A stretch of DNA of 64,000 nt from assembly GCA_031459855.1 (NCBI GenBank), contig JAVKHP010000001.1, positions 1,993,078 to 2,057,077 of the forward strand. The letters are read 5' to 3'. Positions 1 through 64,000 of the stretch are shown here, piece after piece (positions within the stretch are counted from its first letter, which is position 1; the number at the start of each line of letters is the position of its first letter). The notes below the pieces were generated by a model that ran no database searches, was not told the DNA's origin, and was given only the letters and a program-made list of their open reading frames with translations. This DNA is from Candidatus Fervidifonticultor primus. Its GTDB lineage: Bacteria > Sysuimicrobiota > Sysuimicrobiia > Sysuimicrobiales > Humicultoraceae. Made by a program: the position numbers and the translations under genes.

Positions 1-1924
1 CAAGGGCCCTCGCCAGTTGCAGGGCCATGTCGGTGACCCGTCGGGTGTGGTCGTGGGTCTCCCGGTGGCGCAGATCCAACGCGCGGGCCCACCCCTCGAT
101 GGTGGCGTCGTAGGCCACGGTCAGCTCCAGGCTGGACCGTTGGGCGCGCTCGAAGAGTTGGGCGTTGTCGATGGCGATGGCGCCCTGGCCGGCCAGCGCG
201 TCCAACAGGTCCAGCCACTCGGCGTCGGGGGTGAAGGGCGCCCGGTGAAACCCCTCCAAGACCCCTTTGATCTCCGCCTTGGCGACGAGCGGCACCGCGA
301 AGTGCGTCTGGAATCCTTCCACGTCCAGCAGCGCCGTCTTGGTGTAGGCCGGCGCCTGCGTCGGGTGCGTGACGATCACCCTCTGTTTCTCAAGGGCCGC
401 GCGGCCGGCCACGCCCTCTCCGAACCGCAGCCGGCCTCCCGCATACGCGCGCGTCCGGAACCCCCGGCTTGCCGCCGGTTCCAGCAGGTTGAGGCGGGGC
501 TGCGCCAGCAACACCCCGGCGGCGTCCAGGCGAAGCTGGATCACGGCCTGATCCAGCAGGATGTCCAACGTCAGGCGGAGGTCGAGACTGCCGCTGATGG
601 CCCGGTCCACGGTGCGCAGCGCCTGCAGGTGGGCTAGCCGGCGGAGGGTCTCCTCGTGCAGGCGCATCCGGCGCAACGCGGCGCCGGCCATCTCGGCCAG
701 AGCCAGCAGAAGCGCCATCTCCTCGGTCGTCACCTCCCTGGGGCGCGGAACCGCCACGAACAGGACACCGACCACCTCGGCCTCGACGCGGATCGGGACG
801 CACGCACCACCCCACCCCGGCGGCACCCCGGTCACGGTGGCGCTCAAAGGGTCGCGGGCGAACTCCGGGCTCCGGTGAGGTGCACCGGTGGCAAAGACCG
901 TGCCGGCGATGCCTTCGCCGGGCCGCAGCGGCGCATCGTGCAGCCCCGCAAACCATCCGCGGGTCACCGCGCTGCGCAGGTGTCCGGCGGCACGGTCGTA
1001 GAGCGAGACGGCCCCGCTGTCCGTCTCCAGGATGGCCAGGGTCTCGTCCAGGAGGATGGGCAGGGCGGCGTCCGTGGTGTCCGCCGTGCGGAGGGCAAAC
1101 GACACCCGGAGGAGAGCCTCCAACTCGGCCAATCGCCGTTCCTGCCGCTCTTGAGCTCGCCTGCGGTCTGTGATGTCGAAGCCGGTGGCGAGTCCCGCCG
1201 GCTGGCCCTCCCAATCGATCAGGCCAGCGGTGAAGTCCACCCAGCGCTCTTCGCCATCCTTGCACACGATCTTGAACTCGTACCGCTCCGGGACGTTCTC
1301 CCCGCGCTGTCGGGCCAGGCCGCGGTCGCGCACCAGGTCCTGGAACTCCGGGTGCACCACATCCCAGAATCGCTGGCCCAGCAGTTCGTCAAACGAGTAT
1401 CCGGTGAGCACCTGGGCGGCGCGGTTGGCGTAGACCACACGCTCGCCCTGGTAGATGACGATGGCGGTTGACGTGATGTCCGCCAGACGGCGGAACCACT
1501 CCTCGCGCTCGCGCAGCTGCTGCTCGATGCGCCGACGGTCGGTGACGTCCTCGATGGCCAGCAGGATCATGGGGGCCTTCTGACCGCGGCGGAACATGCG
1601 TCTGGCGTTGAGCAGCATGGTCCGGCGGCCGATGTGAGGGAAGTCGTGCACGACCTCGAAGTCGTCGAACGACGTGTTGAGGGGAAGGATCTCCTCCAGT
1701 AGCCGCCGCAGGGCGGGAATGTCCCACTGTCGGTTCCCCAGCTCGTAGAGCCGCCGCCCCTCTGTTTCGGCGGGCGTCGTCTGGAAGACCCGGTAGAACG
1801 CCCGGTTGGCGGTCAGGACGCAGAGCTCGGGGTCCAGGACGAGCAGCGGCTCGCGGATCGTAGCCACGATCGCCCCGGCCAGCCCGCGACCGCCACCTGG
1901 GATCCGTCTTCCCGATTCGGTCAC
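1..1924 (-). CDS. Sensor protein, PAS/GAF-like regions with HD(-GYP)-type C-terminal domain; partial, C-terminus beyond window edge
   Basis: Minus-strand frame stays open from the window edge to a GTG at 1922-1924 preceded by AGGAGG; absent from ORF track because it has no in-window stop. My hand translation gives ...MILLAIEDVTDRRRIEQQLRERE... and an HD-like ...HTRRVTDMALQLA... segment; antisense shadow ORFs in the track match this frame. An in-frame ATG near 2025 is an alternative start. Confidence 0.5.
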   Translation of the reverse strand, partial: MTESGRRIPGGGRGLAGAIVATIREPLLVLDPELCVLTANRAFYRVFQTTPAETEGRRLYELGNRQWDIPALRRLLEEILPLNTSFDDFEVVHDFPHIGRRTMLLNARRMFRRGQKAPMILLAIEDVTDRRRIEQQLREREEWFRRLADITSTAIVIYQGERVVYANRAAQVLTGYSFDELLGQRFWDVVHPEFQDLVRDRGLARQRGENVPERYEFKIVCKDGEERWVDFTAGLIDWEGQPAGLATGFDITDRRRAQERQERRLAELEALLRVSFALRTADTTDAALPILLDETLAILETDSGAVSLYDRAAGHLRSAVTRGWFAGLHDAPLRPGEGIAGTVFATGAPHRSPEFARDPLSATVTGVPPGWGGACVPIRVEAEVVGVLFVAVPRPREVTTEEMALLLALAEMAGAALRRMRLHEETLRRLAHLQALRTVDRAISGSLDLRLTLDILLDQAVIQLRLDAAGVLLAQPRLNLLEPAASRGFRTRAYAGGRLRFGEGVAGRAALEKQRVIVTHPTQAPAYTKTALLDVEGFQTHFAVPLVAKAEIKGVLEGFHRAPFTPDAEWLDLLDALAGQGAIAIDNAQLFERAQRSSLELTVAYDATIEGWARALDLRHRETHDHTRRVTDMALQLARAL

Positions 1925-2170
1925 TGGCGCGCCTCCTGGTGGGAGGTGGGAGAGGGGAATGTTCAGAGCGTCGTGGGCGGAGATTCCTGACCCCGCCGGC
2001 GGACCAGCCCCCGGTCCCTGAGGCACACCAATAATCATTAATTAGTTACCATGAATAGCACACCTGCGGCAAGGTGAGGGCAATGCCGGGGAAAGCACCC
2101 CAGCAGTCATTGGGCCACCATCACCTGGGAGAGATGAGTTCGCCCGACTGGAGGGTCACGGATGCGGCCG

Positions 2171-2449
2171 TTAGGCTGATGCGCCCGGCTCCCACGGGTG
2201 GTCGGGGTGGTGCGTGAACCGGGGCTGAAGTTGCCGACCCCGCACACCCAGGCGCTCTGCGTACTGCTGGGCGATGATCAGCTCCAGCAGCAGGCCCCAC
2301 TTCGCGGCCTCGGTCTGCGGGGGCGGTTTGCTGGGCCCTAACTTGTCCAGCCAGGCGTCGTGGGAGTCTTCCAGGGGGAAAGCCCGCAACGCGCCGTGTG
2401 TCCAGGACACCCCCGCGCGGTGCCAGCCGGCATTGCGCAATAGACGCAC
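2171..2449 (-). CDS. Small hypothetical protein (about 92 aa), possibly coupled to upstream permease
   Basis: Track ORF 2171..2482; central codons show high GC3 typical of coding; a GTG lies 1-2 nt after the permease stop. No recognisable domain. Confidence 0.25.
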   Translation of the reverse strand: MRLLRNAGWHRAGVSWTHGALRAFPLEDSHDAWLDKLGPSKPPPQTEAAKWGLLLELIIAQQYAERLGVRGRQLQPRFTHHPDHPWEPGASA

Positions 2450-2450
2450 C

Positions 2451-3506
2451 TCAGTATCCGAAGCGTGGGTCCAGGTAGTCACGCAGCGCGTCGCCGAACG
2501 CCCCCGCGGCCAGCACCGCCAGGGTCATCACGCCGCCGGGGATGGTGGCGATCCACCAGGCGTTCTGGAGGTAGTCACGCCCCTGGCTGATCGTCACGCC
2601 CCACGACGGCAGCGGGTGGGGGATGCCCAGGCCCAGGAACGAGAGGGCGGCTTCGGCCAGCATCTGCAGCGCGATCTGCAGGGTGGCCAGGATCACCAGC
2701 GGGGTCAGGATGTTCCGGAGGAGGTGGCGGCCCATGATGCGGGCGTGGCTGGCGCCCAGCGCCCGTGCCGCCTCCACGAACTCCTTCTCGCGCAGCGCGA
2801 GGGTCGAGCCGCGGGCCAGCCGGGCGAAGACCGCCCACCGGATGACCGACAGGGTGAGGATGACGTTGGGCACCGAGGGGCCCAGCATGGCCGCCATGAG
2901 GATGGCCAGCAGCAGCGGCGGGATGGCCAGCTGCACGTCGACCAGCGCCATCAGCACCGTGTCGGTCGTCCCCCCGGTGTAGCCCGCCACCAGGCCCAGG
3001 GCCGTGCCCACCACACCGGCGATGCCCACGGTGCTGGCGGCGACGAGCATCGAGACCCGCGCGCCGTGCACCACCTGCCCGAGCAGGTCGCGACCCAGCT
3101 GGTCGGTGCCAAACCACGCGATACTACCGTCGGGCAGCCGGGCGAGCGGCGGGTGCAGCCGCGCGTCCAGGCGCACGCTCAGCGGATTGTAGGGCACGGC
3201 CGCCGGGCCGACGAGCCCCGCCACCGCCGCAAGCAGCAGCAGCGCACCGGTGAGCACCACGCGCCGCCCCTTGCGGGTCGTCCACAGCCGGCGGCGGGGA
3301 CGCGCGGCGTCGCGCGCCTCGGCGTCGGCAGCCGCGCGTCGGCGACCCGCGCGGGCGGACGCGCCACCCGGTGCAGGTCCTGGTGCGGCTGCGGTGGGAG
3401 CGGTCGGCGCGGCGGGGCCTGCCGCAGCGTCCGACGCAGGACGCTCCGCCGGACGTCCGGCAGCTGCCGTGGGGTCGGGGGGCGTGGTGCGGTGGAGCGA
3501 GGTCAC
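2451..3506 (-). CDS. ABC transporter permease, DppC/OppC family (peptide/nickel type)
   Basis: C-terminal ...LLRNILTPLVILATLQIALQMLAEAALSFLGLGI...DYLDPRFGY typical of DppC; GTG start overlaps upstream permease stop (GTGA). N-terminal roughly 90 aa are Ala/Pro/Arg-rich and may be over-called. Confidence 0.85.
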   Translation of the reverse strand: MTSLHRTTPPDPTAAAGRPAERPASDAAAGPAAPTAPTAAAPGPAPGGASARAGRRRAAADAEARDAARPRRRLWTTRKGRRVVLTGALLLLAAVAGLVGPAAVPYNPLSVRLDARLHPPLARLPDGSIAWFGTDQLGRDLLGQVVHGARVSMLVAASTVGIAGVVGTALGLVAGYTGGTTDTVLMALVDVQLAIPPLLLAILMAAMLGPSVPNVILTLSVIRWAVFARLARGSTLALREKEFVEAARALGASHARIMGRHLLRNILTPLVILATLQIALQMLAEAALSFLGLGIPHPLPSWGVTISQGRDYLQNAWWIATIPGGVMTLAVLAAGAFGDALRDYLDPRFGY

Positions 3507-4423
3507 GTGTAGCGGATGCGCGGGTCGAGGTAGGCGTAGACCAGGTCGACCAGGAGGTTGAGCGCCACCACCGCCAGCGCGGCGAACGTCACCGCGGCCT
3601 GCACCACCGGGTAGTCGCGGTTGTTGATGGCGGTCACGATCAGCCGGCCCAGGCCCGGCCAGGCGAAGACCGTCTCCAGCACGACCACGCCGCCCAGCAG
3701 CGCCCCCAGCTGCAGGCCCAGCATCGTGACCACCGGGATGAGCATGTTGCGGTAGACGTGCCGCACGAGCACCGCCGGCTCCGCCAGCCCTTTGGCCCGG
3801 GCGGTGCGCACGAACTCCTGGCCCAGCGTCTCCAGCAGCCCGGCCCGGACGAGCCGGGTCATGACGCCGATCAGCTGCACCGAGAGCGTGATGGTGGGCA
3901 GCACCAGGTGCCAGACGGTGCCGCGCCCAAACGACGGCAGCCAGTGCAGCATGCGGGCGAAGACGATGATGAGCACCAGCCCCAGCCAGAAGTTCGGCAC
4001 GGCCTGGCCGACCAGCGAGAACACGCCGATGGCACGGTCCACGGGCGTCTGCACCCGGCGCGCGGCCGCAGACCCCAGCACGAAGCTGACCACGGTGGTG
4101 AGCGCGATCGCCGCGGCGGCCAGCTCGAGCGTGGCGGGCAGTCGCTCTACCACCATGGCAAAGGCCTGACGGCCCTCATGGTAGGACCGGCCCCAGTCGC
4201 CCGCGACCGCCTGGCGCAGGAAGAGGAGGTACTGGACCGCCAGCGGCCGATCCAGGCCCATCTTCGCCCGCTGCTCGGCCACCAGGTCGGGGGTCGCGAA
4301 CGTCCCCAGCAGCACCGCTGCCGGATCGCCGGGAATCACGCGGACGACCAGGAAGATGGCGGTGAGCACGCCCCAGACGACCAGCGTGGCGGCGAGGAGC
4401 CGGCGCAGCAGGTAGGTGCCCAT
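3503..4423 (-). CDS. ABC transporter permease, DppB/OppB family
   Basis: MGTYLLRRLL...VIPGDPA...LDPRIRY hallmark DppB N- and C-termini; 306 aa. Confidence 0.9.
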   Translation of the reverse strand: MGTYLLRRLLAATLVVWGVLTAIFLVVRVIPGDPAAVLLGTFATPDLVAEQRAKMGLDRPLAVQYLLFLRQAVAGDWGRSYHEGRQAFAMVVERLPATLELAAAAIALTTVVSFVLGSAAARRVQTPVDRAIGVFSLVGQAVPNFWLGLVLIIVFARMLHWLPSFGRGTVWHLVLPTITLSVQLIGVMTRLVRAGLLETLGQEFVRTARAKGLAEPAVLVRHVYRNMLIPVVTMLGLQLGALLGGVVVLETVFAWPGLGRLIVTAINNRDYPVVQAAVTFAALAVVALNLLVDLVYAYLDPRIRYT

Positions 4424-4482
4424 GGAGGCCGGGGACGGGGGCGGGCGCGGCGATGCCGCGCCCGCCCCCCAGGCGCGTGGCC

Positions 4483-6000
4483 CTACGGCGTCACCGAGAC
4501 CTCCGAGAGCGTGAAGATCTCACTGGGCGGCAGCTTGAAGCCCTGGACGCGCGTGCGGTAGGCGTAGCTCTCCAGCGCCTCGAAGAGGAACACCGCCGGC
4601 CCGTCGGTCCAGAGGATCTCCTGCACCCGCCTGTACAGCTCGCACCGGCGGTCGAGGTCCACCGTGGCCGCGGCCTGTTCCAGCAGCCGGTCGACCTCCG
4701 GGTTGGCGTAGCCGGTGCGCCGCGCCCGCGAGTGGTACAGGCGCCCCAGCGTGTAGTCGGCGTCGCCGGTGACGGCACCGGTGCCCAGCAGGTTCAGGTC
4801 CCAGTTGAGCTTGAGCAGGTCGTCCAGCCAGATGGCCCGCGGCTGCAGCGTGTTCTTCACCCGGATCCCTACCAGGGCCAGCTGGCCCGTGATGGCATCG
4901 GCGACCTCGCGCTCCTTGGGCAGCGCGTCGTTCCACTTCAGTTCGGTCTCGAACCCCCCGGGGTAGCCCGCCTCGGCCAGCAGCTTGCGGGCCAGCGGCG
5001 TGTTGAAGCCATGGAGGGGGAACTCCACGGCGCACAGGACGTTGGCCGCGATCGGGCCCCGCGCCGGCTTGGCGATGCCCGCCAGCAACGAGCTGGTGAT
5101 GGCGGGGATGTTCAGGGCGTGTCGGAGGGCCTGCCGGACCTTGGGGTGGTCGAAGGGCTTGCGGGTCGGATTGATCCACAGGAAGCGTGTGTAGTAGGTG
5201 GGGCCGATCTCGATCTTGATCTGCGCGTTGCCGCGCAGGCGCTTGATCTCCTCCGGGGTGAGCTGGACGGTCATGTCGATCTCGCCGGTCTCCAGCGCCG
5301 TGACCCGCGCCGACAGCTCGGGGATGTCCACGAAGACCAGCCGCTGCAGTTTCGGGATCCCGCGCTGCCAGTAGGCGGGGTTGGCCTCCAGCACCACGCG
5401 CGTGTCGCGCACGAACTCCACGAACCGGAACGGCCCGGTGCCCACCGGCCGTTCGGCGAACGCCGGCGTGGGCGGCGTGCCAGCCGGCACGATGTAGAGC
5501 ATCGTCAGGTTGGACAGCAGCGTCCCCATGGGTCCTTGCGTCCGGATCACCACCCGGTAGGAGTCGGGGGTCTCCACCGCCGTCACCGGGGTGAACAGCG
5601 GGGTGAGGGGGCCGCGCAGGGCGACCACCCGCTCCAGCGACGTCTTCACCGCGGCGGCGGTGAACTCGCTGCCGTCGTGGAAGCGTACGCCGCGGCGCAG
5701 CTGGAACTCCCACGTGGTGGGATCGACGATCCGCCAGCGCTCGGCCAGCGCGGGCTGGAACTTCTTGGCCGCCGGGTCCCAGGTCACCAGGGTGTCGTAG
5801 AGGTGACGGCCGAGAATGATTGAGATGCGCTCAGCGGCGGCAGGGCCGTGGGCGTCGAGGGAGACCACCCGCTGGGGGTAGGCGATGCGCAGCGTCCCCG
5901 GCGGGGCCGCGGGACCAGCGGGCGCGCCGCCCGCAGCCGCCAGGATCACCACCACCACCAGGGCGACGGCACTGCGACCAGCGGTTACCAGGTTCACCAT
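4483..6000 (-). CDS. ABC transporter substrate-binding protein, family 5 (peptide/nickel)
   Basis: 505 aa with N-terminal signal-like hydrophobic stretch and ...LRRGVRFHDGSEFTAAAV... motif typical of OppA/DppA-type binding proteins. Confidence 0.9.
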   Translation of the reverse strand: MVNLVTAGRSAVALVVVVILAAAGGAPAGPAAPPGTLRIAYPQRVVSLDAHGPAAAERISIILGRHLYDTLVTWDPAAKKFQPALAERWRIVDPTTWEFQLRRGVRFHDGSEFTAAAVKTSLERVVALRGPLTPLFTPVTAVETPDSYRVVIRTQGPMGTLLSNLTMLYIVPAGTPPTPAFAERPVGTGPFRFVEFVRDTRVVLEANPAYWQRGIPKLQRLVFVDIPELSARVTALETGEIDMTVQLTPEEIKRLRGNAQIKIEIGPTYYTRFLWINPTRKPFDHPKVRQALRHALNIPAITSSLLAGIAKPARGPIAANVLCAVEFPLHGFNTPLARKLLAEAGYPGGFETELKWNDALPKEREVADAITGQLALVGIRVKNTLQPRAIWLDDLLKLNWDLNLLGTGAVTGDADYTLGRLYHSRARRTGYANPEVDRLLEQAAATVDLDRRCELYRRVQEILWTDGPAVFLFEALESYAYRTRVQGFKLPPSEIFTLSEVSVTP

Positions 6001-6045
6001 GCACCTCCGTGATCTGCGCTCGATGTCCGTAGTCCGCGCTCGATC

Positions 6046-6062
6046 GAGTCACCGCGTGACTC
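6046..6062. promoter_or_regulatory. Perfect inverted repeat GAGTCAC-CGC-GTGACTC upstream of the peptide ABC operon; candidate operator
   Basis: 7-bp arms with 3-bp spacer about 50 bp upstream of the binding-protein start; adjacent direct repeat GCGCTCGAT occurs twice (about 6015-6043). Confidence 0.3.
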
Positions 6063-6142
6063 CACGTTCATCGTACCCGCCGGCACCCGCGAGCGTCTAC
6101 CGGCAGGACGCGCGCAGCCGTCTTGGGAATCGCTGCCCCGCG

Positions 6143-6385
6143 ATGCAGTTGGGGCTGACGGCGGCGTTGTGCGCCGCCCGTCCCGGTCCGGACCTGCGCA
6201 CGCGGATCCTCCATGACACCTCAGCGGTCCTGTTCGGCGCGTGGTGCCCGGGGGACGTGCCGGTCGACGCGGTCCGGGCGCACGTCGCGGAGCTCACGCG
6301 GCTCGCCCGGCGCGAGTGGTCCGAGGCCGCCATCGAGGCGCCGGTGGTGCTGGAGGCGGCGCGGGCGGGGTCCCAGGATTGCTAG
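6143..6385 (+). CDS. Small hypothetical protein (80 aa)
   Basis: In-frame ATG inside track ORF 5885..6385; very high GC3 across the 80 codons; stop lies 17 nt before the GTPase start, suggesting co-transcription. Confidence 0.4.
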   Translation: MQLGLTAALCAARPGPDLRTRILHDTSAVLFGAWCPGDVPVDAVRAHVAELTRLARREWSEAAIEAPVVLEAARAGSQDC

Positions 6386-6401
6386 AATAGAGGCCGGTAC
6401 C

Positions 6402-7379
6402 ATGCCTGCGAACCTGACGCCAGAGTACCTGGCCGCCGACCGGAAGTTCAAAGAGGCCACCACGCTCCAGGCCAAGCTCGCGGCGCTGGAAGAGATGCTG
6501 GCGGTGATCCCCAAGCACAAGGGGACCGAGAAGATGCAGGCCGACCTCAAGCGCCGCATCGCCAAGCTGCGCCAGGAAGCCCAGCGCCGGCGCGGTGCCG
6601 CCCGGGCCCGACCCTTCTACCACGTCGACCGTGAGGGGGCCGGCCAGCTCGTCCTCGTGGGCGGGCCGAACGTCGGCAAGTCGTCGCTCCTGGCGGCGCT
6701 CACCAACGCCCAGCCCGAGATCGCCGACTACCCCTTCACGACACGGGTGCCGCTGGCCGGGATGACGGCGTTCGAGGACGTGCCGATCCAGCTGGTCGAT
6801 CTGCCGCCCGTGAGTCCCGAGATGACCGAGGGCTGGCTGTACGCGCTGATCCGCGGCGCCGACGGCGCGCTGGTGGTGGTCGACCTGGCCGACCCCGACC
6901 TGCTGTCGTCCACCGAGCAGGTGCTGGCGCTGCTGGCGGCTGGCGGCGTCGAGATTACACCGCCGGGGACACCGCGCGGCCCGCGGCAGACGCCAGGGCT
7001 GTTCGTCGCGGCCAAGCTCGACGCGCCCGGTGCCCGGGACGCTCTGGAGATCTTCAAGGAGTTCTACGCTGCCCGCCTGCCGGTGCTCCCTGTCTCCGCC
7101 CAGCAGGACGTGAACCTCGGCGAGCTGCGCCGCGAGATGTTCCGGCTGCTGGGCAAGATCCGGGTCTACAGCAAGAAGCCCGGCAAGAAGCCAGACCTCG
7201 ACGTGCCCTTCATCCTCCCGCAGGGGACCACCGTCCAGGAAGCGGCGGGCGCCGTCCACAAGGACTTCGCAGAACGCCTGCGCTACGCGCGCCTGTGGCG
7301 GGCCGGCGAGTACGACGGCCAGATGGTCGGCCGCGACCACGTGCTGCGCGACCGCGACATCCTCGAACTCCACATGTGA
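6402..7379 (+). CDS. DRG-like (Obg superfamily) GTPase with C-terminal TGS domain
   Basis: N-terminal helical region ...KHKGTEKMQADLKRRIAKLRQE..., P-loop GGPNVGKSSL, TGS-like C-terminus. G3 reads DLPP and G4 reads AKLD, both deviating from consensus. Start chosen at internal ATG 6402 (AGAGG upstream); track ORF begins at 6213. Confidence 0.75.
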   Translation: MPANLTPEYLAADRKFKEATTLQAKLAALEEMLAVIPKHKGTEKMQADLKRRIAKLRQEAQRRRGAARARPFYHVDREGAGQLVLVGGPNVGKSSLLAALTNAQPEIADYPFTTRVPLAGMTAFEDVPIQLVDLPPVSPEMTEGWLYALIRGADGALVVVDLADPDLLSSTEQVLALLAAGGVEITPPGTPRGPRQTPGLFVAAKLDAPGARDALEIFKEFYAARLPVLPVSAQQDVNLGELRREMFRLLGKIRVYSKKPGKKPDLDVPFILPQGTTVQEAAGAVHKDFAERLRYARLWRAGEYDGQMVGRDHVLRDRDILELHM

Positions 7380-7547
7380 GCGGCAGGATGCGCCGGCTCC
7401 CGGGCCAGCCGGCGATCCGCGGGCAGCCACCGGGGCGTTCCGTGCAGGGATGGCCACGGCCCCATGGCGCAGCCGGTTCGGAGGTTCCGCCGGGACACAC
7501 GGCCGGAGGCTGTCGCCGGTCACCGGCCGTTGAGCGTCGGGCCTGCT

Positions 7548-8186
7548 CTACCAGCGGAGCAGACCCCGCAGGAATGCCAGCAAGCTGACCAGCAGGCCGA
7601 CCGTCACCAGCAAGATGGCCAGCGAGGCGGCGGCCACCGCGAGCCCGGCCAGCAGGAAGAGCACGTCCCGGTTCAGCAGCGCCAGGCCCAGCAGCATCAC
7701 CGCCACGGCCGGGGGCGTGTTCAGGAAGGGGAACGGTCCCAGCAGGATCAGGCCCATGAGCAGCATCGCCGCCGCCACGATGCGCACGCCGACCCGCTCG
7801 CCCGGCCAGAACCCGCGCGGCCGTGACCAGCGCTCGAGCGCCCGGATCATCGGCAGGCCGCGGTCCCGGAGGAGCTGGACCGTCCGCGGCGAGAGCACAC
7901 GGTCCCGCAGGGCTGCGGGCAGCCAGGGCCGCCCGCTCCCCCGCAGCATCTGGATCGCGAACACCGCGTAGATGGGGCCGACCACCGTTGATGACCCCGG
8001 GGGCAGCACCGGGATCAGCATGGGCAGGCCCAGCACGAGCATCAACAGCCCAAAGCCCCGGTCGGCGGCTTGGTCGAGCAGGTCGCCCAGCCGCAGGGGG
8101 CGGTCACCGGCGTCGCGCAGCGCCGTCTCGAGGATCGCGGAGAGGGAGGGGATCTCGGGGTCCGTGGTCACGCGTGCGGCGGCCAC
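7548..8186 (-). CDS. ExoD-family membrane protein (exopolysaccharide synthesis-related)
   Basis: 212-aa hydrophobic protein with ExoD-like pattern (...GFGLLMLVLGLPMLIPVLPPGSS...); family assignment from memory of the motif. Confidence 0.55.
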   Translation of the reverse strand: MAAARVTTDPEIPSLSAILETALRDAGDRPLRLGDLLDQAADRGFGLLMLVLGLPMLIPVLPPGSSTVVGPIYAVFAIQMLRGSGRPWLPAALRDRVLSPRTVQLLRDRGLPMIRALERWSRPRGFWPGERVGVRIVAAAMLLMGLILLGPFPFLNTPPAVAVMLLGLALLNRDVLFLLAGLAVAAASLAILLVTVGLLVSLLAFLRGLLRW

Positions 8187-8195
8187 CGTGCAGGA

Positions 8196-9089
8196 TCAGG
8201 GAAGCCGCATGCGGGGATCCAGGGCATCGCGCAGGCCGTCGCCCAGCAGGTTGAACGCCAGCACCGTCAGGAAGATGGCCAGGCCCGGGAACGTGGCCAT
8301 GTACCAGGACGAGAACAAGTAGGTCTGGCCCTCGCCCAGCATCGTTCCCCACTCGGGCGTGGGCGGCTTCACGCCCAGGCCGAGGAACCCCAGCCCCGCG
8401 GCCGTCAGGATGGCCGTCCCCAGCTGGAGGGTGGACTGCACGATCACCGGGGCCAGGCAGTTGGGCAGCACGTGTCGTCGCAGCACGCGCGGTGCCGAGG
8501 CCCCCAGGGCCCGCGCGGCCTCCACGTACACCTGGGTGCGGATCGACAGCGCCACCCCGCGCACCAGCCGGACGTACACCGGCGCGGTGGCCAGCCCCAC
8601 GGCCACCACCACGTTGGTGACGCCGACGCCCAGCACCGCGATCAGCGTCAGCGCCAGCAGGAAGCCCGGGAAGGCCAGCATCAGGTCCACCAGCCGCTGG
8701 ATTACGATGTCCACGCTGCCACCATAGTACCCGGAGACCAGGCCCACCGGCACGCCCAGGGCGGCGCTCAGGCTGACCGCCAGCACCCCGATCAGGAACG
8801 AGACCCGGGCGCCGTAGACGATGCGCACCAGCAGGTCGCGGCCCAGGTTGTCGGTGCCCAGCAGGTGCACCCGCGAGGGCGGCTGCAACACGCGCTCGAA
8901 GTTGGCCTCCGTCGGGTCCTCGGTGAAGAGCACGGGGGCCAGCAGCGAGCCGGCCAGGAAGGCCGCGAGAATCGTCAGGCCCACCACGGCGGTGCGGTGC
9001 CGGCGCAATCGGCGCCAGACGCCGGGCCGCGCCCGCACCTCCGCGGGGGCGGGCAGCCACCTAACCGTAGTGGATGCGCGGGTCGACAT
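8196..9089 (-). CDS. ABC transporter permease, DppC/OppC family
   Basis: ...LGTDNLGRDLL..., ...EAARALGAS..., ...GDGLRDALDPR... DppC motifs; overlaps upstream permease. Confidence 0.9.
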   Translation of the reverse strand: MSTRASTTVRWLPAPAEVRARPGVWRRLRRHRTAVVGLTILAAFLAGSLLAPVLFTEDPTEANFERVLQPPSRVHLLGTDNLGRDLLVRIVYGARVSFLIGVLAVSLSAALGVPVGLVSGYYGGSVDIVIQRLVDLMLAFPGFLLALTLIAVLGVGVTNVVVAVGLATAPVYVRLVRGVALSIRTQVYVEAARALGASAPRVLRRHVLPNCLAPVIVQSTLQLGTAILTAAGLGFLGLGVKPPTPEWGTMLGEGQTYLFSSWYMATFPGLAIFLTVLAFNLLGDGLRDALDPRMRLP

Positions 9090-9981
9090 AGGCGTAGAGG
9101 ACGTCCACGACGAGGTTCACCAGCGTGAAGAGCCCGGCGAACACGAGCACCACGCCCTGGACCACCGCGTAGTCGCGGGCCGTGATGGCGCTGACCAGCA
9201 GCCGCCCCATGCCGGGCCAGGCGAACACGGTCTCGGTGAGGATCGCGCCGCCCAGCAGCGCGCCGAACTGCAGGCCGATGACGGTGATCACCGGGATCAG
9301 GGCGTTCTTGAGGGCGTGGCGGAGGATCACCACGCGGCCGTGCAGTCCCTTGGCGCGCGCCGTGCGGATGTAGTCCTGGGTGAACACCTCCAGCAGGCTG
9401 CTGCGGGTCATGCGGGCGATGATGGCGATGGAGAACGCCGCCAGCGCCACCGTAGGCAGGACCAGGTGCGCGGGCGTCCCGTAGCCGCCGGCCGGCAGCC
9501 AGTTGAGGTAGACGGAGAAGAGTAGCATCAGCATCAGGCCCAGCCAGAAGACCGGGAGCGAGACGCCAAACAGCGCCACGGTCATCACCACGTAGTCGAC
9601 CGCGGAGTACTGACGGGTGGCCGAGAGCACGCCGGCGGCCATGCCCACCAGCGTCGCCACCACGATGCTGGAGACCGCCAGCTGCACCGTGGCGGGCAGC
9701 CGGCTGCCGATCTCGCCGATGACCGGCTCGCGGGTGACGGCCGAGTACCCGAGGTCGCCCCGCAGCAGCCGGGCGAAGAACCGCGCGTACTGGACGTACA
9801 GCGGGCGGTCCAGCCCCAACTCCACCCGCAGCCGCTGCACCTCCTCCTCGGAGGCCTGCAGCCCCAAAATCAACCGCGCCGGGTCGCCGGGGATCAGCCG
9901 GATGAGGGCAAAGACGACCACCGTGACGCCAAGCAGCGTCGGGACGGCGAGCCCAAGACGACGCAGCAGGTAGAGGCCCAT
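9061..9981 (-). CDS. ABC transporter permease, DppB/OppB family
   Basis: MGLYLLRRLGLAVPTLLGVTVVVFALIRLIPGDPA... and C-terminal ...YAYVDPRI. Confidence 0.9.
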   Translation of the reverse strand: MGLYLLRRLGLAVPTLLGVTVVVFALIRLIPGDPARLILGLQASEEEVQRLRVELGLDRPLYVQYARFFARLLRGDLGYSAVTREPVIGEIGSRLPATVQLAVSSIVVATLVGMAAGVLSATRQYSAVDYVVMTVALFGVSLPVFWLGLMLMLLFSVYLNWLPAGGYGTPAHLVLPTVALAAFSIAIIARMTRSSLLEVFTQDYIRTARAKGLHGRVVILRHALKNALIPVITVIGLQFGALLGGAILTETVFAWPGMGRLLVSAITARDYAVVQGVVLVFAGLFTLVNLVVDVLYAYVDPRIHYG

Positions 9982-10076
9982 GGGAGATGTCCGGGCAACG
10001 CACCGGCCCGGGGCGACGCCTGCGGCGCGCCCCGGGCCAGCGTCACGTCGTGGGGACGTCGATCGTCACGTCCACG

Positions 10077-11672
10077 TCACTTCCACGTCACGCAGTGGTG
10101 GCTGACCGCGGGCGCCTCCGGCTCGCACAGCGCCGTCCACTTCTCGATGGGGTGGATCAGGACCCCTTCGAGGTTCTTCACGGTCACGACGTACCACTTC
10201 TGGCTCCACAGCCAGATCCACGGGGCGTCCTGCCAGATGATCTCCTGGGCTTCCTTCATGAGGGCCTTGCGCCGCTCGACGTTGGCCTCCTGGCGCTCGC
10301 GCTCCAGCAGCTGGTCGACCTTCGGGTTGTTGTAGAAGGCCGGCCCCAGGCCCCGGGGCGGGTGGCTGGAGGAGTGGAACTGGCCGTAGAGCACGCCGTC
10401 GCAGTCCAGCACCGGCCACGCCCAGCCCAGCACGATCATCTGGACCCGGGTGCGCTCCGGCGGCGTCTGGATCATGGCGACGTAGGAGGGCCAGTCCATG
10501 GTGCTGACGTTGGCCCGCACGTTGACGTTGCGCAGCTGGGCGGCGATCGCCTGGGCGAACTGGAAGTCCTGGATGTAGCGGCCCGTGGGCGAGAAGAAGT
10601 TGACCTCGAACCCGTCCTTGTACCCCGCCTCGGCCAGCAGCTGCTTGGCCTTGATGGGGTTGAAGGGCCAGCCGCCGTCCTGCACCTTGGAGTAGCCGAA
10701 CATCATGGACGGGCAGGGCGAGTCCACCACGGTGCCCAGGTCGAACAGCACGCTGGCCAGGATCGCCTTCTTGTTGACGGCGTAGTTCATGGCCTGGCGG
10801 ACCCGGACGTCCTTGAACGGCCCCCACTGCGTGTTCATGAGCACGGAGATCACGCGGTCGCTGGGCGCCTCGACCACCGTCACCCGGGGGTTGCGGCGCA
10901 GCCCCTTGACGTCGGGGGCCGGCGGCAGCATCGCCTGGTGGACGTCGCCCGCCAGGACCTGTGTCAGGCGGGTGCCGGCGTCGGGCACGACGCGGAAGAG
11001 GATCTCGTCGAAGATCGGCTTCTTGCCCCAGTAGTTGGGGTTGCGCTCCAGCAAGATCGAGTCACCCCGCCGCCACTCCTTGAAGACGTAGGGGCCGGTG
11101 CCCCCGCCCACCGGCGCCGCCCGCCAGCGGTCGCCGGCGCGCTGGACGGCCGCGGGCGAGAGGATGGCGAACTGGGTCGTGCTCAGGTCGGACAGGAACG
11201 TCGGGGTAACCTTGCTGAGCGTGATCCGCACCGTGTCGTCGCCGACGGCCTCGATGCTCTTGATGGGCTGCACCAGGAAGCGCAGCGCCACCGCGACCCG
11301 GGGATCCTGGAGCCGCTCGAAGGTGAACTTCACTGCCTCGGCGTTGAACGGCGTGCCGTCGTGGAAGCGCACGCCGCGCCGCAGCGTGAAGGTGTAGGTC
11401 AGGCCGTCGCGCGAGATCTGCCAGCGGGTCGCCAGCCGCGGCACGATCTCGTTCTTGACGGGGTGGAGGTCCACCAACGTCTCAAACATGTAGTCGACGA
11501 CGTTGGCGATGGTGGTGGTCGTCTGCTCGGCCGGATCGAGCCGGTCGGCGTCGATTCCGATCGCCACACGCAACTGCCGGGGCACCGCCTGGGCGGTGGC
11601 CTGCACCTGCTGCAGACCCAGCAGGCCTGCCACCAGCACCAGCGCCAGCGCGACGCGCATCCCTGTCCTCAC
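10077..11672 (-). CDS. ABC transporter substrate-binding protein, family 5
   Basis: 531 aa, signal peptide, ...LRRGVRFHDGTPFNAEAVKFTFERL... family-5 motif. Confidence 0.9.
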   Translation of the reverse strand: MRTGMRVALALVLVAGLLGLQQVQATAQAVPRQLRVAIGIDADRLDPAEQTTTTIANVVDYMFETLVDLHPVKNEIVPRLATRWQISRDGLTYTFTLRRGVRFHDGTPFNAEAVKFTFERLQDPRVAVALRFLVQPIKSIEAVGDDTVRITLSKVTPTFLSDLSTTQFAILSPAAVQRAGDRWRAAPVGGGTGPYVFKEWRRGDSILLERNPNYWGKKPIFDEILFRVVPDAGTRLTQVLAGDVHQAMLPPAPDVKGLRRNPRVTVVEAPSDRVISVLMNTQWGPFKDVRVRQAMNYAVNKKAILASVLFDLGTVVDSPCPSMMFGYSKVQDGGWPFNPIKAKQLLAEAGYKDGFEVNFFSPTGRYIQDFQFAQAIAAQLRNVNVRANVSTMDWPSYVAMIQTPPERTRVQMIVLGWAWPVLDCDGVLYGQFHSSSHPPRGLGPAFYNNPKVDQLLERERQEANVERRKALMKEAQEIIWQDAPWIWLWSQKWYVVTVKNLEGVLIHPIEKWTALCEPEAPAVSHHCVTWK

Positions 11673-11989
11673 CGCGCTCCCTCCTTCCGTCGTGCCGACA
11701 CGTGAAGTCTGCTCGTGCAGGATTCAGCCTGAAGACTACCACAGACGCCCACAGACTACCACGCCGGGCCCGCATTCCCTCTGAGTCCCACGAGGCGCCC
11801 GCGGTGCTCGGCGCAGGCGCTTCCCGGGCGCGGCCTGGTCTTGGACCGTCGCCCCCGGCCCGGAGATCCCGGCGATCGCAGGGCCATCACGTACCCCACC
11901 GCGAACACCGGGGGCATACGGGCGTTCGCTCCGGCCCCCGCGGCCCCGACGCCAGCAGGACCCCCGGGTGGGATGCCGAACGCCTGGTC

Positions 11990-12406
11990 ATGGCTCCCCT
12001 GTGGTTGCGTCCGGCGGTCTGGGCGGCTGCGGTGCTGGTCGCGGTGGCGGCCGCCGTCTCCCCCTCAGGCACCGCCCGGGCGGAGGACCGGGCGACCATC
12101 GCCCGCAACCTCGCCGAGAACATCCTGGGCAAGGGGATGGTGCGCAGCAGCCGCCTGATCGAGGACGGCCGCGCCGTGGCCCTGGTGTGGGAGTCGGCGA
12201 CGTTCAAGGCGACCAACAGCGTGGCCGTAACCCGAGAGCTGCTGCAGGCCGAGGTGCAGCTGGCTGTCGGCGCCATCTTCCACGTGCTGCGCGACGTCGA
12301 GGGCGTGCAGTTCGTGATCGTCCACGGGCACCGTCGCCTGTGTGCCGGCCGGGCCAGCCGCGTGCGGCCGTTGCTGATCCGCTACGCCAGGGACCTGGAC
12401 GGGTAG
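11990..12406 (+). CDS. Hypothetical secreted protein (138 aa)
   Basis: Internal ATG of track ORF 11702..12406 followed by signal-peptide-like MAPLWLRPAVWAAAVLVAVAAA; no recognised domain. Confidence 0.4.
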   Translation: MAPLWLRPAVWAAAVLVAVAAAVSPSGTARAEDRATIARNLAENILGKGMVRSSRLIEDGRAVALVWESATFKATNSVAVTRELLQAEVQLAVGAIFHVLRDVEGVQFVIVHGHRRLCAGRASRVRPLLIRYARDLDG

Positions 12407-12426
12407 CCCGGTCGTCCCCGGCGGGG

Positions 12427-12858
12427 TCAGGGTGCCGGCGCCCCGACGATCAGCATCCCCGTCTGCCCCCGCGCGGCGTGGTCGAAGAGCGTGCACAGGA
12501 ACGCGTACGACCCCCGTCCGCGGACGGTGAACTCCACCTCAGCGGTCTTGCCGGCTTCCACCGACACGAACTTGCGCCCCTCGGCGATCCCTTCCAGACC
12601 GTCGCCCCGCACGACCAGCGGGATGTTGAGCAGGAAGGCCGAGGCGAAGTTGTGCGTCCGCCCGAACTGGTCGGCGTTGCGCAGCCGCAGGATCACCGTG
12701 TCGCCCTCGGTGACCCGGATCTGGTTCGGTTCGAACTTGAACGACGTCATCGTGATCTCGTAGACCTTGGGCGCGCGCGTCTGCGCCGGGGTGCGCGCCG
12801 GCGTCGCCAGCGTCACCAGCCCGGCCAGGAGCACGACGCCTGCAAGTCGGATCCCCAT
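12427..12858 (-). CDS. Cupredoxin-like (type-1 copper) secreted protein
   Basis: Signal peptide MGIRLAGVVLLAGLVTLA, then beta-rich domain ending ...YAFLCTLFDHAARGQTGMLIV with Cys/His/Met spacing typical of blue-copper sites; GGAGG upstream of ATG. Confidence 0.55.
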   Translation of the reverse strand: MGIRLAGVVLLAGLVTLATPARTPAQTRAPKVYEITMTSFKFEPNQIRVTEGDTVILRLRNADQFGRTHNFASAFLLNIPLVVRGDGLEGIAEGRKFVSVEAGKTAEVEFTVRGRGSYAFLCTLFDHAARGQTGMLIVGAPAP

Positions 12859-13204
12859 GGCGTCCTCCACTCCGTCAGGTAGTCTGCCCGCGCCGCGCGG
12901 CGCAGGCCAGCCGGCCCCTTTCGTAGCGTCGGCATGTATCGAACGTGTCACGCCGCCCCAACCGGTGCGGTCCGGGACCCAACACGCCCCCGCGGCCCCG
13001 GGCCGCCCGCGTTGTTGGGGTGGAGGCCGTCGCCCTGCGGCGCGGCGGGCCGCCGATGCCGGCGCCGCGCCGGGCTGCCTGGGCACGGGGGATCACCCCC
13101 TCTGCATCGGATGTGCGGGGCCGCCGCCGACCGGGTCCGGCACCTCGTCCCACCGGCACGGCGGTCTGACGGTGCGATCCCCGCGTGGTAGCCGCGTGTG
13201 CGCG

Positions 13205-14125
13205 CTACGGCGCCACGATGCGGTTGCGCAGCACCCCGATGCCCTCGATCTCGGCTTCCACCACGTCGCCCGGCTGCAACCACGGCGGCGGCGTGCGGCC
13301 CATGGCGACGCCCTCGGGCGTGCCGGTGGCCAGCAGGTCGCCGGGCTCGAGCGTCATGCCCGCAGAGAGCACCGAGATCAGCTGCGCCACCGAGAAGACC
13401 ATGCTGCCCGTGGAGGCGTTCTGGCGTTCCTCGCCGTTGACCCGCAGCCGCAGGCGCAGGTTCTGGGGGTCGGGGATCAGCGACCGGTGGACGACGGCCG
13501 GCCCCAGCGGCGCGAACGTGTCCAGGGACTTCCCCTTGAACCACTGCAGGTGGCGGCGCTGGAGGTCGCGCGCCGTGATGTCGTTCATGATGGTGTACCC
13601 GAAGACGTAGTCCAGCGCGCGCTCGACGGGGATGTCGCGGCCCCGCCGGCCGATGACCACGGTGAGCTCGACCTCGTAGTCGAGCTGCTCGGTCACCCGG
13701 TGGTGGACGACCGGCGCGTCGGGACCCACCACGGCGGTGGGCGGCTTGGTGAAGAACACCGGCACCGTGGGCACCTCGTGCCCGCCCTCGCGGGCGTGCT
13801 CGGCGTAGTTGCGCCCCATGCAGAAGATGTTCTTGCGCGGCCGCGGGATCGGCGCGAGCAGCCGCGTGCGGGCCAGAGGCACCACGAGGCCGCGTGCGCG
13901 GCCCTCCCGCAGGAGCCGGCGGCCCAGCGCGAGGGCAGCCCGGGCCTGCGCCAGGGAGCCTCGCTCGATGAAGCTCACCAGATCGTCGGGGATCTGGTCC
14001 CCGGGGCCGCGTCCGCGTCCGGCGCGGGCGGCCTGGCGGGCCAGGGGGGCGAAGGCGAAGACGTGCTCACCGTCCAGCACCCCCAGGTGCGCCTGGCCCC
14101 GGAACTCGTACGTGACGAACCGCAT
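13205..14125 (-). CDS. Fumarylacetoacetate hydrolase (FAH) family protein
   Basis: 306 aa; ...FCMGRNYAEHA..., ...YEVELTVVIG..., ...LLATGTPEGV... classic FAH-fold motifs. Confidence 0.9.
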   Translation of the reverse strand: MRFVTYEFRGQAHLGVLDGEHVFAFAPLARQAARAGRGRGPGDQIPDDLVSFIERGSLAQARAALALGRRLLREGRARGLVVPLARTRLLAPIPRPRKNIFCMGRNYAEHAREGGHEVPTVPVFFTKPPTAVVGPDAPVVHHRVTEQLDYEVELTVVIGRRGRDIPVERALDYVFGYTIMNDITARDLQRRHLQWFKGKSLDTFAPLGPAVVHRSLIPDPQNLRLRLRVNGEERQNASTGSMVFSVAQLISVLSAGMTLEPGDLLATGTPEGVAMGRTPPPWLQPGDVVEAEIEGIGVLRNRIVAP

Positions 14126-14400
14126 GGATCACCTCGCTGACTTCCGTGGAATGACGCCTACGGGAGTTTTCGAACGGGCGGGGAAATTCCCTGGTGCGCG
14201 ATGTGGGACGCGGGGCACCGCCGGTGCTCTGCCGTGTACGCGGGTGCGCCAGGTGGGATCGCGGCCGCCGCGCACCGCAGGTCCACGGTAGTCAGGTCGC
14301 GGAGGGTCGTGGACCACCGATGGAGCGCCGGCGGATGACCGACAGAGGACCTGACGAAGGGTCGGTGGAGAACACACGGAGGACCGACGGAGGACCAACG

Positions 14401-14724
14401 ATGGACGCACAGGTGTGGGACGCCTTTCGGGTCGCCGACGCCATGGACGGCCCCGCCCAGCAGTTTCAGCGGCTGCTGGGCCGGCCCGACCTCACGGTGG
14501 GCGTGCTCCGCGTGCTACCCGGCGGCCTCGACCTGCAGGGGACGCACCAGCAGGACGAGGTGTACGCCTGCGTGGGCGGCCGCGGCCTCGTACGGCTTGG
14601 CGACCGCGACGTCCCGGTCGGACCCGGGGCGGTGATCTTCGTGCCCGCGGGCGTCCCGCATCGCTTCCACGGCAACAAGGAGCCGCTGGTGCTGGCGTAC
14701 GTGCTGGTGCCGCCGGCCGGGTGA
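14401..14724 (+). CDS. Cupin-domain protein
   Basis: Internal ATG with GGAGGA upstream; ...GTHQQDEVYACVGGRGLV...GAVIFVPAGVPHRF... cupin two-motif pattern. Confidence 0.6.
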   Translation: MDAQVWDAFRVADAMDGPAQQFQRLLGRPDLTVGVLRVLPGGLDLQGTHQQDEVYACVGGRGLVRLGDRDVPVGPGAVIFVPAGVPHRFHGNKEPLVLAYVLVPPAG

Positions 14725-14744
14725 GGCGGCCCGACCGGACCGGA

Positions 14745-16259
14745 TCAGCCCGAGGCCGATGCCGGGACCGCATGCGGCCGTGCAGCGACCTCGGCGAAGT
14801 GACGGGCCTCGAGGGCGGCCGCCGCGGGTGGAGGGTCGCCAAAGCGCAGGTGAGCGACCAGCCCCGGGTGCACCGCCCGGACGGCCTCGTAGAGCTGGAG
14901 GGCGATGCGCCGGTAGGAGAAGTGCCCGCTCTCCCGTGCCCGCAGCGGCACCACGCTGTAGAGCTCGCGCAGGTTCATGGTGGCCAGGAACCGGCGGTTG
15001 TGGGCGTTGGTGACCAGGTAGGCGGCCTCGTGCGGCAGGTCGGCGGCGAGGCGGTGGTAGGCCTCCGTGGCCTGCTCGACCGCGGCGCGGAATGCGCCCT
15101 CCAGGCCGGCCTCGACGATGGCGCGGGGCACCGCGTAGCCCAGGTCCACCGTGGGGGCCTGGGGGCTCTGGGTCATCATGCGGTGACGCTTGAGGTCGAA
15201 GTAGGCGCCCTGGTCGCAGACGATGTCGAAGGTGTAGGTGACGTGCTCGAGCTCGCGTAGCGGCGCATCGTGGCGCCGGAGCCGCCCCAGCGCCTCACAG
15301 ACGATGGCTGCGCGCCCATGCGGGTCAAGCGCGGCCGCCCGCGCCCAGGCCCGGCGGTACGACGTCCGGCCGTAGCGATACAAGCATGCGGCCACGATGC
15401 GCAGTTCCGCATCCCGGTCGTAGTGCACCAGGCGAACCCCGGGCGACGCCTCGCCGTCCAGGAGGTCGGCCTCCGCCGGCTCGTCCTCGCCCCTGGCCAG
15501 GGCGGTCAGGGCCGCGGCCGTCTCGATCAGGTAGGGGCTGGGCTCGGCGTACTTGACGAGGGTGGGCACCTCGGTGCGGGCCACGGCCTTGACCTCGGCG
15601 CCGATGGCCCGGACCTCTTCGAGGGGGTGCGACAGCATCTTGGTGATGGCATGCTCGAGGGCGCGGGCGTTGGCCGTCATGCCCACGTTGGCGAGCGTGG
15701 CGCAGGGCAGGAGGAAGCGGCAGACGTCGATGTACCTGGAGCGGATCCGCGCGGCATACGCCCGGTCGGCCTCCCCCTCGTGGCGCGGGTACCACGTCTC
15801 GATGACGCGCCGCACGGGCTCGAGGCTGGCCCGGTACGTCTCGAACAGGCGCCGGCAGGTCTGCACGTAGAGCTCGGCGTGCGGGGAGGCGGCGACCGTC
15901 GGCGGGACGTAGAAGGCGTCGAAGATCTGGTAGCGGGTGGACTTCTCGGTGTACGAGCAGAGACGGTTGCTCTCCAGGCACTCGATGGCCAGGCGCGACA
16001 CGTTCTCCAGCGCCAGGTGGAGGACGGCGTGCTCGGCCACCGAGCCGTGCCCGTACCCCAGCACCCACTTCTCGTGGAACTCGCTGGACGACTCCTCCGT
16101 CAGTTCCGCCGCGATCTCCCGAAAGGGCTTGGGGCTACGGGAGGTCTTGGCGAAGGCGACGGCGATGACCTCGGGGGGAAGGAGCCTGGGGCTAAGGAGG
16201 TAGATGTCGCGGCGGCGCAGCGATGGAGTACCGTCGATCGAGGCGAACTGTGGTAGCAT
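14745..16259 (-). CDS. ThyX-like (flavin-dependent thymidylate synthase family) protein with two Thy1-like halves
   Basis: N-terminal half GHGSVAEH...VSRL...ESNRLCSYTEKSTRY mirrors the ThyX signature but with SNR in place of RHR; second half contains ...DLKRHRMMTQSPQ.... 504 aa, about twice ThyX length. Confidence 0.5.
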   Translation of the reverse strand: MLPQFASIDGTPSLRRRDIYLLSPRLLPPEVIAVAFAKTSRSPKPFREIAAELTEESSSEFHEKWVLGYGHGSVAEHAVLHLALENVSRLAIECLESNRLCSYTEKSTRYQIFDAFYVPPTVAASPHAELYVQTCRRLFETYRASLEPVRRVIETWYPRHEGEADRAYAARIRSRYIDVCRFLLPCATLANVGMTANARALEHAITKMLSHPLEEVRAIGAEVKAVARTEVPTLVKYAEPSPYLIETAAALTALARGEDEPAEADLLDGEASPGVRLVHYDRDAELRIVAACLYRYGRTSYRRAWARAAALDPHGRAAIVCEALGRLRRHDAPLRELEHVTYTFDIVCDQGAYFDLKRHRMMTQSPQAPTVDLGYAVPRAIVEAGLEGAFRAAVEQATEAYHRLAADLPHEAAYLVTNAHNRRFLATMNLRELYSVVPLRARESGHFSYRRIALQLYEAVRAVHPGLVAHLRFGDPPPAAAALEARHFAEVAARPHAVPASASG

Positions 16260-16423
16260 GGCCTTCCCCCCGGGGTCGCCGCCTCATATTCCACGTCCGA
16301 TCGGGTTTTCCTTCTAGATCTAGTGCGAAGAGCCAAAATTCCCTCAAGATTTTGTAGGCGGCCCCTGGCCGGGAGTCTTCTGCCCTGGCAGGAGTCCCGA
16401 GGCCAGACGGCCAACACGCAGAC

Positions 16424-17029
16424 GTGAGCCTGCTGGCCCGACTGCGGGAGCAGCTGCGGGAGTACCGTCCGCGTGACCTGCCGCCCCATTCGTGGCGCCG
16501 GGCGGCGGTGCTCGTCCCGGTGTTCGAGCAGGACGGGGTGGCACACCTGCTCCTCACCAAGCGGACGGAGACCGTCGAGCACCACAAGGGGCAGATCTCC
16601 TTCCCCGGGGGCGGCGAGGAGCCGGGAGACGCCTCGCTCCAGGAGACCGCGCTCCGGGAGACGTACGAGGAGCTCGGGTTGGAGCCGTCGGCCGTGGAGG
16701 TGCTCGGGCGCCTGGACGAGGTCGAGACGATCGTGTCGGGGTTCGCGGTCACCCCCTTCGTGGGTGCCGTGCCGCCGCCGGATCGCCTGCGGCCCAATCC
16801 GAACGAGATCGACGAGGTCGTGACCCTGCCCCTGGCGATCTTCCAGGACCCGGGGCGGGTGCGCGCAGAGCGCGTGGTGCGTGGGGGCCGGGTGGTGGAG
16901 CTGCTCTACTACGACTGCGGCCGCTGGACCGTGTGGGGGCTCACGGCGCGGATCATCCGGAACCTGCTGGACGTGGTGGAGGGAAAGGTCCCGGAGGCGC
17001 CCGAGCCGCCCGCGGCCAACGAGCCGTGA
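16424..17029 (+). CDS. NUDIX hydrolase, CoA pyrophosphatase (NudL-like)
   Basis: ...LLLTKRTETVEHHKGQISFPGGG... CoA-pyrophosphatase motif plus Nudix box ...ETALRETYEELGL...; GTG start. Confidence 0.85.
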   Translation: MSLLARLREQLREYRPRDLPPHSWRRAAVLVPVFEQDGVAHLLLTKRTETVEHHKGQISFPGGGEEPGDASLQETALRETYEELGLEPSAVEVLGRLDEVETIVSGFAVTPFVGAVPPPDRLRPNPNEIDEVVTLPLAIFQDPGRVRAERVVRGGRVVELLYYDCGRWTVWGLTARIIRNLLDVVEGKVPEAPEPPAANEP

Positions 17030-17079
17030 GGGCCGCGGCCCAGCCGGGCCAGGATGACACGGGAAGGGACGGGTTCGAC

Positions 17080-17595
17080 GTGGCAGTACGGTTGGTGATC
17101 CTCGACTGCGACCTGACGCTATGGAACCATGCCAACGTCACGGCGCTGCGGCGGCCGTTCGAGCGGGACGGCGAGGACGCGGTGCGCGATCAGGATGGCG
17201 TCCGCGTCGCGCTGTACCCGGGCGTCCGGCGGCTGCTGGACGGCCTGCGGGCGCGGCGGGTGCTGGTGGCAGCCGCGTCCTGGAACCGGCCCGAGCCGGT
17301 CGACGAGATCTTCGCGCTGCTGGGGCTGGAGTCGTACTTCGACCTCAAGAAGGTCGAGCCGCACCCCCACAAGGAGCGGCTCGTCGCCGCCCTCGTCGCC
17401 GACCTGGCCGCCCGCGGGTGCGTCCTGCGGCCGGACGAGATCCTCTACGTCGACGACCGGCGCATCCACCTCGACGCGATCCACGCCACGGTGGGGCCGG
17501 TGCGGTTCCTCCAGATGGGCCACGACATCCAGCGCCCCGACGAGGTGCTCGCGCACCTCGACGCCCTGGGCGTGGGGGCCGCACCGCAGGCCTGA
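17080..17595 (+). CDS. HAD-superfamily phosphatase, MDP-1 family
   Basis: N-terminal VRLVILDCDLTLW motif; GTG start inside track ORF 16492..17595, GGAAGGG upstream. Confidence 0.7.
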   Translation: MAVRLVILDCDLTLWNHANVTALRRPFERDGEDAVRDQDGVRVALYPGVRRLLDGLRARRVLVAAASWNRPEPVDEIFALLGLESYFDLKKVEPHPHKERLVAALVADLAARGCVLRPDEILYVDDRRIHLDAIHATVGPVRFLQMGHDIQRPDEVLAHLDALGVGAAPQA

Positions 17596-17707
17596 AGGCG
17601 CCGCGGCCGTTCGCGCCTCTACCACGATCGCCGCACGGGGCACAGAGCACCGCCGACGCGGCGCGCCATGCGCACCTCCGTGCCCCCCGCGGTATACTGG
17701 GACCGGT

Positions 17708-18895
17708 ATGAGGGTGACATCGTCGATCCCCCCGCGGCCCTACGTGGGGCGCTACCTCGACTACGCGGCTACGACGCCAGTCGACCCGCGCGTGGTGGAC
17801 GCCATGCAGCCCTACTTCAGCCAGCACTTTGGCAACGCCGGCAGCGTCCACCAGTTCGGTCAGGCCGCGCGCGCGGCGGTCGACGAGGCCCGGGCGGCGG
17901 TCGCCCGGCTGATCGGTGCCGAGCCAGCGGAGATCGTCTTCACCTCGGGCGCGACCGAGGCGAACACCACCGCCCTCCTGGGCGCGGTCTGGGCCAGCCC
18001 GCACGCGACGCCGCACGTCATTACCGCCGCCACCGAGCACCACGCGGTGCTGGAACCGTGCCGCTGGCTGGCCGAGCGGGGTATCGCAGTTACGATCCTG
18101 CCCGTGGACGGGCAGGGCCTGGTGGACCCGGACGACGTGCGGCGAGCCCTGCGGCCCCACACGGTGCTGATCAGCATCATGCACGGCAACAACGAGATCG
18201 GCACCCTGGGGCCGGTGGCCGAGGTGGCGGCCATCGCCCGCGACGCCGGGGTGCTGTTCCACACCGACGCCACCCAGAGCGCGGGCATCGTACCGATCGA
18301 CGTCCGGGCCCTCGGGGTCGACCTGCTCTCGCTATCGGCCCACAAGCGCTACGGCCCCAAGGGCATCGGCGCCCTGTACGTCCGCCGCGGCGTGACCCTG
18401 GCGCCGCTGCTCCGCGGGGGCAGCCAGGAGCGCGGCCGCCGGGCTGGCACCGAGAACACGCCCGCCATCGTGGGGTTCGGCGTGGCGGCCGCCCTCGCGC
18501 AGGCCGCCATGGCGGAGGAGGCGGCGCGCATCGCGGCGTTGCGCGACCGGCTGGCCGCGGGGCTCGCCGCCCTGCCGGGCGCGCGGCTCAATGGCCATCC
18601 CACCCGACGGCTGCCGGGCATCGTCAACGTCTCGTTCGCCGATGCCGACAGCGAGTCGCTGTTGCTGGCGCTCGATCTGGAGGGGATCGCCGCCTCGTCG
18701 GGCTCGGCGTGCACCTCGGGCAGGCTGGAGCCCTCCCACGTGATCGCGGCCCTGGGCGTGCCCCCAGCCCATGCGGCCGGCACGGTGCGGTTCTCGCTGG
18801 GCCGCTGGAGCACCGAGGACGACGTCGACGCCGTGCTGGACGTGCTCCCGCGGATTCTGGCATCGGTGCGGGCCGTGACCGCGCGCCCCCGGTGA
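17708..18895 (+). CDS. Cysteine desulfurase (IscS/NifS family, PLP-dependent)
   Basis: ...YLDYAATTP..., ...SAHKRYGPKGIGALYV... (PLP lysine), ...SSGSACTS... (catalytic Cys). ATG inside track ORF 17129..18895; TATACT about 9 nt upstream. Confidence 0.9.
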   Translation: MRVTSSIPPRPYVGRYLDYAATTPVDPRVVDAMQPYFSQHFGNAGSVHQFGQAARAAVDEARAAVARLIGAEPAEIVFTSGATEANTTALLGAVWASPHATPHVITAATEHHAVLEPCRWLAERGIAVTILPVDGQGLVDPDDVRRALRPHTVLISIMHGNNEIGTLGPVAEVAAIARDAGVLFHTDATQSAGIVPIDVRALGVDLLSLSAHKRYGPKGIGALYVRRGVTLAPLLRGGSQERGRRAGTENTPAIVGFGVAAALAQAAMAEEAARIAALRDRLAAGLAALPGARLNGHPTRRLPGIVNVSFADADSESLLLALDLEGIAASSGSACTSGRLEPSHVIAALGVPPAHAAGTVRFSLGRWSTEDDVDAVLDVLPRILASVRAVTARPR

Positions 18896-18969
18896 GCCGC
18901 CGCGCCCCGCGGTGCGGCGTGCGACGCCCGTGGGCAGCGGGTGCGCGGGCCTGCTGCGGCGTCCGCGTG

Positions 18970-18998
18970 TTGACGCTCTTCTGCAACTCTGCGATGAT
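18970..18998 (+). promoter_or_regulatory. Candidate sigma-70-type promoter for the nuo operon
   Basis: TTGACG, 17-bp spacer, GATGAT, about 45 bp upstream of nuoA ATG. Sequence-only prediction. Confidence 0.3.
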
Positions 18999-19040
18999 GG
19001 GGACTGGCCTGCCGCGCGGGCGGGACGGGGCGTTCTGCCG

Positions 19041-19403
19041 ATGACGGTGCTGGTCGACTACCTCCCCATTCTCGTGCACCTCGTGCTGGCCGTCGGGCTG
19101 ACGGCGGCCCTGCTTGGGGCCCACGCGCTGCTGGGCGGCCGCCGCCCGACGCCGGCGAAGGTCGAGCCCTACGAGTCGGGGATGTGGGCGATCGGGACCG
19201 CGCGGGAGCGCGTGCCCATCCGGTACTACCTGATCGCGATGCTGTTCATCCTGTTCGACCTGGAGATCGTCTTCCTGTTCCCCTGGGCCGTGGTTTTCCG
19301 CCGGCTGGGCGTCTTCGGCTTGGTGGAGATGCTGGTGTTCGTCGGCGTGCTGGGCCTGGGGCTCCTCTACGCCTGGAAGCGGCAGGCGCTGGAATGGCAG
19401 TGA
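19041..19403 (+). CDS. nuoA: NADH-quinone oxidoreductase subunit A
   Basis: 120 aa; ...YESGMWAIG...[21 protein letters not shown]... NuoA signature. Confidence 0.9.
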
Positions 19404-19888
19404 CCACCGTCGAGCCCGCCGAGGTCCGCGAGGTCGAGCGGCGCGTGTTGACCACCACCGTGGAGAAGATGGTGGCGTGGGCGCGCTCGGGCAGCATCTG
19501 GCCAGCGCAGTTCGGCCTGGCGTGCTGCGCCATCGAGATGATGGCCAGCGCCGGGGCGCGCTTCGACATCGCGCGCTTCGGCAGCGAGCTGTTCCGCGCC
19601 TCGCCCCGCCAGGCCGACCTGCTGATCGTCTCGGGCCGCGTCTCCCAGAAGATGGCGCCTGTGCTGCGTCACATCTACGACCAGATGCTGGAACCCAAGT
19701 GGGTCATCGCCATGGGCGACTGCGCCTCGTGCGGCGGGGTGTTCAACAACTACGCGCTGGTCCAGGGGGTCGACAAGATCGTGCCGGTCGACGTCTACGT
19801 GGCCGGGTGCCCGCCGCGACCCGAGGCGCTGCTCTACGGCGTGTTGAAGCTCCGGGAGAAGATCGCCGCCGGCGGAGGCCGTCGCTGA
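19394..19888 (+). CDS. nuoB: NADH-quinone oxidoreductase subunit B
   Basis: ...[15 protein letters not shown]...[10 protein letters not shown]...[12 protein letters not shown]...GCPPRPEA... Fe-S motifs. Confidence 0.95.
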
Positions 19889-20409
19889 TGGACGCCGGGG
19901 CGCTGGCGGCCCGGGTGCAGGCGCACCTGGGAGGCGAGCTGGAGCGCGTCGAGTTCCGCGGGGAGGTCACGGTGGTCGTGCCGGCCGACCGCGTGCTGGA
20001 CGCGCTCGAGGCGGTGCGAACCGCACCCGGCGGTCCGTGGATGCTCACGGATCTCACGGCGGTGGACCGCCATCCGGCCGAGCCGCGGTTCGAGGTGGTC
20101 TACCTGCTGGCCGGGCTGCAGCCGCCGGTGCGGTTGCGCCTCAAGGCGCGGCTGCCGGGCGCCCGGCCGGTGATCGCCAGCGCCACCGGGCTGTGGCCCG
20201 GCGCCAACTGGCTGGAACGCGAGGTCTACGACCTGTTCGGGATCCGCTTCGAGGGCCACCCGCACCTGACGCGGATCCTGTTGCCGGACGACTGGGAGGG
20301 ACACCCGCTGCGCAAGGACTACCCGCTGACCGAGGAGCCGGTGCAGTTCATCGGGCACGTCCCCAAGGTCCCCAGCGCGATCATTCCCACGTCGCCGCCG
20401 CGGCCCTAG
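19888..20409 (+). CDS. nuoC: NADH-quinone oxidoreductase subunit C
   Basis: ...[42 protein letters not shown]...; ATG overlaps nuoB stop (TGATG). Confidence 0.9.
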
Positions 20410-20468
20410 CCGCGGACGCGTCCCGGCACCCGCAGGACGGGCGCGGGCGCGCGGGCGGGTGAGCGAGC

Positions 20469-21647
20469 ATGACAACGCGCCAGACCGAGACGCTGACCAT
20501 CAACGTGGGACCGCAGCACCCCGCCACCCACGGGGTGTTGCGGGTGGTGCTGGACCTCGAGGGCGAGGTGATCGTCGGCTGCCGGCCGGTGATCGGCTAC
20601 CTCCACACCGGCTTCGAGAAGACCATGGAGCACCGCACCTACCATCAGAACATCGTCTTCCCGGCGCGCATCGAGTACCTCGCCACCTTCATCGAGGAGT
20701 GCGCCTACGTGCTGGCCGTGGAGAAGCTGATGGGGATCACGCCGCCGGAGCGGGCGCAGGTGGCCCGGGTGATCCTCATGGAGCTCTCGCGCATCGCCAG
20801 CCACCTGGTCTGGCTGGGCACCAGCGTGCTGGAACTCAACGTCACCAGCGGGTTCTTCTACTGCTTCCAGGCCCGTGAGCCGATCCTCGACCTGTTCGAG
20901 ATGGTCTCCGGCCAGCGCATGATGCACGGCTACATCCGCATCGGCGGGCTGGCCTGGGACCTGCCCGAGGGCTTCGTCCCGCGGGTCCGGCAGGTGATGG
21001 AGCACCTGCCCCGCCAGCTGGACGACCTGGAGGCCATGCTCACCGACAACCTGATCTGGCGGCGGCGCACCGAGGGCGTGGGGGTGCTGTCGGCGGCCGA
21101 CGCGCTCCGCTTGGGGTGCACGGGCCCGCTGCTGCGCGGCTCGGGCGTCGCCTACGACGTGCGCAAAGCGTTTCCGTACAGCGGCTACGAGCAGTACGCG
21201 TTCGACGTCCCGGTGGGCACCGCCGGCGACTCGTTCGAGCGGTACCGGCTGCGCATGGAGGAGATGCGTCAGGCGCGCCGCATCGTCCTCCAGGCCCTCG
21301 AGCGGCTGCCCGGGGGCCCGTGGATCGTCGACGACCGCAAGGTGGCCCTGCCCCCGCGGTCGGAGCTCGTCCGCAGCATGGAGGCGGTGATCCACCAGTT
21401 CAAACTGGTGAGCGAGGGCCTGCACCCGCCGGCGGGCGAGGTGTACCACGCGGTGGAGTCCCCGCGCGGCGAGAAAGGGTACTATCTGGTGAGCGACGGT
21501 AGCAACCGGCCGGTGCGGGTCCGGGTGCGCTCGGCGTCGTTCAACAACCTCCAGGCGCTGCCCGTCATGCTCCAGGGACACACCATGGCCGACGTCGTGG
21601 TGGTGATCGCCACCATCGATCCCGTCCTGGGGGACGTGGACCGATGA
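20469..21647 (+). CDS. nuoD: NADH-quinone oxidoreductase subunit D
   Basis: 392 aa; ...NVGPQHPATHGVLR..., ...ESPRGEKGYYLVSDGSNRP... Confidence 0.95.
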   Translation: MTTRQTETLTINVGPQHPATHGVLRVVLDLEGEVIVGCRPVIGYLHTGFEKTMEHRTYHQNIVFPARIEYLATFIEECAYVLAVEKLMGITPPERAQVARVILMELSRIASHLVWLGTSVLELNVTSGFFYCFQAREPILDLFEMVSGQRMMHGYIRIGGLAWDLPEGFVPRVRQVMEHLPRQLDDLEAMLTDNLIWRRRTEGVGVLSAADALRLGCTGPLLRGSGVAYDVRKAFPYSGYEQYAFDVPVGTAGDSFERYRLRMEEMRQARRIVLQALERLPGGPWIVDDRKVALPPRSELVRSMEAVIHQFKLVSEGLHPPAGEVYHAVESPRGEKGYYLVSDGSNRPVRVRVRSASFNNLQALPVMLQGHTMADVVVVIATIDPVLGDVDR

Positions 21648-21672
21648 GCGGCGCCCCGCAGGCCCAGGCGGC

Positions 21673-22221
21673 ATGCGGCCGCGCGGCAGGGACGTCGGCG
21701 AGGATGCGATGCCGGTGAGCGTCCCACCTGCGGCTGCCGCCCGCGCCGACCGGCGACCGCTCAGCGAAGCCGCCCGCCAGGAGATCCGGCAGCTGGCGGC
21801 CCGGTACGAGCACCGGCAGTCGGCGCTGCTGCCGGCGCTCTTCGTGGCCCAGGCGGAGTACGGGTGGCTGCCGCCCGAGGCACTGGAGGGCGTGGCGCAG
21901 ACGCTGGACCTGCCGCTGGCCGAGGTCGTGTCGGTGGCGTCGTTCTACCACCTCTTCTACCTCGCGCCCGTCGGCCGGCACGTCGTCCAGGTGTGCACCA
22001 ACGTCTCGTGCATGCTGGCAGGGTGCGGGGCGGTGGTGGCGCGCCTGCGCGAGCGGCTGGGCGTGGGCCCCGGGAGCACCACGCCCGACGGGCGGTTCAC
22101 GTGGCGGACGGCGGAGTGCCTCGCCGCCTGCGACGAGGCGCCGGTGGTGCTCGTGGACGAGGACCGCTGGCCGCGTGTGCAGCCCGAGGCCGTGGACGAC
22201 CTGCTGGCGCGCTACCCGTGA
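21673..22221 (+). CDS. nuoE: NADH-quinone oxidoreductase subunit E
   Basis: ...VCTNVSCMLAGCGAVV... and ...AECLAACDEAPV... 2Fe-2S motifs; internal ATG at 21709 is an alternative start. Confidence 0.9.
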   Translation: MRPRGRDVGEDAMPVSVPPAAAARADRRPLSEAARQEIRQLAARYEHRQSALLPALFVAQAEYGWLPPEALEGVAQTLDLPLAEVVSVASFYHLFYLAPVGRHVVQVCTNVSCMLAGCGAVVARLRERLGVGPGSTTPDGRFTWRTAECLAACDEAPVVLVDEDRWPRVQPEAVDDLLARYP

Positions 22222-22230
22222 GGCGTCCCG

Positions 22231-23514
22231 ATGCCTGAGTCCATCCTGTTGAAGTGGACGCGCGACGGCGGGGTGCACGACCTGACGGCCTACTGCCGGG
22301 CCGGCGGGTACGCGGCGGCCCGGCGCGTGGCCACGGGCGAGCTGCCGCCGGAGTCGGTGATCGACCTGCTGGTGCAGTCGGGGCTGCGGGGCAAGGGCGG
22401 GGCAGGCTTCCCCACGGGCCAGAAGTGGAAGTTCATCCCCCGCAGCGCCCCGATCAAGTACGTGGTGGTGAACGCCGACGAGGGCGAGCCCGGCACCTTC
22501 AAGGACCGGACGCTCCTGGAAGGCTGCCCGCACCTGCTGATCGAGGGCATCATCATCGCTGCGGTGACCGTGGGGGCCCGCAAGGCGTACGTCTACCTGC
22601 GCCGGGAGTTCCACCGGGCGCGCCGGCTGCTGGAGCAGGCGGTGGCCCAGGCCCGGGCCGCGGGCTTCGTCGGCGAGCGCATCTTCGGGGGCGAGCACAC
22701 CGTGGAGATCGTGGTGCACACCGGCGCCGGTGCCTACATCGCCGGGGAGGAGTCGGCGCTGCTCGAGTCGCTGGAGGGCCGCCGCGCGCTGCCGCGGCTG
22801 CGCCCGCCGTTCCCGGCGCAGGCCGGGCTCTACCAGCAGCCGACGCTGGTGAACAACGTGGAGACCCTCTGTCACGTGCCCGCGATCCTCACGCTGGGCC
22901 CCGAGCGCTACCGCGAGCTGGGCCCGCCCGCGCTGTTCTCCATCAGCGGCCACGTGACCCGCCCCGGGGTCTACGAGCTGCCGCTGGGTACGCCGCTGCG
23001 CGCGATGATCTTCGAGCACGCCGGCGGCCTGCGGCCCGGCCGTCGCGTCCAGGCGGTGTTTCCGGGCGGCTCGTCGTCGATGCTGCTGACCGCCGACCAG
23101 CTGGACGTGCCCATGGACTACGACAGCCTGCGCGCGGTGGGCTCGATGCTGGGGTCGGCGGCGGTGATCGTCATCGACGACTCCGCCGACATCGTCGAGG
23201 TCATCGCCCGCGTCGTCGAGTTCTACCGCGACGAGTCCTGCGGCAAGTGCACGCCCTGCCGCGAGGGCACCGTGTGGATCACCCAGGTGTTCGACCGCCT
23301 GCTGGGCGGCCGGGGCCGCCCCGCAGACCTGGACCTCCTGGAGGGGATCGCCCGGGGCATGACCGGCACGTGTTTCTGCCCCCTGGGCGAGAGCGTGCCG
23401 CCGAGCCTGGTGGCGTCGCTACGCCACTTCCGCCATGCCTACGAGCGCCACATCGCGCGGGCCGGCGCCGGGGTCGCGGCACCGCCCGCTGCAGGAGCTG
23501 CCCATGGCCACTAG
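22231..23514 (+). CDS. nuoF: NADH-quinone oxidoreductase subunit F
   Basis: ...GLRGKGGAGFPTGQKWKF..., ...VVNADEGEPGTFKDR..., ...ESCGKCTPCREG... Confidence 0.95.
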   Translation: MPESILLKWTRDGGVHDLTAYCRAGGYAAARRVATGELPPESVIDLLVQSGLRGKGGAGFPTGQKWKFIPRSAPIKYVVVNADEGEPGTFKDRTLLEGCPHLLIEGIIIAAVTVGARKAYVYLRREFHRARRLLEQAVAQARAAGFVGERIFGGEHTVEIVVHTGAGAYIAGEESALLESLEGRRALPRLRPPFPAQAGLYQQPTLVNNVETLCHVPAILTLGPERYRELGPPALFSISGHVTRPGVYELPLGTPLRAMIFEHAGGLRPGRRVQAVFPGGSSSMLLTADQLDVPMDYDSLRAVGSMLGSAAVIVIDDSADIVEVIARVVEFYRDESCGKCTPCREGTVWITQVFDRLLGGRGRPADLDLLEGIARGMTGTCFCPLGESVPPSLVASLRHFRHAYERHIARAGAGVAAPPAAGAAHGH

Positions 23515-25933
23515 CCCGCCCGAGACCGTGACCCTCACCATCGACGGGCGGACCGTCACCGTGCCCAAGGGCACCACCGTCTACCAGGCGGCGCGCGCCG
23601 CGGGGATCGAGATCCCCATCTTCTGCTATCACGACCGGATGCCCCCGCTGGGGGCCTGCCGCATGTGCCTGGTGAAGGTCGAGAAGATGCCCAAGTTGCA
23701 GACCTCGTGCACGCTGCCCGCGGCCGAGGGCATGGTGGTGGACACCCGCGCGCCGGAGGTGCGGGCCGGGCAGGAGGCCATCCTGGAGTTCCTCCTGATC
23801 AACCACCCGCTGGACTGCCCCGTCTGCGACAAGGGCGGCGAGTGCCCGCTGCAGGATCAGACGCTGCGGTGGGGGCCCGGCCGCAGCCGCTTCGTGGAGG
23901 CCAAGCGCGACTTCGCCAAGCCGGTGGCGCTGGGGCCCGTGCTCGTGCTGGACCGCGAGCGGTGCATCCTGTGCTGGCGGTGCGTCCGGTTCGGCGAACT
24001 GGTCGCCGGCGACCACGCCCTGAAGGGCTTCGCCCGCGGGTTCTCCAGCGAGATCAACACCCCGTTCGCGCTCCCGGTCGAGTCCAAGTTCATCGGGAAC
24101 ACCATCGCCATCTGTCCCGTCGGCGCCCTGACCAGCCGGACCTACCGCTTTCGGGCCCGGCCATGGGACAACCGGCCGGTGGCGTCCACCTGCACGCACT
24201 GCGGGCTGGGCTGCGCGATCTGGCTGGACGTGCGGGGCGACGAGGTGGTGCGCACCCGCGCCCGCGAGCTGGCAGCGATCAACGACATCTGGCTGTGCGA
24301 CCTGGGCTTCTTCGGCCACGACTACGTGGGCGCTCCCGACCGGCTGCGCGCGCCGCTCGTGCGGCGCCACGGGCGGCTCGAGGAGGCCACCTGGGATGAG
24401 GCCCTGGACCTGGTGAGCGCTCGCCTGGCCGACGCCCGCGCCCGCGCGCCCGGGCGCGTGGCGTTCCTGGGCGGCCGGCGCCTGGCCAACGAGGACGTCG
24501 TGCTGGCCGCGGCGCTCTTCCGCGAGGTCGTGGGGACCCCGCACCTCGACCACCGCACCGACGTGCCCGCGGGCAGCCCCAGCCTGGAGGTCGCCTGGGG
24601 CCTGCGGGCGCCGATCGACGAGATCGCGCGCGGCGACGTGTTCGTGCTGGTCGGCTGCGACCTCACCGAGGAGTACCCGGTGCTGTGGCTGCGCCTGAAG
24701 CCGGCGATCGACCGCGGCGCGCGGCTCGTCGTGGTGCACGCCCGGCGGCCCGAGATCGCCCGCTGGGCCCAGTGGACGATCGTGCGTCCCTACGACCGCC
24801 TCGCCCAGGCGGTCATGGAGCTGCGCGCGGCCACGTCCGCTGCCCGGGACGGCCGCGCGACCGCGCTGGCCGCGACGCTCGACCGCGACGCCACGGCGAT
24901 CGCCGCCGCCGGCAGCGCGGTGGCCGCCGGTGGGCGCGTGCACGTCTTCCTGGGCCGCCTTGCCCTCGACGGACCGTCGGGCCGGCCGATCCTGCGCGCT
25001 GCGGCCGATCTGGCGGCGCGGGTCGGCGGCGTGGTGCACGTGCTGCGCGGCCGCGGCAACGACATCGGCGCGCAGCGCCTGGGGCTGCTGCCCGGTGACG
25101 GCGGCTGGACCGCCCCGGAGATCCTGCAGCGCGCGGGAGCGGGCGAGGTGGACGTGCTGTACGTCGCCGGCGCCGATCCCGCCACCGATGCCGCCGATGC
25201 CACCGCCTGGACGTCGGCCCGTGCCGGCGCGCGCTTCGTGGTGGTGCACGACGCGTTCCTCTCGCCGACCGCCGAGACCGCCGACGTGGTGCTGCCGGCG
25301 CTGGTGCTCCCAGAACGCGACGGCACGGTGATGAACCTGGAAGGACGGGTGCTGTCGCTGCGGGCCGCCGTGGTCGGACCCGGGCAGGCGCGGGCGGACG
25401 CCGAGATCTTCGCCCGGCTGGCCGAGCGCCTGGGCGCCGTGCTGGCGCCCGCCGTGCCCGACGAGTTGCTGGCGCGGATGCGCCGGCTGGTGCCCGGGCT
25501 TGCACTGGACGCCGTGGCCCCGATCGAGCCGGTGCGGATGCCTCCGCCCCTGCCCGCTGGCGAGCCCACCGGCACCGGTCCCGGCGGCGACGGGTGGCTC
25601 GTGCTTCCCGTCGACGCGCTGTTCACCCGGGGCACGATGACCGGCCGCTGCCCGGGTATCGCCGGGCTGGCCGGGCCCCCGCGGTGTGTCGTCCATCCCG
25701 ACGACGCGGTCCGCCTGGGGCTGGTCGACGGCGCGCTGGTGGAAGTGGCCACGGACGCGGGTGCGGTGGTGTTGCAGGCGCGGATCAGCGACGAGACGCC
25801 GTCCGGGCAGGTCCTGGTGCCACGGCGGGCCGAAGGCACGCCCGTGGGTCGGCTCGTGCGCTGGCCCCAGATCGCCGCCCGGGGCACGGTGCGGGTGCTG
25901 CTGCCGGCCGCCGCCGCAGGAGGCGGCACATGA
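23504..25933 (+). CDS. nuoG: NADH-quinone oxidoreductase subunit G
   Basis: ...FCYHDRMPPLGACRMCLV..., ...HPLDCPVCDKGGECPLQD...; internal ATG with GGAG upstream, overlaps nuoF end. Confidence 0.95.
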   Translation: MATSPPETVTLTIDGRTVTVPKGTTVYQAARAAGIEIPIFCYHDRMPPLGACRMCLVKVEKMPKLQTSCTLPAAEGMVVDTRAPEVRAGQEAILEFLLINHPLDCPVCDKGGECPLQDQTLRWGPGRSRFVEAKRDFAKPVALGPVLVLDRERCILCWRCVRFGELVAGDHALKGFARGFSSEINTPFALPVESKFIGNTIAICPVGALTSRTYRFRARPWDNRPVASTCTHCGLGCAIWLDVRGDEVVRTRARELAAINDIWLCDLGFFGHDYVGAPDRLRAPLVRRHGRLEEATWDEALDLVSARLADARARAPGRVAFLGGRRLANEDVVLAAALFREVVGTPHLDHRTDVPAGSPSLEVAWGLRAPIDEIARGDVFVLVGCDLTEEYPVLWLRLKPAIDRGARLVVVHARRPEIARWAQWTIVRPYDRLAQAVMELRAATSAARDGRATALAATLDRDATAIAAAGSAVAAGGRVHVFLGRLALDGPSGRPILRAAADLAARVGGVVHVLRGRGNDIGAQRLGLLPGDGGWTAPEILQRAGAGEVDVLYVAGADPATDAADATAWTSARAGARFVVVHDAFLSPTAETADVVLPALVLPERDGTVMNLEGRVLSLRAAVVGPGQARADAEIFARLAERLGAVLAPAVPDELLARMRRLVPGLALDAVAPIEPVRMPPPLPAGEPTGTGPGGDGWLVLPVDALFTRGTMTGRCPGIAGLAGPPRCVVHPDDAVRLGLVDGALVEVATDAGAVVLQARISDETPSGQVLVPRRAEGTPVGRLVRWPQIAARGTVRVLLPAAAAGGGT

Positions 25934-25976
25934 CCCCGCCTGCCCTGCGGTCCGCGTCGGGACGCGGGAGGCGGCC

Positions 25977-26963
25977 GTGACGGGCGCGGTCGCAGCCGCG
26001 GCAGCCAAGAGCGTGGTGCTGCTGGCGTTGCTGCTCACCGCCTGCGCCTACATGACGCTGCTCGAGCGCCGCCTGCTGGCGAAGTTCCAGCTGCGCTACG
26101 GGCCCAACCGGGTCGGTCCCTTCGGCCTGCTCCAGCCCCTGGCCGACGGGATCAAGCTGCTCTTCAAGGAGAGCTTCGTCCCGGCCCGGGCCGACGTGCT
26201 GGTGTACTGGGCGGCGCCGGCGATCTCGATGACCGCCGCGCTGTTCGTGTACGCGGTGCTGCCGCTGGGGCCCGAGATCACGGTGGCCGGGCAGCGGATT
26301 CCCCTCTACCTGGCCGACGTGAACGTGGGCATCCTGCTGGTGCTGGCCGCGTCCTCGATCGGCGTCTACGGCATCATCCTGGGCGGCTGGGCGGCCGACA
26401 ACAAGTACGCGCTGCTGGGCAGCCTGCGCTCCAGCGCGCAGCTCATCAGCTACGAGCTGGCCATCGGGCTCGCGGTGGTGTCGGTGGTCCTGACCGCCGG
26501 CACGCTCAGCCTGGTGGAGATCGTGGAGGCCCAGGCACGGACGTGGTTCGTGGTGCTGCAACCGGTGGGGTTCCTGCTCTTCCTCGTCGGCGCCGTGGCC
26601 GAGACCAACCGCGCGCCGTTCGACCTCCCCGAGGCCGAGCAGGAGCTCATCGCCGGGTTCCAGACCGAGTACGGTGGCTTCAAGTTCGCGATGTTCTACA
26701 TCGGCGAGTACGTCGGCATCGTCACCATGAGCCTGCTGGCCACGACCCTCTTCTTCGGCGGGTGGCACGGGCCGCTGCTGCCCGGGCCGGTGTGGGTCGC
26801 CCTGAAGACCTTGCTGTTCGCGGCGTTCTTCATCTGGCTGCGGGCGGCGGTGCCGCGCGTGCGGCACGACCAGCTGATGGCGCTGGGGTGGAAGGTCCTG
26901 GTGCCCGTGGGGCTGATCAACGTGGTGGTCACGGCGACGCTCGTGGCGCTGCGCGGAGGCTAG
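25977..26963 (+). CDS. nuoH: NADH-quinone oxidoreductase subunit H
   Basis: ...LERRLLAKFQLRYGPNRVGPFGLLQPLADGIKL...; GTG with GGGAGG 7 nt upstream. Confidence 0.95.
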   Translation: MTGAVAAAAAKSVVLLALLLTACAYMTLLERRLLAKFQLRYGPNRVGPFGLLQPLADGIKLLFKESFVPARADVLVYWAAPAISMTAALFVYAVLPLGPEITVAGQRIPLYLADVNVGILLVLAASSIGVYGIILGGWAADNKYALLGSLRSSAQLISYELAIGLAVVSVVLTAGTLSLVEIVEAQARTWFVVLQPVGFLLFLVGAVAETNRAPFDLPEAEQELIAGFQTEYGGFKFAMFYIGEYVGIVTMSLLATTLFFGGWHGPLLPGPVWVALKTLLFAAFFIWLRAAVPRVRHDQLMALGWKVLVPVGLINVVVTATLVALRGG

Positions 26964-27027
26964 GCCGCTGGCGGGGCAGTGGTCGGTGCGCAGCGGGGAA
27001 GAGGCCGCAGGCATCGCCTCCACGGTC

Positions 27028-27129
27028 GGGGGGATCTGGTCCGTGGCCTGGGGGATCCTGCCCGGGGCCGGGGGAATCCTGCGCCCGGCCGGGCAGGGCC
27101 TGGCGCGCGGCGGAGGATCCCGACCCTGG
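27028..27129. repeat. Degenerate tandem repeats (about 20-bp unit GGGGGATCCTG..CCGGGCC, 3-4 copies) in the nuoH-nuoI spacer
   Basis: Three adjacent copies at about 27028-27090 and a partial fourth at about 27112-27129 inside a 195-bp spacer. Confidence 0.5.
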
Positions 27130-27158
27130 ATGGCGCAGTGCGCGGTGGGGTGAGTGCG

Positions 27159-27632
27159 ATGGGGCGGCTGTGGCAGCAGACGGCGGCGCTGGTGCGTGGC
27201 TTGCTGGTGGTGGGCCGCTACGCGCTGCGACGCCCCGTCACGACGCAGTACCCCGACGAGAAGACGCGGGTGGAGGCGCGCTTCAAGGGCCGCCACTGGC
27301 TGACCCGCTACGCCGATGGGCTGGAGCGCTGCGTGGGGTGCGAGCTGTGCGTGATCGTCTGCCCTTCGCAGGCGATCTACGTGAAGGCCGCGGAGAACAC
27401 CCCGGAGCACCAGGTGAGCAAGGGCGAGCGCTACGCCGAGGAGTTCCAGATCAACATGCTGCGCTGCATCTTCTGCGGGTTCTGCGAGGAAGCCTGTCCG
27501 ACGGGGGCCATCGTCCTGGGCCACGAGTACGAGCTGGCCGCCTACAGTCGGGAGGCGATGATCTACACCAAGCCCATGCTCACCGAGCCCTACCCCGGGG
27601 CGTCGGGACGCGACCCGCGGAGGGAGGTCTAG
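27159..27632 (+). CDS. nuoI: NADH-quinone oxidoreductase subunit I
   Basis: ...[12 protein letters not shown]... and ...[12 protein letters not shown]... two 4Fe-4S motifs; internal ATG of track ORF 26979..27632. Confidence 0.95.
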
Positions 27633-27633
27633 C

Positions 27634-28146
27634 GTGGAGTGGGCGGTCTTCCTGGTGGCCGCGGCCCTGGCGCTGGCCGGCGCGGTCGGGGTCGTCGCCG
27701 CCCGGGCGCCGGTGCACAGCGCCCTGGCCCTGCTGGTGGTGCTGGCCGCGCTGGCCGTGACGTACCTGCTGCTGGCCGCCCAGTTCATCGCCGTGCTCCA
27801 GGTCATCGTCTACGCCGGCGCCATCGTCGTGCTGTTCCTGTTCGTGATCATGCTGCTGCACGCGCACTCGGGCGAGGGACCCACCGAGAAGTTGCCGCGC
27901 CAGCGCCGCGCGGCTGCGCTGCTCGCCGCGCTCTACCTGGTGGTGCTCCTGGGGGGGGTGCTGGCGGCGGCCGGTCCGTTCGGACCGCTGCCCGCGGGGT
28001 TCGGCACGGCCCAGCAGGTCGGCGAGGCGCTGTTCCTCACCTACCTGCTGCCCTTCGAACTGGCCTCGGTGCTCCTGCTGGTGGGCATCGTGGCCGCGGT
28101 GGTCCTCGGCCGGCGTCCCGAGGGCCCGTCGGGCGGGACAGGGTGA
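27634..28146 (+). CDS. nuoJ: NADH-quinone oxidoreductase subunit J
   Basis: 170-aa hydrophobic protein, ...[18 protein letters not shown]... NuoJ pattern. Confidence 0.9.
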
Positions 28147-28374
28147 GCCGGGTGCACGCGGACATGGGCATCGGGAACGGCGAGACGGCGAGCACGGGCG
28201 GGCCAGGCGCGCCCGCGGCGTGCGGTGCGGGCGTGCGAGGGCCGGGGAGGGCCGTGGCCCGTGCCCAAGCGGTGCGGATGCGGAGGCACCCGCGTGACGC
28301 TCGGGGACCCGGGCGAGAGGCGGTCGGTGTCGATGCCCGCACCGGGCGGCGCGCCGGCGGGGTAGGGGACTGAG

Positions 28375-28677
28375 ATGGTGCCGGCTGGCGCCTACCTGAC
28401 GCTGAGTGCCGCGCTCTTCGTGCTGGGGGCCGCGGGCGTCCTCGTGCGCCGCAACGCCCTCATCGTCTTCATGAGCGTCGAGGTCATGCTGAACGCCGTC
28501 AACCTGGCGTTCGTGACCTTCGCGCGCCAGCACGGCGCGCCCGATGGGCAGGTGGTCGTCTTCTTCGTGCTGGTGGTGGCCGCCGTCGAGGTGGTCGTGG
28601 GGCTGGCGTTGATCGTGAACATCTTCCGTGCCCGCGCCACCGTCGACATCGATGACGTGGACCTGTTGCGCGGGTAG
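28375..28677 (+). CDS. nuoK: NADH-quinone oxidoreductase subunit K
   Basis: 100 aa; ...[21 protein letters not shown]...[15 protein letters not shown]... Confidence 0.9.
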
Positions 28678-28681
28678 GCCC

Positions 28682-30547
<1,866 letters not shown>

Positions 30548-30548
30548 C

Positions 30549-32249
30549 ATGCTGTCCTGGTTGATCTTCCTGCCTCTTGCCGGTGCCCTGGTGGTGGCGC
30601 TGCTGCCCCGCGACCGCCAGGACCTCGTGCGGTGGGTCGGGCTCGCGGCCAGCCTGGCCACGCTGGCGGTGTTCGCGGCGGTCTGGGTCGCGTTCGACCC
30701 CGCATCGAGCGCGCTGCAGTTCGTGGAGCGCGTCCCGTGGGTGCCGCAGCTGGGCATCGGCTACGCCGTGGGGGTCGACGGGATCTCCCTGCTGCTGGCG
30801 GGCCTGACGGTGGTGACCTTCCCGGTGGCGTTGCTGGGCGCCTGGAGCGACGTCACCGAGCGCGTGAAGGCGTTCACGGTGGCCATGCTGGGGCTGGAGA
30901 CCGCGGTGCTCGGCACGTTCCTCAGCCTGGACCTGATCCTCTTCTACGTCTTCTGGGAAGCCGTGCTGATCCCCATGGCGTTCCTCATCGGGCTGTGGGG
31001 GAGCGAGCACCGCCGCTACGCGGCGCTGAAGTTCTTCCTCTACACGATGGCGGCCAGCGTGCTGATGCTGGTGGCGATCCTGGCGCTCCACGTGCTGGCC
31101 GCCGGCCCGCTGGGCGCCCGGAGCTTCGACCTGGAGCGCCTGGCGACGGTGCGGCTCGCCCCCGCGGTGCAGGGGTGGCTCTTCGCCGCGTTCGCGCTGG
31201 CGTTTGCCGTGAAGGTGCCGGTCTGGCCGTTCCACACCTGGCTGCCCGATGCGCACACCGAGGCACCCACGCCGGGCAGCGTCATCCTGGCCGCCCTGCT
31301 CCTGAAGATGGGCACCTACGGCTTCCTCCGGTTCGGCCCCACGCTGTTCCCCGCGGCCCTGGCGCAGGCCGCGCCGGTGCTGGCAGCGCTGGCCATCGTC
31401 GGCATCCTCTACGGCGCGGCGGTCTCGTGGGCACAGGCCGACCTCAAGCGGCTGGTGGCGTTCTCCAGCGTCAGCCACCTGGGCTTCGTGATGCTGGGCC
31501 TGGCTGCCCTCAACGTGCAGGGCCTGCAGGGCAGCCTGCTCCAGATGGTCAACCACGGCATCAGCACCGGCGCGCTGTTCCTCATCGTGGGGGTGCTGTA
31601 CGAGCGCACCCACACGCGCCGGCTCGCCGACTACGGCGGGGTCGCGGCGCTGATGCCGCGGTTTGCCGCGGTGTTCACCATCGTCATGCTGTCGTCGGCG
31701 GCGCTGCCCGGGACCAACGGCTTCGCCGGCGAGTTCCTGATCCTGCTCGGCGCGTTCCGCACCTCGCGCTGGTGGGCAGCGCTGGCCGCCGGCGGGGTGA
31801 TCCTCTCGGTGGTGTACCTGCTGTGGGCCTACCAGCAGGTGATGCACGGCCCGGTGCGGGCAGCCCAGCGCGAGCGGCTGGTCGACCTGCGGCCCCGCGA
31901 GCTGGTGGTGTTCGCGCCGCTGCTGGTCCTGATCGTCGTCATCGGCCTGTACCCGCGCCTGCTGCTCGACCGCTCGGAGGCCACCGTCGCCGCGGTCGTG
32001 CAGCGGGTGGCGGCGGGAGCGCCACCAGCCGCTGTGGCGGGCGCGCCGGTGCCCGTCGGGCGTGAGGTGCATCCTGCACCTCGTGCCCATGGCGCGGGCG
32101 TGGCGCCGGTCCCCCGGCGGCCTGCAGACCGGGGATTCCCCACGCCTGCATCCACGTGGCAGCAGCCGCAGTCGGGTACGTCCCAGGATACGCTACGACC
32201 GATGCGATCCGCGCCCCAGACGGCGAGCAGCCGGGAGCCCGTGCGATGA
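30549..32249 (+). CDS. nuoM: NADH-quinone oxidoreductase subunit M, with roughly 75-aa low-complexity C-terminal extension
   Basis: ...FYVFWEAVLIPMAFLIGLWG..., ...VPVWPFHTWLPDAHTEAPTPGSV...; frame continues without a stop to 32249 where it overlaps nuoN ATG (ATGA). Confidence 0.9.
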   Translation: MLSWLIFLPLAGALVVALLPRDRQDLVRWVGLAASLATLAVFAAVWVAFDPASSALQFVERVPWVPQLGIGYAVGVDGISLLLAGLTVVTFPVALLGAWSDVTERVKAFTVAMLGLETAVLGTFLSLDLILFYVFWEAVLIPMAFLIGLWGSEHRRYAALKFFLYTMAASVLMLVAILALHVLAAGPLGARSFDLERLATVRLAPAVQGWLFAAFALAFAVKVPVWPFHTWLPDAHTEAPTPGSVILAALLLKMGTYGFLRFGPTLFPAALAQAAPVLAALAIVGILYGAAVSWAQADLKRLVAFSSVSHLGFVMLGLAALNVQGLQGSLLQMVNHGISTGALFLIVGVLYERTHTRRLADYGGVAALMPRFAAVFTIVMLSSAALPGTNGFAGEFLILLGAFRTSRWWAALAAGGVILSVVYLLWAYQQVMHGPVRAAQRERLVDLRPRELVVFAPLLVLIVVIGLYPRLLLDRSEATVAAVVQRVAAGAPPAAVAGAPVPVGREVHPAPRAHGAGVAPVPRRPADRGFPTPASTWQQPQSGTSQDTLRPMRSAPQTASSREPVR

Positions 32250-33697
32250 GCGCGCCGCCGCCCGTCGAGCTGGCGTTACTGCGCCCCGAGCTGATCGTGC
32301 TCGGGACGGCACTGGTCCTGCTGGTGGCCGACCTGTGGCTGCCGCCGTCTGGCCGTGGGTGGCTGGTCGCCGCCGGCGTCGCTGGGGCAGCCTGGGCGGG
32401 GTGGGCGGCCGTCGTCGCACCGGAGGGCGTGGGGTTTGCCGGCATGTACGTGCGCGACGATCTGACGCGCACGATCCAGGCCATCGCCGCGGCGGTGGGC
32501 GCGCTGGGCCTGCTGGTGGCGCCCGACTACCTGCGCCGTGTGGGGCTGGAGCGCGGGGAGTACTACGTGCTGGTGCTGGTGGCTACAGCAGGCGCGATGC
32601 TGATGGCCGCCAGCCGCGACCTGTTGCTGCTGTTCCTCGCGCTGGAGACGCTGTCGATCCCCCTCTACGTGCTGGCGGCGTGGGCGCGCAGCCTGCCGCG
32701 TTCGCAGGAGGCCGGTATGAAGTACTTCCTGCTGGGCGCCTTCGCCAGCGCGTTCCTGCTCTTTGGCGTGGCCTTGCTCTACGGGGTTGGCGGGACGACG
32801 CGCCTGCCCGAGCTGGCCGCGGCGCTGGCCCGGCGGCCGCTCGATCCCGCGGCAGCGGCGGGCATGGGGCTGGTGGTCATCGGGCTGGGCTTCAAGGCCG
32901 CGGCCGTGCCCTTCCATACGTGGGCGCCCGACGCGTACGAGGGCGCGCCGCTGCCCGCCGCGGCGTTCATGTCGGTGATCGCCAAGGCAGGCGCGTTCGC
33001 GGCGCTGCTGCGGGTCTTCCCGCTGGCGCTGGATCCGCTCGCCGACCAGTGGCGCCCGGTGGCGGGGACGCTGGCGGTCGTCACCATGGTGGTGGCGAAC
33101 CTGGCCGCGCTGGCCCAGACCAACTACAAGCGCCTGCTGGCCTACTCCAGCATCGCGCACACCGGCTACCTGCTCATCGGCGTCGCCACGGGCACCGCCG
33201 CGGCCGCCGCGGCCGTCGTCACCTACCTGGCCATCTACGCCGCCATGACGCTGGGTGCGTTCGCCGTCGCCGTCGGGCTCGAGCGGGCGGGCAGCGAGGC
33301 CGACCGCATCGACGACTACGCCGGGCTGGCGTCGCGCGCGCCGCTGCTGGCGTTTGCGACCGCCGTGTGCATGGTCTCACTGGCAGGGCTCCCGCCGTCG
33401 GGTGGGTTCGTCGCCAAGCTCGGGGTCTTCGCGGCGGCCATCGAGGGCGGCGGCCGACTCGGCCTGGGCCTGGCGCTGGTGGGCGTGCTGACCAGTGTGG
33501 TCTCGGTCTACTACTACCTGCGAGTGGCCTACGTGATGTACGCGGGCGAGCCGTCGGCGGGCGTGCGCGTGCACCGCAGTCCGCTGGCGGCTGCCGCCCT
33601 GGCCCTGGCAGTGCTGGCGATCGTGCAGGTGGGCGTGCTGCCCGCTGCGGTCACCGGCTTCGCGCAACAGGTGGGCTCGCTGGTGGGCGGACGCTAG
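32246..33697 (+). CDS. nuoN: NADH-quinone oxidoreductase subunit N
   Basis: ...LLLFLALETLSIPLYVLA..., ...FKAAAVPFHTWAPDAYEGAPLP...; an upstream in-frame start at 32156 is possible. Confidence 0.9.
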   Translation: MSAPPPVELALLRPELIVLGTALVLLVADLWLPPSGRGWLVAAGVAGAAWAGWAAVVAPEGVGFAGMYVRDDLTRTIQAIAAAVGALGLLVAPDYLRRVGLERGEYYVLVLVATAGAMLMAASRDLLLLFLALETLSIPLYVLAAWARSLPRSQEAGMKYFLLGAFASAFLLFGVALLYGVGGTTRLPELAAALARRPLDPAAAAGMGLVVIGLGFKAAAVPFHTWAPDAYEGAPLPAAAFMSVIAKAGAFAALLRVFPLALDPLADQWRPVAGTLAVVTMVVANLAALAQTNYKRLLAYSSIAHTGYLLIGVATGTAAAAAAVVTYLAIYAAMTLGAFAVAVGLERAGSEADRIDDYAGLASRAPLLAFATAVCMVSLAGLPPSGGFVAKLGVFAAAIEGGGRLGLGLALVGVLTSVVSVYYYLRVAYVMYAGEPSAGVRVHRSPLAAAALALAVLAIVQVGVLPAAVTGFAQQVGSLVGGR

Positions 33698-33884
33698 CCC
33701 GGGGGCCCGACCGCGCCGGCCGCGGCCCGGACGTCCGTGCCGCACTGGGCACGCCGACGTGTGAACCGGGCACGCCGACGTCCCCGCCAGGCCGACGCCG
33801 ACCGGCAGGGTGCAGCCACACCGCAGGCCACACCAGCACGCTGTGCCAGGGCGATGGGGCGACGGGCCGTTGCCTTCCGTGGTC

Positions 33885-34790
33885 CTACCGGTCGTCCAGC
33901 AGCGCCCGCAACATGGCCAGACTGCGCCGCGCGCTGTGCAGCGTGTCGGTCTGTGGCTGCACCACCCGGTCCTGCTCGACGACGATCCACCCGGTGTAGG
34001 CGGCATCCCGCAGCGCTGCCAGCAGCGCCCGCAGGTCCAGCGTGCCGCGGCCGAGTTCCACGAACACGTCCTGCCGGGCGGCGTCGACGTAGGACGCGCC
34101 GCCGGCCAGCAGCGCCCGCAGCCGCGGGAGGTCGACGTCCTTGAGGTGCACGTAGCCCAGCCGCGCCGCATGCGCGCGGGCCAGCGCCACGGGGTCGCCG
34201 CCACCGAAGGCCACGTGCCCGCTATCGAGGCACAGCTTCACCAGGTGGGGATCGCAGCGCTCCAGCAGCGTGCGGATCTCGTCGGGGTGCTCGATGTAGG
34301 TGCCGCCGTGCGGGTGGAACGAGGGCACGAGCCCGTAGTCGAACCGGCAGAGCTGGGCCAGGCGTTCCAGCCGGGTCGCGTACCCTGGCCACTCGTGCGG
34401 CCGCAGCCCGTGCGCGCGGGTCTCGTCGGGCCGGCCGGCGATGCGCGTGCGCAGCTCGTCGCCGGCGTCGGCCAGCAGGATGTCGCGCGCGCCCAGACGC
34501 TGCAGGAGTTCGGCCGTCGCGCGGACGCGGCGTTCGCACTCGGGGTAGGCGGCCGGATCCTTGAGGGGGAGCGGCACGAAGGCCGCAGCCAGGGCCAGGC
34601 TCCGACGCGCCAGCGCCTCGGCCAGCACCGCGGGGTCAGTCGGCAGGAACCCCCAAGGCCCCAGCTCCGTGCCCGCGTAGCCCGCAGCCTGCATCTCGTC
34701 CAGCACGCGCTCGTACGGCAGCTGCGGGCCCCAGCCCGGGATCTCGCAGACACCCCAGCTGATCGGCGCTGCGCCGATGCGGACGTTCAT
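33885..34790 (-). CDS. Sugar phosphate isomerase/epimerase (xylose-isomerase-like TIM barrel; IolE-like)
   Basis: MNVRIGAAPISWGV... N-terminus and overall 301-aa pattern typical of IolE/AP-endonuclease-2 TIM-barrel family. Confidence 0.75.
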   Translation of the reverse strand: MNVRIGAAPISWGVCEIPGWGPQLPYERVLDEMQAAGYAGTELGPWGFLPTDPAVLAEALARRSLALAAAFVPLPLKDPAAYPECERRVRATAELLQRLGARDILLADAGDELRTRIAGRPDETRAHGLRPHEWPGYATRLERLAQLCRFDYGLVPSFHPHGGTYIEHPDEIRTLLERCDPHLVKLCLDSGHVAFGGGDPVALARAHAARLGYVHLKDVDLPRLRALLAGGASYVDAARQDVFVELGRGTLDLRALLAALRDAAYTGWIVVEQDRVVQPQTDTLHSARRSLAMLRALLDDR

Positions 34791-34797
34791 GGCGCAC

Positions 34798-35550
34798 CTA
34801 GTGCGCTCGTTGCCGGCATTTACTGCGGCGCCCGCGCCACAGCGCCCACGTCCCCCAGCCCGCGAGCGCCAGCGCCGGCAGCTGCCCCAGCGTCAGCGGC
34901 CCCAGCGCCCGCATCTCGCTGCGCAGCGCGTCGAAGGCCAGCCGTCCCACCGAGGTGGGCACCACGATGTGCCAGAAGACCTCCCCGGGGAAGCGCCGGC
35001 GGGCGGCGACGCGCCGCGCCCACAGCAGGACGACGACCGCCAGGAGCATCTCGTAGATCTGCAGCGGATGGCGCGGCGCGTCGGGCATCGTCGGGAAGAC
35101 CACACCCCACGGCAGCCCCGTCGGGTCACCGTACAGCTCCCCGTTCATGAAGTTGCCGAACCGCACGAAGACGTTGCCGATCGGCAGTGCCCACCCGAAC
35201 GTGTCGGCGAACTGCCAGACCGAGACCCCCGTGCGGCGCGCCGCCCACAGGGCATAGAGCAGCCCGGCCGCGAGCGCACCGTGCGACGACAGCCCGCCCC
35301 GGTCGACCCGGACGATCTCCCAGAGCGCCGGGACGAACTCGCCCGGGTGGGAGACGACGTAGCCCAGCCGCGCGCCCACGAACATCACGAGCACCGCGGG
35401 AGTGGCGGTGCGGTCGAGCACGGCGGTCGGCACGCCCAGCCGCGGTCCCATGCGGTACGCGACCCACAGGCTCACGCCGATGGTCACAGCGAGCATCACG
35501 CCGTACCAGCGGATCGCCAGGGGACCGAGCTGGACGATCACGGGGTCCAT
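34798..35550 (-). CDS. lgt: Prolipoprotein diacylglyceryl transferase
   Basis: ...LAIRWYGVMLA..., ...GGLSSHGALAAG..., ...FGNFMNGELYG... Lgt signatures. Confidence 0.9.
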   Translation of the reverse strand: MDPVIVQLGPLAIRWYGVMLAVTIGVSLWVAYRMGPRLGVPTAVLDRTATPAVLVMFVGARLGYVVSHPGEFVPALWEIVRVDRGGLSSHGALAAGLLYALWAARRTGVSVWQFADTFGWALPIGNVFVRFGNFMNGELYGDPTGLPWGVVFPTMPDAPRHPLQIYEMLLAVVVLLWARRVAARRRFPGEVFWHIVVPTSVGRLAFDALRSEMRALGPLTLGQLPALALAGWGTWALWRGRRSKCRQRAH

Positions 35551-35675
35551 GCCGGAGCCAGTCTAGCACCGCATGCTGGCCTGCGACAAACGTGCCTGTC
35601 CTTCGGCCACCGCTCGGTCCATGGCGCGGGGCCCTCACAGGAGGACGGGCGTCGCGGGGCAAAAGTGATACCGGC

Positions 35676-37139
35676 ATGAGCGCACGCACCCGTTCCGACG
35701 CCCTCGAGCACGTCCTCGCCGAACTCCGGGGGCTGCTGGGCGACCGCCTCTCGACCGCCGCCGCCGTGCGCGCCCACCACAGCCGGGGCGAGACGTACCT
35801 GCCGCCGCAGCCGCCGGACGCGGTGGCGTTCCCGCAGTCCCTCGACGAGGTGCGCGCCATCGTCGAGGCCTGCGCGCGCTGGCACCTGCCCGTGATCCCC
35901 TACGGGGCGGGCACGTCGCTGGAAGGGCACGTGGCCGCCCCGCACGGCGGGCTCTGCATCGACCTCTCACAGATGACCCGCATCCTGCGCGTCAGCCCTG
36001 AGGACATGGACGCCACCGTCGAGGCGGGGGTCACGCACCGGCAGCTGAACCGCCACCTGCGCCGCTTCGGGCTCTTCTTCTCCGTCGACCCGGGCGCCGA
36101 CGCCACGCTGGGCGGCATGGCCGCCACGCGGGCCTCGGGCACTACCGCGGTGCGCTACGGCACCATGCGCGAGAACGTCCTGGGCCTCACCGTGGTGCTC
36201 GCCGACGGCCGCGTGATCCGCACCGGCACCCGCGCGCGCAAGTCGGCCGCGGGCTACGACCTGACGCGGCTGTTCGTGGGCTCGGAGGGTACGCTCGGGG
36301 TGATCACCGAGGTCACGGTGCGGCTACACGGGGTGCCCGCGGCGGTGGCAGCCGCCACCTGCGCGTTCGCGACGATCGCGGGGGCCGTGGACACCGTCAT
36401 CACCACGGTCCAGCTGGGCATCCCGGTGGCCCGCATCGAGCTCCTCGACGAGGTGCAGATGGACGCCTGCAACCGCTACGCGGGCCTCGACTGCCCGGTG
36501 GCGCCGACGCTCTTCCTGGAGTTCCACGGGCCCAGCGAGCGCAGCGTCGCCGAGCAGGCGGAGATGGTGCGGGAGGTGGCCGCCCAGCACGGCGGACACG
36601 AGTTCCGCTGGGCCACCGACGCCGGGGCGCGCGAGCGGTTGTGGAAGGCGCGGCACGACGCCTACTGGGCGGCGCTCGCCCTGCGGCCCGGCGCCAGCGG
36701 GCTGACCACCGACGTGTGCGTGCCCATCTCACGCCTGACCGAATGCATCGTGGAGACCAAACGCGACCTGGCGACGTCGCCGGTGCCCGTGGCGCTGGTG
36801 GGCCACGTCGGCGACGGCAACTTCCACCTGGTGTTCGTGGTCAATCCCGACGACCCCGCCGAGATGGCCGCGGTCAAGCAGCTCAACGAGCGCATGGTCC
36901 TGCGGGCGCTGGCCCTGGGCGGCACCTGCACCGGCGAGCACGGCGTGGGCCTCGGCAAGCTGCCCTACATGGCCCGGGAACACGGCGAGGCGCTGGAGGT
37001 CATGCGGGCCCTCAAGCGGGCCCTCGATCCGCACGACATCATGAACCCCGGCAAGCTGGTGGCCGGTGGGGGCACGACCGATGTGGCGCACGACCTGGCC
37101 CCGCCGGTTGACACCGGGTGCGGCCCGCGCGTAGACTGA
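35676..37139 (+). CDS. FAD-linked oxidase (GlcD / D-lactate dehydrogenase family)
   Basis: FAD-binding PCMH pattern ...PVIPYGAGTSLEGHV... and C-terminal ...GTCTGEHGVGLGKLPYM...; internal ATG of track ORF 35187..37139. Confidence 0.85.
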   Translation: MSARTRSDALEHVLAELRGLLGDRLSTAAAVRAHHSRGETYLPPQPPDAVAFPQSLDEVRAIVEACARWHLPVIPYGAGTSLEGHVAAPHGGLCIDLSQMTRILRVSPEDMDATVEAGVTHRQLNRHLRRFGLFFSVDPGADATLGGMAATRASGTTAVRYGTMRENVLGLTVVLADGRVIRTGTRARKSAAGYDLTRLFVGSEGTLGVITEVTVRLHGVPAAVAAATCAFATIAGAVDTVITTVQLGIPVARIELLDEVQMDACNRYAGLDCPVAPTLFLEFHGPSERSVAEQAEMVREVAAQHGGHEFRWATDAGARERLWKARHDAYWAALALRPGASGLTTDVCVPISRLTECIVETKRDLATSPVPVALVGHVGDGNFHLVFVVNPDDPAEMAAVKQLNERMVLRALALGGTCTGEHGVGLGKLPYMAREHGEALEVMRALKRALDPHDIMNPGKLVAGGGTTDVAHDLAPPVDTGCGPRVD

Positions 37140-37201
37140 GCGGTGACAGCCGCATAGTGGTGGCGATGGAGCTCGCCAAGCGCCCGGGCGTGCGGGCTGA
37201 T

Positions 37202-37240
37202 AGCTCCTACTGACCGGCAGGTCGGTAGGAGCTTTTTGAT
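37202..37240 (+). terminator. Rho-independent terminator downstream of the FAD-oxidase gene
   Basis: AGCTCCTAC-T-GACC [GGCA] GGTC-G-GTAGGAGCT giving a 14-bp stem (one U-G wobble) followed by TTTTT. Confidence 0.7.
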
Positions 37241-37253
37241 TCTGGGGCGGACC

Positions 37254-37757
37254 ATGGCGCAGACCTCGACGATCGCGATCGAGTTGCTCGAGGACGACGC
37301 CCGCGCCGTCGTGCAGGCGGCAGGCGGCGATGGCCCCGACCTGCCCCACCGGCTGGCCGCGCTGGTGGCCGAGGGCCTGGACCAGTACCTCCGCGACGAG
37401 GCTGCCTGGGAGGTCGCGGCGGGCACGGGTGCTGGAGTCGGAGCCCAGACGCCCTCAGTGGTCCTCCAGCACCGGGAGGCCGAGGCGCTGGTGGTCGTCA
37501 TGCGGGCGCGCACCATCACCAGCGAACGGCACGTCGAGGCCCTGCAAGCACGTGTCCGCGAGCTGGCCCGCGAGCACGCAGCGTACAGGGAGCACATGGC
37601 GCGCCTGCGCACGGCAGCCGGGCACCTGCGGCAACGGCGCGCTCAGCTGCGTGCCGTGCTACATGGCGGGGCGTCGGCCGACGCGGCGACACGCCCGCTC
37701 GCGGTGCGGATCGCTGCCCGCCTGCGCGGGATGCTGCGGCGTGGAACGCCGCCATGA
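37254..37757 (+). CDS. Hypothetical protein, RHH-like N-terminus plus coiled-coil (167 aa)
   Basis: N-terminal strand-helix pattern (...STIAIELLEDDARAVV...) then Arg/Ala/Glu-rich heptad-like region; stop overlaps next gene start (ATGA). Confidence 0.45.
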   Translation: MAQTSTIAIELLEDDARAVVQAAGGDGPDLPHRLAALVAEGLDQYLRDEAAWEVAAGTGAGVGAQTPSVVLQHREAEALVVVMRARTITSERHVEALQARVRELAREHAAYREHMARLRTAAGHLRQRRAQLRAVLHGGASADAATRPLAVRIAARLRGMLRRGTPP

Positions 37758-38260
37758 CGACGCTGATCTTCCCCAAGGTGGCGCAGGTGACCGTGGCACT
37801 GCCCGATGGGCTGCGGCAGCGGTTGGAGACGTTCGCCGCTGCGCGCGGGTGGGGTGTGGACGAGGCCGCGAGGCTGCTGCTGGCCTACGCGGTCGTCACC
37901 CGCGCGGGCCGTGCCCTGACGCCCGAGGAAACGGTCAACAGCTGGAGCGCGGCCCGTGCCGAGCTGGCCCTGTTGCGGCACCGGGCCTACCTGGCCGACG
38001 ACGCCGCGCGGACCCTGCGCATGAACGTCACAGGACTGGAGGCGTCCAACACCCAGTACCGGCGCTCGCTGCCTGCCGTCGAAGCGGAGGTTGCGCGGCT
38101 GGAGGCGGAGATCCGGGACCTGGAAGCCCAGTGCATCCGGCGTGGCCTGCCGGTCCCGGCGCCGGAGCCGGTGGAGCCGCCACCCGCTGCCGCACCGCTG
38201 GACTTCTTCCGGCGCACCCGCGCCGCCGACGGTCGAGGTGATCCGGGTGGCGGCCGGTGA
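37754..38260 (+). CDS. Hypothetical protein, RHH-like N-terminus plus coiled-coil (168 aa)
   Basis: ...VTVALPDGLRQRLETFAAARGWGVDEAARLLLAYAV... resembles ribbon-helix-helix DNA-binding fold; ...AVEAEVARLEAEIRDLEAQ... coiled-coil; same architecture as the preceding gene. Confidence 0.5.
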   Translation: MTTLIFPKVAQVTVALPDGLRQRLETFAAARGWGVDEAARLLLAYAVVTRAGRALTPEETVNSWSAARAELALLRHRAYLADDAARTLRMNVTGLEASNTQYRRSLPAVEAEVARLEAEIRDLEAQCIRRGLPVPAPEPVEPPPAAAPLDFFRRTRAADGRGDPGGGR

Positions 38261-39023
38261 GTCCGCCCTCGCACGGGACTTCGTGTACCACGCGCTGGTG
38301 GCGGGGCTCCATCCCGATCACTGCGTCGTCTGCCGCCTCAGTCTGGACAGTGTCGAGCGCCACTTTCAGGCGTTCTTCTACGAGCAGGTGAACGACCCAT
38401 GGGTGCGGCACGCGCTGGTCGCCGCGCGCGGGTTCTGCCCGACGCACGCCTGGCGGCGTCCCGGGCTGCACGACGCCTCCGGGATCTCCATTGTCTACCA
38501 TCACCTGCTCTCGGAGCTCGTCACGGTGTTTCGGGCTGCCGCCGACAGTGCCGCGCACGCGCGCGCAGGCAGCGCGCCGGTGCGGCGGCGGTGGCGCCTG
38601 CGCCCTGGCCGCCGGGTCGCCGGCGCCCTCGCCGCATGGATGACCCCCCGGGGACCGTGCCCGATGTGCGTGACCCAGTGGGAGGCCGAGGACCGGTATG
38701 CCGCGGTGCTGGTCCGCGCAGCGGCTGCCGACGAGTTCCGGGATCGCTACCGGGACAGCTTCGGCGTGTGCATGCCGCACCTGGTCTTGGCCCTCGGACA
38801 GGGTGCGGCTCCAGCGGCCTGCGACTGGTTGGTGGCCACGGAAGGCGCAAAGCTCGCCCGCCTGCTCTGGGAGCTGTCGGAGTACATTCGCAAGCTGGAC
38901 TACCGGTTCCGGCACGAGACCGTGCTGCGAGAAGCCACGGCGTGGCAGCGCGCCATCGAGAAGCTGGTCGGGGCGCCGGGCATGGTGTGGCGGCGGTCGC
39001 CGACGTCGGCGGATACCCGCTGA
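38238..39023 (+). CDS. Cys/His-rich hypothetical protein with two CxxC...CxxH motif pairs (putative metal-binding)
   Basis: ...HPDHCVVC...(31 aa)...FCPTHAW... and ...CPMC...(32 aa)...CMPHL...; start taken at a GTG overlapping the previous gene's end (38247 also possible); track ORF 38091..39023. Confidence 0.5.
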   Translation: MIRVAAGESALARDFVYHALVAGLHPDHCVVCRLSLDSVERHFQAFFYEQVNDPWVRHALVAARGFCPTHAWRRPGLHDASGISIVYHHLLSELVTVFRAAADSAAHARAGSAPVRRRWRLRPGRRVAGALAAWMTPRGPCPMCVTQWEAEDRYAAVLVRAAAADEFRDRYRDSFGVCMPHLVLALGQGAAPAACDWLVATEGAKLARLLWELSEYIRKLDYRFRHETVLREATAWQRAIEKLVGAPGMVWRRSPTSADTR

Positions 39024-39190
39024 GGACGATGGCCACCGATGCCCGCCCGCGGCCGCGGGGTTGTCGTGCCCACGTCACTACGGTTCACCGTGGAGCCACC
39101 TGATGGAAAGGTGTCCCCGCCGGCGGCCGCGCGGCCGGCAGGCGTGCATGGCGGCCGACGGCGTCGGCACCCTCCCCGCGGCCACGGCCC

Positions 39191-40372
39191 TCACCCGCGT
39201 CTGCGCACCACCACGAAGAGGGGCACAGCCGCCAGCTGCGCCGCCAGCGAGAACACCACGACGGCCGCGACCGCACGATCGTAGAGCGCGCCCATCAACG
39301 CGCTCCCGAGGAACCACGCGATCCCGTACGCGGCGTTGAGCGCGCCGTAGGCGGCACCCCGCCGGTCGGCTGGCGCCATCTCCGCCACCGCGGCCCGCAT
39401 GATCGACTCCTGCGCGCCCAGCCCCACGCCCCACAGCAGCACGCCCGCAAGCGCCAGGGTCGGGCTCCCCAGGAAGGCCAGGGGCACAAACCCCGCCCCA
39501 AGCAGCGTCGCGGGCACCAGCACGGTGACTCCTGCCCGGTCGAACCACCGGCCGAGCCCGAGGGCCGCGACGGCGTCGGCGCCCATGGCGAGGGCGTAGA
39601 AGAGGGGTATCCAGGTCGCTGGGACCACGGCGCGCGCCTCGAAGTGGAAGGCGATGAGGGCGAAGTCCGCATAGCCCGCGCCCACCAGCGCCACGGCCGC
39701 CACGTACAGCCAGAACCGGCGTCCCAGGCCGGCTGGCGCGAGCGGCGGCGTCGCCACGTCCAGGTCGCGCGGACGCGGGTACAGGCGGCGGGCCACCACG
39801 AGCACGCCCAGGGCTAGCGCCGCCGGGACGATCAGGAGGACGAACCCGTCCCGGTACGTGCCCCGGGTGCCCACGGCCGCCGCCACGACGAGCGGGCCCA
39901 GCACGGCCCCGACCTGGTCCAGCGCCTCGTGGAGGCCGAATCCGTAGCCGCGCCCGACCTGCTGGGTGGCATGTGACAGCATGGCGTCGCGGGCCGGCGT
40001 CCGGATCGCCTTGCCGACGCGCTCGGCGACCACCAGCGCGGCGGCCGTGGTCCAGTGCCCTGCCAGCGCCAGCGCCGGGACCGCCGCGAGGTTCACCACG
40101 TAGCCGGTGATCGTGATCGCCCAGTAGCGACGGGTGCGGTCGGCCAGGCGGCCGGAGACCAGGCGCAGCGCGTAGCCGACCAACTCGCCCAGGCCCGCGA
40201 CGACGCCCACCGCAGTGGCGCTGGCTCCCAGCACCGCCAGATAGGGGCCGGTCACGCTGCGCGAGCCCTCGTAGGTGGCGTCGGCGAGCAGGCTCACCAC
40301 GCCCAGCAGGACCACGAACCGGAGGGCTGTCCGGCGGCTGTCCTCGGCGGTGGGTGGCGCGGCGACCATCAC
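39191..40372 (-). CDS. MFS transporter
   Basis: 393 aa, about 12 predicted hydrophobic segments, ...GRLADRTRRY... MFS motif-A-like loop. Confidence 0.85.
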   Translation of the reverse strand: MMVAAPPTAEDSRRTALRFVVLLGVVSLLADATYEGSRSVTGPYLAVLGASATAVGVVAGLGELVGYALRLVSGRLADRTRRYWAITITGYVVNLAAVPALALAGHWTTAAALVVAERVGKAIRTPARDAMLSHATQQVGRGYGFGLHEALDQVGAVLGPLVVAAAVGTRGTYRDGFVLLIVPAALALGVLVVARRLYPRPRDLDVATPPLAPAGLGRRFWLYVAAVALVGAGYADFALIAFHFEARAVVPATWIPLFYALAMGADAVAALGLGRWFDRAGVTVLVPATLLGAGFVPLAFLGSPTLALAGVLLWGVGLGAQESIMRAAVAEMAPADRRGAAYGALNAAYGIAWFLGSALMGALYDRAVAAVVVFSLAAQLAAVPLFVVVRRRG

Positions 40373-40435
40373 CGTACGCTCCGGGTATCAGTGCACCAGC
40401 AGGACCATCGTAGCCGACCAGGATGCGCCGGAACA

Positions 40436-41638
40436 TCAGTCCGCGCCCGTCGTCGCCAGGGCCGTGCTCGACTCCGCCTTGCCCGTCGCCTCGGCGAGGT
40501 GGCGGACCGGGAGGAAGAACCGGTTGGCGATCCAGGTGGGTACCACGGCGCTGGCGATCACCGTCGCCACCAGGAAGGAGTACTGGGCCGGAGTGATGAT
40601 GCCGTGCGACAGGCCGTACAGCGCCGAGATGGTGCCGAACGTGAGGCCGGTGGACATGAGCAGGGTAGTGTACATGCCCTCGGCGTGGGGGTAGCGGTAG
40701 AGGCGGGTCAGGGGGAAGATGCCCACGAACTTACTGACGGCCTTGGCCAGGAAGAGCACCGCGAAGATCCCCGGCGCACCGGCCACCACCGGGACGTTCA
40801 CGAGCGCGCCCGCCCGGAGGAAGTAGAACGGGGTCAGCAGCCCGAAGGTCAGGGTGCGCAGCCGCCGCACCAGCGCATGCTCCCGGCCGACAGTCCCCGC
40901 CAGGACCATGCCGAGGAGGTAGGCCGGGAGGACGGCTTCCGAGCCCGACCACACCGCCAGCCCGCCCAGCACGAACAGCGAGAAGAGCAGGAACCTGGCC
41001 TCGAGTTCCGAGGTACGCCCGCCGTACCGCGCGAAGAACGGACCGGTGGCCCTGAAGAGCACGACCAGCGCGGCCAGTAGCGCGCCAGTGAAGACGAGCG
41101 TGCGCGGCCCAAACGGCGCGAAGATGATGCCCAACGCTACGACCGTGCCGAGGTCGTTGATGAAGCACGCGGCCAGGATGACCTTGCCAAACGGCGACCG
41201 GTTGAGCCCCAGCTCCACCATCACCGCGTAGACGACCGCCACGGACGTCGTCGAGAGGGCCACCCCGGCCAGGAGGCTGGCCTGGAGGTCCCATCCCAAG
41301 AGGGTCCGTGCGGCCCACGCGGCTCCCAGGAACGGAGCCAGGAACCCGACCAGCCCCACGGCCGTCGCTTCCCGCCAGCTGCGGCGAAATGCGTCGGGGT
41401 CGAGTTCCACCCCGGCCAGGAACGTGAGCACGATCGACCCCAGTCCGGCGAGGAAGGCGATCCAGTCGCGGCGCACGCCCAGCGCGTCCACCCCGAGCAG
41501 GGTGCTGAAGACCACCTGCGCGACGGTGCCGACGACGATCTCCGCAAGCGCCACCGAGACCTTGAGCCAGGTGGACAGCAGCGTGGCGATGAGCGCGAGG
41601 CCCAGCCAGACGGCCGCACTGAACCACACGTGGTCCAT
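40436..41638 (-). CDS. Cation:proton antiporter (CPA2 / Na+-H+ exchanger family)
   Basis: ...LGLALIATLLSTWLKVSVALAEIVVG... and overall 400-aa hydrophobic pattern of KefB/NapA-type exchangers; ATG at 41638 inside track ORF 40436..41707. Confidence 0.85.
   Translation of the reverse strand: MDHVWFSAAVWLGLALIATLLSTWLKVSVALAEIVVGTVAQVVFSTLLGVDALGVRRDWIAFLAGLGSIVLTFLAGVELDPDAFRRSWREATAVGLVGFLAPFLGAAWAARTLLGWDLQASLLAGVALSTTSVAVVYAVMVELGLNRSPFGKVILAACFINDLGTVVALGIIFAPFGPRTLVFTGALLAALVVLFRATGPFFARYGGRTSELEARFLLFSLFVLGGLAVWSGSEAVLPAYLLGMVLAGTVGREHALVRRLRTLTFGLLTPFYFLRAGALVNVPVVAGAPGIFAVLFLAKAVSKFVGIFPLTRLYRYPHAEGMYTTLLMSTGLTFGTISALYGLSHGIITPAQYSFLVATVIASAVVPTWIANRFFLPVRHLAEATGKAESSTALATTGAD
41351..41391. 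repeat. 41-bp repeat copy 1, inside the antiporter coding sequence
   Basis: About 90% identical (37/41) to 47281..47321; here it encodes ...DAFRRSWREATAVG... of the antiporter. Confidence 0.5.
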
Positions 41639-42077
41639 GGGTACGCTCCTGTGGGGTAGCGGCACGCGACGGGCGGCCCCTACCCGCGGAATGTGGGTAG
41701 GAGCCATCAGCCCGAAGAGGGCGGTTCAGGCGGGCCCCATCGCCTGGGCTGGATTATAGGTGCTCCCGGGAGAGTGCGTCCAGTCCTCCTGGCCGCAGAG
41801 GCCATCCTCGTCGCAGGGGTCACCGGCATCCGGCCGTACCAGGCCCCGCGGCGACCGTAGCGGCGCATCACCCGCGCCACACCAGGTTGTTACCCAGGGC
41901 TGCAGAGCCGCTGGCAGTAGACTCTGCGCACCTCTCGCGTCCGTATTCGGGATGCTGCGGCGCGCGCATGACGCGGAAAGCGCTCTGGGGGAGAGGCGGT
42001 GTGCATCTTCTGGCCCGGGGGAGATGGCCCTGACCTTACGCCATCAAGTTAGATGGCGGATGGCGCGATTCGCGCGG

Positions 42078-42107
42078 TAGCCAGGGCTGTCCGTTGCCAC
42101 GTATAAT
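42078..42107 (+). promoter_or_regulatory. Candidate promoter for the sugar ABC operon
   Basis: TATAAT at about 42102-42107 with a weak -35-like TAGCCA 18 bp upstream; about 75 bp before the binding-protein start. Confidence 0.25.
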
Positions 42108-42182
42108 TCACTATAGGAACATGGAGTCCGCATTGTGGACAGATGCAGAGGTTGCCGAGCCCGATACCGGGAGGTGAGCAGG

Positions 42183-43490
42183 ATGCGTAGGCAGGGACTG
42201 AGTGATTTCGCCCGGATCCTAACGGTCCTCGTAGTCGGCATCGTAGTTGGCTCCTCCCCCGCCTGGTCCGCAGAAGTCGTCACGTTGCGATTCTCCAACT
42301 GGCACCTGGTGGAGACCGTCTGGGGGCGCTCTCTGCGCGAGGCGATTGCGATCTTCGAGAGTCAGAACCCTGGCATCCGGATCGTTCCCGAGCCGATTTC
42401 CTACGCGGAGAAAGAACCGCGTTACCAGGCCGAGTGCGCCGCCCGACGTATGCCCGACGTGGTGAAGTTGCACAACTTCTCGCTGACCATGTTCTTCGAA
42501 CTGGGCTGCGCCGCCGACCTCACGCCCTTCGTGCAGCGCGAGGGGCCGGACTTCCTCAGGACCTGGTACGAAACGCCGATCAAGACCCTGACCTACAAGG
42601 GCAGACTCCTGGCGATGCCAGGGGACTTCATGTCGATGGTCCTGATCTACAACCGGGAACTGTTCCGGGCCGCGGGGCTGGATCCCAACAGGCCTCCGCG
42701 GAACTGGACTGAGTTCCTCGACTACGCGAAGCGGCTTACCCGCGACACCGACGGTGACGGCCGGACCGACCAGTGGGGCTTCAGCATGCCGGCGTCCAAG
42801 AACCCCGGTTTGCCGCTACGCATTGCACCAATCGTTTGGAGCTTTGGCGCCGACTTCCTGACGCCTGACGGCCGGCGCTCGGCCATGGACACACGCGAGT
42901 TTCGAGAAGCTTTCTCCTACATTGTCGACTTGGCGACGGCACACCGTGTGGTCCCGCCAGGGGTCACCACCTTTGGCCCCGGCGACGTGCGCACGCAGAT
43001 GGCGCATCGGCGGGTGGCGATGAAGATCGGGTCGGGCTGGTCGTACCCCATCATCAACGACATCAACCCGGCCCTGAAGGCCTACGAGACGCTGGAGGCT
43101 GCGCCCGTACCCGTCGGGCGCAAGCAGGTCACCATGGCGTGGCTTTCGGGGTGGATCATGAGTCCGCACACCCGGTACCCCGAGGCCGCGTGGAAGTTCA
43201 TCAAGTTCCTCACCAGCAAGGAGACCGAGAAGAAGTTTTTCTTCGACAACCGGGTGATTTCGTCGCGCAAGGACGTCAACACGTTGCCCATGGTCCAAAC
43301 CGACAAGTTCTCGAAGGTGATTGTGTCACAGCTCCAGTACGCGAGACTCGAGCCGCTCATCCCGGAGTGGCCCGAGATCTTCGACACCTTCGCCACCGCG
43401 CTGCAGGAGGCGATCACCGGGGCGAAAGCTCCTGATCGGGCCCTTGCCGAGGCCCACGCGAGGGTCAATACGATCCTGGGGGTGCGGTGA
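42183..43490 (+). CDS. Sugar ABC transporter substrate-binding protein (family 1)
   Basis: Signal peptide, 436 aa, family-1 carbohydrate-binding pattern; GGGAGGTGA upstream of ATG; GC3 visibly lower than neighbouring genes. Confidence 0.9.
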   Translation: MRRQGLSDFARILTVLVVGIVVGSSPAWSAEVVTLRFSNWHLVETVWGRSLREAIAIFESQNPGIRIVPEPISYAEKEPRYQAECAARRMPDVVKLHNFSLTMFFELGCAADLTPFVQREGPDFLRTWYETPIKTLTYKGRLLAMPGDFMSMVLIYNRELFRAAGLDPNRPPRNWTEFLDYAKRLTRDTDGDGRTDQWGFSMPASKNPGLPLRIAPIVWSFGADFLTPDGRRSAMDTREFREAFSYIVDLATAHRVVPPGVTTFGPGDVRTQMAHRRVAMKIGSGWSYPIINDINPALKAYETLEAAPVPVGRKQVTMAWLSGWIMSPHTRYPEAAWKFIKFLTSKETEKKFFFDNRVISSRKDVNTLPMVQTDKFSKVIVSQLQYARLEPLIPEWPEIFDTFATALQEAITGAKAPDRALAEAHARVNTILGVR

Positions 43491-44413
43491 ACATCGTGAG
43501 AGGCCGGCCCGCGCCGGCCTCTCACGGCTTCAGAGCTCGCGGGCGCGCCGCGTGCCTGCCGCGGCTGCGCGACGCGCACCTCGGGTACGTCTTCATCGCC
43601 CCGACGCTCCTGCTACTGGGTGTGGTCCTGGCGTACCCCGCCTACGAGAGCGTGCGCCTGAGCCTCAGCCCGCGTGGAGGCGGGGGAGTCACCCTCGTCC
43701 AGTACGTGGGGCTGGTGCAGTCCGACCTCTTCCGGCAGGTGGTCTGGCAAACGGCGGTCTTCGTGACGGCCAGCGTGACGGCGCACGTTGTGCTGGGGCT
43801 TGCCGTGGCCCTGGTGCTCAACCGGCCGCTGTGGGGACGGACGGGCTTCAGGATCCTGGCCTTGTTACCGTGGGTGGTCCCTGATGTCGTAGCCGGGATC
43901 ATCTGGAAGTGGATTCTAAACCCCCTGTACGGGGTGCTCAACGACGCCCTGGCCCGGTTGGGACTGATTGCGCACCCGGTGGAGTGGCTGACCAATCCGT
44001 CGCTGGTCTTGTTCAGCGTGATCCTGGCCAACGTCTGGCGAGGCTTCCCCTTCGTCATGATCATTTTCCTGGCGGGCCTGCAGAGCATCCCGACCGAACT
44101 GTACGAAGCCGCGGCCATCGACGGGGCGGGGACCCTCCAGCGCTTTCGGCACGTAACCTTGCCCGGACTGCGCCGGGTCTTCATCGTGGCCCTGGCCCTC
44201 GACACCATCTGGGAGACGCGCCGGTTCGGTCTCGTCCAGGCAATGACCGGTGGCGGCCCGGGCACCCTCAGTGAGGTCCTCTCGACCCAGGTGTTCAAGC
44301 AGTACTTCCAGTTCTTCAAGTTCGAGTTCGCGTCGGCGATGGCCATCGCGATGACGGGACTGCTGCTGTTCGTGTCAATTCCGTACGTGCGGATGATCGT
44401 TCGAGAGGAGTAG
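43487..44413 (+). CDS. Sugar ABC transporter permease (MalF/UgpA-like)
   Basis: ...EAAAIDGAGTLQRFRHVTLPGL... EAA-loop region; start overlaps binding-protein stop. Confidence 0.9.
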   Translation: MNIVRGRPAPASHGFRARGRAACLPRLRDAHLGYVFIAPTLLLLGVVLAYPAYESVRLSLSPRGGGGVTLVQYVGLVQSDLFRQVVWQTAVFVTASVTAHVVLGLAVALVLNRPLWGRTGFRILALLPWVVPDVVAGIIWKWILNPLYGVLNDALARLGLIAHPVEWLTNPSLVLFSVILANVWRGFPFVMIIFLAGLQSIPTELYEAAAIDGAGTLQRFRHVTLPGLRRVFIVALALDTIWETRRFGLVQAMTGGGPGTLSEVLSTQVFKQYFQFFKFEFASAMAIAMTGLLLFVSIPYVRMIVREE

Positions 44414-44420
44414 CCTGCCC

Positions 44421-45269
44421 GTGGACCTGCCAGCCATCTACAGCCGCTCGCGTCTCGTCTTGGCCTTGGTGTACGTCTTCGCGGGACTCGTGGGCATCTT
44501 AGTCTTCTTCCCTTTCGTGTGGATGGTGCTGACCTCGCTCAAGACGGAGACCGAGGCCTTGCGGATTCCGGTGGTGTGGCTGCCGGACCGCCCCACCCTG
44601 GCTGCCTACGTCACCATGTGGTTGCGAAAGAACTACGCGACGTACTTCTTCAACAGCGCAGTAGTGTCGTTGACCACAGCGGTGATCTCGACACTGTTGG
44701 GCGCCATGGCCGGCTACGGGTTCTCGCGCTTCGCGCTGCGCGGGCGCGGGGTCCTCATGGGGCTGGTGCTCATCAGCCAGATGCTCCCCGGGGTCCTGGT
44801 GGTGGGGCCCTACTTCAAGATCCTCTCGGCCGTTGGTCTCTACGACACCCGCACCGGCCTCATCATCGCATTCCTGACCATCTGCCTGCCCTTTGCCACC
44901 TGGATGCTCAAGGGCTTCATCGACGGTGTGCCGCGGGAACTGGACGAGGCGGCGATGGTCGACGGCTGCAGTCGGTGGCGTATCTTCGTGGGAATCGTCC
45001 TCCCGCTGATCCGTCCGGGCATGGTGGCCACCATGCTCTTTGCGTTTCTGCTGGCATGGGGTGACCTGTTGTGGGTGTCGACTCTCACGCACAGCGAGGG
45101 CATGGTGACCGTCACGCTGGCCATTGCCCGGACGGTCCTCGAGTTCTACGTAAACTGGCCCGAACTGATGGCGGGTGCCCTCATGGGTGGGTTCCCCGGA
45201 ATCGTGTTGTACTTGTTAATGCAGCGGTGGCTGGTCGCCGGACTGACGGCGGGCGCCATCAAACAGTAG
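44421..45269 (+). CDS. Sugar ABC transporter permease (MalG/UgpE-like)
   Basis: ...DEAAMVDGCSRWRIFVGIVLPL... EAA-loop; 282 aa. Confidence 0.9.
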   Translation: MDLPAIYSRSRLVLALVYVFAGLVGILVFFPFVWMVLTSLKTETEALRIPVVWLPDRPTLAAYVTMWLRKNYATYFFNSAVVSLTTAVISTLLGAMAGYGFSRFALRGRGVLMGLVLISQMLPGVLVVGPYFKILSAVGLYDTRTGLIIAFLTICLPFATWMLKGFIDGVPRELDEAAMVDGCSRWRIFVGIVLPLIRPGMVATMLFAFLLAWGDLLWVSTLTHSEGMVTVTLAIARTVLEFYVNWPELMAGALMGGFPGIVLYLLMQRWLVAGLTAGAIKQ

Positions 45270-45279
45270 GAGGCGGTCG

Positions 45280-46350
45280 ATGCGCGGCGTTATGAAGGTG
45301 GGACGCGGCCCCGGCCTCGTAGAACTCCACGAGGTCCCCGACCCGCAGCCGGGGCCGGGCGAAGTGCTGATCGCGGTGGCGGCGGCGGCCATTTGCGGGA
45401 GCGACCTGCACATCTTCCACGATCGTCATCCGTACTGGCCGCCGGTCATCCTCGGCCACGAGTTCGCGGGAACTGTCGCGGCAGTGGGGGAAGGCGTCAG
45501 TGGTTATGCCATCGGGGATCGGGTCGTTTCCGAGACCAGCACAGGGAGCTGCGGCGTGTGTTTCCTGTGCCGCAGCGGCAACAGGCAGATTTGCGAGCAC
45601 AAGCGCGCGCTGGGGATCGGGACGAATGGGGCGTTTGCGCACTACGTGGTTGCGCCTGCCTCGTTGCTCCATCGAGTCCCTGACGGGGTGCCGCTGGAAG
45701 AAGCCGCCCTTACCGAGCCGACGGCCATTGCCGTCCACGCTATCGTTGAGCGCATGAAGGTGGCGCCGGGCGAAACCGTCGTCATCAGCGGCCCCGGGCC
45801 CATTGGCCTGCTGTGCCTGCAGGTGGCCCGGGCGGCAGGCGCCGGTCTGATCGTCGTCAGCGGGACACCCACCAGCGCGCGCCTGCGGTTGCAAGTGGCC
45901 CGGACGGTCGGTGCAGACGTGATCGTCAACATTGGGGAGGAAGACTTGGTCCACCGGGTCCTAGCCCTGACCGACGGTCGCGGGGCCGACGTGGCGGTGG
46001 AAACCTCCGGGGCACCGCAGGCCGTGGAGGCCCTGCCACGCCTGACCAGGCGGCTGGGGCGCATCGGCCTGCTGGGCGTGACCGGACACCCGACGGTACC
46101 GTTCCCTGCCGATGTCGCGCTCTTCAAGGGCCTGGAGGTGCAGTGCTCGTTCAGCAGCAAGCACACCAGCTGGGTGACGGCACTCCGTCTGCTGGCATCC
46201 GGTCAGGTGCGGGTGCGACCGCTTCTGACGACGGCGGTCCCACTGGAACGATGGCAAGAGGCCTTCGAGGCGCAAGAGCAGGGCAGGGCGATCAAGACGT
46301 TGCTGATGCCCTCCCGGTGGCCGCAGAACCTGGCGGAGGGACGAGGATGA
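45280..46350 (+). CDS. Zinc-dependent alcohol/polyol dehydrogenase (MDR family, sorbitol-dehydrogenase-like)
   Basis: ...ICGSDLHIF...GHEFAGTV... catalytic-zinc motif, ...CGVCFLCRSGNRQIC... structural-zinc motif, ...ISGPGPIGL... Rossmann motif. Confidence 0.9.
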   Translation: MRGVMKVGRGPGLVELHEVPDPQPGPGEVLIAVAAAAICGSDLHIFHDRHPYWPPVILGHEFAGTVAAVGEGVSGYAIGDRVVSETSTGSCGVCFLCRSGNRQICEHKRALGIGTNGAFAHYVVAPASLLHRVPDGVPLEEAALTEPTAIAVHAIVERMKVAPGETVVISGPGPIGLLCLQVARAAGAGLIVVSGTPTSARLRLQVARTVGADVIVNIGEEDLVHRVLALTDGRGADVAVETSGAPQAVEALPRLTRRLGRIGLLGVTGHPTVPFPADVALFKGLEVQCSFSSKHTSWVTALRLLASGQVRVRPLLTTAVPLERWQEAFEAQEQGRAIKTLLMPSRWPQNLAEGRG

Positions 46351-47255
46351 GCAGGAGCAGCCGCCGGGACGTGCAGTCTGTCGACCGCGCCATGGTACTC
46401 CTGGCCGCGCTGGGCGAGGCTGGATGTCCACTGGGCGTCCGCGAGCTCAGCGCCCGGGTCATGCTTCCTCGGCCTACCGTCTACCGCCTCCTGCAAACGC
46501 TGGAACACCACGGTGCCGTCACTGCCGCCGACGGACGTTTCATGATCGGGCCTCGCATCCTGTGGCTGGCGGCCCAACGTCTCGAACACATCGAACTGCG
46601 CACCGTCGGACGGCCGTTTCTCCTGGACCTGCGGGACCGGACCGGCGAGACGGTTCACCTGGCCGTCCTGGAGCAGGGTCAGGTCGTCTACGTGGACAAG
46701 GTCGAGCCACCGGGCCCGATGCGCATGGCCTCGGCGGTCGGAAAGATCATGCCGGCACATTGTACGGCGCTGGGCAAGGCCATGCTGGCCCATCTGCCTC
46801 GGGAGCAGGTCCGCGAGGTCCTCGCCCGCCATGGGATGCCGCAGCGCACGCGGCAGACGATCACCAATGCCGACGTGCTGTTGGCGGAACTGGACGCTGT
46901 CCGCGCACGCGGGTATGCCGTTGACAACGTGGAGAACGAAGAGGGTATCCGCTGCGTGGGGGCTGCCATCTTCGACCACCGAGGCGAGGTGGTGGGCGCT
47001 GTCAGCGTGTCTGGAGCCGTCCGCGCCCTGACGCTGGAGCGGATTCGCCGTGACCTCGGCCCATGTGTCCGGGACACGGCAGAGTGGATATCGCGGGCCA
47101 TGGGCTGGCAGACGCCTCGACGATCGGCGACCGCCGAGGGGCGACCGGGGGATCGCCGGACGCAGACCCGCCTGCCGGGACGCATGATCCCGCGGCGTGG
47201 CCAGGCGGCCGTGGTCTCGGGTCGCACGCGTGGGCCGGCGCGCGCCGGAGGCTGA
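46347..47255 (+). CDS. IclR-family transcriptional regulator
   Basis: N-terminal wHTH ...SVDRAMVLLAAL...VRELSARVMLPRPTVYRLLQTL... and IclR effector domain; ATG overlaps ADH stop (ATGA). Confidence 0.85.
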   Translation: MSRSSRRDVQSVDRAMVLLAALGEAGCPLGVRELSARVMLPRPTVYRLLQTLEHHGAVTAADGRFMIGPRILWLAAQRLEHIELRTVGRPFLLDLRDRTGETVHLAVLEQGQVVYVDKVEPPGPMRMASAVGKIMPAHCTALGKAMLAHLPREQVREVLARHGMPQRTRQTITNADVLLAELDAVRARGYAVDNVENEEGIRCVGAAIFDHRGEVVGAVSVSGAVRALTLERIRRDLGPCVRDTAEWISRAMGWQTPRRSATAEGRPGDRRTQTRLPGRMIPRRGQAAVVSGRTRGPARAGG

Positions 47256-47280
47256 CTGCGTTCACCGCACCGGACTCTTC

Positions 47281-47321
47281 CAAGCCCACGGCCGTCGCTT
47301 GCCGCTAGCTGCGGCGAAATG
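47281..47321. repeat. 41-bp repeat copy 2, between IclR gene end and IS fragment
   Basis: About 90% identical to 41351..41391; a mismatch creates the TAG that ends the truncated transposase ORF. Confidence 0.5.
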
Positions 47322-47652
47322 TCTGGCGGGGAAACCGGAGGCCCTCGCGCTCCCAGAGCAACTCGGTGAGGTGATGATCGTTCACGCCCGCATAGGTGGT
47401 GCGGGCCAGGGTGAGGACGCTGACCCGGACAGCCTCGGGGAGGCGCCGCGAGGAGGGGCGGCCGCGGTTGCCATGGACGAGGGCTGCGAGGCCCTGCTGG
47501 CGCAGGCGGGCCAGCAGCCCGCGGAGGTGGCGAAGCGACAGCCCCAACAGCACGGCGGCCTCTGTCGCCCGGAGCACCCCGTGCTGCACCCGGACCAAGA
47601 CCTGGACACGGTGTTGCTCTTTGCGGGTCAAGGCAATCGTCTCCCTAGTCAT
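47305..47652 (-). mobile_element. IS transposase N-terminal HTH fragment (truncated, likely pseudogene)
   Basis: 115-aa ORF ...LTRKEQHRVQVL...EAAVLLGLSLRHLRGLLARLRQQGLAALVHGNRGRPSSRRLP... matches the N-terminal HTH of IS transposases as I remember them; ORF ends after 115 aa inside the repeat, with no catalytic domain. Confidence 0.55.
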
Positions 47653-47781
47653 GCCCTCAGGGTGACAGATTCACTGAGCCGTTAGGGGGTGACAAAATCA
47701 ATGAGCTATTACACACCCGCGCACAGGGGTTGACGCCCACGTCAGGCTGTGCTAGTTTGACACTCAAACTGCATAGGCGTG

Positions 47782-47886
47782 CTCTTATCAAGAGTGGGTG
47801 AGGGACGGGCCCGATGACCCCCGGCAACCTGCCGCCGCCGCGGTAAGGTGCCAAGCCCCGCGGAACCCAGTTCCGGCGGATAAGAG
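47782..47886 (+). promoter_or_regulatory. SAM-I (S-box) riboswitch aptamer
   Basis: CTCTTATCAAGAG..GGGTGAGGGAC.GGCCCGATGA..CCCGGCAACC...GGTGCCAA..CCCGCGGAA...GGATAAGAG: P1 pairing and conserved S-box core elements; candidate promoter TTGACG-17-TAGTTT at about 47730-47758. Confidence 0.8.
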
Positions 47887-47891
47887 GGTGG

Positions 47892-47930
47892 AACCCCTCC
47901 AAGCGCAGGAAGTGGAGGGGTTTCTTGTTA
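47892..47930 (+). terminator. Riboswitch expression-platform terminator
   Basis: AACCCCTCCA / TGGAGGGGTT 10-bp stem with 11-nt loop followed by T-rich TCTTGTT, ending just before the thrB-like GTG at 47932. Confidence 0.7.
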
Positions 47931-47931
47931 C

Positions 47932-48852
47932 GTGTGGCAGCGGGAGATGGGCGTGGCGGTTGCGCTGGAACGGGTCACGGTGCACGTGCCGGCGACGGTG
48001 GCGAACCTCGGGCCGGGCTTCGATTGCCTGGGCGCGGCGGTGAACCTGTTCGCCGAGGTCACCCTGGCGCCGGCGTCGACGCCGCGCGTCGAGGTGGCCG
48101 GCGTCGACGTGCCGCAGGACGCCACGAACCTGATCTACCGTAGCGCCCAGGCGGCAGCGGCGGCGGCGGGCTGGCAGGGGGCGTTCGCGCTGCGCGCGCG
48201 CTGGCCGATCCCGCTGCGCAGCGGCTTGGGCAGCAGCGCGGCAGCCATCGTCGGCGGGCTCGTGGCGGCGCACCGGCTGCTGGGCGACGCCCTGGACGCC
48301 CAGACGCTGCTGCGGCTGGCCACCGACCTCGAAGGCCACCCGGACAACGTGGCGGCAGCGCTGTTCGGCGGCGTGGTGGTCGTGGCACGTGACGGATCGG
48401 AGGTGCGGTGGGCGCGCATCGCGCCGGTGCTGCCGCTGGCCGTGGTGCTGGCGGTGCCCGCCCTCGAGATCGAGACCGCCGCAGCGCGGCGGGTGCTGCC
48501 AGCACAGGTCGCGCACGCCGACGCGGTGTTCAACGTGGCGCGCACGGCGCTGGTGGTGACGGCGCTGGCCACCGGGCAGGCGCAGGCCCTGCGGGGCGCC
48601 CTGCGCGACCGGCTGCACCAGCCGTACCGCGCGCCGCTGGTGCCGGGGTTCGCCGCAGTGGTCGCCGCGGCGGAAGACGCAGGCGCCTACGGTGCGGTGC
48701 TCAGCGGCTCGGGGCCTACGGTGGCGGCCCTGACGCCCCCCGCAGCGGCGGGCGCGGTGGGCGCGGCCATGGTGGCGGCGTTCGCGGCAGCCGGCGTGCA
48801 GAGCCGCGCGCTCGAGACGCAGATCGAGTTGCGGGGGGCGCTGGGGGGCTAG
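47932..48852 (+). CDS. thrB: Homoserine kinase (GHMP kinase); possibly MetM-type in a methionine pathway
   Basis: ...VPATVANLGPGFDCLGAAV... and GHMP motif ...RSGLGSSAAAIVGG...; 306 aa. Confidence 0.85.
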   Translation: MWQREMGVAVALERVTVHVPATVANLGPGFDCLGAAVNLFAEVTLAPASTPRVEVAGVDVPQDATNLIYRSAQAAAAAAGWQGAFALRARWPIPLRSGLGSSAAAIVGGLVAAHRLLGDALDAQTLLRLATDLEGHPDNVAAALFGGVVVVARDGSEVRWARIAPVLPLAVVLAVPALEIETAAARRVLPAQVAHADAVFNVARTALVVTALATGQAQALRGALRDRLHQPYRAPLVPGFAAVVAAAEDAGAYGAVLSGSGPTVAALTPPAAAGAVGAAMVAAFAAAGVQSRALETQIELRGALGG

Positions 48853-49132
48853 GCCGACGGCCGGGCACCTGCCGGTGGAGGGGCCCGTGGGTGACCGTGC
48901 AGTGCGCGATGGACTCTGACTGCGCGATCCAGGCGGCCTGGCGGGTCTAGTGAGTGCGACCGGCAGCCGGTGCTGATGCAGTGTGCCGCACGTTCACCGC
49001 GCGCGATCGCGTCGCAGCCCGCGGCGCCTGGACGCACGGGCAAGCCCTGTGGGGCGCGCGGGAAGCCGACGCGTGCGGTGGGAGCCGGCGGGTCGGCTGA
49101 ATGGCACGACGACGGCGTGGGGGAGGCGGGAG

Positions 49133-50359
<1,227 letters not shown>

Positions 50360-50370
50360 GGAGGACGACA

Positions 50371-50655
50371 GTGGCAACGATCCGCATTCCCACGCCCATG
50401 CGGCGGTACACCAATGGCGAGCGTCTGGTGACGGTCGAGGCGTCGACGCTGGCGGCGGCGATCGACGAGCTGGGCCGGCGCTTCCCCGGGCTGCGCGAGC
50501 GCCTGGTGAACGGCGACGGACAGCTGCACCACTTCGTGAACGTCTTCGTCAACGAGCAGGACGTGCGCACGCTGCAGGGCCTCGACACCCCGCTGGACGA
50601 GCGCGCCGAGGTGTCCATCATTCCCGCCATGGCCGGAGGTGCGCCGGCGTGGTAG
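50371..50655 (+). CDS. MoaD/ThiS-family sulfur-carrier protein (CysO-like)
   Basis: ...GQLHHFVNVFVNEQDVRTLQGLDTPLDERAEVSIIPAMAGG-APAW resembles CysO (...LHRFVNIYVNDEDVR...AVAGG) as I recall it; GTG with GAGGAGG upstream; Gly-Gly is followed by four residues. Confidence 0.65.
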   Translation: MATIRIPTPMRRYTNGERLVTVEASTLAAAIDELGRRFPGLRERLVNGDGQLHHFVNVFVNEQDVRTLQGLDTPLDERAEVSIIPAMAGGAPAW

Positions 50656-52725
<2,070 letters not shown>

Positions 52726-52739
52726 GGCGGGAGGCAGGC

Positions 52740-53285
52740 GTGCAGCGGGGAGCGGGCGAGCGACGGAGAGGGGGCGTGCGGCGGGTCCTCCTCTGGGCCC
52801 TGGTACTCGTCGTCGCGGCGGTCGTGCTGTGGTGGACGCAGCTGCGGCCGCGCGAGGCGCGCGTCGAGGTGTTCTTCGTAGGGCCGGCCGACGGCGGCAC
52901 CACACTGGTGCCGGTCGCGCGCAGGGTGTCCGGGCGGCGAGCGGACGAGCTCCTGACGGCAGCGCTCGAGGCCCTGCTGGCCGGGCCCACACCGGAGGAA
53001 CGCGCCCGGGGCCTGGGCACCGAGATCCCCGCGGGCACGCGGCTGCGCGCGCTGCAGCTGCGCGAAGGAGTGGTGGTGGTCGACCTGAGCGGCGAGGTGG
53101 AACGCGGCGGCGGCGCGACCAGCATGCAGGCGCGGCTGTGGCAGCTGGTCTACACCGCCACCCAGCTACCGGATGCCCGGCAGGTCCGGCTCCTCATCGA
53201 CGGGGAGGCGCGACCGGCTCTGGGCGGTGAGGGGCTGGTGATCGATCGGCCCCTCGGGCGTCCGCCCGTGTTCCCCCGGTTCTGA
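52740..53285 (+). CDS. GerMN-domain protein (membrane-anchored)
   Basis: N-terminal anchor ...RRVLLWALVLVVAAVVLWW... then GerMN-like ...LTAALEALLAGPTPEERARGLGTEIPAGTRL...; GTG with GGGAGG 6 nt upstream (alternative GTG at 52776). Confidence 0.6.
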   Translation: MQRGAGERRRGGVRRVLLWALVLVVAAVVLWWTQLRPREARVEVFFVGPADGGTTLVPVARRVSGRRADELLTAALEALLAGPTPEERARGLGTEIPAGTRLRALQLREGVVVVDLSGEVERGGGATSMQARLWQLVYTATQLPDARQVRLLIDGEARPALGGEGLVIDRPLGRPPVFPRF

Positions 53286-53334
53286 ACCTTCACGCGTCCC
53301 CAAGGCGCGATCCCGGGGCCTTGAGCCTAAGGGT

Positions 53335-54657
53335 GTGCCCCGGGCCCTGCGGCGTCTGACATCAATCCGGGCAGGAGACGCGCGGGCTCCGCAGAACGTA
53401 GCGGAGGTCGTCGAGTGTACTACTGGGGAGTCGCCGGTGCCCCGCGAGGTCTTCGCCGAAGAGATCGAGACGTTCCTGGAGCGGCTGGACGCCGTCGCGG
53501 CCGCCCGCGTGGTGGCCAACGACGACGGCGAGATCGAGCGCATCTACGTCACCACGGAGTCGACGCGTGACGACGGCGTCATCCGGCGCGCCATCACCTC
53601 GGCGTTGATCAGCCAGTACGGGTTGCCGGTGGACAGCTGGCGGATCCAGGTGGCTCACCTCGAGCCGCAGCCGTCTCTCGAGCCGATTCCGCCCTGCCAC
53701 CTCGTCCGGCTGGAGGAGACCCTCACCGAAACCCTCGCCCGCGCCGTGGTCGAGTTGCGCTACGAGCGCGAGGGCGGACAGAAGACCGTCACCGGCGCGG
53801 CCCAGGCCCCGCCCGGGCAGGTGCACCGGCTGCGGACGGTGGCGCTGGCCACGCTGGAGGCGCTGCGGCCGCTGGCGGAGCGCGCGGGCTTGCGGCCGAC
53901 GCTGGAGGCGCTGACGCTGACGCCGTTTGGCGGCGCGACCGTGGCGCTGGCGGCGGTGTCGCTGGCCGCCGAGCGCGGCACGGTGCTCACGGTGGGCGCG
54001 GAGACCGTCGAGGCCAGCGAGGCCGAGGCCGTGGTGGCGGCCGTCGTGGACGCCGTCCGCAAGGCGCGGCGGGCGCGTCCGGGCCAGCGCCCGCGGCCCG
54101 ACCGGCGCCAGCAGGTCGAGGGGCTGCGACGGCACTACGAGCGGCTGCTCCGTCCCGAGGGTGCTACCGCTTCTCCCGCGCCCGCGGGCGAGGTGGCGGC
54201 CCAGGCCGGTGGCACGTGGGCGACTGCCGTCACCCTGGAGACGCCGCCAGCCGACCGTCCCGCCAGCCCGCACCCGGAAGAAGAGGAGTCCGCGCGGCCC
54301 TTCCCTGCCCCCGACGACGTCGTCAGTGACCTGCGCGAGATCCGTCCCGAACGTGAGGGAGGTGCAGCCACCGTGATGCGCGAGGAAGCACGGCCCGACG
54401 CCGCACCGGGCAGCCGGGCCACTGTGGGGCGGCTGTCCGTCGAGGACGCGTTCTACCGGCGTCTGGTGCTCTCGGGCGCGCCGGTCCACATTCGCTGCCG
54501 GGACGGCTACGAGATCCCGTCGGCGGTCGTGCGCGAGTACGGCACCTACAGCCTGATCGTCGAGGTCAACGGCGTGCAGGAGCTGCTCTTCAAGCACGGG
54601 ATCATCGCGATCCGGCCCCACGGCCCGCTGCCCTCCGATCCCGACGTCACCGCCTGA
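53335..54657 (+). CDS. Hypothetical 440-aa protein with C-terminal Hfq-like (Sm) domain
   Basis: C-terminal ...[60 protein letters not shown] aligns with Hfq (...QDQFLN...VTVFLLNG...LIYKHAISTFAP); high GC3 through the whole ORF supports one coding unit. N-terminal 350 aa unassigned. Confidence 0.45.
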
Positions 54658-54679
54658 CCGGCGCGGGCACGGACGCGTC

Positions 54680-56227
54680 GTGCCGGGCGACCGCCTGGAG
54701 GACCTGCGCCGCCGCCGGGAGCGCATTCTCGCCATGGGCGGGCCCGACCGGGTCCGCCGCCAGCACGAGAGCGGCAAGCTCACGGCGCGTGAGCGCCTGG
54801 ACGTGCTGCTGGACCCCGGGTCGTTCGTCGAGCTCGACCCCTTCGTCACCCCGCGCGCCCGCGACTTCGGCCTGGACCGCGTGGAGGCCCCGGCCGACGG
54901 CGTCGTCACCGGGTGGGGCACGATCGACGGCAGGCCGGTGCACGTGTTCTCGCAGGACTTCACGGTGCTGGGCGGCTCGCTGGGCGAGGCGCACGCCGAG
55001 AAGATCTGCAAGGTCATGGACCTGGCCCTGCGCACCGGCACGCCCCTCATCGGGCTGAACGACTCGGGGGGCGCGCGCATCCAGGAAGGCGTGATGAGCC
55101 TGGGTGGGTACGCCGAGATCTTCTGGCGGAACACCCAGGCCAGTGGCGTCATCCCGCAGATCTCGGCCATCATGGGGCCCTGCGCGGGGGGCGCCGTCTA
55201 CTCGCCGGCCATCACCGACTTCGTCGTCATGGTGCGGGGCACGTCGTACATGTTCGTCACCGGGCCGCAGGTCGTGAAGGCCGTGACCCGCGAGGACGTC
55301 TCCTTCGAGGCGCTGGGCGGCGCCGACGTGCACGCCGCCCGCAGCGGCGTGGCGCACTTCGTCGCCGACGACGACGAGGCGGCGCTGGCGGTGATTCGTC
55401 GCCTGCTCGGCTTCCTGCCCTCCAACAACCTCGACGAGCCGCCGCGCCGGCCGTCCGGCGACGACCCGGCGCGGGCCGACCCCGCCCTCGACGATCTGGT
55501 GCCCGAGGACCCTGCCAAGCCCTACGACATGCACGAGGTGATCCGGCGCGTCGTCGACGATGGCGACTTCCTCGAGGTCCACGCGCAGTTCGCGCGCAAC
55601 CTGCTGTGCGGCTTCGCGCGGCTGGCGGGGCGGCCCGTGGGCGTGGTGGCGCAGCAGCCGGCGGTGCTGGCCGGGGTGCTCGACATCGACGCCTCGGTGA
55701 AGGGCGCACGGTTCGTCCGGTTCTGCGACGCGTTCAACCTGCCGCTGGTCACGTTCGTGGACGTCCCCGGCTTCCTGCCGGGCGTGGCGCAGGAGCACGG
55801 CGGCATCATCCGGCACGGGGCCAAGCTGCTCTACGCCTACTGCGAGGCCACGGTGCCCAAGCTGACGGTGATCACCCGCAAGGCCTACGGCGGCGCCTAC
55901 GACGTCATGGCCAGCAAGCACATTCGGGGTGACCTGAACCTCGCCTGGCCCACGGCCGAGATCGCCGTGATGGGGCCCGAGGGCGCCATCGACATCATCT
56001 TCCGCAAAGAGCTGGCCGAAGCCGACGATCCCGACGCGCGGCGGCGCGAGCTGGTCGCCGAGTACCGCGCGCAGTTCGCCACGCCCTACGTGGCGGCCGC
56101 CCGGGGGTACGTCGACGACGTCATCCCGCCGCGCGAGACGCGCCGCCGCCTGATCGCGGCCCTCGAGGTGCTGCACCGCAAGCGGGTCCAGGTGCCCCGC
56201 CGCAAGCACGGCAACATCCCCCTGTGA
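54680..56227 (+). CDS. Acyl-CoA carboxylase carboxyltransferase subunit (propionyl-CoA carboxylase beta-like)
   Basis: 515 aa; ...[30 protein letters not shown]... and ...[23 protein letters not shown]... carboxyltransferase motifs. Confidence 0.9.
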
Positions 56228-56314
56228 GCCGCACCGGCCGGTGCGCCCTGCCGGCTCACCGGCCCGCGGGCGAGGAGTCCCCCCGGCGCAGGTGGAATTC
56301 CTCACCTGACGCCC

Positions 56315-56833
56315 GTGCGAGCGCTTGCGCCCATGACGCTGGAACCCGTCGCTGCTGGCGACCCCCGCTTCCGCGACTGGCTGCGCCGGTACCGCGAGGA
56401 AATCACCGGCGAGCCCCCGCCCGAAGGGTGGCTGGACCGCTACCTGCAGGTGCTCTTCGCCGACCAGGGCACGCGGCGGTTCATCTGGTGGGGCGTGGAC
56501 AACGGGCGCAAGGTGGGCTTCGCGGTGGCGGTCCTCACCCGGCACTGGGCCGACCAGTCGCGCACCGTGGGGCAGATCGGCGAGTTCTTCATCTACCCCG
56601 AGTTTCGCCGCGAGGGCCGGGGACGCAAGCTGGCGCAGGCAGTCATCGACTGGCTGCAGCAGCACGGCGCCGACGAGATCCAGTCGGGCGTCGTGGCCGG
56701 CAACCTGCGCGGCCTGCGCTTCTGGGAAGCCTGCGGGTTCCAGATCGCCCGCTACTCGCTGGTGTACCGGCCGGATCGCCCGCGCGCCCCCGACGAGGAC
56801 GACGAAGACGACGAGGAGCGGGACGACGCGTGA
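56315..56833 (+). CDS. GNAT-family N-acetyltransferase
   Basis: ...IGEFFIYPEFRREGRGRKLAQAVIDWL... acetyl-CoA-binding motif; acidic C-terminal tail. Confidence 0.75.
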   Translation: MRALAPMTLEPVAAGDPRFRDWLRRYREEITGEPPPEGWLDRYLQVLFADQGTRRFIWWGVDNGRKVGFAVAVLTRHWADQSRTVGQIGEFFIYPEFRREGRGRKLAQAVIDWLQQHGADEIQSGVVAGNLRGLRFWEACGFQIARYSLVYRPDRPRAPDEDDEDDEERDDA

Positions 56834-56843
56834 GCGGGGCGCG

Positions 56844-58313
56844 ATGCGGCCCATCCGTCGCCTGCTGATCGCCAACCGGGGAGAGATCGCGGTGCGCGTG
56901 GTTCGCGCGTGCCGCGAGCTGGGGATCGCGCCGCTCGCCGTGTACGCGCCGGTGGATGCCGACGCGCCGCACGTGCGGATGGCCGATGCGGCCCTGCCGT
57001 TGCCCGGCGACGCCCCCGCCGACAGCTACCTGAACCTGTCTCTGCTCGTCGAGCTCGCCCGCCGTGCCGGCGCCGACGCGGTGCACCCGGGCTACGGGTT
57101 CCTGGCCGAGAACCCGGCCTTCGCGGCCGCGTGCGAGGCCGCCGGGCTGGTGTTCGTGGGACCGCCGTCGGCCGTGCTGGCCCGCTGCGGCGACAAGGCC
57201 GCCGCGCGCGCCGCCGCCGCGGCGGCTGGGGTTCCGGTACTGCCGGGGACCGGGCCGGTGACCGACGACGAGGCTGTGCGCGCGGCCGCCGCGCTGGGGT
57301 TCCCGCTGCTCATCAAGGCGGTGGGCGGGGGCGGGGGGAAGGGCATCCACCACGTGGCGGCGCCCGAGGCGCTGCCGGCCGCCCTGCGGCTGGCCCGCGG
57401 CGAGGCGCAGGCAGCCTTCGGCGATCCCCGGGTCTACCTCGAGCGATGGCTGACCGCCCCGCGCCACGTGGAGGTCCAGGTGCTGGCCGATGCTGCGGGC
57501 CACGTCGTGCACCTGGGTGAGCGTGCGTGCTCGGTGCAGCGACGGCACCAGAAGCTGATCGAGGAGGCGCCGGCGCCCGGCGTGGATCCGGCGCTGCGGG
57601 CGGCCCTGGGCGAGGCCGCGGTGGCGGTGGCGCGCGCGCTGGAGTACCGGGGTGCCGGGACCATGGAGTTCCTGCTGGAGGGCGACCGCTTCTACTTCAT
57701 CGAGGTGAACGCCCGCATCCAGGTCGAGCACCCGGTGACCGAGGCGGTGACCGGGTGCGATCTGGTGGCCTGGCAGCTCCGCCTGGCCGGCGGGGAGCCC
57801 CTCGACTTCCAGCAGGCCGACGTGACCTGGCGGGGGGCGGCGCTCGAGTGCCGTATCAGCGCCGAAGACCCCCACGCGCAGTTCCTGCCATCGCTGGGCG
57901 CCATCGACGGGCTGGCCGAGCCCGCGGGGCCCGGCATCCGGGTGGACAGTGGCCTGTGGGTCGGCCAGCGGGTCTCGCGCCACTACGACCCGCTGCTCGC
58001 GAAGGTCGTCGCGTGGGGGCCGAGCCGCGAGGTGGCGCTGGCCCGCATGCGATGTGCCCTGCGCGAGTACTACATCTCGGGAGTCGACACGACGATTCCC
58101 TTTCACCTGTGGGCGTTGGACCAGCCGGCGTTTTGCGCCGGCGTCTACGACGTGCGGTTCGCCGAGCACTGGGACGGCGGTGGCGCGCTCGACGAGACCG
58201 CCGTGCTCGCCGCGGCCGCGTGGTACTCCCGGCGCCTGCGGACGCCGCGGTTGCCCGCCGACGGTGCGGGCGAGCGCTGGGCCGCAACGGCCCGCCTGGA
58301 GGCCCTGCGATGA
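56844..58313 (+). CDS. Biotin carboxylase (acetyl/propionyl-CoA carboxylase alpha-type, ATP-grasp)
   Basis: ...RLLIANRGEIAVRVVRAC..., ...LLIKAVGGGGGKGI..., ...MEFLLEGDRFYFIEVNARIQVEHPVTE... Confidence 0.9.
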   Translation: MRPIRRLLIANRGEIAVRVVRACRELGIAPLAVYAPVDADAPHVRMADAALPLPGDAPADSYLNLSLLVELARRAGADAVHPGYGFLAENPAFAAACEAAGLVFVGPPSAVLARCGDKAAARAAAAAAGVPVLPGTGPVTDDEAVRAAAALGFPLLIKAVGGGGGKGIHHVAAPEALPAALRLARGEAQAAFGDPRVYLERWLTAPRHVEVQVLADAAGHVVHLGERACSVQRRHQKLIEEAPAPGVDPALRAALGEAAVAVARALEYRGAGTMEFLLEGDRFYFIEVNARIQVEHPVTEAVTGCDLVAWQLRLAGGEPLDFQQADVTWRGAALECRISAEDPHAQFLPSLGAIDGLAEPAGPGIRVDSGLWVGQRVSRHYDPLLAKVVAWGPSREVALARMRCALREYYISGVDTTIPFHLWALDQPAFCAGVYDVRFAEHWDGGGALDETAVLAAAAWYSRRLRTPRLPADGAGERWAATARLEALR

Positions 58314-58837
58314 TCCTCGAGGTCGCCCTGGGCGGGCGCCGCCACACGGTGGCCGTGACGGAGGACGCCGATGGCATGGTCGTCGCCTGGGACGGGACCC
58401 GTCGACACGTGCGGCTGGCACCCCTCGTGGGCTCCGAATGGTGGCGGCTGGAGGTCGACGGGCGGCGCTATGATGTGCGCCTTCAGCCTTACGACGATGG
58501 CGTGCGGGTGACGGTGGGCGCGTCGCGGGCCGAGGTGCTCGTGCGGCGGGCGCTGCCGGTACCGTCGCGGCGGGCACGCGACCCCGCGGTGGCCACGGCG
58601 GTCGAGGTGCGTGCGCCGATGCCGGGGCTGGTCGTCGCCACGCCGCTGGCCGCGGGGCAGCCGGTGGCGGCGGGCCAGGCGGTCGTCGTCGTCGAAGCCA
58701 TGAAGATGCAGATGGAGGTACCGGCGCCCGTCTCGGGGCAGGTCGCCGAGGTGCGGGTGCGGCCCGGCCAGGAAGTGACCGGCTCCCAGGTGCTGGTGGT
58801 GCTGCACACGGGGCCGGGCGCCGGGGAGAGCCGATGA
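58310..58837 (+). CDS. Biotin carboxyl carrier protein (biotinyl domain)
   Basis: C-terminal ...[28 protein letters not shown]... biotinyl-lysine motif; ATG overlaps biotin carboxylase stop (ATGA). Confidence 0.8.
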
Positions 58838-60426
58838 GCGACCAGGTCCGGCAGGTGACAACGACCGACGGCATGCCGCTGGCCGTCGTGTACGGCCCCG
58901 ACGACGCGCGCATCGACTACGCCCGCGACCTGGGCGCGCCCGGCCAGTTCCCCTTCACGCGGGGCATCTACCCCACCATGTACCGCGGTCGGCTGTGGAC
59001 GATGCGTCAGTACGCCGGCTACGGCACGGCGGAGGAATCCAACCGCCGCTTCCACTACCTGTTGGACCAGGGTCAGACCGGCCTCTCGATCGCGTTCGAC
59101 CTCCCCACCCAGATGGGCTACGACTCCGACCACCCCCTGGCCGAGCCCGAGGTCGGCAAGGTCGGCGTCGCCATCGACTCCCTGGCCGACATGGAGGTCC
59201 TGCTGGAAGGCATTCCCCTCGACCGGGTGTCGACCTCCATGACCATCAACGCCACGGCGGCGATCCTGCTGGCGATGTACGTGGCCGTGGCGCGCAAACA
59301 GGGCGTGCCACCCGACCGCATCGCCGGGACCACGCAGAACGACATCCTCAAGGAGTACGTCGCCCGCGGCACTTACATCTACCCCCCGGGCCCGTCCCTG
59401 CGCCTGGTCACCGACCTGTGTGCCTACTGCGTGCGCTTCCTGCCCCGCTGGAATCCCATCAGCATCAGCGGCTACCACATCCGGGAGGCTGGCGCCACGG
59501 CCGCGCAGGAGGTGGCTTTCACGCTGGCCAACGGGCTGACCTACTTCCAGGCCGCGGTGGACGCTGGGCTGGACCCCGACGAGATCGGCCCGCGGCTGTC
59601 GTTCTTCTTCGCAGCCCAGATGCCGCTGCTCGAGGAAGTGGCGAAGTTCCGCGCGGCGCGTCGGCTGTGGGCGCGCCTGGTGCGCGAGCGGTTCGCCCCG
59701 GCCGATCTCCGGGCGGCGATGTTGCGGTTCCACACCCAGACCGCCGGTGCAGCCCTGACGGCCCAGCAGCCCGAGAACAACGTGGTCCGGGTGACCGTGC
59801 AGGCGCTGGCCGCGGTGCTGGGCGGGACACAGTCGTTGCACACCAATGCCCGCGACGAGGCGCTGGGCCTTCCCACCGAGGAGGCGGCGCTGCTGGCCCT
59901 GCGCACACAGCAGATCCTGGCCTACGAGACCGACGTGGCGGCCACGGTCGATCCCCTGGCCGGGGCCTACGTGATCGAGCACCTCACCGACGCCATCGAA
60001 CGCCAGGCCCGCGAGCGGATCCGGCAGGTGGAAGCCGCGGGCGGGGTGCTGCGGGCGATCGAGGCGGGGGTGATCCAGCGCGAGATCGCCGAGAGCGCTT
60101 TCCGCGAGGCCCAGGCCATAGAACGGGGGGACAAGGTGGTAGTCGGCGTCAATCGGTTCCAGAGCGCGTCGCCGGTGCGCGTCGCGACGTTGCGCGTCGA
60201 CCCCGCGGTGGTGGCGCGCCAGCAGGCGCGGCTGCGGCAGGTGCGCGCCGGCCGCGACGCCGCCGCGGTCCGGGGGGCCCTGCGCCGCCTGGAGGAGGCG
60301 GCGCGGGGCACTGACAACCTCATGCCCCCCATCCTCGAGGCCGTGGAGGCCTACGCCACCATCGGCGAGCTGTGCGACGTGCTGCGGCGCGTGTTCTCCA
60401 CCTACCGGCCGCCCGTGGTGGTGTGA
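58834..60426 (+). CDS. Methylmalonyl-CoA mutase large (catalytic) subunit, no B12-binding domain
   Basis: ...[61 protein letters not shown]... substrate-binding barrel; 530 aa ends before any DxHxxG B12 domain. Confidence 0.9.
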
Positions 60427-61373
60427 GCGCGCCGCTGGCCCGCCAGCTCGTGGCCGCCGTGCTGGCCGGGTCGGCCCAGGCGGTCGCCCGGCTCATCTCG
60501 CTGGTCGAGAACGACGGCGCGGCGGCGCAAGACGCGAGGGCGGCCCTGCATCGGCACACGGGCCGGGCCCACGTGGTGGGCATCACCGGACCGCCGGGGT
60601 CGGGCAAGAGCACCCTGGTCAACGCCGCGATCCGGGCGTTGCGCCAGGCCGGACAGCGGGTGGGTGTGGTCGCCATCGACCCCACCAGCCCGTTCACCGG
60701 CGGCGCGCTGCTCGGCGACCGCATCCGCATGATGGATCACAGCACCGACCCCGAGGTGTTTGTGCGCTCGATGGCGACCCGCGGCAGCCTCGGGGGGCTG
60801 GCACCGGCGACCAGCGATGCCGTGGCGATCCTCGACGCATGGGGCGCGGCCACGGTGCTGGTGGAGACGGTCGGCACCGGCCAGGCCGAGGTGGACGTCG
60901 TCTCCGCGAGTGATTCGGTCGTCGTGGTGGCGGTGCCGGGAACGGGCGACGCCATCCAGACCCTGAAAGCGGGCGTGATGGAGATCGCCGACCTGTTCGT
61001 CGTGAACAAGGCCGACCGCCCCGATGCCAGCCGGCTCGTGGCCGATCTGGAGATGGCGGTGCGCCTGCTGCCCGCGGGCGGCTGGCGCCCGCCGGTGCTC
61101 ACCACCGTGGCCACGACAGGGGAGGGGGTCGATGCCGTGCTGGCCGCCCTGGCTGAGCACCGCCGCCACCTGGAACAGACCGGTGCGCTGCAGGCCCGGC
61201 GGCGCGCCCGCTGGCGGCGCGAGATCCTGCGCATCGCCGAGGGGCGGATGCGCGCGCGCCTGCTGGAGGACGCTGGCCCGCTGCTGGAGGAGCTGGCGGC
61301 CCGCGTGGCCGCGGGCGACCTCGATCCCTATGCGGCGGCCGAGCGGCTGCTGCAGGCCGGCACGCCACACTAG
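60423..61373 (+). CDS. meaB: Methylmalonyl-CoA mutase-associated GTPase (MeaB/ArgK)
   Basis: ...[15 protein letters not shown]..., ...[15 protein letters not shown]..., ...FVVNKADR...; GTG overlaps mutase stop (GTGA). Confidence 0.9.
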
Positions 61374-61376
61374 GCC

Positions 61377-61778
61377 GTGCGGCTGCACCACGTGGGCATC
61401 GCCGTCCGAGACCTCGAGGCGGCTGCGCGGGTCTATCGCGAGGCGTTTGGCCTCCAGCCCGGGGTCCCCGAGCGCGTCGAGCGCGACGCCGTCGCGGTGC
61501 TGTTCGTCCCGGCAGGTGGGGTCCTGCTGGAGCTGCTGCAGCCGCTGGACGAGGACGGACCGGTCGCGCGATTCCTCGCACGGCGTGGGGAAGGCGTGCA
61601 CCACGTGGCCTTTGCGGTGCCCGACGTGGCCGCAGCCCTGGACCGGGCGCGCGCTGCCGGGATGCGCCCGGTAGACGCTGCGCCCCGCCCCGGCGCCCAT
61701 GGCTGGTGGGTCGCCTTCCTCCACCCACGCGACCTGCACGGCGTGCTCGTGGAGCTGGTGGAGGACCCGGGCGCGTAG
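61377..61778 (+). CDS. Methylmalonyl-CoA epimerase (VOC/glyoxalase family)
   Basis: ...LHHVGIAVRDLEAAARVY... and ...HHVAFAVPDVAAAL... VOC motifs; 133 aa. Confidence 0.8.
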   Translation: MRLHHVGIAVRDLEAAARVYREAFGLQPGVPERVERDAVAVLFVPAGGVLLELLQPLDEDGPVARFLARRGEGVHHVAFAVPDVAAALDRARAAGMRPVDAAPRPGAHGWWVAFLHPRDLHGVLVELVEDPGA

Positions 61779-61850
61779 CGCGTCACCGAAAAGCGAGCGC
61801 CCGCCGCGGAGCGACCACGGCGGAGGACCCGGCCGCGTAGCGCGTCACCG
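61760..61850. repeat. 29-bp direct repeat (two copies, 1 mismatch) duplicating the epimerase 3' end including its stop
   Basis: GGAGGACCCGG[G/C]CGCGTAGCGCGTCACCG at about 61760-61788 and 61822-61850. Confidence 0.5.
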
Positions 61851-62022
61851 CCGCCGCCCTTGCGCGACCCCCAAGAGTTCTCTACACTATTGATCAGTTT
61901 CCGCACCCCGACGACGCACGCACGTACCCGGACCTGCGGCGCACAACGCACCGCGGCGCAGTCCTACGGCCTGCCGGCGCCATGGCGGCGCGGGGCCATC
62001 CTGATCGACAGCCCGAAGGGAG

Positions 62023-63036
62023 GTGAGAGGCGTGAGCGCTTCTCTGCGACGCATCGGGCTGGCATGGCTGCTCTGCACCGCCGTCACCACCGTGGCCACG
62101 GCGGCCGTTGCCGACGCCTGGAGGGCCGTCGTCGTTGCCACCCCCGATCCGCGCCTCGTGCTGACCTGGCGCGGTACGGTGGGGGAAGTGCTCGCCGATC
62201 TCGGGGTCCGGGTGGGAGCCCAGGACCGCGTCAGCCCGGCTCTGGGCGCTCCGGTGGCCTCGGGCGCGGCGATCCGCGTGCGTCGGGCGGTGCCCGTGAC
62301 GATCGCGGTGGGGCAGGCGCGGTACCGCGTGTGGAGCGCGGCAGAGACCGTGGGCGACCTCCTCGCCGAGCGCCCGGGGGGACTGGTCGTACGGCCCCGC
62401 GATCGGGTCTTTCCCGCCCGCGAGGCCGCCCTGGCCGCGCACACGGTCGTCCGGGTGATCCGCGTCGAAACACGAATCGTCGAGGAGACCGAACGGGTGG
62501 CCCCGGGACGGGTGGTGCGCGCAGACAGCGACCTGCCGCGGGGGCTGGCGCGCGTCGTGCAGGTCGGCCGTCCAGGGATACGTCTGCGTCGCGTGGCCGT
62601 CACCCTCGCGGACGGCGTCGTCATCGAGCGGCGCGAGGTGGGCAGGGTGCTCGTGCAGCCCCCGCAGGACCGGATCGTGCACGTCGGGACCCGGCGCATG
62701 ATCGCCTCGCGCGGCGAGTTCGTCGGCAGGGAGATCCTCCACATGGAAGCCACCGGGTACGCGCCGTGGACCGGCCCCGGGGTGGACGATGTCACCGCCA
62801 CGGGCATGCGCGCCGGCTACGGGGTCGTGGCCGTCGATCCAGCGGTGATCCCGTTGGGGTCGCGGCTCTACATCGAGGGCTACGGCGTCGCCATCGCGGG
62901 CGACACCGGGGGCGCCATCAAGGGCTACCGCATCGACCTGGGCTTCGACACGGCCCGGGCAGCGATCCGGTTCGGCCGACGCACGGTGCGCGTCTACATC
63001 CTGTCCACCCCGACGGCGTCCCGTCCATCACGTTGA
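62023..63036 (+). CDS. YabE-like secreted protein with G5 and 3D (RlpA-like) domains
   Basis: Signal/anchor ...IGLAWLLCTAVTTVATAAV..., G5-like ...ETRIVEETERVAPGRVVRADSDLPRGLARVVQVGRPGIR..., C-terminal 3D ...GVVAVDPAVIPLGSRLYIEGYGVAIAGDTGGAIKGYRIDL...; GTG at 62032 with AAGGGAGG upstream is an alternative start. Confidence 0.7.
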   Translation: MRGVSASLRRIGLAWLLCTAVTTVATAAVADAWRAVVVATPDPRLVLTWRGTVGEVLADLGVRVGAQDRVSPALGAPVASGAAIRVRRAVPVTIAVGQARYRVWSAAETVGDLLAERPGGLVVRPRDRVFPAREAALAAHTVVRVIRVETRIVEETERVAPGRVVRADSDLPRGLARVVQVGRPGIRLRRVAVTLADGVVIERREVGRVLVQPPQDRIVHVGTRRMIASRGEFVGREILHMEATGYAPWTGPGVDDVTATGMRAGYGVVAVDPAVIPLGSRLYIEGYGVAIAGDTGGAIKGYRIDLGFDTARAAIRFGRRTVRVYILSTPTASRPSR

Positions 63037-63908
63037 GCGCCGGCGCCCCGGCGCTGCCACCGGACGTCGACCTGGCCACCCGAGCCGGTGCCGTCGCGGT
63101 GCTGCGGGCCTTCGGCCTGCGCCTGCGGCCCGCCCGCGGGCAGCACCTCCTGGTCAGCCGGCGCATCCTCGACCGCATCGTGGCGGCAGCGGCCCTGGAC
63201 GCGCGTGACGTCGTCCTGGAGATCGGCGGCGGAATTGGCACGCTGACCCTGGCCCTGGCCCGCACGGGTGCGCGGGTGATCACCATCGAAGTGGATCCGC
63301 GCCTGGTGCCCGTGCTGCGCGCGGTCTGCGCACGGGAGCCGCGGGTGCACGTCGTGCACGGCGACGCCATGGCCCTGCCGTGGACCGCCCTCCCGTGGAC
63401 GCCGACCGCGGTCGTCGCCAACCTGCCATATGCCATCGCGTCGCCGCTGCTGGTGCGGCTGTTGGAAACCGGCACAGGACGTCGCCTGGTGGTGATGGTC
63501 CAGGAGGAGGTGGCCGACCGCCTGCTGGCCGCGCCCGGCACGCCCGCCTACGGGTTGCTGACGGTGCTGGTGCACCTCTACGCGCGCCCCACGCTGGTCG
63601 TGCGGGTGCCGCGTACGGCCTTCTACCCCATGCCCCAGGTGCGCTCGGCCGTCGTCCGCCTCGACCTCCACGTCAGGCCGGTGCGGCCGCCCGAGCGCCT
63701 GCCCGCGGTAGTGGCCGTGGCACGCGCCGCCTTCGCCAAGCGGCGCAAGATGCTGCGGGCCGCGCTGCGGCAGGTCGGCGGGCGGCGCCTGGATGCGGCG
63801 GCGGTGACGGCGTGGTGTGCCCGGGCCGGCATCGACCCGCGGCGGCGGGGCGAGACCCTCTCCGTCGAGGAGTTCGCGCGCCTGGCCGACGTCTGGGAGA
63901 CGGCGTGA
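63033..63908 (+). CDS. rsmA: 16S rRNA (adenine1518/1519-N6)-dimethyltransferase
   Basis: ...PARGQHLLVSRRILDRIV..., SAM motif ...VVLEIGGGIGTLT..., ...VVANLPYAIASPLL...; start uncertain (TTG 63033 overlapping yabE-like stop, or GTG near 63099). Confidence 0.85.
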   Translation: MSAGAPALPPDVDLATRAGAVAVLRAFGLRLRPARGQHLLVSRRILDRIVAAAALDARDVVLEIGGGIGTLTLALARTGARVITIEVDPRLVPVLRAVCAREPRVHVVHGDAMALPWTALPWTPTAVVANLPYAIASPLLVRLLETGTGRRLVVMVQEEVADRLLAAPGTPAYGLLTVLVHLYARPTLVVRVPRTAFYPMPQVRSAVVRLDLHVRPVRPPERLPAVVAVARAAFAKRRKMLRAALRQVGGRRLDAAAVTAWCARAGIDPRRRGETLSVEEFARLADVWETA

Positions 63909-64000
63909 GGCCCCGCGGCATCACGGGCCAGAGTGTACGCGCATGGCCCGTGGGGTGGGGGGTCGATTGGGGGTCATCGAGGTTGCCGGCCGGACCGTCA

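Follow-up and report, generated by a model that had tools for sequence, protein, structure and literature searches.

DRG (Rbg) proteins form a conserved group of translation factors, and how they act is not yet clear. They bind the ribosome through their HTH, G and TGS domains, and in Rbg1 the S5D2L domain touches A-site tRNA (PMC8629797; PMC3510508); yeast Rbg1 without S5D2L keeps partial function and is still found in polysomes (PMC3510508). DRG1 is stimulated by K+, DFRPs are established solely in eukaryotes, and TGS domains also occur in RelA/SpoT and ThrRS (PMC8629797). The literature treats DRG as absent from bacteria, as stated in reviews (PMC8629797, PMC4263083), and in a 2026 preprint on Obg/Rbg phylogeny Rbg is archaeal and eukaryotic (10.64898/2026.05.13.724932).

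Here we describe a gene for a DRG-like GTPase in a stretch of 64,000 nucleotides (G+C 72%; hereafter the window) from Candidatus Fervidifonticultor primus. Judged by sequence comparison, this GTPase belongs to a new bacterial branch of the DRG lineage, a short form without S5D2L and with DxPP at G3. The family can be seen as a minimal bacterial version of DRG, in which S5D2L is missing, switch II naturally reads DxPP and a conserved partner was not detected.

The GTPase gene and its relation to DRG

The start of the coding sequence was set at 6402 (Table 1) because the close homologues of the GTPase all begin with MPANLTP, an N-terminus that is invariant among them. The longer mechanical ORF (6213-7379) was rejected as an artefact of an upstream stretch that happens to be stop-free. 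An identical protein (P0001) is annotated just as 'GTPase [Armatimonadota bacterium]'. With a divergent ABC solute-binding protein gene on one side and a convergent ExoD-family gene on the other, the GTPase gene is therefore monocistronic here. Comparison with a 98%-identical relative (locus L001) gave 5, 1 and 30 substitutions at codon positions 1, 2 and 3, respectively, and from this skew the gene is under purifying selection. Conserved neighbours were searched for across 74 loci by using a GC3 filter, an unfiltered pass having been swamped by high-GC shadow ORFs. In the filtered comparison no neighbour was common to more than 12 of the 74 loci, and the idea of an operon or partner was dropped on that ground; none was conserved across phyla, and no conserved neighbour pointing to translation was found among these loci.

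Pfam assigns MMR_HSR1 (3e-16) and TGS (9e-14) to the protein, and no NCBIfam model reaches its cut-off, the top one being ObgE with 68 bits vs a cut-off of 406. An AlphaFold2 model computed from a 59-sequence alignment (mean pLDDT 87.5) contains three N-terminal helices (residues 7-18, 22-35 and 43-69), a Ras-like G domain and, at the C-terminus, a beta-rich domain; the pLDDT of switch I in this model is below 50. HMMER aligns residues 21-69 with the HTH of yeast Rbg1 and Rbg2 ('QKNKATE...LKAKLAKLR'), and the TGS domain aligns with that of human DRG1 (2eki) and with the TGS domains of Rbg1/2. The DRG-type helical N-terminus and TGS domain of the original prediction are thereby confirmed.

The same alignments place DLPP on the DLPG, and AAKLD on the NKID, of Rbg1/Rbg2. 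In the model, D133 stands at the end of strand 127-133, and K205 and D207 follow just after strand 196-204. Because the HMMER alignment and these strand positions agree with the assignment, the motifs are not mis-assigned. From the N-terminus onwards, the domains are HTH, G and TGS. The G3 reading as DLPP without glycine was thus upheld, and the alignment check against DRG and Obg revealed no canonical DxxG in the right place. Two alternative G3 candidates were discarded because of where they stand, namely DREG, which lies before the P-loop, and DAPG, which follows directly on G4 and also lacks conservation.

A sequence search against the PDB ranked yeast Rbg1 (3e-29) and Rbg2 (7e-29) first, vs 6e-15 for Obg, and the Rbg1/Rbg2 alignments take in both the helical N-terminus and the TGS domain. 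Foldseek against the PDB likewise placed Rbg1 (4a9a_A, 1e-20) at the top, followed by Rbg2, with Nog1, HflX and YchF at about 1e-10. The closest relatives of the GTPase are archaeal DRG proteins, at about 37-44% identity. One of them, the Thermococcus long form P0230, is 43% identical to the query and matches Rbg2 over its full length (4e-65); by this match it is taken as a bona fide archaeal DRG. Through this bridge and by both the sequence and the fold ranking, the closest characterised relatives are DRG proteins and not Obg, YchF, Nog1 or HflX. The label 'DRG-like' is justified because Rbg1 and Rbg2 lead both rankings, which place the protein, as far as homology can tell, within the DRG (Rbg) lineage of Obg-family GTPases.

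Table 1. Features of the GTPase locus, with positions counted from the first letter of the window
Feature	Position	Strand	Evidence or remark
Family-5 ABC solute-binding protein gene	4483-6000	-	PF00496; divergent from GTPase
80-codon ORF, non-functional 3' remnant of a B3/4-domain gene	6143-6385	+	tblastn; comparison with L001
Extended -10-like element TGcTAGAAT, candidate GTPase promoter	6380-6388	+	Upstream-region comparison
DRG-like GTPase coding sequence	6402-7379	+	325 aa + stop; ORF and homologue N-termini
N-terminal helical hairpin (HTH), aa 1-69, with PKHKGTE	6402-6608	+	AlphaFold2 helices; aligns with Rbg1/Rbg2 HTH
G1/P-loop GGPNVGKS, including Asn90	6660-6683	+	Read from DNA; GxxNxGKS in 371/374 relatives
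G2/switch I YPFTT, Thr114	6729-6743	+	Read from DNA; Thr114 in 373/374
G3, Walker B-switch II, DLPP (D133-L-P-P136)	6798-6809	+	DNA, HMMER alignment, family counts
G4 AKLD (A204-K-L-D207)	7011-7022	+	DNA, HMMER alignment, family counts
G5 VSA	7092-7100	+	Ser232 in 352/374; follows strand 228-230 (AlphaFold2 model)
C-terminal TGS domain, aa 253-324	7158-7373	+	Pfam PF02824, 9.3e-14
ExoD-family membrane protein gene	7548-8186	-	PF06055; convergent with GTPase

Spread and motif statistics of the short-form family

Among the candidates scored, 5234 proteins belong to the family at E ≤ 1e-5, and at E ≤ 1e-30 it comprises 563 clusters of 50% identity. Relatives of the GTPase are present in at least 493 species-representative genomes. 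The 80 loci that were examined come from Armatimonadota, Acidobacteriota (Terriglobia, Blastocatellia and Acidiferrales), Bacillota (Symbiobacterium, Fermentithermobacillaceae and others), Nitrospinota and Omnitrophota. Further carriers came from cluster look-ups, namely Dehalococcoidia and the cultured Dictyoglomus thermophilum and D. turgidum, whose family members are ACI19867.1 and ACK41923.1, respectively; some archaea also carry family members. Annotation pipelines label these proteins 'ribosome-interacting GTPase 1', 'TGS domain-containing protein' or 'GTPase', and the family is without a specific curated model. No study of the bacterial family emerged from literature searches on DRG, COG1163 and 'ribosome-interacting GTPase 1' of bacteria.

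Motif counts were taken from an alignment of 374 distinct family sequences. The fourth position of G3 is Pro in 298, Ala in 53, Ser in 8 and Gly in 15, so that the glycine is lost in 359 of the 374, and 14 of the 15 glycines belong to sequences reading EVPG, the motif of the Thermococcus DRG cluster. The other G3 positions are nearly uniform: the first is Asp (330) or Glu (43), which brings the Walker-B acidic residue to about 100%, and Pro135 at the third is kept in 371. Replacement of the G3 glycine therefore appears, on these counts, to be an ancient and fixed feature of the family. It is shared by hundreds of clusters at 50% identity, from several bacterial phyla and from some archaea, and is not a peculiarity of this gene.

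G4 is looser at its first position (Asn 187, Thr 94, Ala 65) and tighter at Lys205 (337/374) and Asp207 (358/374). The reading of G4 as AKLD holds, on the DNA and in the HMMER alignment, but its standing as a notable anomaly does not: the family varies among Asn, Thr and Ala, and the Ala here is in all likelihood a near-neutral variant, because the 98%-identical L001 has TKLD. Some members have lost the Lys or Asp of G4 sporadically (THASS, TRPFD, HKSLE), which suggests that guanine binding is not under absolute constraint. Outside the G motifs, His39, Lys40, Gly41 and Thr42 of the HTH are near-invariant, with His39 and Lys40 in 371 of the 374 sequences.

Short and long forms are told apart by the distance between G3 and G4, which measures 60-70 residues in most sequences of the alignment (310 of 375) and about 125 in archaeal DRG. 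Nine representatives of 383-392 aa have about 125 residues between the two motifs; one is from Thermococcus (388 aa, annotated 'OBG GTPase family GTP-binding protein'), another from Bathyarchaeia, and a third lies on a contig where an archaeosine-synthase-like DUF5591 gene adjoins. The S5D2L region (PF16897), in DRG an insert of ~65 aa between G3 and G4, is matched completely in the archaeal long forms (profile positions 2-105, 1e-18 to 1e-21). The query GTPase matches just at profile positions 57-104 (E 0.18), and bacterial short forms match the second half of the profile only or not at all.

Switch II occurs in three states in the alignment. Eukaryotic and Thermococcus sequences have DxPG or ExPG followed by an Obg-type Gly-rich switch II, many archaea have ExPA with the Gly-rich segment, and all bacterial forms, together with a few archaeal-looking ones, have DxPP with a five-residue deletion of that segment. 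The S5D2L-bearing (archaeal) forms group together in a rough neighbour-joining tree of 139 representatives, but their branch is short (0.027) and two short forms fall among them; no direction of transfer is claimed from this tree.

The upstream 80-codon ORF and a candidate promoter

The small high-GC3 ORF of the original prediction exists (GC by codon position 0.77/0.57/0.93), and its end was measured at 16 nt before the GTPase ATG, not 17. Pfam and NCBIfam searches with it returned no match. By tblastn it corresponds to residues 176-234 of a 238-aa protein encoded at locus L011 (E 5e-14), with homology covering 6185-6361 and possibly beginning at about 6104. The full-length proteins of such relatives (220-240 aa) have a weak Pfam match to B3_4 (PF03483), a domain that is also found in the PheRS beta subunit. 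In the L011 protein this match spans residues 124-193, and the ORF thus retains almost none of the core. Like B3/4 proteins, the ORF translation has their C-terminal ~60 residues, to which it is 45-61% identical (L005, L007, L009, L010 and L011); unlike them, it has lost about 170 N-terminal residues, nearly all of the Pfam core included, and the remainder is decaying. Neither the GTPase nor a B3/4 gene occurs a second time in the 64-kb window.

The translation of the ORF matches DNA in few relatives, and a B3/4 gene neighbours the GTPase at 5 of 80 loci. At L009 and L011 a full-length B3/4 gene ends 10-20 nt before the GTPase, and at L005, L007 and L010 the two genes are separated by a SIMPL-family gene on the opposite strand. 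The first ~170 codons of the B3/4 gene are gone both here and in L001. Between these two loci the ORF is 87.6% identical at the nucleotide level, vs 96-97% for the flanking genes, and its substitutions are distributed as 12, 8 and 10 over the codon positions, with two frame-breaking 1-nt deletions in addition. Identity is unevenly spread, at 81.5% over the 5' 178 nt (6143-6320) and 96.9% over the last 65 nt. In L084 (GTPase 93% identical) the ORF is absent and an unrelated 244-nt spacer takes its place; in L082 and L083 (GTPases 92% identical) it is likewise absent, with a SIMPL gene instead.

The original prediction had proposed that the ORF may be a partner of the GTPase. A functional small protein working with the GTPase would account for the coding-like GC3 of 0.93 and for the co-directional position immediately upstream, and full-length B3/4 genes do adjoin or lie near the GTPase in five more distant relatives. 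We nevertheless consider such a role scarcely credible, since no more than the final quarter of its parent gene is left, with almost no Pfam-matched core and no match of its own in either database, while the even spread of substitutions, the frame-breaking indels, the low identity of its 5' part and its absence from L082, L083 and L084 all run against it. A high GC3 is, moreover, expected of a recently inactivated gene in a genome of 72% G+C. Because it is frameshifted relative to L001, absent from L082-L084 and represented by a B3/4 neighbour at so few loci, the ORF is best described as a decaying gene fragment that evolves like non-coding DNA and whose GC3 has apparently not yet relaxed. The proposed ORF-GTPase pair is accordingly not conserved, and the case serves as a caution that high GC3 in a high-GC genome is no proof of a live gene.

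The end of the remnant overlaps an extended -10-like element, TGcTAGAAT, which was found by eye and by a regular expression applied to upstream regions; the remnant stops at the TAG within it, and the element lies 13 nt before the ATG. In 13 relatives, whose upstream genes differ, TTGCTA[C/G]AAT is equally far from the ATG, and several Acidobacteriota loci have a TATAAT whose end lies 7 nt ahead of the start codon. A strict sigma-70 scan (two hexamers, -35 required) and a terminator scan of 5900-7600 found nothing. The comparison suggests that the GTPase has its own candidate promoter and a leader that is very short or absent, and the last ~65 nt of the remnant probably survive because they carry this candidate promoter.

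Nucleotide handling and comparison with known GTPases

In a canonical TRAFAC GTPase, the amide of the G3 (DxxG) glycine bonds the gamma-phosphate, and under the 'loaded-spring' rule both the switch-I Thr and this glycine are required. The glycine is a gamma-phosphate sensor and the hinge of switch II, and the original prediction was mistaken in calling it catalytic. When the protein was checked against the canonical motifs, G1, G2 and G5 were canonical, G4 kept Lys and Asp behind a first-position Ala, and the G3 glycine was absent; from the sequence, altered nucleotide handling can reasonably be inferred. Pro136 would have no backbone NH for the gamma-phosphate bond and the Pro-Pro pair would rigidify the start of switch II, so that switch II is probably not a second 'spring'; the gamma-phosphate would be sensed via switch I only. 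We expect that the protein still binds Mg-GTP and that it docks on the ribosome through its HTH, G and TGS domains, as in DRG. GTP hydrolysis would, given the conserved P-loop Asn and switch-I Thr, probably be slow and K+-dependent. The P-loop Asn (position 4 of GxxNxGKS) and a switch-I K-loop were reportedly identified by Ash et al. in 2012 as marks of K+-activated GTPases. Taken together, we think it probable, with somewhat better than even confidence, that the GTPase stands alone, is maintained by selection and belongs to a large short-form DRG branch, and that it binds Mg-GTP, docks on the ribosome and senses its nucleotide through switch I.

The remodelling of switch II could also be read as the mark of functional pseudo-GTPases, that is, of a family constitutively bound to GTP or GDP that neither hydrolyses nor switches and acts as a static ribosome- or RNA-binding module. 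The gamma-phosphate-sensing glycine has given way to a rigid Pro-Pro and the Gly-rich segment has been deleted, G4 is sporadically degenerate (THASS, TRPFD, HKSLE), and when this glycine is mutated in a Ras-like GTPase, as in Ras G60A, the GTP-induced conformational change is reportedly blocked. If hydrolysis were irrelevant, however, the retention of the P-loop Asn (371/374), of the switch-I Thr (373/374) and of the Walker-B Asp/Glu (100%) would be unexpected, and we regard this reading, though it is the main and a serious rival, as rather unlikely. A shift of nucleotide specificity, with AKLD reflecting relaxed or changed base recognition, could draw on the variable first position of G4 (N/T/A/S and others, Ala here) and on a precedent from the Obg family itself, the sister family YchF/OLA1, which is an ATPase reading NxxE at G4 (PMC3583859); given that the guanine-specifying Asp207 and Lys205 are kept in 358 and 337 of 374 sequences and that TKLD in L001 marks the Ala as near-neutral, such a shift is very improbable.

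It is also conceivable that the protein is not ribosome-associated and that, having diverged after transfer into bacteria, its HTH and TGS domains serve another role with RNA or a small ligand (e.g. tRNA, or (p)ppGpp sensing). S5D2L has been lost and switch II remodelled, the bacterial GTPase-associated centre is already served by Obg, YchF and HflX, conserved translation-related neighbours are missing from the compared loci, and the TGS domain is shared with RelA/SpoT and ThrRS (PMC8629797). Yet the HTH motif and TGS, through which Rbg1 contacts the ribosome, are the best-conserved parts outside the G domain, and S5D2L-less Rbg1 remains partly functional and polysomal in yeast (PMC3510508), which makes this alternative quite improbable.

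The reading that we prefer, a ribosome-docking GTPase sensing its nucleotide through switch I, bears on a wider idea that we advance only tentatively: that a widespread prokaryotic DRG branch might work without the switch-II glycine, either as a one-switch K+-activated ribosomal GTPase or as a permanently GTP-loaded factor. If true, this would supply a natural counter-example to the 'loaded-spring' rule, and DRG-type translation factors would not be confined to archaea and eukaryotes. The family lets one ask whether a TRAFAC GTPase cycles without the G3 glycine, and its cultivable carriers Dictyoglomus and Symbiobacterium offer a simple thermostable system for determining which parts of DRG are needed in ribosome binding and GTP turnover.

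Loss of the G3 glycine with nucleotide binding kept is known from the RGK family (DxWE) and other pseudoGTPases with a non-canonical G3, but those are eukaryotic Ras-superfamily signalling proteins of unrelated architecture and origin. YchF/OLA1 is closer in kind, as an Obg-family protein with a C-terminal TGS domain and a natural non-canonical G motif (G4 NxxE, with changed nucleotide handling), and it is a precedent for motif drift with function kept; unlike the protein described here, it alters G4 and not G3, carries an inserted coiled-coil domain and has no HTH, and its match to the query is weak (E 3e-6). Obg/CgtA belongs to the same family and has a P-loop (GxPNxGKS) and a switch I (YPFTT) of the same type. 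It differs in having an N-terminal Obg fold, which the GTPase lacks, and a canonical DxPG with a Gly-rich switch II, neither of which the GTPase has; its similarity is weaker (E 6e-15) and limited to the G domain.

The nearest system remains DRG/Rbg itself, with which the GTPase shares the order of HTH, Obg-type G domain and C-terminal TGS, the HTH motif K-x-K-[AG]-T-E and a hydrophobic residue after G3 (HAS-type). It departs from DRG/Rbg in having no S5D2L insert between G3 and G4, in reading DxPP where DRG has DxPG, and in a switch II that is 5 residues shorter through removal of the G-x-G-x-G segment. From eukaryotic DRG it differs further in carrying Asn in place of Ser in the P-loop and in having no known DFRP partner, and from DRG as reviewed it differs in its host, which is a bacterium.

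Promoter-like elements and upstream genes in GTPase relatives

The DRG-like GTPase gene is preceded, 13 nt 5' of its start codon, by an extended -10-like sequence, TTGCTA[C/G]AAT, which is equally placed in the homologous loci L001, L002, L005-L007, L010, L011, L019, L021, L032 and L082-L084, and whose position is kept regardless of which gene stands upstream. In the Acidobacteriota loci L049, L054, L067, L068, L073 and L075, a TATAAT ends ~7 nt ahead of the GTPase start codon. The proximity of these -10-like elements to the start codon suggests, from sequence, that mRNAs of this GTPase family may be leaderless or carry a short leader.

A co-directional mandelate racemase/muconate lactonising enzyme-family gene (PF13378/PF02746) immediately precedes the GTPase in 10-12 loci, which derive from both Armatimonadota-like and Terriglobia genomes; in a GC3-filtered comparison of neighbours over 74 loci, it was the sole GTPase neighbour seen across phyla. 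Nine Armatimonadota loci carry an upstream gene for a conserved protein of ~440-490 aa, for which a Pfam search returned no match and whose starting segment, '...ITTGISGSGRL...', might be a P-loop-like motif.

Features of the window and of related loci
Feature	Sequence	Positions	Strand	Score (bits)
Extended -10-like element	window	6380-6388		
Mandelate racemase/muconate lactonising enzyme-family gene	L015-L017, L019, L025, L027, L028, L036, L038, L039, L047	-1 of GTPase	same as GTPase	
~440-490-aa protein gene	L003	2644-3972		
~440-490-aa protein gene	L010	1129-2466		
~440-490-aa protein gene	L004, L008, L012			
DRG P0241	L081	5837-7015		
SAM riboswitch	window	47782-47886	+	85.7
Fluoride riboswitch	window	41691-41753	-	56.8
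Fluoride riboswitch	window	37153-37216	+	37.9

Local divergence and composition in the window

Within the remnant of the B3/4-domain gene, window 6201-6320 is 75-80% identical to L001, the closest relative, and has diverged more than other intergenic DNA of the same genome pair (84-89%; flanking genes, 96-97%). A local recombination patch and hypermutable GC-rich DNA are both possible explanations for this excess. Elsewhere, G+C falls to 0.64-0.65 at 42001-46000, compared with 0.70-0.77 in the rest of the window; this stretch may have been gained by horizontal transfer, or it may be an RNA-gene/AT-rich segment. The SAM riboswitch and both fluoride riboswitches each exceed the Rfam gathering score.

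Paralogues and archaeal forms of the GTPase

Two DxPP GTPase paralogues, 68% identical, were found in one Terriglobia bin, Maj_2_bin.34 (contigs L045 and L061), one of them with an insert of ~20 aa ahead of G5; the pair could reflect a true duplication or a mixed bin. P0241 is a 392-aa DRG that has the S5D2L insert, reads DTPP at G3 and is without a Gly-rich switch II; an archaeosine-synthase-like DUF5591 gene lies on its contig. A short form of 324 aa, P0228/P0350, is assigned to a Euryarchaeota MAG. Taken together, P0241 and P0228/P0350 suggest that the G3 change and the loss of S5D2L are both present in archaea too.

Follow-up and report, generated by a model that had tools for sequence, protein, structure and literature searches.

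How is a thymidylate synthase built when its gene is twice the usual length and neither half carries the full ThyX signature, and is the product still a thymidylate synthase at all? The gene in question lies on the minus strand of the 64-kb stretch of DNA analysed here (the window), where its frame runs from an ATG at 16259 unbroken to 14745 and encodes 504 aa followed by a stop codon (Table 1). A single ORF spans both halves, and no frameshift was seen that would split it into two separate genes, the outcome against which the first-pass annotation had set its double-length reading. That a sequencing or assembly error fused two adjacent thyX genes, or that the locus is a decaying pseudogene, is scarcely conceivable: the ORF is continuous here, both halves also share one ORF in more than 5,000 homologues, which are 450-550 aa long and come from independent sources and from genomes with GC contents ranging from 26% to 72%, and conservation among 388 members is strong and position-specific. 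One metagenomic contig, L107, does have the gene split into ORFs of 267 aa and 166 aa, but the genomic context there is the usual TruB-RibF one, and the split resembles a frameshift confined to that contig. Two candidates for natural, unfused pairs of N-like and C-like genes were rejected: one was a tandem gene with a frameshift, the other a fragment of a contig.

Table 1. Features of the tandem thyX locus, with positions given in window coordinates
Feature	Positions	Strand	Basis and remarks
Tandem (two-domain) thyX gene	14745..16259	minus	ORF list, Pfam Thy1, same-length homologues at up to 93-98% identity
Shine-Dalgarno-like GGGGGAAGG	16262..16270	minus	2 nt upstream of the ATG; read from the sequence
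N-terminal Thy1 domain, aa 29-233	15561..16175	minus	Pfam 105 bits alone; substrate loop, putative role-B and role-C residues
H71-G-S73	16041..16049	minus	T. maritima H53 / M. tuberculosis S71; role-B flavin/folate contacts per published roles
S97-N98-R99-LCSYTEK-S107-T-R109-Y110	15930..15971	minus	First two residues of RHR lost; dUMP/active-site loop intact
R181	15717..15719	minus	T. maritima R147 / M. tuberculosis R172 (dUMP phosphate; role from docking description)
K207	15639..15641	minus	Lys aligned with catalytic R174 (hhalign)
Acidic inter-domain linker GEDEPAEADLLDGEASPG, aa 257-274	15438..15491	minus	In frame, no stop codon
C-terminal Thy1 domain, aa 276-465	14865..15434	minus	Pfam 76 bits alone; RHR and R174 equivalent (putative role A)
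R358-H359-R360, intact RHR flavin-binding motif	15180..15188	minus	Family conservation
MMTQSPQAPTVDLG loop	15138..15179	minus	Replaces the active-site loop; shorter, without Ser-x-Arg-Tyr
R440	14940..14942	minus	T. maritima R174 / M. tuberculosis R199; uracil activation of dUMP per published roles

The protein was earlier described as two Thy1-like halves, and this description holds: the Pfam scan returned two complete domains rather than one. Against Thy1 (PF02511, gathering score 24.8 bits) the whole protein scores 171 bits in two stretches, and each half taken alone exceeds the cutoff over essentially the full profile, with the N-half covering positions 9-191 and the C-half positions 1-190 of 191. 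Profile alignment with hhalign to Thermotoga maritima ThyX gave E-values of 1e-6 and 4e-4 for the N-half and the C-half, respectively. The NCBIfam thyX equivalog TIGR02170 reaches only 81.3 bits with the whole protein, below its cutoff of 87.9, and 45-49 bits with the halves alone. In an AlphaFold2 model of the tandem protein (pLDDT 86.6, pTM 0.87), the domains superpose on solved ThyX structures, Foldseek matching 1O26, 2GQ2 and 3GWC with a probability of 1.00 and target-normalised TM-scores of 0.66-0.73 per domain; within the linker, pLDDT falls below 50 at aa 267-271. The two halves found no significant match in each other by BLASTP, and hhalign paired them at E=0.025 with partial domain coverage, which rules out a recent tandem duplication; judged from this divergence, the duplication behind the gene is ancient.

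What each half contributes can be read against the published division of labour in the canonical enzyme, which consists of four identical subunits forming four identical sites, each built from three subunits. In site 1 of Mycobacterium tuberculosis ThyX, subunit A provides the RHR motif and R199, subunit B provides S71 and R190, and subunit C provides R87, Q103, S105, R107 and Y108 (PMC6514825). In the Paramecium bursaria chlorella virus (PBCV-1) enzyme, monomer A contributes Q75 and R182 and monomer B the S88 loop (PMC3498832), and in T. maritima H53 lies on a third monomer, with R78 facing N1 and C2=O of the flavin (PMC11940539). S88 and Y91 are critical for activity. Role A comprises RHR and the uracil-activating Arg; role B, a Ser and an Arg that contact the FAD phosphates together with a His stacked on flavin and folate; and role C, the Glu-x-Ser-x-Arg-Tyr active-site loop.

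Mapping residues onto the T. maritima ThyX sequence, verified against the PDB, matched H53, R78, H79, R80, E86, S88, R90, Y91, R147, N163, R165 and R174 once each per chain, to H71, R358, H359, R360, E105, S107, R109, Y110, R181, N197, R199 and R440, respectively. Conservation of these positions was counted in a family set of 388 members with 26-93% identity. The N-half reads SNR-x7-S-x-RY, exactly as first noted from the letters: position 97 holds D or S, never R (0/388), R99 is kept in 382/388, and within the loop E105, S107 and R109 are found in every member and Y110 in 381. Upstream of the loop, H71 is conserved in 368 and S73 in 387 of the 388, their C-half equivalents being unconserved; R181 is Arg in 387/388, and the C-half equivalent is Tyr (Y414) in 383/388. 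At the N-half position of the catalytic Arg, residue 207 is Lys in 352 and Arg in 22 of the 388 members. The C-half, likewise in line with the initial description, keeps RHR without the following Ser: R358-H359-R360 is followed by MMTQSPQA, so that the residue at +8 is Ala. The three motif residues are retained in 387, 378 and 386 of the 388, respectively, and R440 is Arg in 386. S-x-R-[YF] does not occur in the C-half loop in any of the 388 members, and the spacing from R360 to G374 is fixed at 13 residues in 381. Among further C-half positions, N429 is kept in 353/388 and R431 in 378/388; position 354, which corresponds to R74 of T. maritima, is Phe here and in about a third of the family and Arg in 223/388.

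The two sets are thus complementary. Only the C-half conserves RHR and the R174 equivalent; only the N-half conserves the E-x-S-x-RY loop and the R147 and H53/S equivalents. Neither domain alone carries the RHR-x7-S(-x-RY) signature, which the two halves supply jointly: in composite form it is complete in 375/388, and an N-half RHR and a C-half S-x-RY each occur in 0/388. The motifs had been called degenerate in the first-pass annotation; they do deviate from the canonical form, but the label itself does not fit, as the deviating motifs are almost invariant family-wide and therefore under selection, not decay. From the published subunit roles we infer that the composite residues would converge in space.

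We consider it probable that this tandem gene specifies a functional flavin-dependent thymidylate synthase made of two ancient, diverged ThyX domains and assembling as a dimeric pseudo-tetramer with two complete sites. Such an enzyme would convert dUMP, CH2-THF and NAD(P)H to dTMP. The C-half retains the role-A residues only (R358-H359-R360 and R440); the N-half retains R181, the role-C loop (E105, S107, R109, Y110) and, as its role-B set, H71, S73, N197 and R199. A canonical site needs three subunits, so two tandem chains most likely come together as the working unit, and with role A confined to the C-half and role C to the N-half, their dimer should mimic the ThyX tetramer. Each chain of this pseudo-tetramer would account for one complete site, two in all, most likely composed of a C-half, an N-half and the partner's N-half, and the two other sites would lack residues needed for catalysis; we infer this geometry from the primary structure and the published descriptions. 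The complementary distribution of motifs thereby favours the first of the two possibilities initially raised for this protein, a pseudo-dimeric ThyX with one composite active site. Counting against the main reading are the TIGR02170 score under the cutoff, the Phe at position 354 and window neighbours (FAH, cupin, NUDIX and HAD) unconnected with nucleotide metabolism. As to which twofold interface is intrachain, residue co-loss in viral copies is suggestive but mixed.

The high pTM of the model indicates tight packing of the two domains inside one chain, which would fit a real thymidylate synthase that dispenses with a ThyX-like pseudo-tetramer, for example a monomer whose single site is intramolecular, or an oligomer of higher or otherwise different order. 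We regard such an arrangement as unlikely. Canonical sites require three subunits, and the N-half holds both the role-B residues H71, S73 and R199 and the role-C loop, which canonically come from different subunits, so that one chain without a partner cannot give both to one site.

The dimeric pseudo-tetramer also raises the question of what becomes of its two incomplete sites. Outside the complete site, R99, K207 (K or R), N429 and R431 are conserved, and NADP+ has been found to occupy the FAD pocket of M. tuberculosis ThyX (PMC6514825). An obligate asymmetric pseudo-tetramer is conceivable, although rather unlikely, in which two sites would be catalytic and the other two would have been repurposed as non-catalytic dinucleotide pockets, serving for example as dedicated docking sites for NAD(P)H or a second flavin that pass electrons to the catalytic FAD, or as an allosteric nucleotide sensor; if true, the repurposed pockets would answer, for the tandem family, where NADPH binds in ThyX. 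A related reading, which draws on the same observations but is very unlikely, has all four sites still active in some way, with the incomplete ones binding a dinucleotide (for example NAD(P)H, an effector or another FAD molecule) for electron delivery or regulation. In the canonical tetramer the equivalent residues adjoin a neighbouring functional FAD at its AMP end (PMC6514825), so that R99, K207, N429 and R431 may simply line that pocket; moreover, they are lost in several viral copies that keep the composite core (L097-L099 and L101, as well as gp50 of phage Tunturi_5, with N429D and R431A).

The second possibility raised at the outset was that the protein is a family member with a different function. 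In its concrete form, the protein would not be a dTMP synthase but would use the ThyX fold for flavin-dependent methylation of a different substrate, for example as a PolB-like enzyme on UMP/dUMP, a dCMP-methylating or hydroxymethylating enzyme, or a methylase of uracil in RNA. PolB (4P5A/4P5B), the UMP/dUMP methylase of polyoxin biosynthesis, shares the ThyX fold and is among the structural matches (4p5b), the score under the TIGR02170 cutoff and the lack of a full RHR-x7-S in either single domain point the same way, and the window neighbours (FAH, cupin, NUDIX and HAD) have no link to nucleotide metabolism. Nonetheless, we hold a switch of substrate to be improbable, given that the dUMP-contacting residues E105, S107, R109, Y110, R181 and R440 are invariant in composite form and that the genomic contexts of relatives bracket the dUMP-to-dTMP step. 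These include a Tmk-ThyX-ThyX fusion (P0171), found on two independent contigs and followed by an SHMT gene, a dUTPase-ThyX-ThyX fusion (P0266), a viral contig (L088) with a dCTP deaminase (Dcd) gene immediately downstream of tandem ThyX, and the cultured jumbo phage Tunturi_5, in which gp47 is a dUTPase, gp49 a dCMP deaminase and gp50 the tandem ThyX. The relatives with these pathway links keep the same composite motif pattern. PolB is a single-domain protein of an antibiotic gene cluster, whereas the tandem family is very widespread and occurs in housekeeping and nucleotide-supply contexts; neither the window nor ~100 related loci contained a nucleoside-antibiotic cluster around tandem ThyX. 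By analogy, the dTMP-pathway context of the relatives supports a likely role in thymidylate synthesis, and the fusions and neighbours speak against a different function. Neither thyA nor a second thyX was detected by tblastn in the 64-kb window, and the tandem gene is most likely the thymidylate synthase of this genome.

A further pathway link in relatives is a RibF FAD synthetase gene, which lies immediately upstream of tandem thyX in 39 of 72 loci analysed, mostly of Anaerolineae, and at most three genes upstream in 45 of the 72; no neighbourhood conserved across phyla was found outside Anaerolineae. An apparent 1,009-aa viral fusion on L090 was discarded as a spurious upstream extension of the ORF in high-GC DNA, the N-terminal extensions of P0131, P0143, P0144, P0255 and P0362 contained no Pfam domains, and no riboswitch or other RNA was found near tandem thyX at E<=1.

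The tandem ThyX family is present in at least 593 reference species genomes and, when clustered at 50% identity, forms at least 842 groups; its range covers bacteria, archaea (DPANN) and viruses, including jumbo phages. It extends to the reduced genomes of Dependentiae and Woesearchaeota, as expected for an essential function. Twenty representative clusters, checked for cultured or characterised members, comprised metagenome-assembled genomes, myxobacteria, Dependentiae and a glaucophyte transcript. Databases label family members ThyX, the searched literature presents ThyX as a homotetramer with four identical sites that is pursued as an antibacterial target, and a full-text literature search found no description of a tandem, fused or two-domain ThyX. 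The architecture defines a very large, apparently undescribed family, a major enzyme form that annotation by signature (RHR-x7-S) or equivalog (TIGR02170) misses or under-scores.

One possible exception is ThyX of Chlamydia trachomatis (CT632), which has been characterised biochemically (Griffin et al. 2005) and, at ~529 aa, may be of the tandem form. If chlamydial ThyX belongs to the family, the activity of the tandem form has already been demonstrated and the novelty of the present finding falls. Chlamydiaceae have thyX and lack thyA. Chlamydial ThyX sequences were reportedly too divergent for the original phylogeny (PMC6171736). No member from Chlamydiae was present in the 20 representative clusters or among the matches listed.

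Among known systems, two ThyX variants match one domain of the model, namely Thermus thermophilus Thy1 with its extra C-terminal domain (6J61) and the 'atypical' ThyX of Corynebacterium glutamicum (3FNN/3GE9), but each contains a single ThyX domain and does not cover both halves (query-normalised TM ~0.3). The monomeric dUTPase of herpesviruses followed an analogous evolutionary route, in which subunit duplication and fusion were accompanied by complementary motif loss and left fewer, composite sites; its fold and reaction are unrelated to those of ThyX, and the likeness is one of analogy only. The canonical homotetrameric ThyX/FDTS (EC 2.1.1.148; T. maritima TM0449, 1O26; M. tuberculosis Rv2754c, 3GWC) has the same fold as both tandem halves and the same catalytic and ligand-binding residues as the two halves combined, and shares its pathway context with the relatives of the present gene. 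It differs in having subunits of ~220-250 aa instead of a 504-aa chain with two diverged domains, and four identical sites as opposed to the two complete sites predicted per tandem assembly. Inter-subunit complementation in ThyX was reportedly described by Leduc et al., who used the homotetramer; the same principle has apparently been fixed genetically in tandem ThyX, where it is natural, intragenic and ancient. A three-subunit active site split permanently between two fused domains would amount to a natural dissection of subunit contributions, and because a single gene here allows each role to be mutated separately, as no homotetramer does, half-site and asymmetric mechanisms become directly testable.

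The open reading frame, with GGGGGAAGG upstream of its ATG, encodes a protein (hereafter tandem ThyX) in which Pfam matches two stretches to Thy1 (PF02511; 171 bits), the domain of the FAD-dependent thymidylate synthase ThyX. Scanned alone, the N-half (aa 29-233) and the C-half (aa 276-465) scored 105 and 76 bits, respectively, each covering nearly the entire 191-position profile and bearing out the two Thy1-like halves noticed in the first-pass annotation. The motif strings read there match the translation exactly: S97-N98-R99-x7-S107-x-R109-Y110 in the N-half, and R358-H359-R360 followed by MMTQSPQA, with Ala in place of the motif Ser, in the C-half. Neither half carries the full RHR-x7-S-x-RY signature within one domain, and the NCBIfam thyX equivalog model TIGR02170 scored 81.3 bits, below its 87.9-bit cutoff. 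No thyA or second thyX was found within the 64-kb window, and no riboswitch near the gene. Elsewhere in the window, two fluoride riboswitches lie ~4.5 kb apart on opposite strands, and a stretch of low GC content between one of them and a SAM riboswitch could represent foreign or otherwise atypical DNA.

Features of the window, and related loci (L) carrying tandem thyX
Feature	Position	Strand	Details
Tandem thyX	14745-16259	-	504 aa, ATG at 16259
NUDIX hydrolase gene	16424-17029	+	divergent from thyX, 164-bp spacer
Fluoride riboswitch RF01734	37153-37216	+	37.9 bits
Fluoride riboswitch RF01734	41691-41753	-	56.8 bits
Low-GC stretch	42001-48000		GC 0.64-0.68 vs 0.70-0.77 elsewhere in the window
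SAM riboswitch RF00162	47782-47886	+	85.7 bits, E=7e-19
Three-domain fusion	L081 659-2884		thymidylate kinase- or dUTPase-ThyX-ThyX
Three-domain fusion	L082 633-2858		as for L081
Three-domain fusion	L083 813-2924		as for L081
Tunturiibacter phage Tunturi_5 locus	L109 9406-13494 = PP885688.1 43939-48027		cultured 309-kb jumbo phage

Residues were counted in 388 full-length tandem ThyX members (26-93% identity) and mapped by profile alignment onto Thermotoga maritima ThyX, the reference sequence of which was checked against 1KQ4/1O26. A composite signature, consisting of E, S, R and Y/F from the N-half plus RHR and R440 from the C-half, is complete in 375 members, with no RHR in any N-half (0/388) and no S-x-R-[YF] in any C-half loop (0/388), where a spacing of 13 residues is kept in 381. 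These near-invariant departures from the ThyX signature are therefore fixed and under selection. F354 (codon 15198-15200), which aligns with T. maritima R74, is Phe in 119 and Arg in 223 members.

Conservation of active-site positions in the two halves (members out of 388)
ThyX position (T. maritima unless stated)	N-half	C-half
H53	H71 368	H330 216
M. tuberculosis S71	S73 387	332 variable
R78	D/S97, R in 0	R358 387
H79	98 variable	H359 378
R80	R99 382	R360 386
E86 / S88 / R90	E105 / S107 / R109 388 each	loop shortened, no equivalents
Y91	Y110 381	no equivalent
R147	R181 387	Y414 383
N163 / R165	N197 / R199 379 / 381	N429 / R431 353 / 378
R174	K207: K 352, R 22	R440 386

In canonical ThyX, three subunits build each active site (PMC11940539, PMC6514825). 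For site 1 of the Mycobacterium tuberculosis enzyme, subunit A provides RHR (95-97) and R199, the equivalent of T. maritima R174, subunit B provides S71 and R190, and subunit C provides R87, Q103, S105, R107 and Y108 (PMC6514825); in agreement, monomer A of PBCV-1 ThyX contributes Q75 and R182, and monomer B the S88 loop (PMC3498832). In T. maritima ThyX, R78 faces the flavin N1/C2=O, and H53, on a third monomer, is paired with Y91 (PMC11940539). S88 and Y91 are critical for ThyX activity, and R174 serves dUMP activation. Judged by these residue sets, only the C-half of tandem ThyX preserves the role of subunit A, and only the N-half that of subunit C. If two chains form a 222-symmetric assembly, this split would leave it with two complete and two incomplete sites, whichever of the twofold axes is intra-chain. 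A complete site would combine a C-half (role A), an N-half (role B) and the N-half of the partner chain (role C), a composition that we favour because the role B residues S73 and H71 are strictly N-half-specific. The incomplete sites retain R99, K207, N429 and R431, the equivalents of which flank the neighbouring FAD at its AMP end in the canonical tetramer (PMC6514825); this location may explain their conservation. Some of these four residues are missing from several viral copies, which keep the composite core.

An AlphaFold2 model built from a 49-sequence alignment reached a mean pLDDT of 86.6 and a pTM of 0.87, with low confidence in the inter-domain linker and in the H71 and loop regions of the N-half. 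Foldseek matched it in the PDB only to single-domain chains of ThyX and of PolB, the ThyX-like UMP/dUMP methylase of polyoxin biosynthesis (TM ~0.7 target-normalised, ~0.3 query-normalised). Since these matches cover one domain each, the Foldseek and sequence searches indicate that the tandem structure has not yet been solved.

The neighbours of the gene in the window (FAH hydrolase, cupin, divergent NUDIX gene and HAD phosphatase) are uninformative on function; the NUDIX hydrolase resembles, by its sequence, the CoA-pyrophosphatase subtype, with no evident link to thyX. More telling are relatives sharing the tandem motif pattern. The homologue P0171 is a thymidylate kinase-ThyX-ThyX fusion found on two independent contigs, with a serine hydroxymethyltransferase gene directly after it, and P0266 is a dUTPase-ThyX-ThyX fusion; such proteins would put consecutive dTTP-pathway steps on one polypeptide. 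A dCTP deaminase gene lies directly downstream of tandem thyX on a viral contig (L088), and phage Tunturi_5 encodes a dUTPase (gp47), a dCMP deaminase (gp49) and a 518-aa tandem ThyX (gp50) near one another. Vibrio jumbo phages vB_VmeM-Yong encode a two-domain homologue, 23% identical and annotated as hypothetical. Among 72 loci analysed, ribF (FAD synthetase) is directly upstream in 39, mostly from Anaerolineae, and no more than three genes upstream in 45. The Anaerolineae loci (L009-L080) show a conserved same-strand block, infB-rbfA-DHH phosphoesterase-truB-ribF-tandem thyX, in which a flavoenzyme gene is appended to that of FAD synthetase. Elsewhere, tandem thyX occupies housekeeping contexts. 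The partners make dUMP, use up dTMP, restore the methylene donor or supply the cofactor; together with these contexts, they speak for dTMP synthesis and against a specialised function such as that of PolB. Of the two readings first put forward, the different function is disfavoured by this context, whereas the pseudo-dimeric ThyX with one composite active site is supported, refined to a dimer that should work with two composite sites.

The family is very large and apparently undescribed. A word-indexed search returned >5,000 homologues, the best 120 of which are all 450-520 aa long (Armatimonadota, 74-93% identity; Anaerolineae, ~60%). Searched exhaustively with HMMER, 1.84 billion cluster representatives gave 3,923 matches, 842 of them with E<=1e-30, nearly all of 460-550 aa and aligned over both halves. 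A genome scan found tandem thyX in at least 593 GTDB species genomes; among the matches listed, the closest is an uncultured MAG (L001, 98% identity), followed by Candidatus Fervidifonticultor MAGs (Armatimonadota) and Anaerolineae, including Anaerolinea thermophila and Thermoflexus. The gene also occurs in Tectomicrobia, Myxococcota (and complete genomes of the cultured Polyangiales Chondromyces crocatus, Polyangium aurulentum and Minicystis rosea), Dependentiae and one Woesearchaeote, and in full length on 18 IMG/VR viral contigs, several of 180-470 kb. Copies on contigs labelled as Methanosarcinales archaeon (L025) and Bacteroidota (L075), 57% and 53% identical to our protein, are close in identity to the surrounding Anaerolineae copies in the list, which suggests mis-binned contigs or recent transfer. 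A glaucophyte, Gloeochaete wittrockiana, has a 530-aa tandem ThyX sequence in its MMETSP/EukProt transcriptome (P0164), which may stem from a eukaryotic gene or from contaminating bacteria. Five homologues of 600-780 aa (P0131, P0143, P0144, P0255 and P0362) bear N-terminal extensions of 150-350 aa without a Pfam match. The two halves are barely alike (nothing detectable by BLASTP, marginal by hhalign at E=0.025), yet each aligns to T. maritima ThyX (hhalign E=1e-6 and 4e-4 for the N- and C-half, respectively), and the fusion is therefore ancient.

Tandem ThyX is most likely the flavin-dependent thymidylate synthase of this organism, an assignment firmer than the proposed geometry, and we consider the explanation as a whole probable. 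Reviews and recent papers describe ThyX solely as a homotetramer (including PMC6514825). No description of the tandem form or its split active site was found in the literature searched. The characterised Chlamydia trachomatis ThyX is ~529 aa long, and no chlamydial sequences are among the tandem matches listed; if it belongs to the tandem family, the activity of this form is already established. The ThyX sequences of chlamydiae had, according to PMC6171736, diverged too far to be placed in the original phylogeny. Proteins of the tandem family already carry the database name 'FAD-dependent thymidylate synthase'. Compared with canonical homotetrameric ThyX, the closest known kind, tandem ThyX has the same fold and, as a composite, the same residue set, but lacks the signature within a single domain and falls short of the equivalog cutoff.

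Follow-up and report, generated by a model that had tools for sequence, protein, structure and literature searches.

We found that nuoH and nuoI, two genes of the complex I (nuo) operon, are separated by a 195-nt spacer that is a lineage-specific insertion: the closest relative lacks it, and a homologous spacer occupies the same junction in a sister clade. The DNA analysed (the window) is a stretch of 64,000 nucleotides with a G+C content of 72%, and the operon lies on its plus strand. On balance, and with moderate confidence, we read the spacer as tolerated, slippage-prone and largely unconstrained intercistronic filler, which would uncouple translation of nuoI from that of nuoH. It adds a new case to a known kind of feature, the hypervariable, repeat-containing intercistronic spacer, and as such a real, if modest, finding. 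As a case study, it would illustrate the uptake of about 200 nt of non-coding DNA, ending in a new ribosome-binding site, by a tightly coupled junction in an essential respiratory operon, after which such junctions vary by indels between strains that are 94–97% identical.

The host of the operon belongs to the hot-spring phylum CSP1-3/Sysuimicrobiota (PMC11604079). The closest public metagenome-assembled genomes are labelled Candidatus Fervidifonticultor, 'Armatimonadota bacterium' or 'Firmicutes bacterium'.

The nuoH–nuoI junction in the window and its relatives

The features discussed below are listed in Table 1. The first-pass annotation had claimed a spacer of 195 bp between nuoH and nuoI, and the gene borders confirm it, from the end of the nuoH TAG at 26963 to the nuoI ATG at 27159. 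Indeed, the NuoH protein of the sister clade was matched by tblastn over residues 1–328 at 25977–26960, and the best 120 NuoI homologues, each of about 157 amino acids, align from the ATG at 27159 onwards.

Table 1. Coordinates of the features in the window
Feature	Position	Strand	Details
nuoG	about 23504–25933	+	
nuoH	25977–26963	+	328 aa; TAG at 26961–26963; Pfam NADHdh, E = 1.3e-120
GGAGG within the final nuoH codons	26955–26959	+	seen from the L092, L089 and L090 junctions
Intercistronic spacer, non-coding	26964–27158	+	195 nt; 78% GC; sense strand 48% G, 30% C
Segment missing from L092	26964–27153	+	190 nt; breakpoint ambiguous by 1 nt
Three good 21-nt units	27029–27091	+	GGGGRATCYKG...GGCCK; TRF and register
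Two more degenerate 21-nt units, same register	27092–27133	+	register print-out
Best-conserved internal block	27078–27112	+	CCTGCGCNCGGCCGGGCAGG-N4-GGCGCGCGGCG; alignments A1 and A2, pair table
Replacement Shine-Dalgarno-like motif (putative)	27147–27154	+	GGGGTGAG; 4 nt upstream of the nuoI ATG
nuoI	27159–27632	+	157 aa; ATG at 27159
nuoJ	27634–28146	+	
J–K spacer	28147–28374		228 nt; 80% GC; 50% G on the sense strand; no coding phase signature
nuoK	28375–28677	+	
nuoL	28682–30547	+	
L–M junction	30547–30551		TAG-C-ATG (1 nt); insert of 141–146 nt in the sister clade
M–N gap	32040–32203		about 164 nt; 4-nt overlap in the sister clade; gene ends approximate

We compared this junction with those of relatives (Table 2). 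The median gap between nuoH and nuoI was 32 nt in the 142 loci fetched, in agreement with the earlier remark that nuo genes are usually tightly packed. Of the relatives whose NuoI is at least 68% identical (68–93%), nearly all have a gap of 2–40 nt, and most of those at 72–93% one of 2–16 nt. Since most relatives have a gap of 2–16 nt and L092 one of 5 nt, we take the tight gap as the ancestral state. In the short-gap relatives a GGAGG within the last codons of nuoH lies no more than 9 nt from the nuoI start and is their nuoI Shine-Dalgarno; the junctions of L089 and L090 read GGAGGCTAG-CCG(G)-GTG. A Shine-Dalgarno placed in the last codons of the upstream gene, near the next start, is the classic arrangement of translationally coupled genes.

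Table 2. The nuoH–nuoI gap in the window and in its relatives
Sequence	nuoH+I+J nucleotide identity to the window	NuoI identity	nuoH–nuoI gap
Window	reference		195 nt
L092	97.4%	100%	5 nt (GGAGGCTAG-GTGCG-ATG)
Sister clade (14 assemblies: L081–L088, L173–L178)	93.5–94.1%	99%	153 or 159 nt
L179	88.4%	in the same 90% cluster as P0001	3 nt
L089	86.0%	93%	4 nt
L090	79.5%	88%	3 nt
L093–L095		85–87%	2–4 nt

L092, with an identical NuoI, is the closest relative of the window, and the two form a filled and an empty site: TAG, 190 nt and GTGCG-ATG in the window versus TAG-GTGCG-ATG in L092. The sister-clade spacer aligns with that of the window over its full length, except for one exact gap of 42 nt, which is twice 21 nt. 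The comparison with relatives proposed in the first-pass annotation thus yielded junctions mostly of 2–40 nt together with a homologous spacer of 153 or 159 nt in the sister clade. The junction, whose alleles are 5, 153, 159 and 195 nt long, is usable as a strain marker for these hot-spring populations. Two relatives that are more distant carry unrelated inserts between nuoH and nuoI: one of 79 nt in L004 (2922–3000), made of 7-nt tandem repeats (GTTGGTC four times, then GAGTCAC four times), and one of 115 nt in L006 (2346–2460), containing a long inverted repeat (hairpin).

The distribution of the spacer does not follow the tree in a simple way: in the pattern ((window, L092), sister clade) it is present in the window and the sister clade and absent from L092, and the outgroups are without it. 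This pattern calls for a precise loss in L092, for recombination that gave L092 the junction of a spacer-less relative, for transfer of the filled allele, or for two gains. At four sites upstream of the spacer (26543, 26747, 26814 and 26815) L092 matches the outgroup while the window matches the sister clade, a hint, from sites too few to decide the matter, that L092 may have acquired its spacer-less junction through recombination.

Tandem units and length changes

The spacer contains a tandem array, which TRF placed at 27023–27093 with a period of 21, 3.4 copies, 76% matches and a score of 72, the top score among the 15 arrays of the window. In register, the units read GGGGGATCTGGTCCGTGGCCT from 27029, GGGGGATCCTGCCCGGGGCCG from 27050 and GGGGAATCCTGCGCCCGGCCG from 27071. 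Compared with dinucleotide shuffles, the self-match of the spacer stood out at an offset of 21 (z = 4.7) and of 42 (z = 4.0), and the observed self-match of 0.49 equals the maximum reached at any offset across 200 shuffles. The first-pass annotation had described three to four degenerate tandem units of 20 bp; the array held up, and the period is 21 rather than 20.

The 21-nt periodicity was found in the window spacer only, and the sister spacer is without it. As the sister spacer is shorter by exactly two units (42 nt), the triplication is, judged by the alignment, specific to the lineage of the window. In the sister clade, a 6-nt duplication of GCCCGT in L081 and L173–L178 gives the 159-nt form. 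Both length changes, of 42 and of 6 nt, look like replication slippage, and the 21-nt triplet and the GCCCGT duplication would then be separate slippage events. The spacer has what defines intergenic minisatellites (VNTRs) that arise by slippage, namely head-to-tail units beyond chance and a length difference from the sister that amounts to whole units. It resembles them in its short head-to-tail unit, in the lack of coding or structural signal, and in copy number differing between close lineages (three units versus one, besides the 6-nt duplication in some sister strains). It differs from them in that the array lies within a larger insert of 150–190 nt, and in that a translationally coupled junction, in an essential respiratory operon, has given way to this insert.

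Elsewhere in the window, at another purine-rich junction (52720–52785), there is an 18-nt G-rich tandem array of 3.7 copies (GCGTGCGGCGGGGAGCGG), which begins at the stop codon of an ORF resembling NAD-dependent DNA ligase (the ORF ends at 52725) and extends into the start of the next gene.

Rapid divergence and a conserved 3' end

Of 153 aligned positions, 51 (33%) differ between the spacers of the window and the sister, as compared with 84 of 658 third codon positions in the flanking genes (12.8%), so that the spacer has diverged about 2.6 times as much as flanking third positions. Within the sister clade, too, the rate of change in the spacer is several times that in the genes. Conservation is clearest in the motif GGGGTGAG just ahead of nuoI, which is invariant across every spacer-bearing sequence. 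It contains a TGA (27151–27153) located 5 nt from the ATG, which is the ancestral spacing of the nuoH TAG. It is plausible, from its sequence and position, that this motif acts as a substitute Shine-Dalgarno for nuoI.

In one comparison within the sister clade (L173 3857–3880 versus L083 3863–3886), about ten adjacent substitutions are clustered; they convert GGCCAGGGCC to a perfect palindrome, GGCCATGGCC, and rewrite the following 12 nt. Such a change is the pattern expected of template switching in a quasi-palindrome.

We propose that a non-coding insertion entered a formerly tight, translationally coupled nuoH–nuoI junction, and that the spacer is most likely transcribed within the operon mRNA; we found no promoter-like or terminator-like sites within it. 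The insert would displace the old GGAGG in nuoH to about 200 nt from nuoI, and its 3' end would provide the new Shine-Dalgarno. With the old signal moved away and a new one supplied, nuoI would be initiated independently rather than by coupling. The remaining G+C-rich filler would be under little or no sequence constraint, close to neutral, and free to change by rapid substitution and slippage.

Several observations count against plain filler. The insert has lasted through about 6% coding divergence, which separates the window from the sister clade, and is present in every sister-clade assembly; such persistence of useless DNA is unexpected given the usual deletion bias of bacteria. A conserved block at 27078–27112, whose ends can pair, is a second such observation, and spacer lengths (195, 153 and 159) that are all multiples of three are a third. 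Finally, presence in the window and sister clade with absence from L092 also counts against it, because plain neutral decay explains none of a precise loss, a replacement or two gains.

RNA structure

The persistence of the spacer and its conserved pairable block keep a functional hairpin as an alternative to filler. The spacer could be an intercistronic RNA element with one or more REP/BIME-like hairpins in the operon mRNA, which would block 3'–5' exonucleases or mark a processing site and so set the output of nuoH versus the downstream membrane-arm genes, the repeat copy number being the tuning knob. We regard this as unlikely, though still worth weighing. For the spacer with its flanks, the predicted fold is highly stable, with −118 kcal/mol at 37 °C and still −82 kcal/mol when computed for 65 °C. 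This stability is, however, explained by base composition alone. Indeed, the sense strand with its flanks folded at −118.5 kcal/mol versus a mean of −114.7 kcal/mol for dinucleotide shuffles (z = −0.87); z was +0.72 for the sister spacer and −1.40 for the antisense strand.

The ends of the conserved block can form an 8–9-bp GC stem, and RNAalifold on the four distinct spacer sequences predicted 53 pairs, of which 7 have both partners changed. The built-in controls, by shuffling and sliding, were favourable, although the structure was derived from the same sequences, which really represent two lineages. When alignment columns were shuffled, the consensus energy was unexceptional (z = −0.40) and 22 of 300 shuffles reached 7 compensatory pairs (mean 4.2±1.6), so that conservation of structure, in the block as elsewhere, is not above this null. 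In addition, the apex of the hairpin falls at non-homologous positions in the window and the sister. That the spacer is kept across the sister clade in many samples, and that the operon has another G-rich spacer at J–K, would fit a hairpin with a role; against this, a 97% identical strain, L092, does without it.

Scanning the whole window with Rfam at gathering thresholds gave no match in the spacer region, and a search of the region with Rfam 15 at a permissive E-value returned only mir-645, whose 15.6 bits fall far short of the gathering score of 90 (E = 7.6). The suggestion of a structured RNA in the first-pass annotation is therefore not supported: no Rfam family matches, folding energies are no better than those of shuffled sequence (z of −0.87 and +0.72), and covariation does not exceed the column-shuffle null. 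A G-quadruplex was also considered and rejected, as a G4-aware fold left the duplex of the minimum free energy structure unchanged.

Like the REP/BIME sequences of enterobacteria (Higgins et al. 1982; Stern et al. 1984, 1988, cited in PMC3184786; for REPIN/RAYT, PMC3116915), the spacer is a GC-rich extragenic sequence within an operon that can form stem-loops, varies between strains and could in principle stabilise upstream mRNA. REPs, however, are conserved palindromes of about 21–65 bp, which occur in tens to hundreds of copies and are moved by RAYT transposases; the spacer is unique in everything searched and folds no better than shuffled sequence, and the stem that its conserved block can form is not conserved above the column-shuffle null. 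If transcripts showed hairpins setting the stoichiometry of complex I subunits, the finding would matter more.

Origin of the insert

The clean filled and empty sites, the initiation context brought by the insert itself, and a flanked insert between nuoL and nuoM of the sister clade keep a MIRU-like origin as a further alternative, one that we consider improbable. The spacer would be a small non-autonomous mobile insert, MIRU-like or derived from IS200/IS605, that targets stop–start junctions; its own ribosome-binding end would make it tolerated, and precise excision would be possible. Besides the filled and empty sites of the window and L092, such an element would account for a spacer whose two carrier lineages are not most closely related to one another, for the GCATG direct repeat around the sister L–M insert (141–146 nt), and for an end that combines a Shine-Dalgarno with a TGA at the ancestral spacing, where a mini-ORF of 7–8 codons stops. 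This end recalls MIRUs, which are inserted at start codons and carry a coupled ORF (PMC12548453, PMC3184786). The start of the mini-ORF, however, is not conserved, being ATG at 27130 in the window and GTG in the sister. The H–I insert has neither terminal inverted repeats nor a target-site duplication, its ends being GCCGCTGG... and ...GGGGTGA with 1 nt of microhomology at the breakpoint, and the H–I, J–K and L–M inserts share no sequence or termini.

Against this origin, too, we found no further copies in the material searched. Pattern search, blastn-short and self-blast revealed no second copy of the spacer or its unit in the 64-kb window, a weak negative given that the window makes up only about 2% of the genome (roughly 3 Mb). 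In Smith-Waterman comparisons with the rest of the window and with 20 kb of the sister locus, the best match (13987–14041) lay in a coding region and was marginal (reached by 3 of 60 shuffles). There was no match to the spacer or unit among PLSDB plasmids or INPHARED phages, and five 19-mer matches in IMG/VR viral contigs extend only to 20–26 nt, as expected by chance. A metagenome scan with a 26-base core pattern gave no match in a collection that is without the samples of the known JGI sister contigs, and the protein scan that followed it found nothing closer than 87%. The small dispersed repetitive element suggested earlier thus lacks any other copy in the 64-kb window or in the plasmid, phage and viral collections. 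Should genome-wide searches reveal a dispersed family, an uncultivated phylum would have gained a new mobile element, and the finding would matter more.

Derivation from neighbouring sequence fared no better, as similarity of the insert to the nuoH 3' end, the nuoI 5' end or the J–K spacer was not above shuffles. When anchored on the right, the last 36 nt of the insert resembled the last 32 nt of nuoH in the window (empirical p = 0.02) and not in the sister (p = 0.34), which is at most a hint that the 3' end of the insert may derive from the 3' end of nuoH, the resemblance being confined to the window.

The MIRU and MIRU-VNTR loci of Mycobacterium tuberculosis (Supply et al. 1997, via PMC3184786 and PMC12548453) share with the spacer a high-G+C host and repeats between co-transcribed operon genes, filled and empty sites with tandem copy number varying between strains (here 195 versus 153/159 versus 5 nt), and an insert end that leaves the downstream gene a usable initiation context. 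They differ in having units of 40–100 bp at about 40–50 loci per genome, as against 21 nt and no second locus found, and in an ORF that overlaps the flanking genes (−4), with short direct and imperfect terminal inverted repeats, of which the spacer has no conserved equivalents. Indeed, we found no internal ORF of the MIRU type, since the TGA at 27151–27153 lies 5 nt before the ATG without overlap and no ORF begins at the nuoH stop. MITEs differ as well, as the spacer ends have no inverted repeats and no target-site duplication. Among defining features of these families, the spacer lacks, in the material searched, the dispersed copies of REPs, the long units, many loci and overlapping ORF of MIRUs, the inverted repeats and target-site duplication of MITEs, and a match to any Rfam family.

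Variable inserts at other nuo junctions

Strain-variable inserts are also present at the J–K junction, at L–M (sister only) and at M–N (window only), and when the window and the sister were compared over 18 kb, almost every indel of at least 6 nt fell at a gene junction. The J–K gap of the sister has 163 nt, as against 81 nt in L179, about 75 nt in L092 and 2 nt in L090; L089 instead has a NuoJ that is longer by 36 amino acids. The sister L–M insert (L083 7322–7468; L181 13322–13468) is flanked by GCATG direct repeats, contains a 15-nt direct repeat, GGAGGTCCGC(C/G)ACGG, with the copies 69 nt apart, and ends in GAGGGAGCGGC (GAGGGAG) ahead of the ATG. The M–N gap is not G-rich (36% G, 38% C). 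Comparing the junction inserts with each other revealed no common sequence. It is conceivable, but in our view quite improbable, that the H–I, J–K, L–M and M–N inserts make up an undescribed class of small Sysuimicrobiota insertions at the stop–start junctions of operons, which would supply their own Shine-Dalgarno and stop and exit precisely; were it so, a MIRU-like lifestyle would exist in an uncultivated thermophilic phylum.

Coding potential and assembly

We give hardly any credence to a protein-coding spacer, be it as an N-terminal extension of NuoI (an ORF of 217 amino acids from the GTG at 26979), as a separate protein of 55 amino acids (26986–27153), or as a NuoH–linker–NuoI fusion made by read-through of the in-frame TAG. 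All reading frames are open, and nuoH, the spacer and nuoI share one frame, with lengths of 195, 153 and 159 nt that are all multiples of three. Open frames are, however, expected at 78% GC, and chance, at roughly 1 in 27 for the lengths, is a sufficient explanation of the shared frame, which carries little weight against the other evidence. The best 120 homologues, of about 157 amino acids, cover only about 72% (65–77%) of the 217-residue ORF. By codon phase the GC content of the spacer is 0.89/0.74/0.71, with a GC3 of 0.71 in the shared frame, and no spacer frame has the pattern of the true genes here (GC3 0.94–0.98, GC2 0.36–0.55). Substitutions between the window and the sister are distributed 10/24/17 by codon phase, which is not coding-like, the two translations are unrelated in each frame, the 55-residue ORF has no start codon in the sister, and the six translations have no Pfam match. 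The NuoI extension and the small ORF are thus rejected on homologue lengths, phase GC, substitutions, non-conservation and Pfam. The first-pass annotation had held that its reading would fall if the unit were absent elsewhere and the region simply extended NuoI in relatives; the unit is indeed absent from everything searched, but the homologues start at 27159.

The stretch from TAG through the spacer to ATG is one frame with no in-frame stop both in the window (26961–27161) and in L083 (3845–4003), and the open span is 65 codons in the window and 51 and 53 in the sister forms.

That the window is mis-assembled here, or that the deletion in L092 is spurious, is scarcely believable: L092 is a 3.1-kb contig from a third-party metagenome assembly and tandem repeats are prone to mis-assembly, but the homologous spacer recurs in 14 independent assemblies (NCBI, JGI, ENA and Logan), the L092 junction is of the ancestral type of L089, L090, L179 and L093–L095, and an assembler would not drop 190 unique bases and yet leave a functional junction.

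Other features of the window

The Rfam scan at gathering thresholds detected a SAM (S-box) riboswitch at 47782–47886 on the plus strand (85.7 bits) and two fluoride (crcB) riboswitches, at 41691–41753 on the minus strand and 37153–37216 on the plus strand (56.8 and 37.9 bits, respectively). A 37-nt direct repeat, 94.6% identical, occurs at 47285–47321 and 41355–41391, about 6 kb apart; the former copy is intergenic and lies upstream of the SAM-riboswitch region. ARAGORN called a tRNA-Asn (anticodon GTT) at 12923–13016 on the minus strand, which at 94 nt is unusually long and may be a miscall or an atypical tRNA.

Follow-up and report, generated by a model that had tools for sequence, protein, structure and literature searches.

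The 64,000-nucleotide stretch of DNA from Candidatus Fervidifonticultor primus that was analysed (the window, approximately 72% GC) contains three co-directional open reading frames, ORF1 to ORF3 (Table 1), which the original prediction singled out as an undescribed regulatory or metal-sensing module composed of two paralogous proteins with ribbon-helix-helix (RHH)-like N-termini and coiled coils, followed by a protein rich in cysteine and histidine. The locus raises the question of what signal such a cassette responds to, and what its three products may do in response.

All three frames look coding, with GC contents at the third codon position of 0.85 (ORF1), 0.86 (ORF2) and 0.87 (ORF3), and the tight operon of overlapping genes that had been proposed is real: the stop codon of ORF1 and the start codon of ORF2 share the sequence ATGA, and ORF3 overlaps ORF2 by 14 nt, not 4 nt, when read from the GTG codon at 38247. 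This codon is the best candidate for the start of ORF3, being preceded by GAGGTG and matched by a database protein of 258 aa (P0001); the GTG codons at 38238 and 38283 are possible alternatives. The three genes are translationally coupled. For ORF1, NCBI calls an alternative start, the TTG codon at 37236 (P0087).

Table 1. Positions of the genes and regulatory elements of the locus within the window
Feature	Position	Strand	Description
Sigma-70-like promoter	37108..37137	+	TTGACA-18 nt-TAGACT; overlaps the final codons of the FAD-oxidase gene that lies upstream
Fluoride riboswitch aptamer (crcB motif, RF01734)	37153..37216	+	Rfam covariance model
Intrinsic terminator	37202..37238	+	14-bp stem, 4-nt loop, T5 run; hairpin 37202-37233
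ORF1	37254..37757	+	167 aa; acidic RHH-like N-domain, helix of ~57 residues, basic C-terminal tail
ORF2	37754..38260	+	168 aa; distant ORF1 paralogue; canonical RHH-like N-domain and long helix
ORF3	38247..39023	+	258 aa from GTG 38247; DUF6062 family, Pfam PF19538
MFS transporter	39191..40372	-	Second gene in the convergent operon under riboswitch control
CPA2-type Na+/H+ (cation:proton) antiporter	40436..41638	-	Pfam Na_H_Exchanger; NCBIfam CPA2
Second fluoride riboswitch	41753-41691	-	Rfam 56.8 bits; predicted to drive the convergent transporter operon
Promoter-like site of second riboswitch	41782-41753	-	TGGACG-18-TATAAT

A fluoride riboswitch with an overlapping terminator ahead of ORF1

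The leader of ORF1 contains an aptamer that matches the Rfam model of the fluoride riboswitch at 37.9 bits (E 4e-9; gathering score 34) and a custom model at 57.8 bits. Among 31 copies from related loci, 95.8% of the cells of P1, P2 and the pseudoknot are paired, with compensatory changes on both sides in 11 of the 14 pairs; none of 500 shuffles was as good, and slid controls were 39-60% paired. At 37153 the Rfam score exceeds the threshold by only 4 bits, the aptamer being backed also by the custom model and by conservation. The promoter has 10 of 12 possible matches, where 0.1 such sites were expected in shuffles, and related loci have a TTGAC(A/G) -35 element and a TA...T -10 element at an equal distance upstream of the leader. 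The 5' arm of the terminator is the 3' pseudoknot strand of the aptamer (AGCUCCUAC), the minimum-free-energy fold of the leader is the terminator hairpin (-51 kcal/mol, z -3.6), and an equivalent aptamer-overlapping terminator is found in 11 related leaders. A terminator that overlaps the 3' strand of the aptamer is the ON-switch architecture of the crcB motif (PMC2864571), and the arrangement ahead of ORF1 is a classic fluoride "ON" switch, for which a response to fluoride is predicted.

In the proposed mechanism, a constitutive sigma-70-type promoter would start a leader of approximately 110 nt that carries the aptamer. Without fluoride, the 3' strand of the aptamer would pair with downstream sequence to form the terminator, and transcription would stop approximately 20 nt ahead of ORF1; with fluoride bound, the same strand would be held in the aptamer pseudoknot, no terminator would form, and the three genes would be transcribed and translated as a coupled unit. 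Apart from the riboswitch and terminator, no conserved operator or palindrome was found, by eye or by repeat search, near the promoters of the trio and of the convergent operon.

Fluoride regulation of the trio is well supported by these features of the nucleotide sequence, and the cassette is quite probably a fluoride-induced operon with uncharacterised cargo. Because the trio lies directly behind a fluoride riboswitch, its products would be members of the fluoride-stress response and not a free-standing metal sensor. What was put forward as an independent, undescribed sensing system thus appears to belong to the known fluoride regulon, and nothing points to the proteins as sensors of metal, the sensor of the locus being the riboswitch itself. 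Fluoride riboswitches control a large "super-regulon", best known for its exporters (Fluc/CrcB, CLC-F), antiporters and fluoride-sensitive enzymes; for riboswitch-associated genes, the primary list is reportedly that of Baker et al. 2012.

The DUF6062 protein encoded by ORF3

ORF3 matches Pfam PF19538 at 50.3 bits (cutoff 27) over model positions 18-238 of 243, and its closest homologues are annotated as DUF6062. Whereas a word-indexed homologue search returned few relatives (17 for ORF3, 11 for ORF1), an exhaustive representative search places approximately 4,900 clusters of 50% identity in DUF6062, a vertically spread family that has tandem-domain forms and fusions. No NCBIfam family was found for any of the three ORFs, ORF1 and ORF2 have no Pfam match above threshold either, and there was no mention of DUF6062 in the literature library searched; the earlier failure to place any of the three in a characterised family holds.

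The two CxxC...CxxH pairs that had been noticed in ORF3 are confirmed as C29-x2-C32...C67-x2-H70 and C141-x2-C144...C178-x2-H181 (numbered from the GTG codon at 38238), forming two Cys3His sites whose eight ligands are each conserved in at least 98% of 155 family members. From this ligand pattern, zinc is assumed to occupy the sites, and an Fe-S cluster or another metal may do so instead. The predicted fold is all-alpha, with 12 helices, and has no solved structural relative. Besides the ligands, the family has invariant charged residues (YExxND, R57, ExxRKxDYRxxxE, W236, R238).

ORF3 had also been credited with an HxxxCxxC element reminiscent of zinc-associated anti-sigma (ZAS) proteins, which would make the cassette a protein-based metal- or redox-sensing regulatory module. 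The string is indeed present (HPDHCVVC) in a Cys/His-rich helical protein, and the invariance of the eight ligands would fit such a role, but the first histidine of the motif is not conserved, alanine being the commonest residue there among the 155 sequences, and because of this the resemblance to ZAS fails as an accident of one sequence. The order of the ligands also differs from that of ZAS proteins (CxxC, then CxxH approximately 34 residues on, the whole repeated twice), the fold does not match, neither a cognate ECF sigma factor gene nor any other sigma factor gene was found in the window neighbourhood or in related loci, and an RNA, the riboswitch, already provides the locus with a fluoride sensor. 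A ZAS or anti-sigma identity was accordingly rejected, and a sensory module of this kind is highly improbable.

The RHH-like pair encoded by ORF1 and ORF2

BLASTP found nothing between ORF1 and ORF2 (E 8.6) and was uninformative, so profile methods were needed. The two profiles match by hhalign with a probability of 76% (E 2e-5, 136 columns), the ORF1 profile matches an ORF2 orthologue, a single gene of locus L018 matches both profiles, and MAFFT stacks the two families on each other with an invariant R-x-R motif, all of which supports a distant paralogy and the common architecture that had been ascribed to the two proteins. The long helices are distinguished by the motifs RREAxA...MRARTI (ORF1) and AARAELAxLRHRAYLADEAxRxLRMNxTGLEAS (ORF2).

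No Pfam RHH family matches either protein above threshold, the best being the FitA-like RHH family for ORF2 (E 0.044, 14.2 bits versus a cutoff of 27). Against the PDB, the RelB RHH domain is matched by the ORF2 profile only (E 1.4e-3), the ORF1 profile matching coiled coils only. Structure prediction bears out the reading of both proteins as an RHH-like N-terminus followed by a coiled coil. ORF1 and ORF2 are naturally fused in some proteins (P0058-P0060, L013), and in an AlphaFold2 model of the fusion P0060 (pLDDT 88, pTM 0.74) each half comprises one strand and two helices plus a long helix, so that the strand-helix-helix unit of RHH proteins, its strand pairing with that of a second unit, is present in the prediction. 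The alignment behind this model was a balanced subset in which each family was aligned to its own half, MAFFT having otherwise stacked both on one half. In structure comparisons, the N-terminal module is matched best by RHH proteins that bind DNA.

On account of the natural fusions and the P0060 model, ORF1 and ORF2 are proposed to form a heterodimer in which the N-terminal strands would pair into a ribbon-helix-helix and the helices of approximately 57 residues would form a coiled coil. Some DUF6062 proteins of 370-385 aa end in a helix homologous to the long helix of ORF2 (hhalign 89%, E 2e-6), and because of this helix and the fixed order of the trio, the coiled coil may dock the DUF6062 protein, the two Cys3His sites of which would bind structural zinc. 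The complex could then serve the fluoride response as a second-tier device that regulates or binds nucleic acid, acting beside the Na+/H+ antiporter, MFS, Usp and MutS-like genes under riboswitch control. This model of the proteins is a tentative one. DNA binding is doubtful because the RHH-like domains are acidic, that of ORF1 strongly so (net charge -7 to -9 in this clade, versus about -2 for ORF2), and since each neighbouring operon has its own riboswitch, a protein regulator would not be needed for inducing them.

The acidity of these domains would suit a membrane-associated scaffold that binds no nucleic acid, in which DUF6062 would be kept close to fluoride-induced transporters or dynamin-like membrane-remodelling GTPases by the coiled coil and by basic amphipathic tails. 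The C-terminal tails are in fact basic and aromatic (e.g., RLRGMLRRG and WFKRLLGRWRRGR), the linkage to membrane transporters is constant, and DUF6062 adjoins dynamin-like GTPases in L039, L037 and L040, whereas in L014 it adjoins one such GTPase and is fused to another. The tails, however, are little conserved within the family, none of the three ORFs has a transmembrane segment, and the structural likeness of the N-terminal module to DNA-binding proteins also argues against a scaffold, which is rather improbable. Another alternative is that fluoride induces a toxin-antitoxin-like module for growth arrest, with the RHH proteins as antitoxins and DUF6062 as the toxin, which would account for small overlapping genes with the RHH genes first and for the weak matches of ORF2 to RelB and FitA-like domains. 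Such a module is extremely improbable, given that DUF6062 is usually found without an RHH partner, in an operon with the fluoride channel CrcB; that this family is large, has spread vertically, includes tandem-domain forms and fusions, and resembles no known toxin fold; and that the RHH genes are two in number and fuse with each other.

Distribution of the trio and relation to known fluoride systems

In at least 14 independent loci the three genes overlap and keep the order ORF1-ORF2-DUF6062, and the trio recurs in genomes of Armatimonadota and Chloroflexota. Because the gene order recurs in so many independent loci, the association is far beyond chance, and the gene-neighbourhood comparison suggested with the original prediction establishes the trio as a conserved unit. 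A riboswitch precedes all 17 of the ORF1/ORF2 pairs examined, and lies upstream in the same orientation in 22 of 34 species-representative DUF6062 loci; arrangements include riboswitch-CrcB-DUF190-DUF6062 (L022) and riboswitch-DUF6062-antiporter-Usp (L031). Rubrobacter taiwanensis, which can be cultivated, carries riboswitch-antiporter-Usp-DUF6062 (L038). No CrcB homologue was found within the 64-kb window. Orthologues of the convergently transcribed antiporter are located beside DUF6062 in many phyla (phmmer 1e-55 to 1e-190 against DUF6062 neighbours), and the subfamily of the MFS transporter adjoins DUF6062 in 13 loci. Na+/H+ antiporter, Usp and mutS-like genes are published classes of fluoride-riboswitch genes (PMC11139923; PMC5533749; PMC2864571). 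An apparent 676-aa fusion of DUF6062 to a Na+/H+ antiporter in L014 was dismissed as an artefact: because a fluoride riboswitch lies inside the "linker", the frame consists of two genes separated by an intergenic region that merely has no in-frame stop codon.

The pair and DUF6062 are also encountered apart. The pair occurs without DUF6062 in L041 and L042, there accompanied by MutS_V pairs, and in most phyla DUF6062 is found unaccompanied by the pair, often beside CrcB/DUF190, dynamin-like GTPases or TPR proteins. Their co-occurrence could therefore reflect shared regulation only, the three proteins being independent members of the fluoride regulon that share a riboswitch and form no complex. 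The RHH-like pair would then serve MutS-like ATPases or another process; DUF6062 would have its own role, such as that of an enzyme or a metal/fluoride buffer, for which its dense invariant charged residues could form an active or ligand site. Such independence is somewhat unlikely in view of the fixed order and overlapping frames of the trio in at least 14 loci, and of the fusion of an ORF2-like helix to DUF6062 in some lineages, both of which fit a heterodimer that docks the DUF6062 protein.

Reviews still name regulatory mechanisms and stress-management functions as open problems of the fluoride regulon (PMC11139923). The present locus ties to this regulon both the uncharacterised family DUF6062, with its thousands of clusters, and an unusual RHH/coiled-coil pair that is predicted to be heterodimeric, and gives both a physiological context that can be tested by comparing growth in the presence and absence of NaF. 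DNA binding by the pair, if real, would place a protein regulator downstream of an RNA that senses an anion. There is a limited chance that DUF6062 and the heterodimer constitute an unrecognised protein layer of the fluoride response, or else that DUF6062 is a new activity mitigating fluoride toxicity. In the former case, the riboswitch would turn on a DNA- or RNA-binding RHH/coiled-coil complex that recruits a zinc protein of novel fold, which would be the first fluoride-driven regulatory cascade; in the latter, the mitigating activity would be spread over thousands of bacterial and archaeal lineages.

Among known RHH proteins, the antitoxins and regulators RelB, FitA, CopG and NikR resemble ORF2 in the sequence pattern of its N-terminal RHH, as the weak RelB and FitA-like profile matches indicate, but the scores here do not reach the family thresholds, a toxin partner is absent, and control is by a riboswitch. 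Tandem or single-chain RHH proteins (F-plasmid TraY, engineered single-chain Arc, AvtR) join two units, whereas those of ORF1 and ORF2 are normally separate, diverged polypeptides, so that the domain is predicted to be an obligate heterodimer; each unit here also has a coiled-coil helix of approximately 57 residues and a conserved R-x-R, one of the two is strongly acidic, and no RHH Pfam family matches above threshold. Among known fluoride systems, the RF01734-controlled ppaC-uspA-eno-gpmA-crcB operon of Enterobacter cloacae FRM has the same aptamer, with a terminator overlapping its 3' strand (an ON switch). RF01734-controlled resistance operons have a similar neighbourhood of Na+/H+ antiporter, Usp and mutS-like genes, with CrcB and DUF190 in related loci, but as cargo the present operon encodes a pair of RHH/coiled-coil proteins together with a DUF6062 protein, all three uncharacterised, instead of an exporter or a fluoride-sensitive enzyme.

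Gene layout and fluoride riboswitches of the locus

The window has a G+C content of ~72%, and the three co-directional genes of the trio have a third-position G+C content of 0.85-0.87, as expected for genes of this genome. An ATGA overlap joins the end of ORF1 to the start of ORF2, and ORF3 most likely starts at GTG 38247, with GAGGTG six bases before it and a 14-nt overlap with ORF2, a start that yields the 258-aa database protein P0001, the alternatives being GTG 38238 (from which the residue numbers of ORF3 given below are counted) and GTG 38283. A sugar-phosphate isomerase-like gene, lgt and an FAD-linked oxidase gene lie upstream on the same strand, with nuoL/M/N further upstream. When the sequences preceding ORF1 in different loci were compared, a strongly conserved leader of ~100 nt became apparent, in which Rfam identifies a fluoride riboswitch (crcB motif, RF01734), located here between a sigma-70-like promoter and an intrinsic terminator, the 5' arm of which is the 3' pseudoknot strand of the aptamer. 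The minimum-free-energy fold of the leader is dominated by the terminator (-51 kcal/mol, z -3.6). The crcB-motif RNAs as first described have the same arrangement, in which ligand binding is expected to block the terminator and turn the genes on (PMC2864571). Transcription of the leader would begin at the promoter, aptamer and terminator would compete for one strand, and stabilization of the pseudoknot by fluoride would permit the polymerase to read through into three translationally coupled genes. Regulation of the trio by a fluoride switch is well supported computationally.

A second, stronger copy of the riboswitch follows a promoter-like site and precedes the true start of the Na+/H+ exchanger gene (ATG 41638), which is followed by the MFS transporter gene; therefore, the trio and the transporter operon convergent with it constitute one fluoride-responsive locus. 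The platform hairpin of the second copy (CCTACCC/GGGTAGG) has no T-run, so translational or Rho-dependent control is possible there. MFS genes of this subfamily, which could encode a fluoride-related transporter, adjoin genes of the DUF6062 family (that of ORF3) in 13 loci. The block beyond these convergent genes (G+C 0.64-0.68 versus ~0.72-0.75 elsewhere) may have been acquired horizontally.

Features of the window and of related loci in other genomes
Feature	Location	Coordinates	Strand	Remarks
Sigma-70-like promoter	window	37108-37137	+	TTGACA-18-TAGACT; 5' of riboswitch
Fluoride riboswitch	window	37153-37216	+	Rfam 37.9 bits vs gathering score 34
Intrinsic terminator	window	37202-37233	+	14-bp stem, T5 run; 3' of riboswitch
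ORF1	window	37254-37757	+	P0087, QN157_09250
ORF2	window	37754-38260	+	P0018, QN157_09255
ORF3	window	38247 (likeliest)-39023	+	P0001, 258 aa
MFS transporter	window	39191-40372	-	downstream of trio, convergent
CPA2 Na+/H+ antiporter (exchanger)	window	40436-41638	-	downstream of trio, convergent
Second fluoride riboswitch	window	41753-41691	-	Rfam 56.8 bits
Second riboswitch with promoter-like site	window	41691-41782	-	5' of exchanger
Lower-G+C block	window	42000-47000		sugar ABC transporter (SBP_bac_1, BPD_transp_1)
SAM-I riboswitch (RF00162)	window	47782-47886	+	85.7 bits; just 5' of ORF starting near 47884
ORF1-ORF2 fusion	L013	~9127-9975		
Apparent DUF6062-antiporter fusion	L014	9944-11974		676-aa ORF; artefact
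Fluoride riboswitch	L014	10644-10723		inside supposed linker
Dynamin-like GTPase	L014	12373-14139		beside DUF6062
Dynamin-like GTPase/DUF6062 fusion	L014	14650-17265		871 aa; P-loop GQFKRGKSS; DUF6062 C-terminal
Dynamin-like GTPase	L037	9685-11823		beside DUF6062
Dynamin-like GTPase	L039	8123-9901		beside DUF6062
Dynamin-like GTPase	L040	1778-3820		beside DUF6062
Fluoride riboswitch	L040	6345-6416	-	
Fluoride riboswitch	L040	6528-6600	+	
Fluoride riboswitch	L040	8693-8764	+	
MutS-domain-V pair	L041	6517-9954		
MutS-domain-V pair	L042	7618-10715		

Recurrence in other genomes

A scan for DUF6062 in one genome per species yielded 34 loci, in Armatimonadota, Chloroflexota, Thermotogota, Planctomycetota, Bacteroidota, Methylomirabilota, Hydrogenedentota, Rubrobacter, a Pyrodictiaceae archaeon and others. 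In 22 of the 34, a fluoride riboswitch, detected with Rfam and with a covariance model based on 31 copies, precedes the DUF6062 operon on the same strand. Across the 31 copies, P1, P2 and the pseudoknot covary strongly (95.8% of cells paired), with compensatory changes in 11 of 14 pairs, a level attained in none of 500 shuffles. The arrangements include riboswitch-CrcB-DUF190-DUF6062 (L022), riboswitch-DUF6062-antiporter-Usp followed by CrcB and DUF190 (L031), riboswitch-antiporter-Usp-DUF6062 (L038, Rubrobacter taiwanensis) and riboswitch-dynamin-like GTPase-DUF6062 (L039). The recurring neighbours Na+/H+ antiporter, Usp, mutS-like genes and CrcB belong to published gene classes of fluoride riboswitches (PMC2864571; PMC11139923; PMC5533749).

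A riboswitch precedes all 17 ORF1/ORF2 pairs examined; in L041 and L042, such pairs occur without DUF6062 and adjoin riboswitch-controlled pairs of ATPases. The latter (~510-560 aa, with MutS domain V only and their own fluoride riboswitch) probably correspond to the "mutS" genes reported at the discovery of the crcB motif, and sub-threshold NCBIfam matches to KamC, a MutS-like reactivase ATPase, hint at a chaperone-like role rather than mismatch repair. In a Planctomycetota MAG (L040), three fluoride riboswitches within 2.5 kb flank an operon of a TPR protein and DUF6062 and its neighbouring genes. An apparent DUF6062-antiporter fusion in L014 was rejected: the ORF runs from DUF6062 through a riboswitch into the antiporter gene, uninterrupted by any in-frame stop, an example of high-GC DNA mimicking gene fusion.

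The ORF1/ORF2 pair and DUF6062

No Pfam or NCBIfam family was found for ORF1 or ORF2, and in other genomes clear orthologues of each immediately precede DUF6062. The match between their profiles (hhalign probability 76%, E 2e-5, 136 columns), profile cross-hits and a common R-x-R motif, invariant where the long helix begins, support distant paralogy with one shared architecture. In-frame fusions of ORF1 with ORF2 occur naturally in several database clusters (P0058-P0060), and in the AlphaFold2 model of one, P0060 (pLDDT 88, pTM 0.74; alignment subset picked so that MAFFT aligns half to half), each half has an 8-residue strand, two helices and a ~57-residue helix. The fusions and the model bear out the original prediction of an RHH-like domain plus coiled coil, and a heterodimer of ORF1 and ORF2 is very probable. 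Binding to DNA is not certain: the RHH-like domains are acidic (net charge -7 to -9 for ORF1 in this clade, median -2 for ORF2), and basic charge is confined to the long helices and to some of the C-terminal tails. Fused polypeptides of ~290-310 aa are found in a Candidatus Tepidifontimicrobium lineage. One gene of L018 (Chloroflexota), 3' of DUF6062, matches both profiles by itself and may resemble the unduplicated ancestor.

ORF3 belongs to DUF6062 (50.3 bits versus a cutoff of 27), a Pfam family of unknown function that 4,938 cluster representatives match at E<=1e-3 in an exhaustive profile search, many of them tandem two-domain forms of 450-520 aa. No solved structural relative was found, nor any mention in the literature searched; Baker et al. 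2012 may list these genes as hypothetical proteins. The ligands C29, C32, C67, H70 and C141, C144, C178, H181 show conservation of at least 98% across 155 diverse members; the supposed resemblance of an HxxxCxxC element to zinc-associated anti-sigma motifs is a coincidence of a single sequence, its histidine being unconserved in these members. A second highly conserved set consists of charged residues (YExxND, R57, ExxRKxDYRxxxE, W236, R238). Its partners in other phyla include dynamin-like GTPases, one of them fused to it, as well as small TPR proteins and a fused STAS-like domain. The GTPases lie beside DUF6062 repeatedly, at loci with fluoride riboswitches from several phyla, and P0213 (374 aa), a SpoIIAA-like (STAS, PF11964) domain fused to DUF6062, hints that some members act in partner switching or regulation.

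Possible functions and relation to known systems

At least 14 loci keep the trio in one fixed order with fixed overlaps, and some DUF6062 proteins of 370-385 aa carry a C-terminal helix homologous to the long helix of ORF2 (hhalign probability 89%, E 2e-6, 69 columns). From these features and the RHH gene fusions, we infer as most likely an RHH heterodimer of ORF1 and ORF2, with DUF6062 docked on its conserved coiled coil. Candidate roles of such a complex are those of a second-tier regulator of transcription, of a protective factor associated with nucleic acids and linked to the MutS-like ATPases, and of a scaffold; the acidity of the RHH domains, the failure to find a conserved operator, the presence of a riboswitch of its own on every neighbouring operon and the other partners of DUF6062 in other phyla argue against a simple repressor.

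The cargo, DUF6062 with the RHH pair, is the part for which we could not find a description, neither having a curated family with a function. The locus is of moderate interest because a very large unknown family is placed in a concrete, testable physiological context. The RF01734 riboswitch itself is a textbook element, detectable by any Rfam-based annotation, and operons in which a fluoride ON switch controls stress genes are already known.
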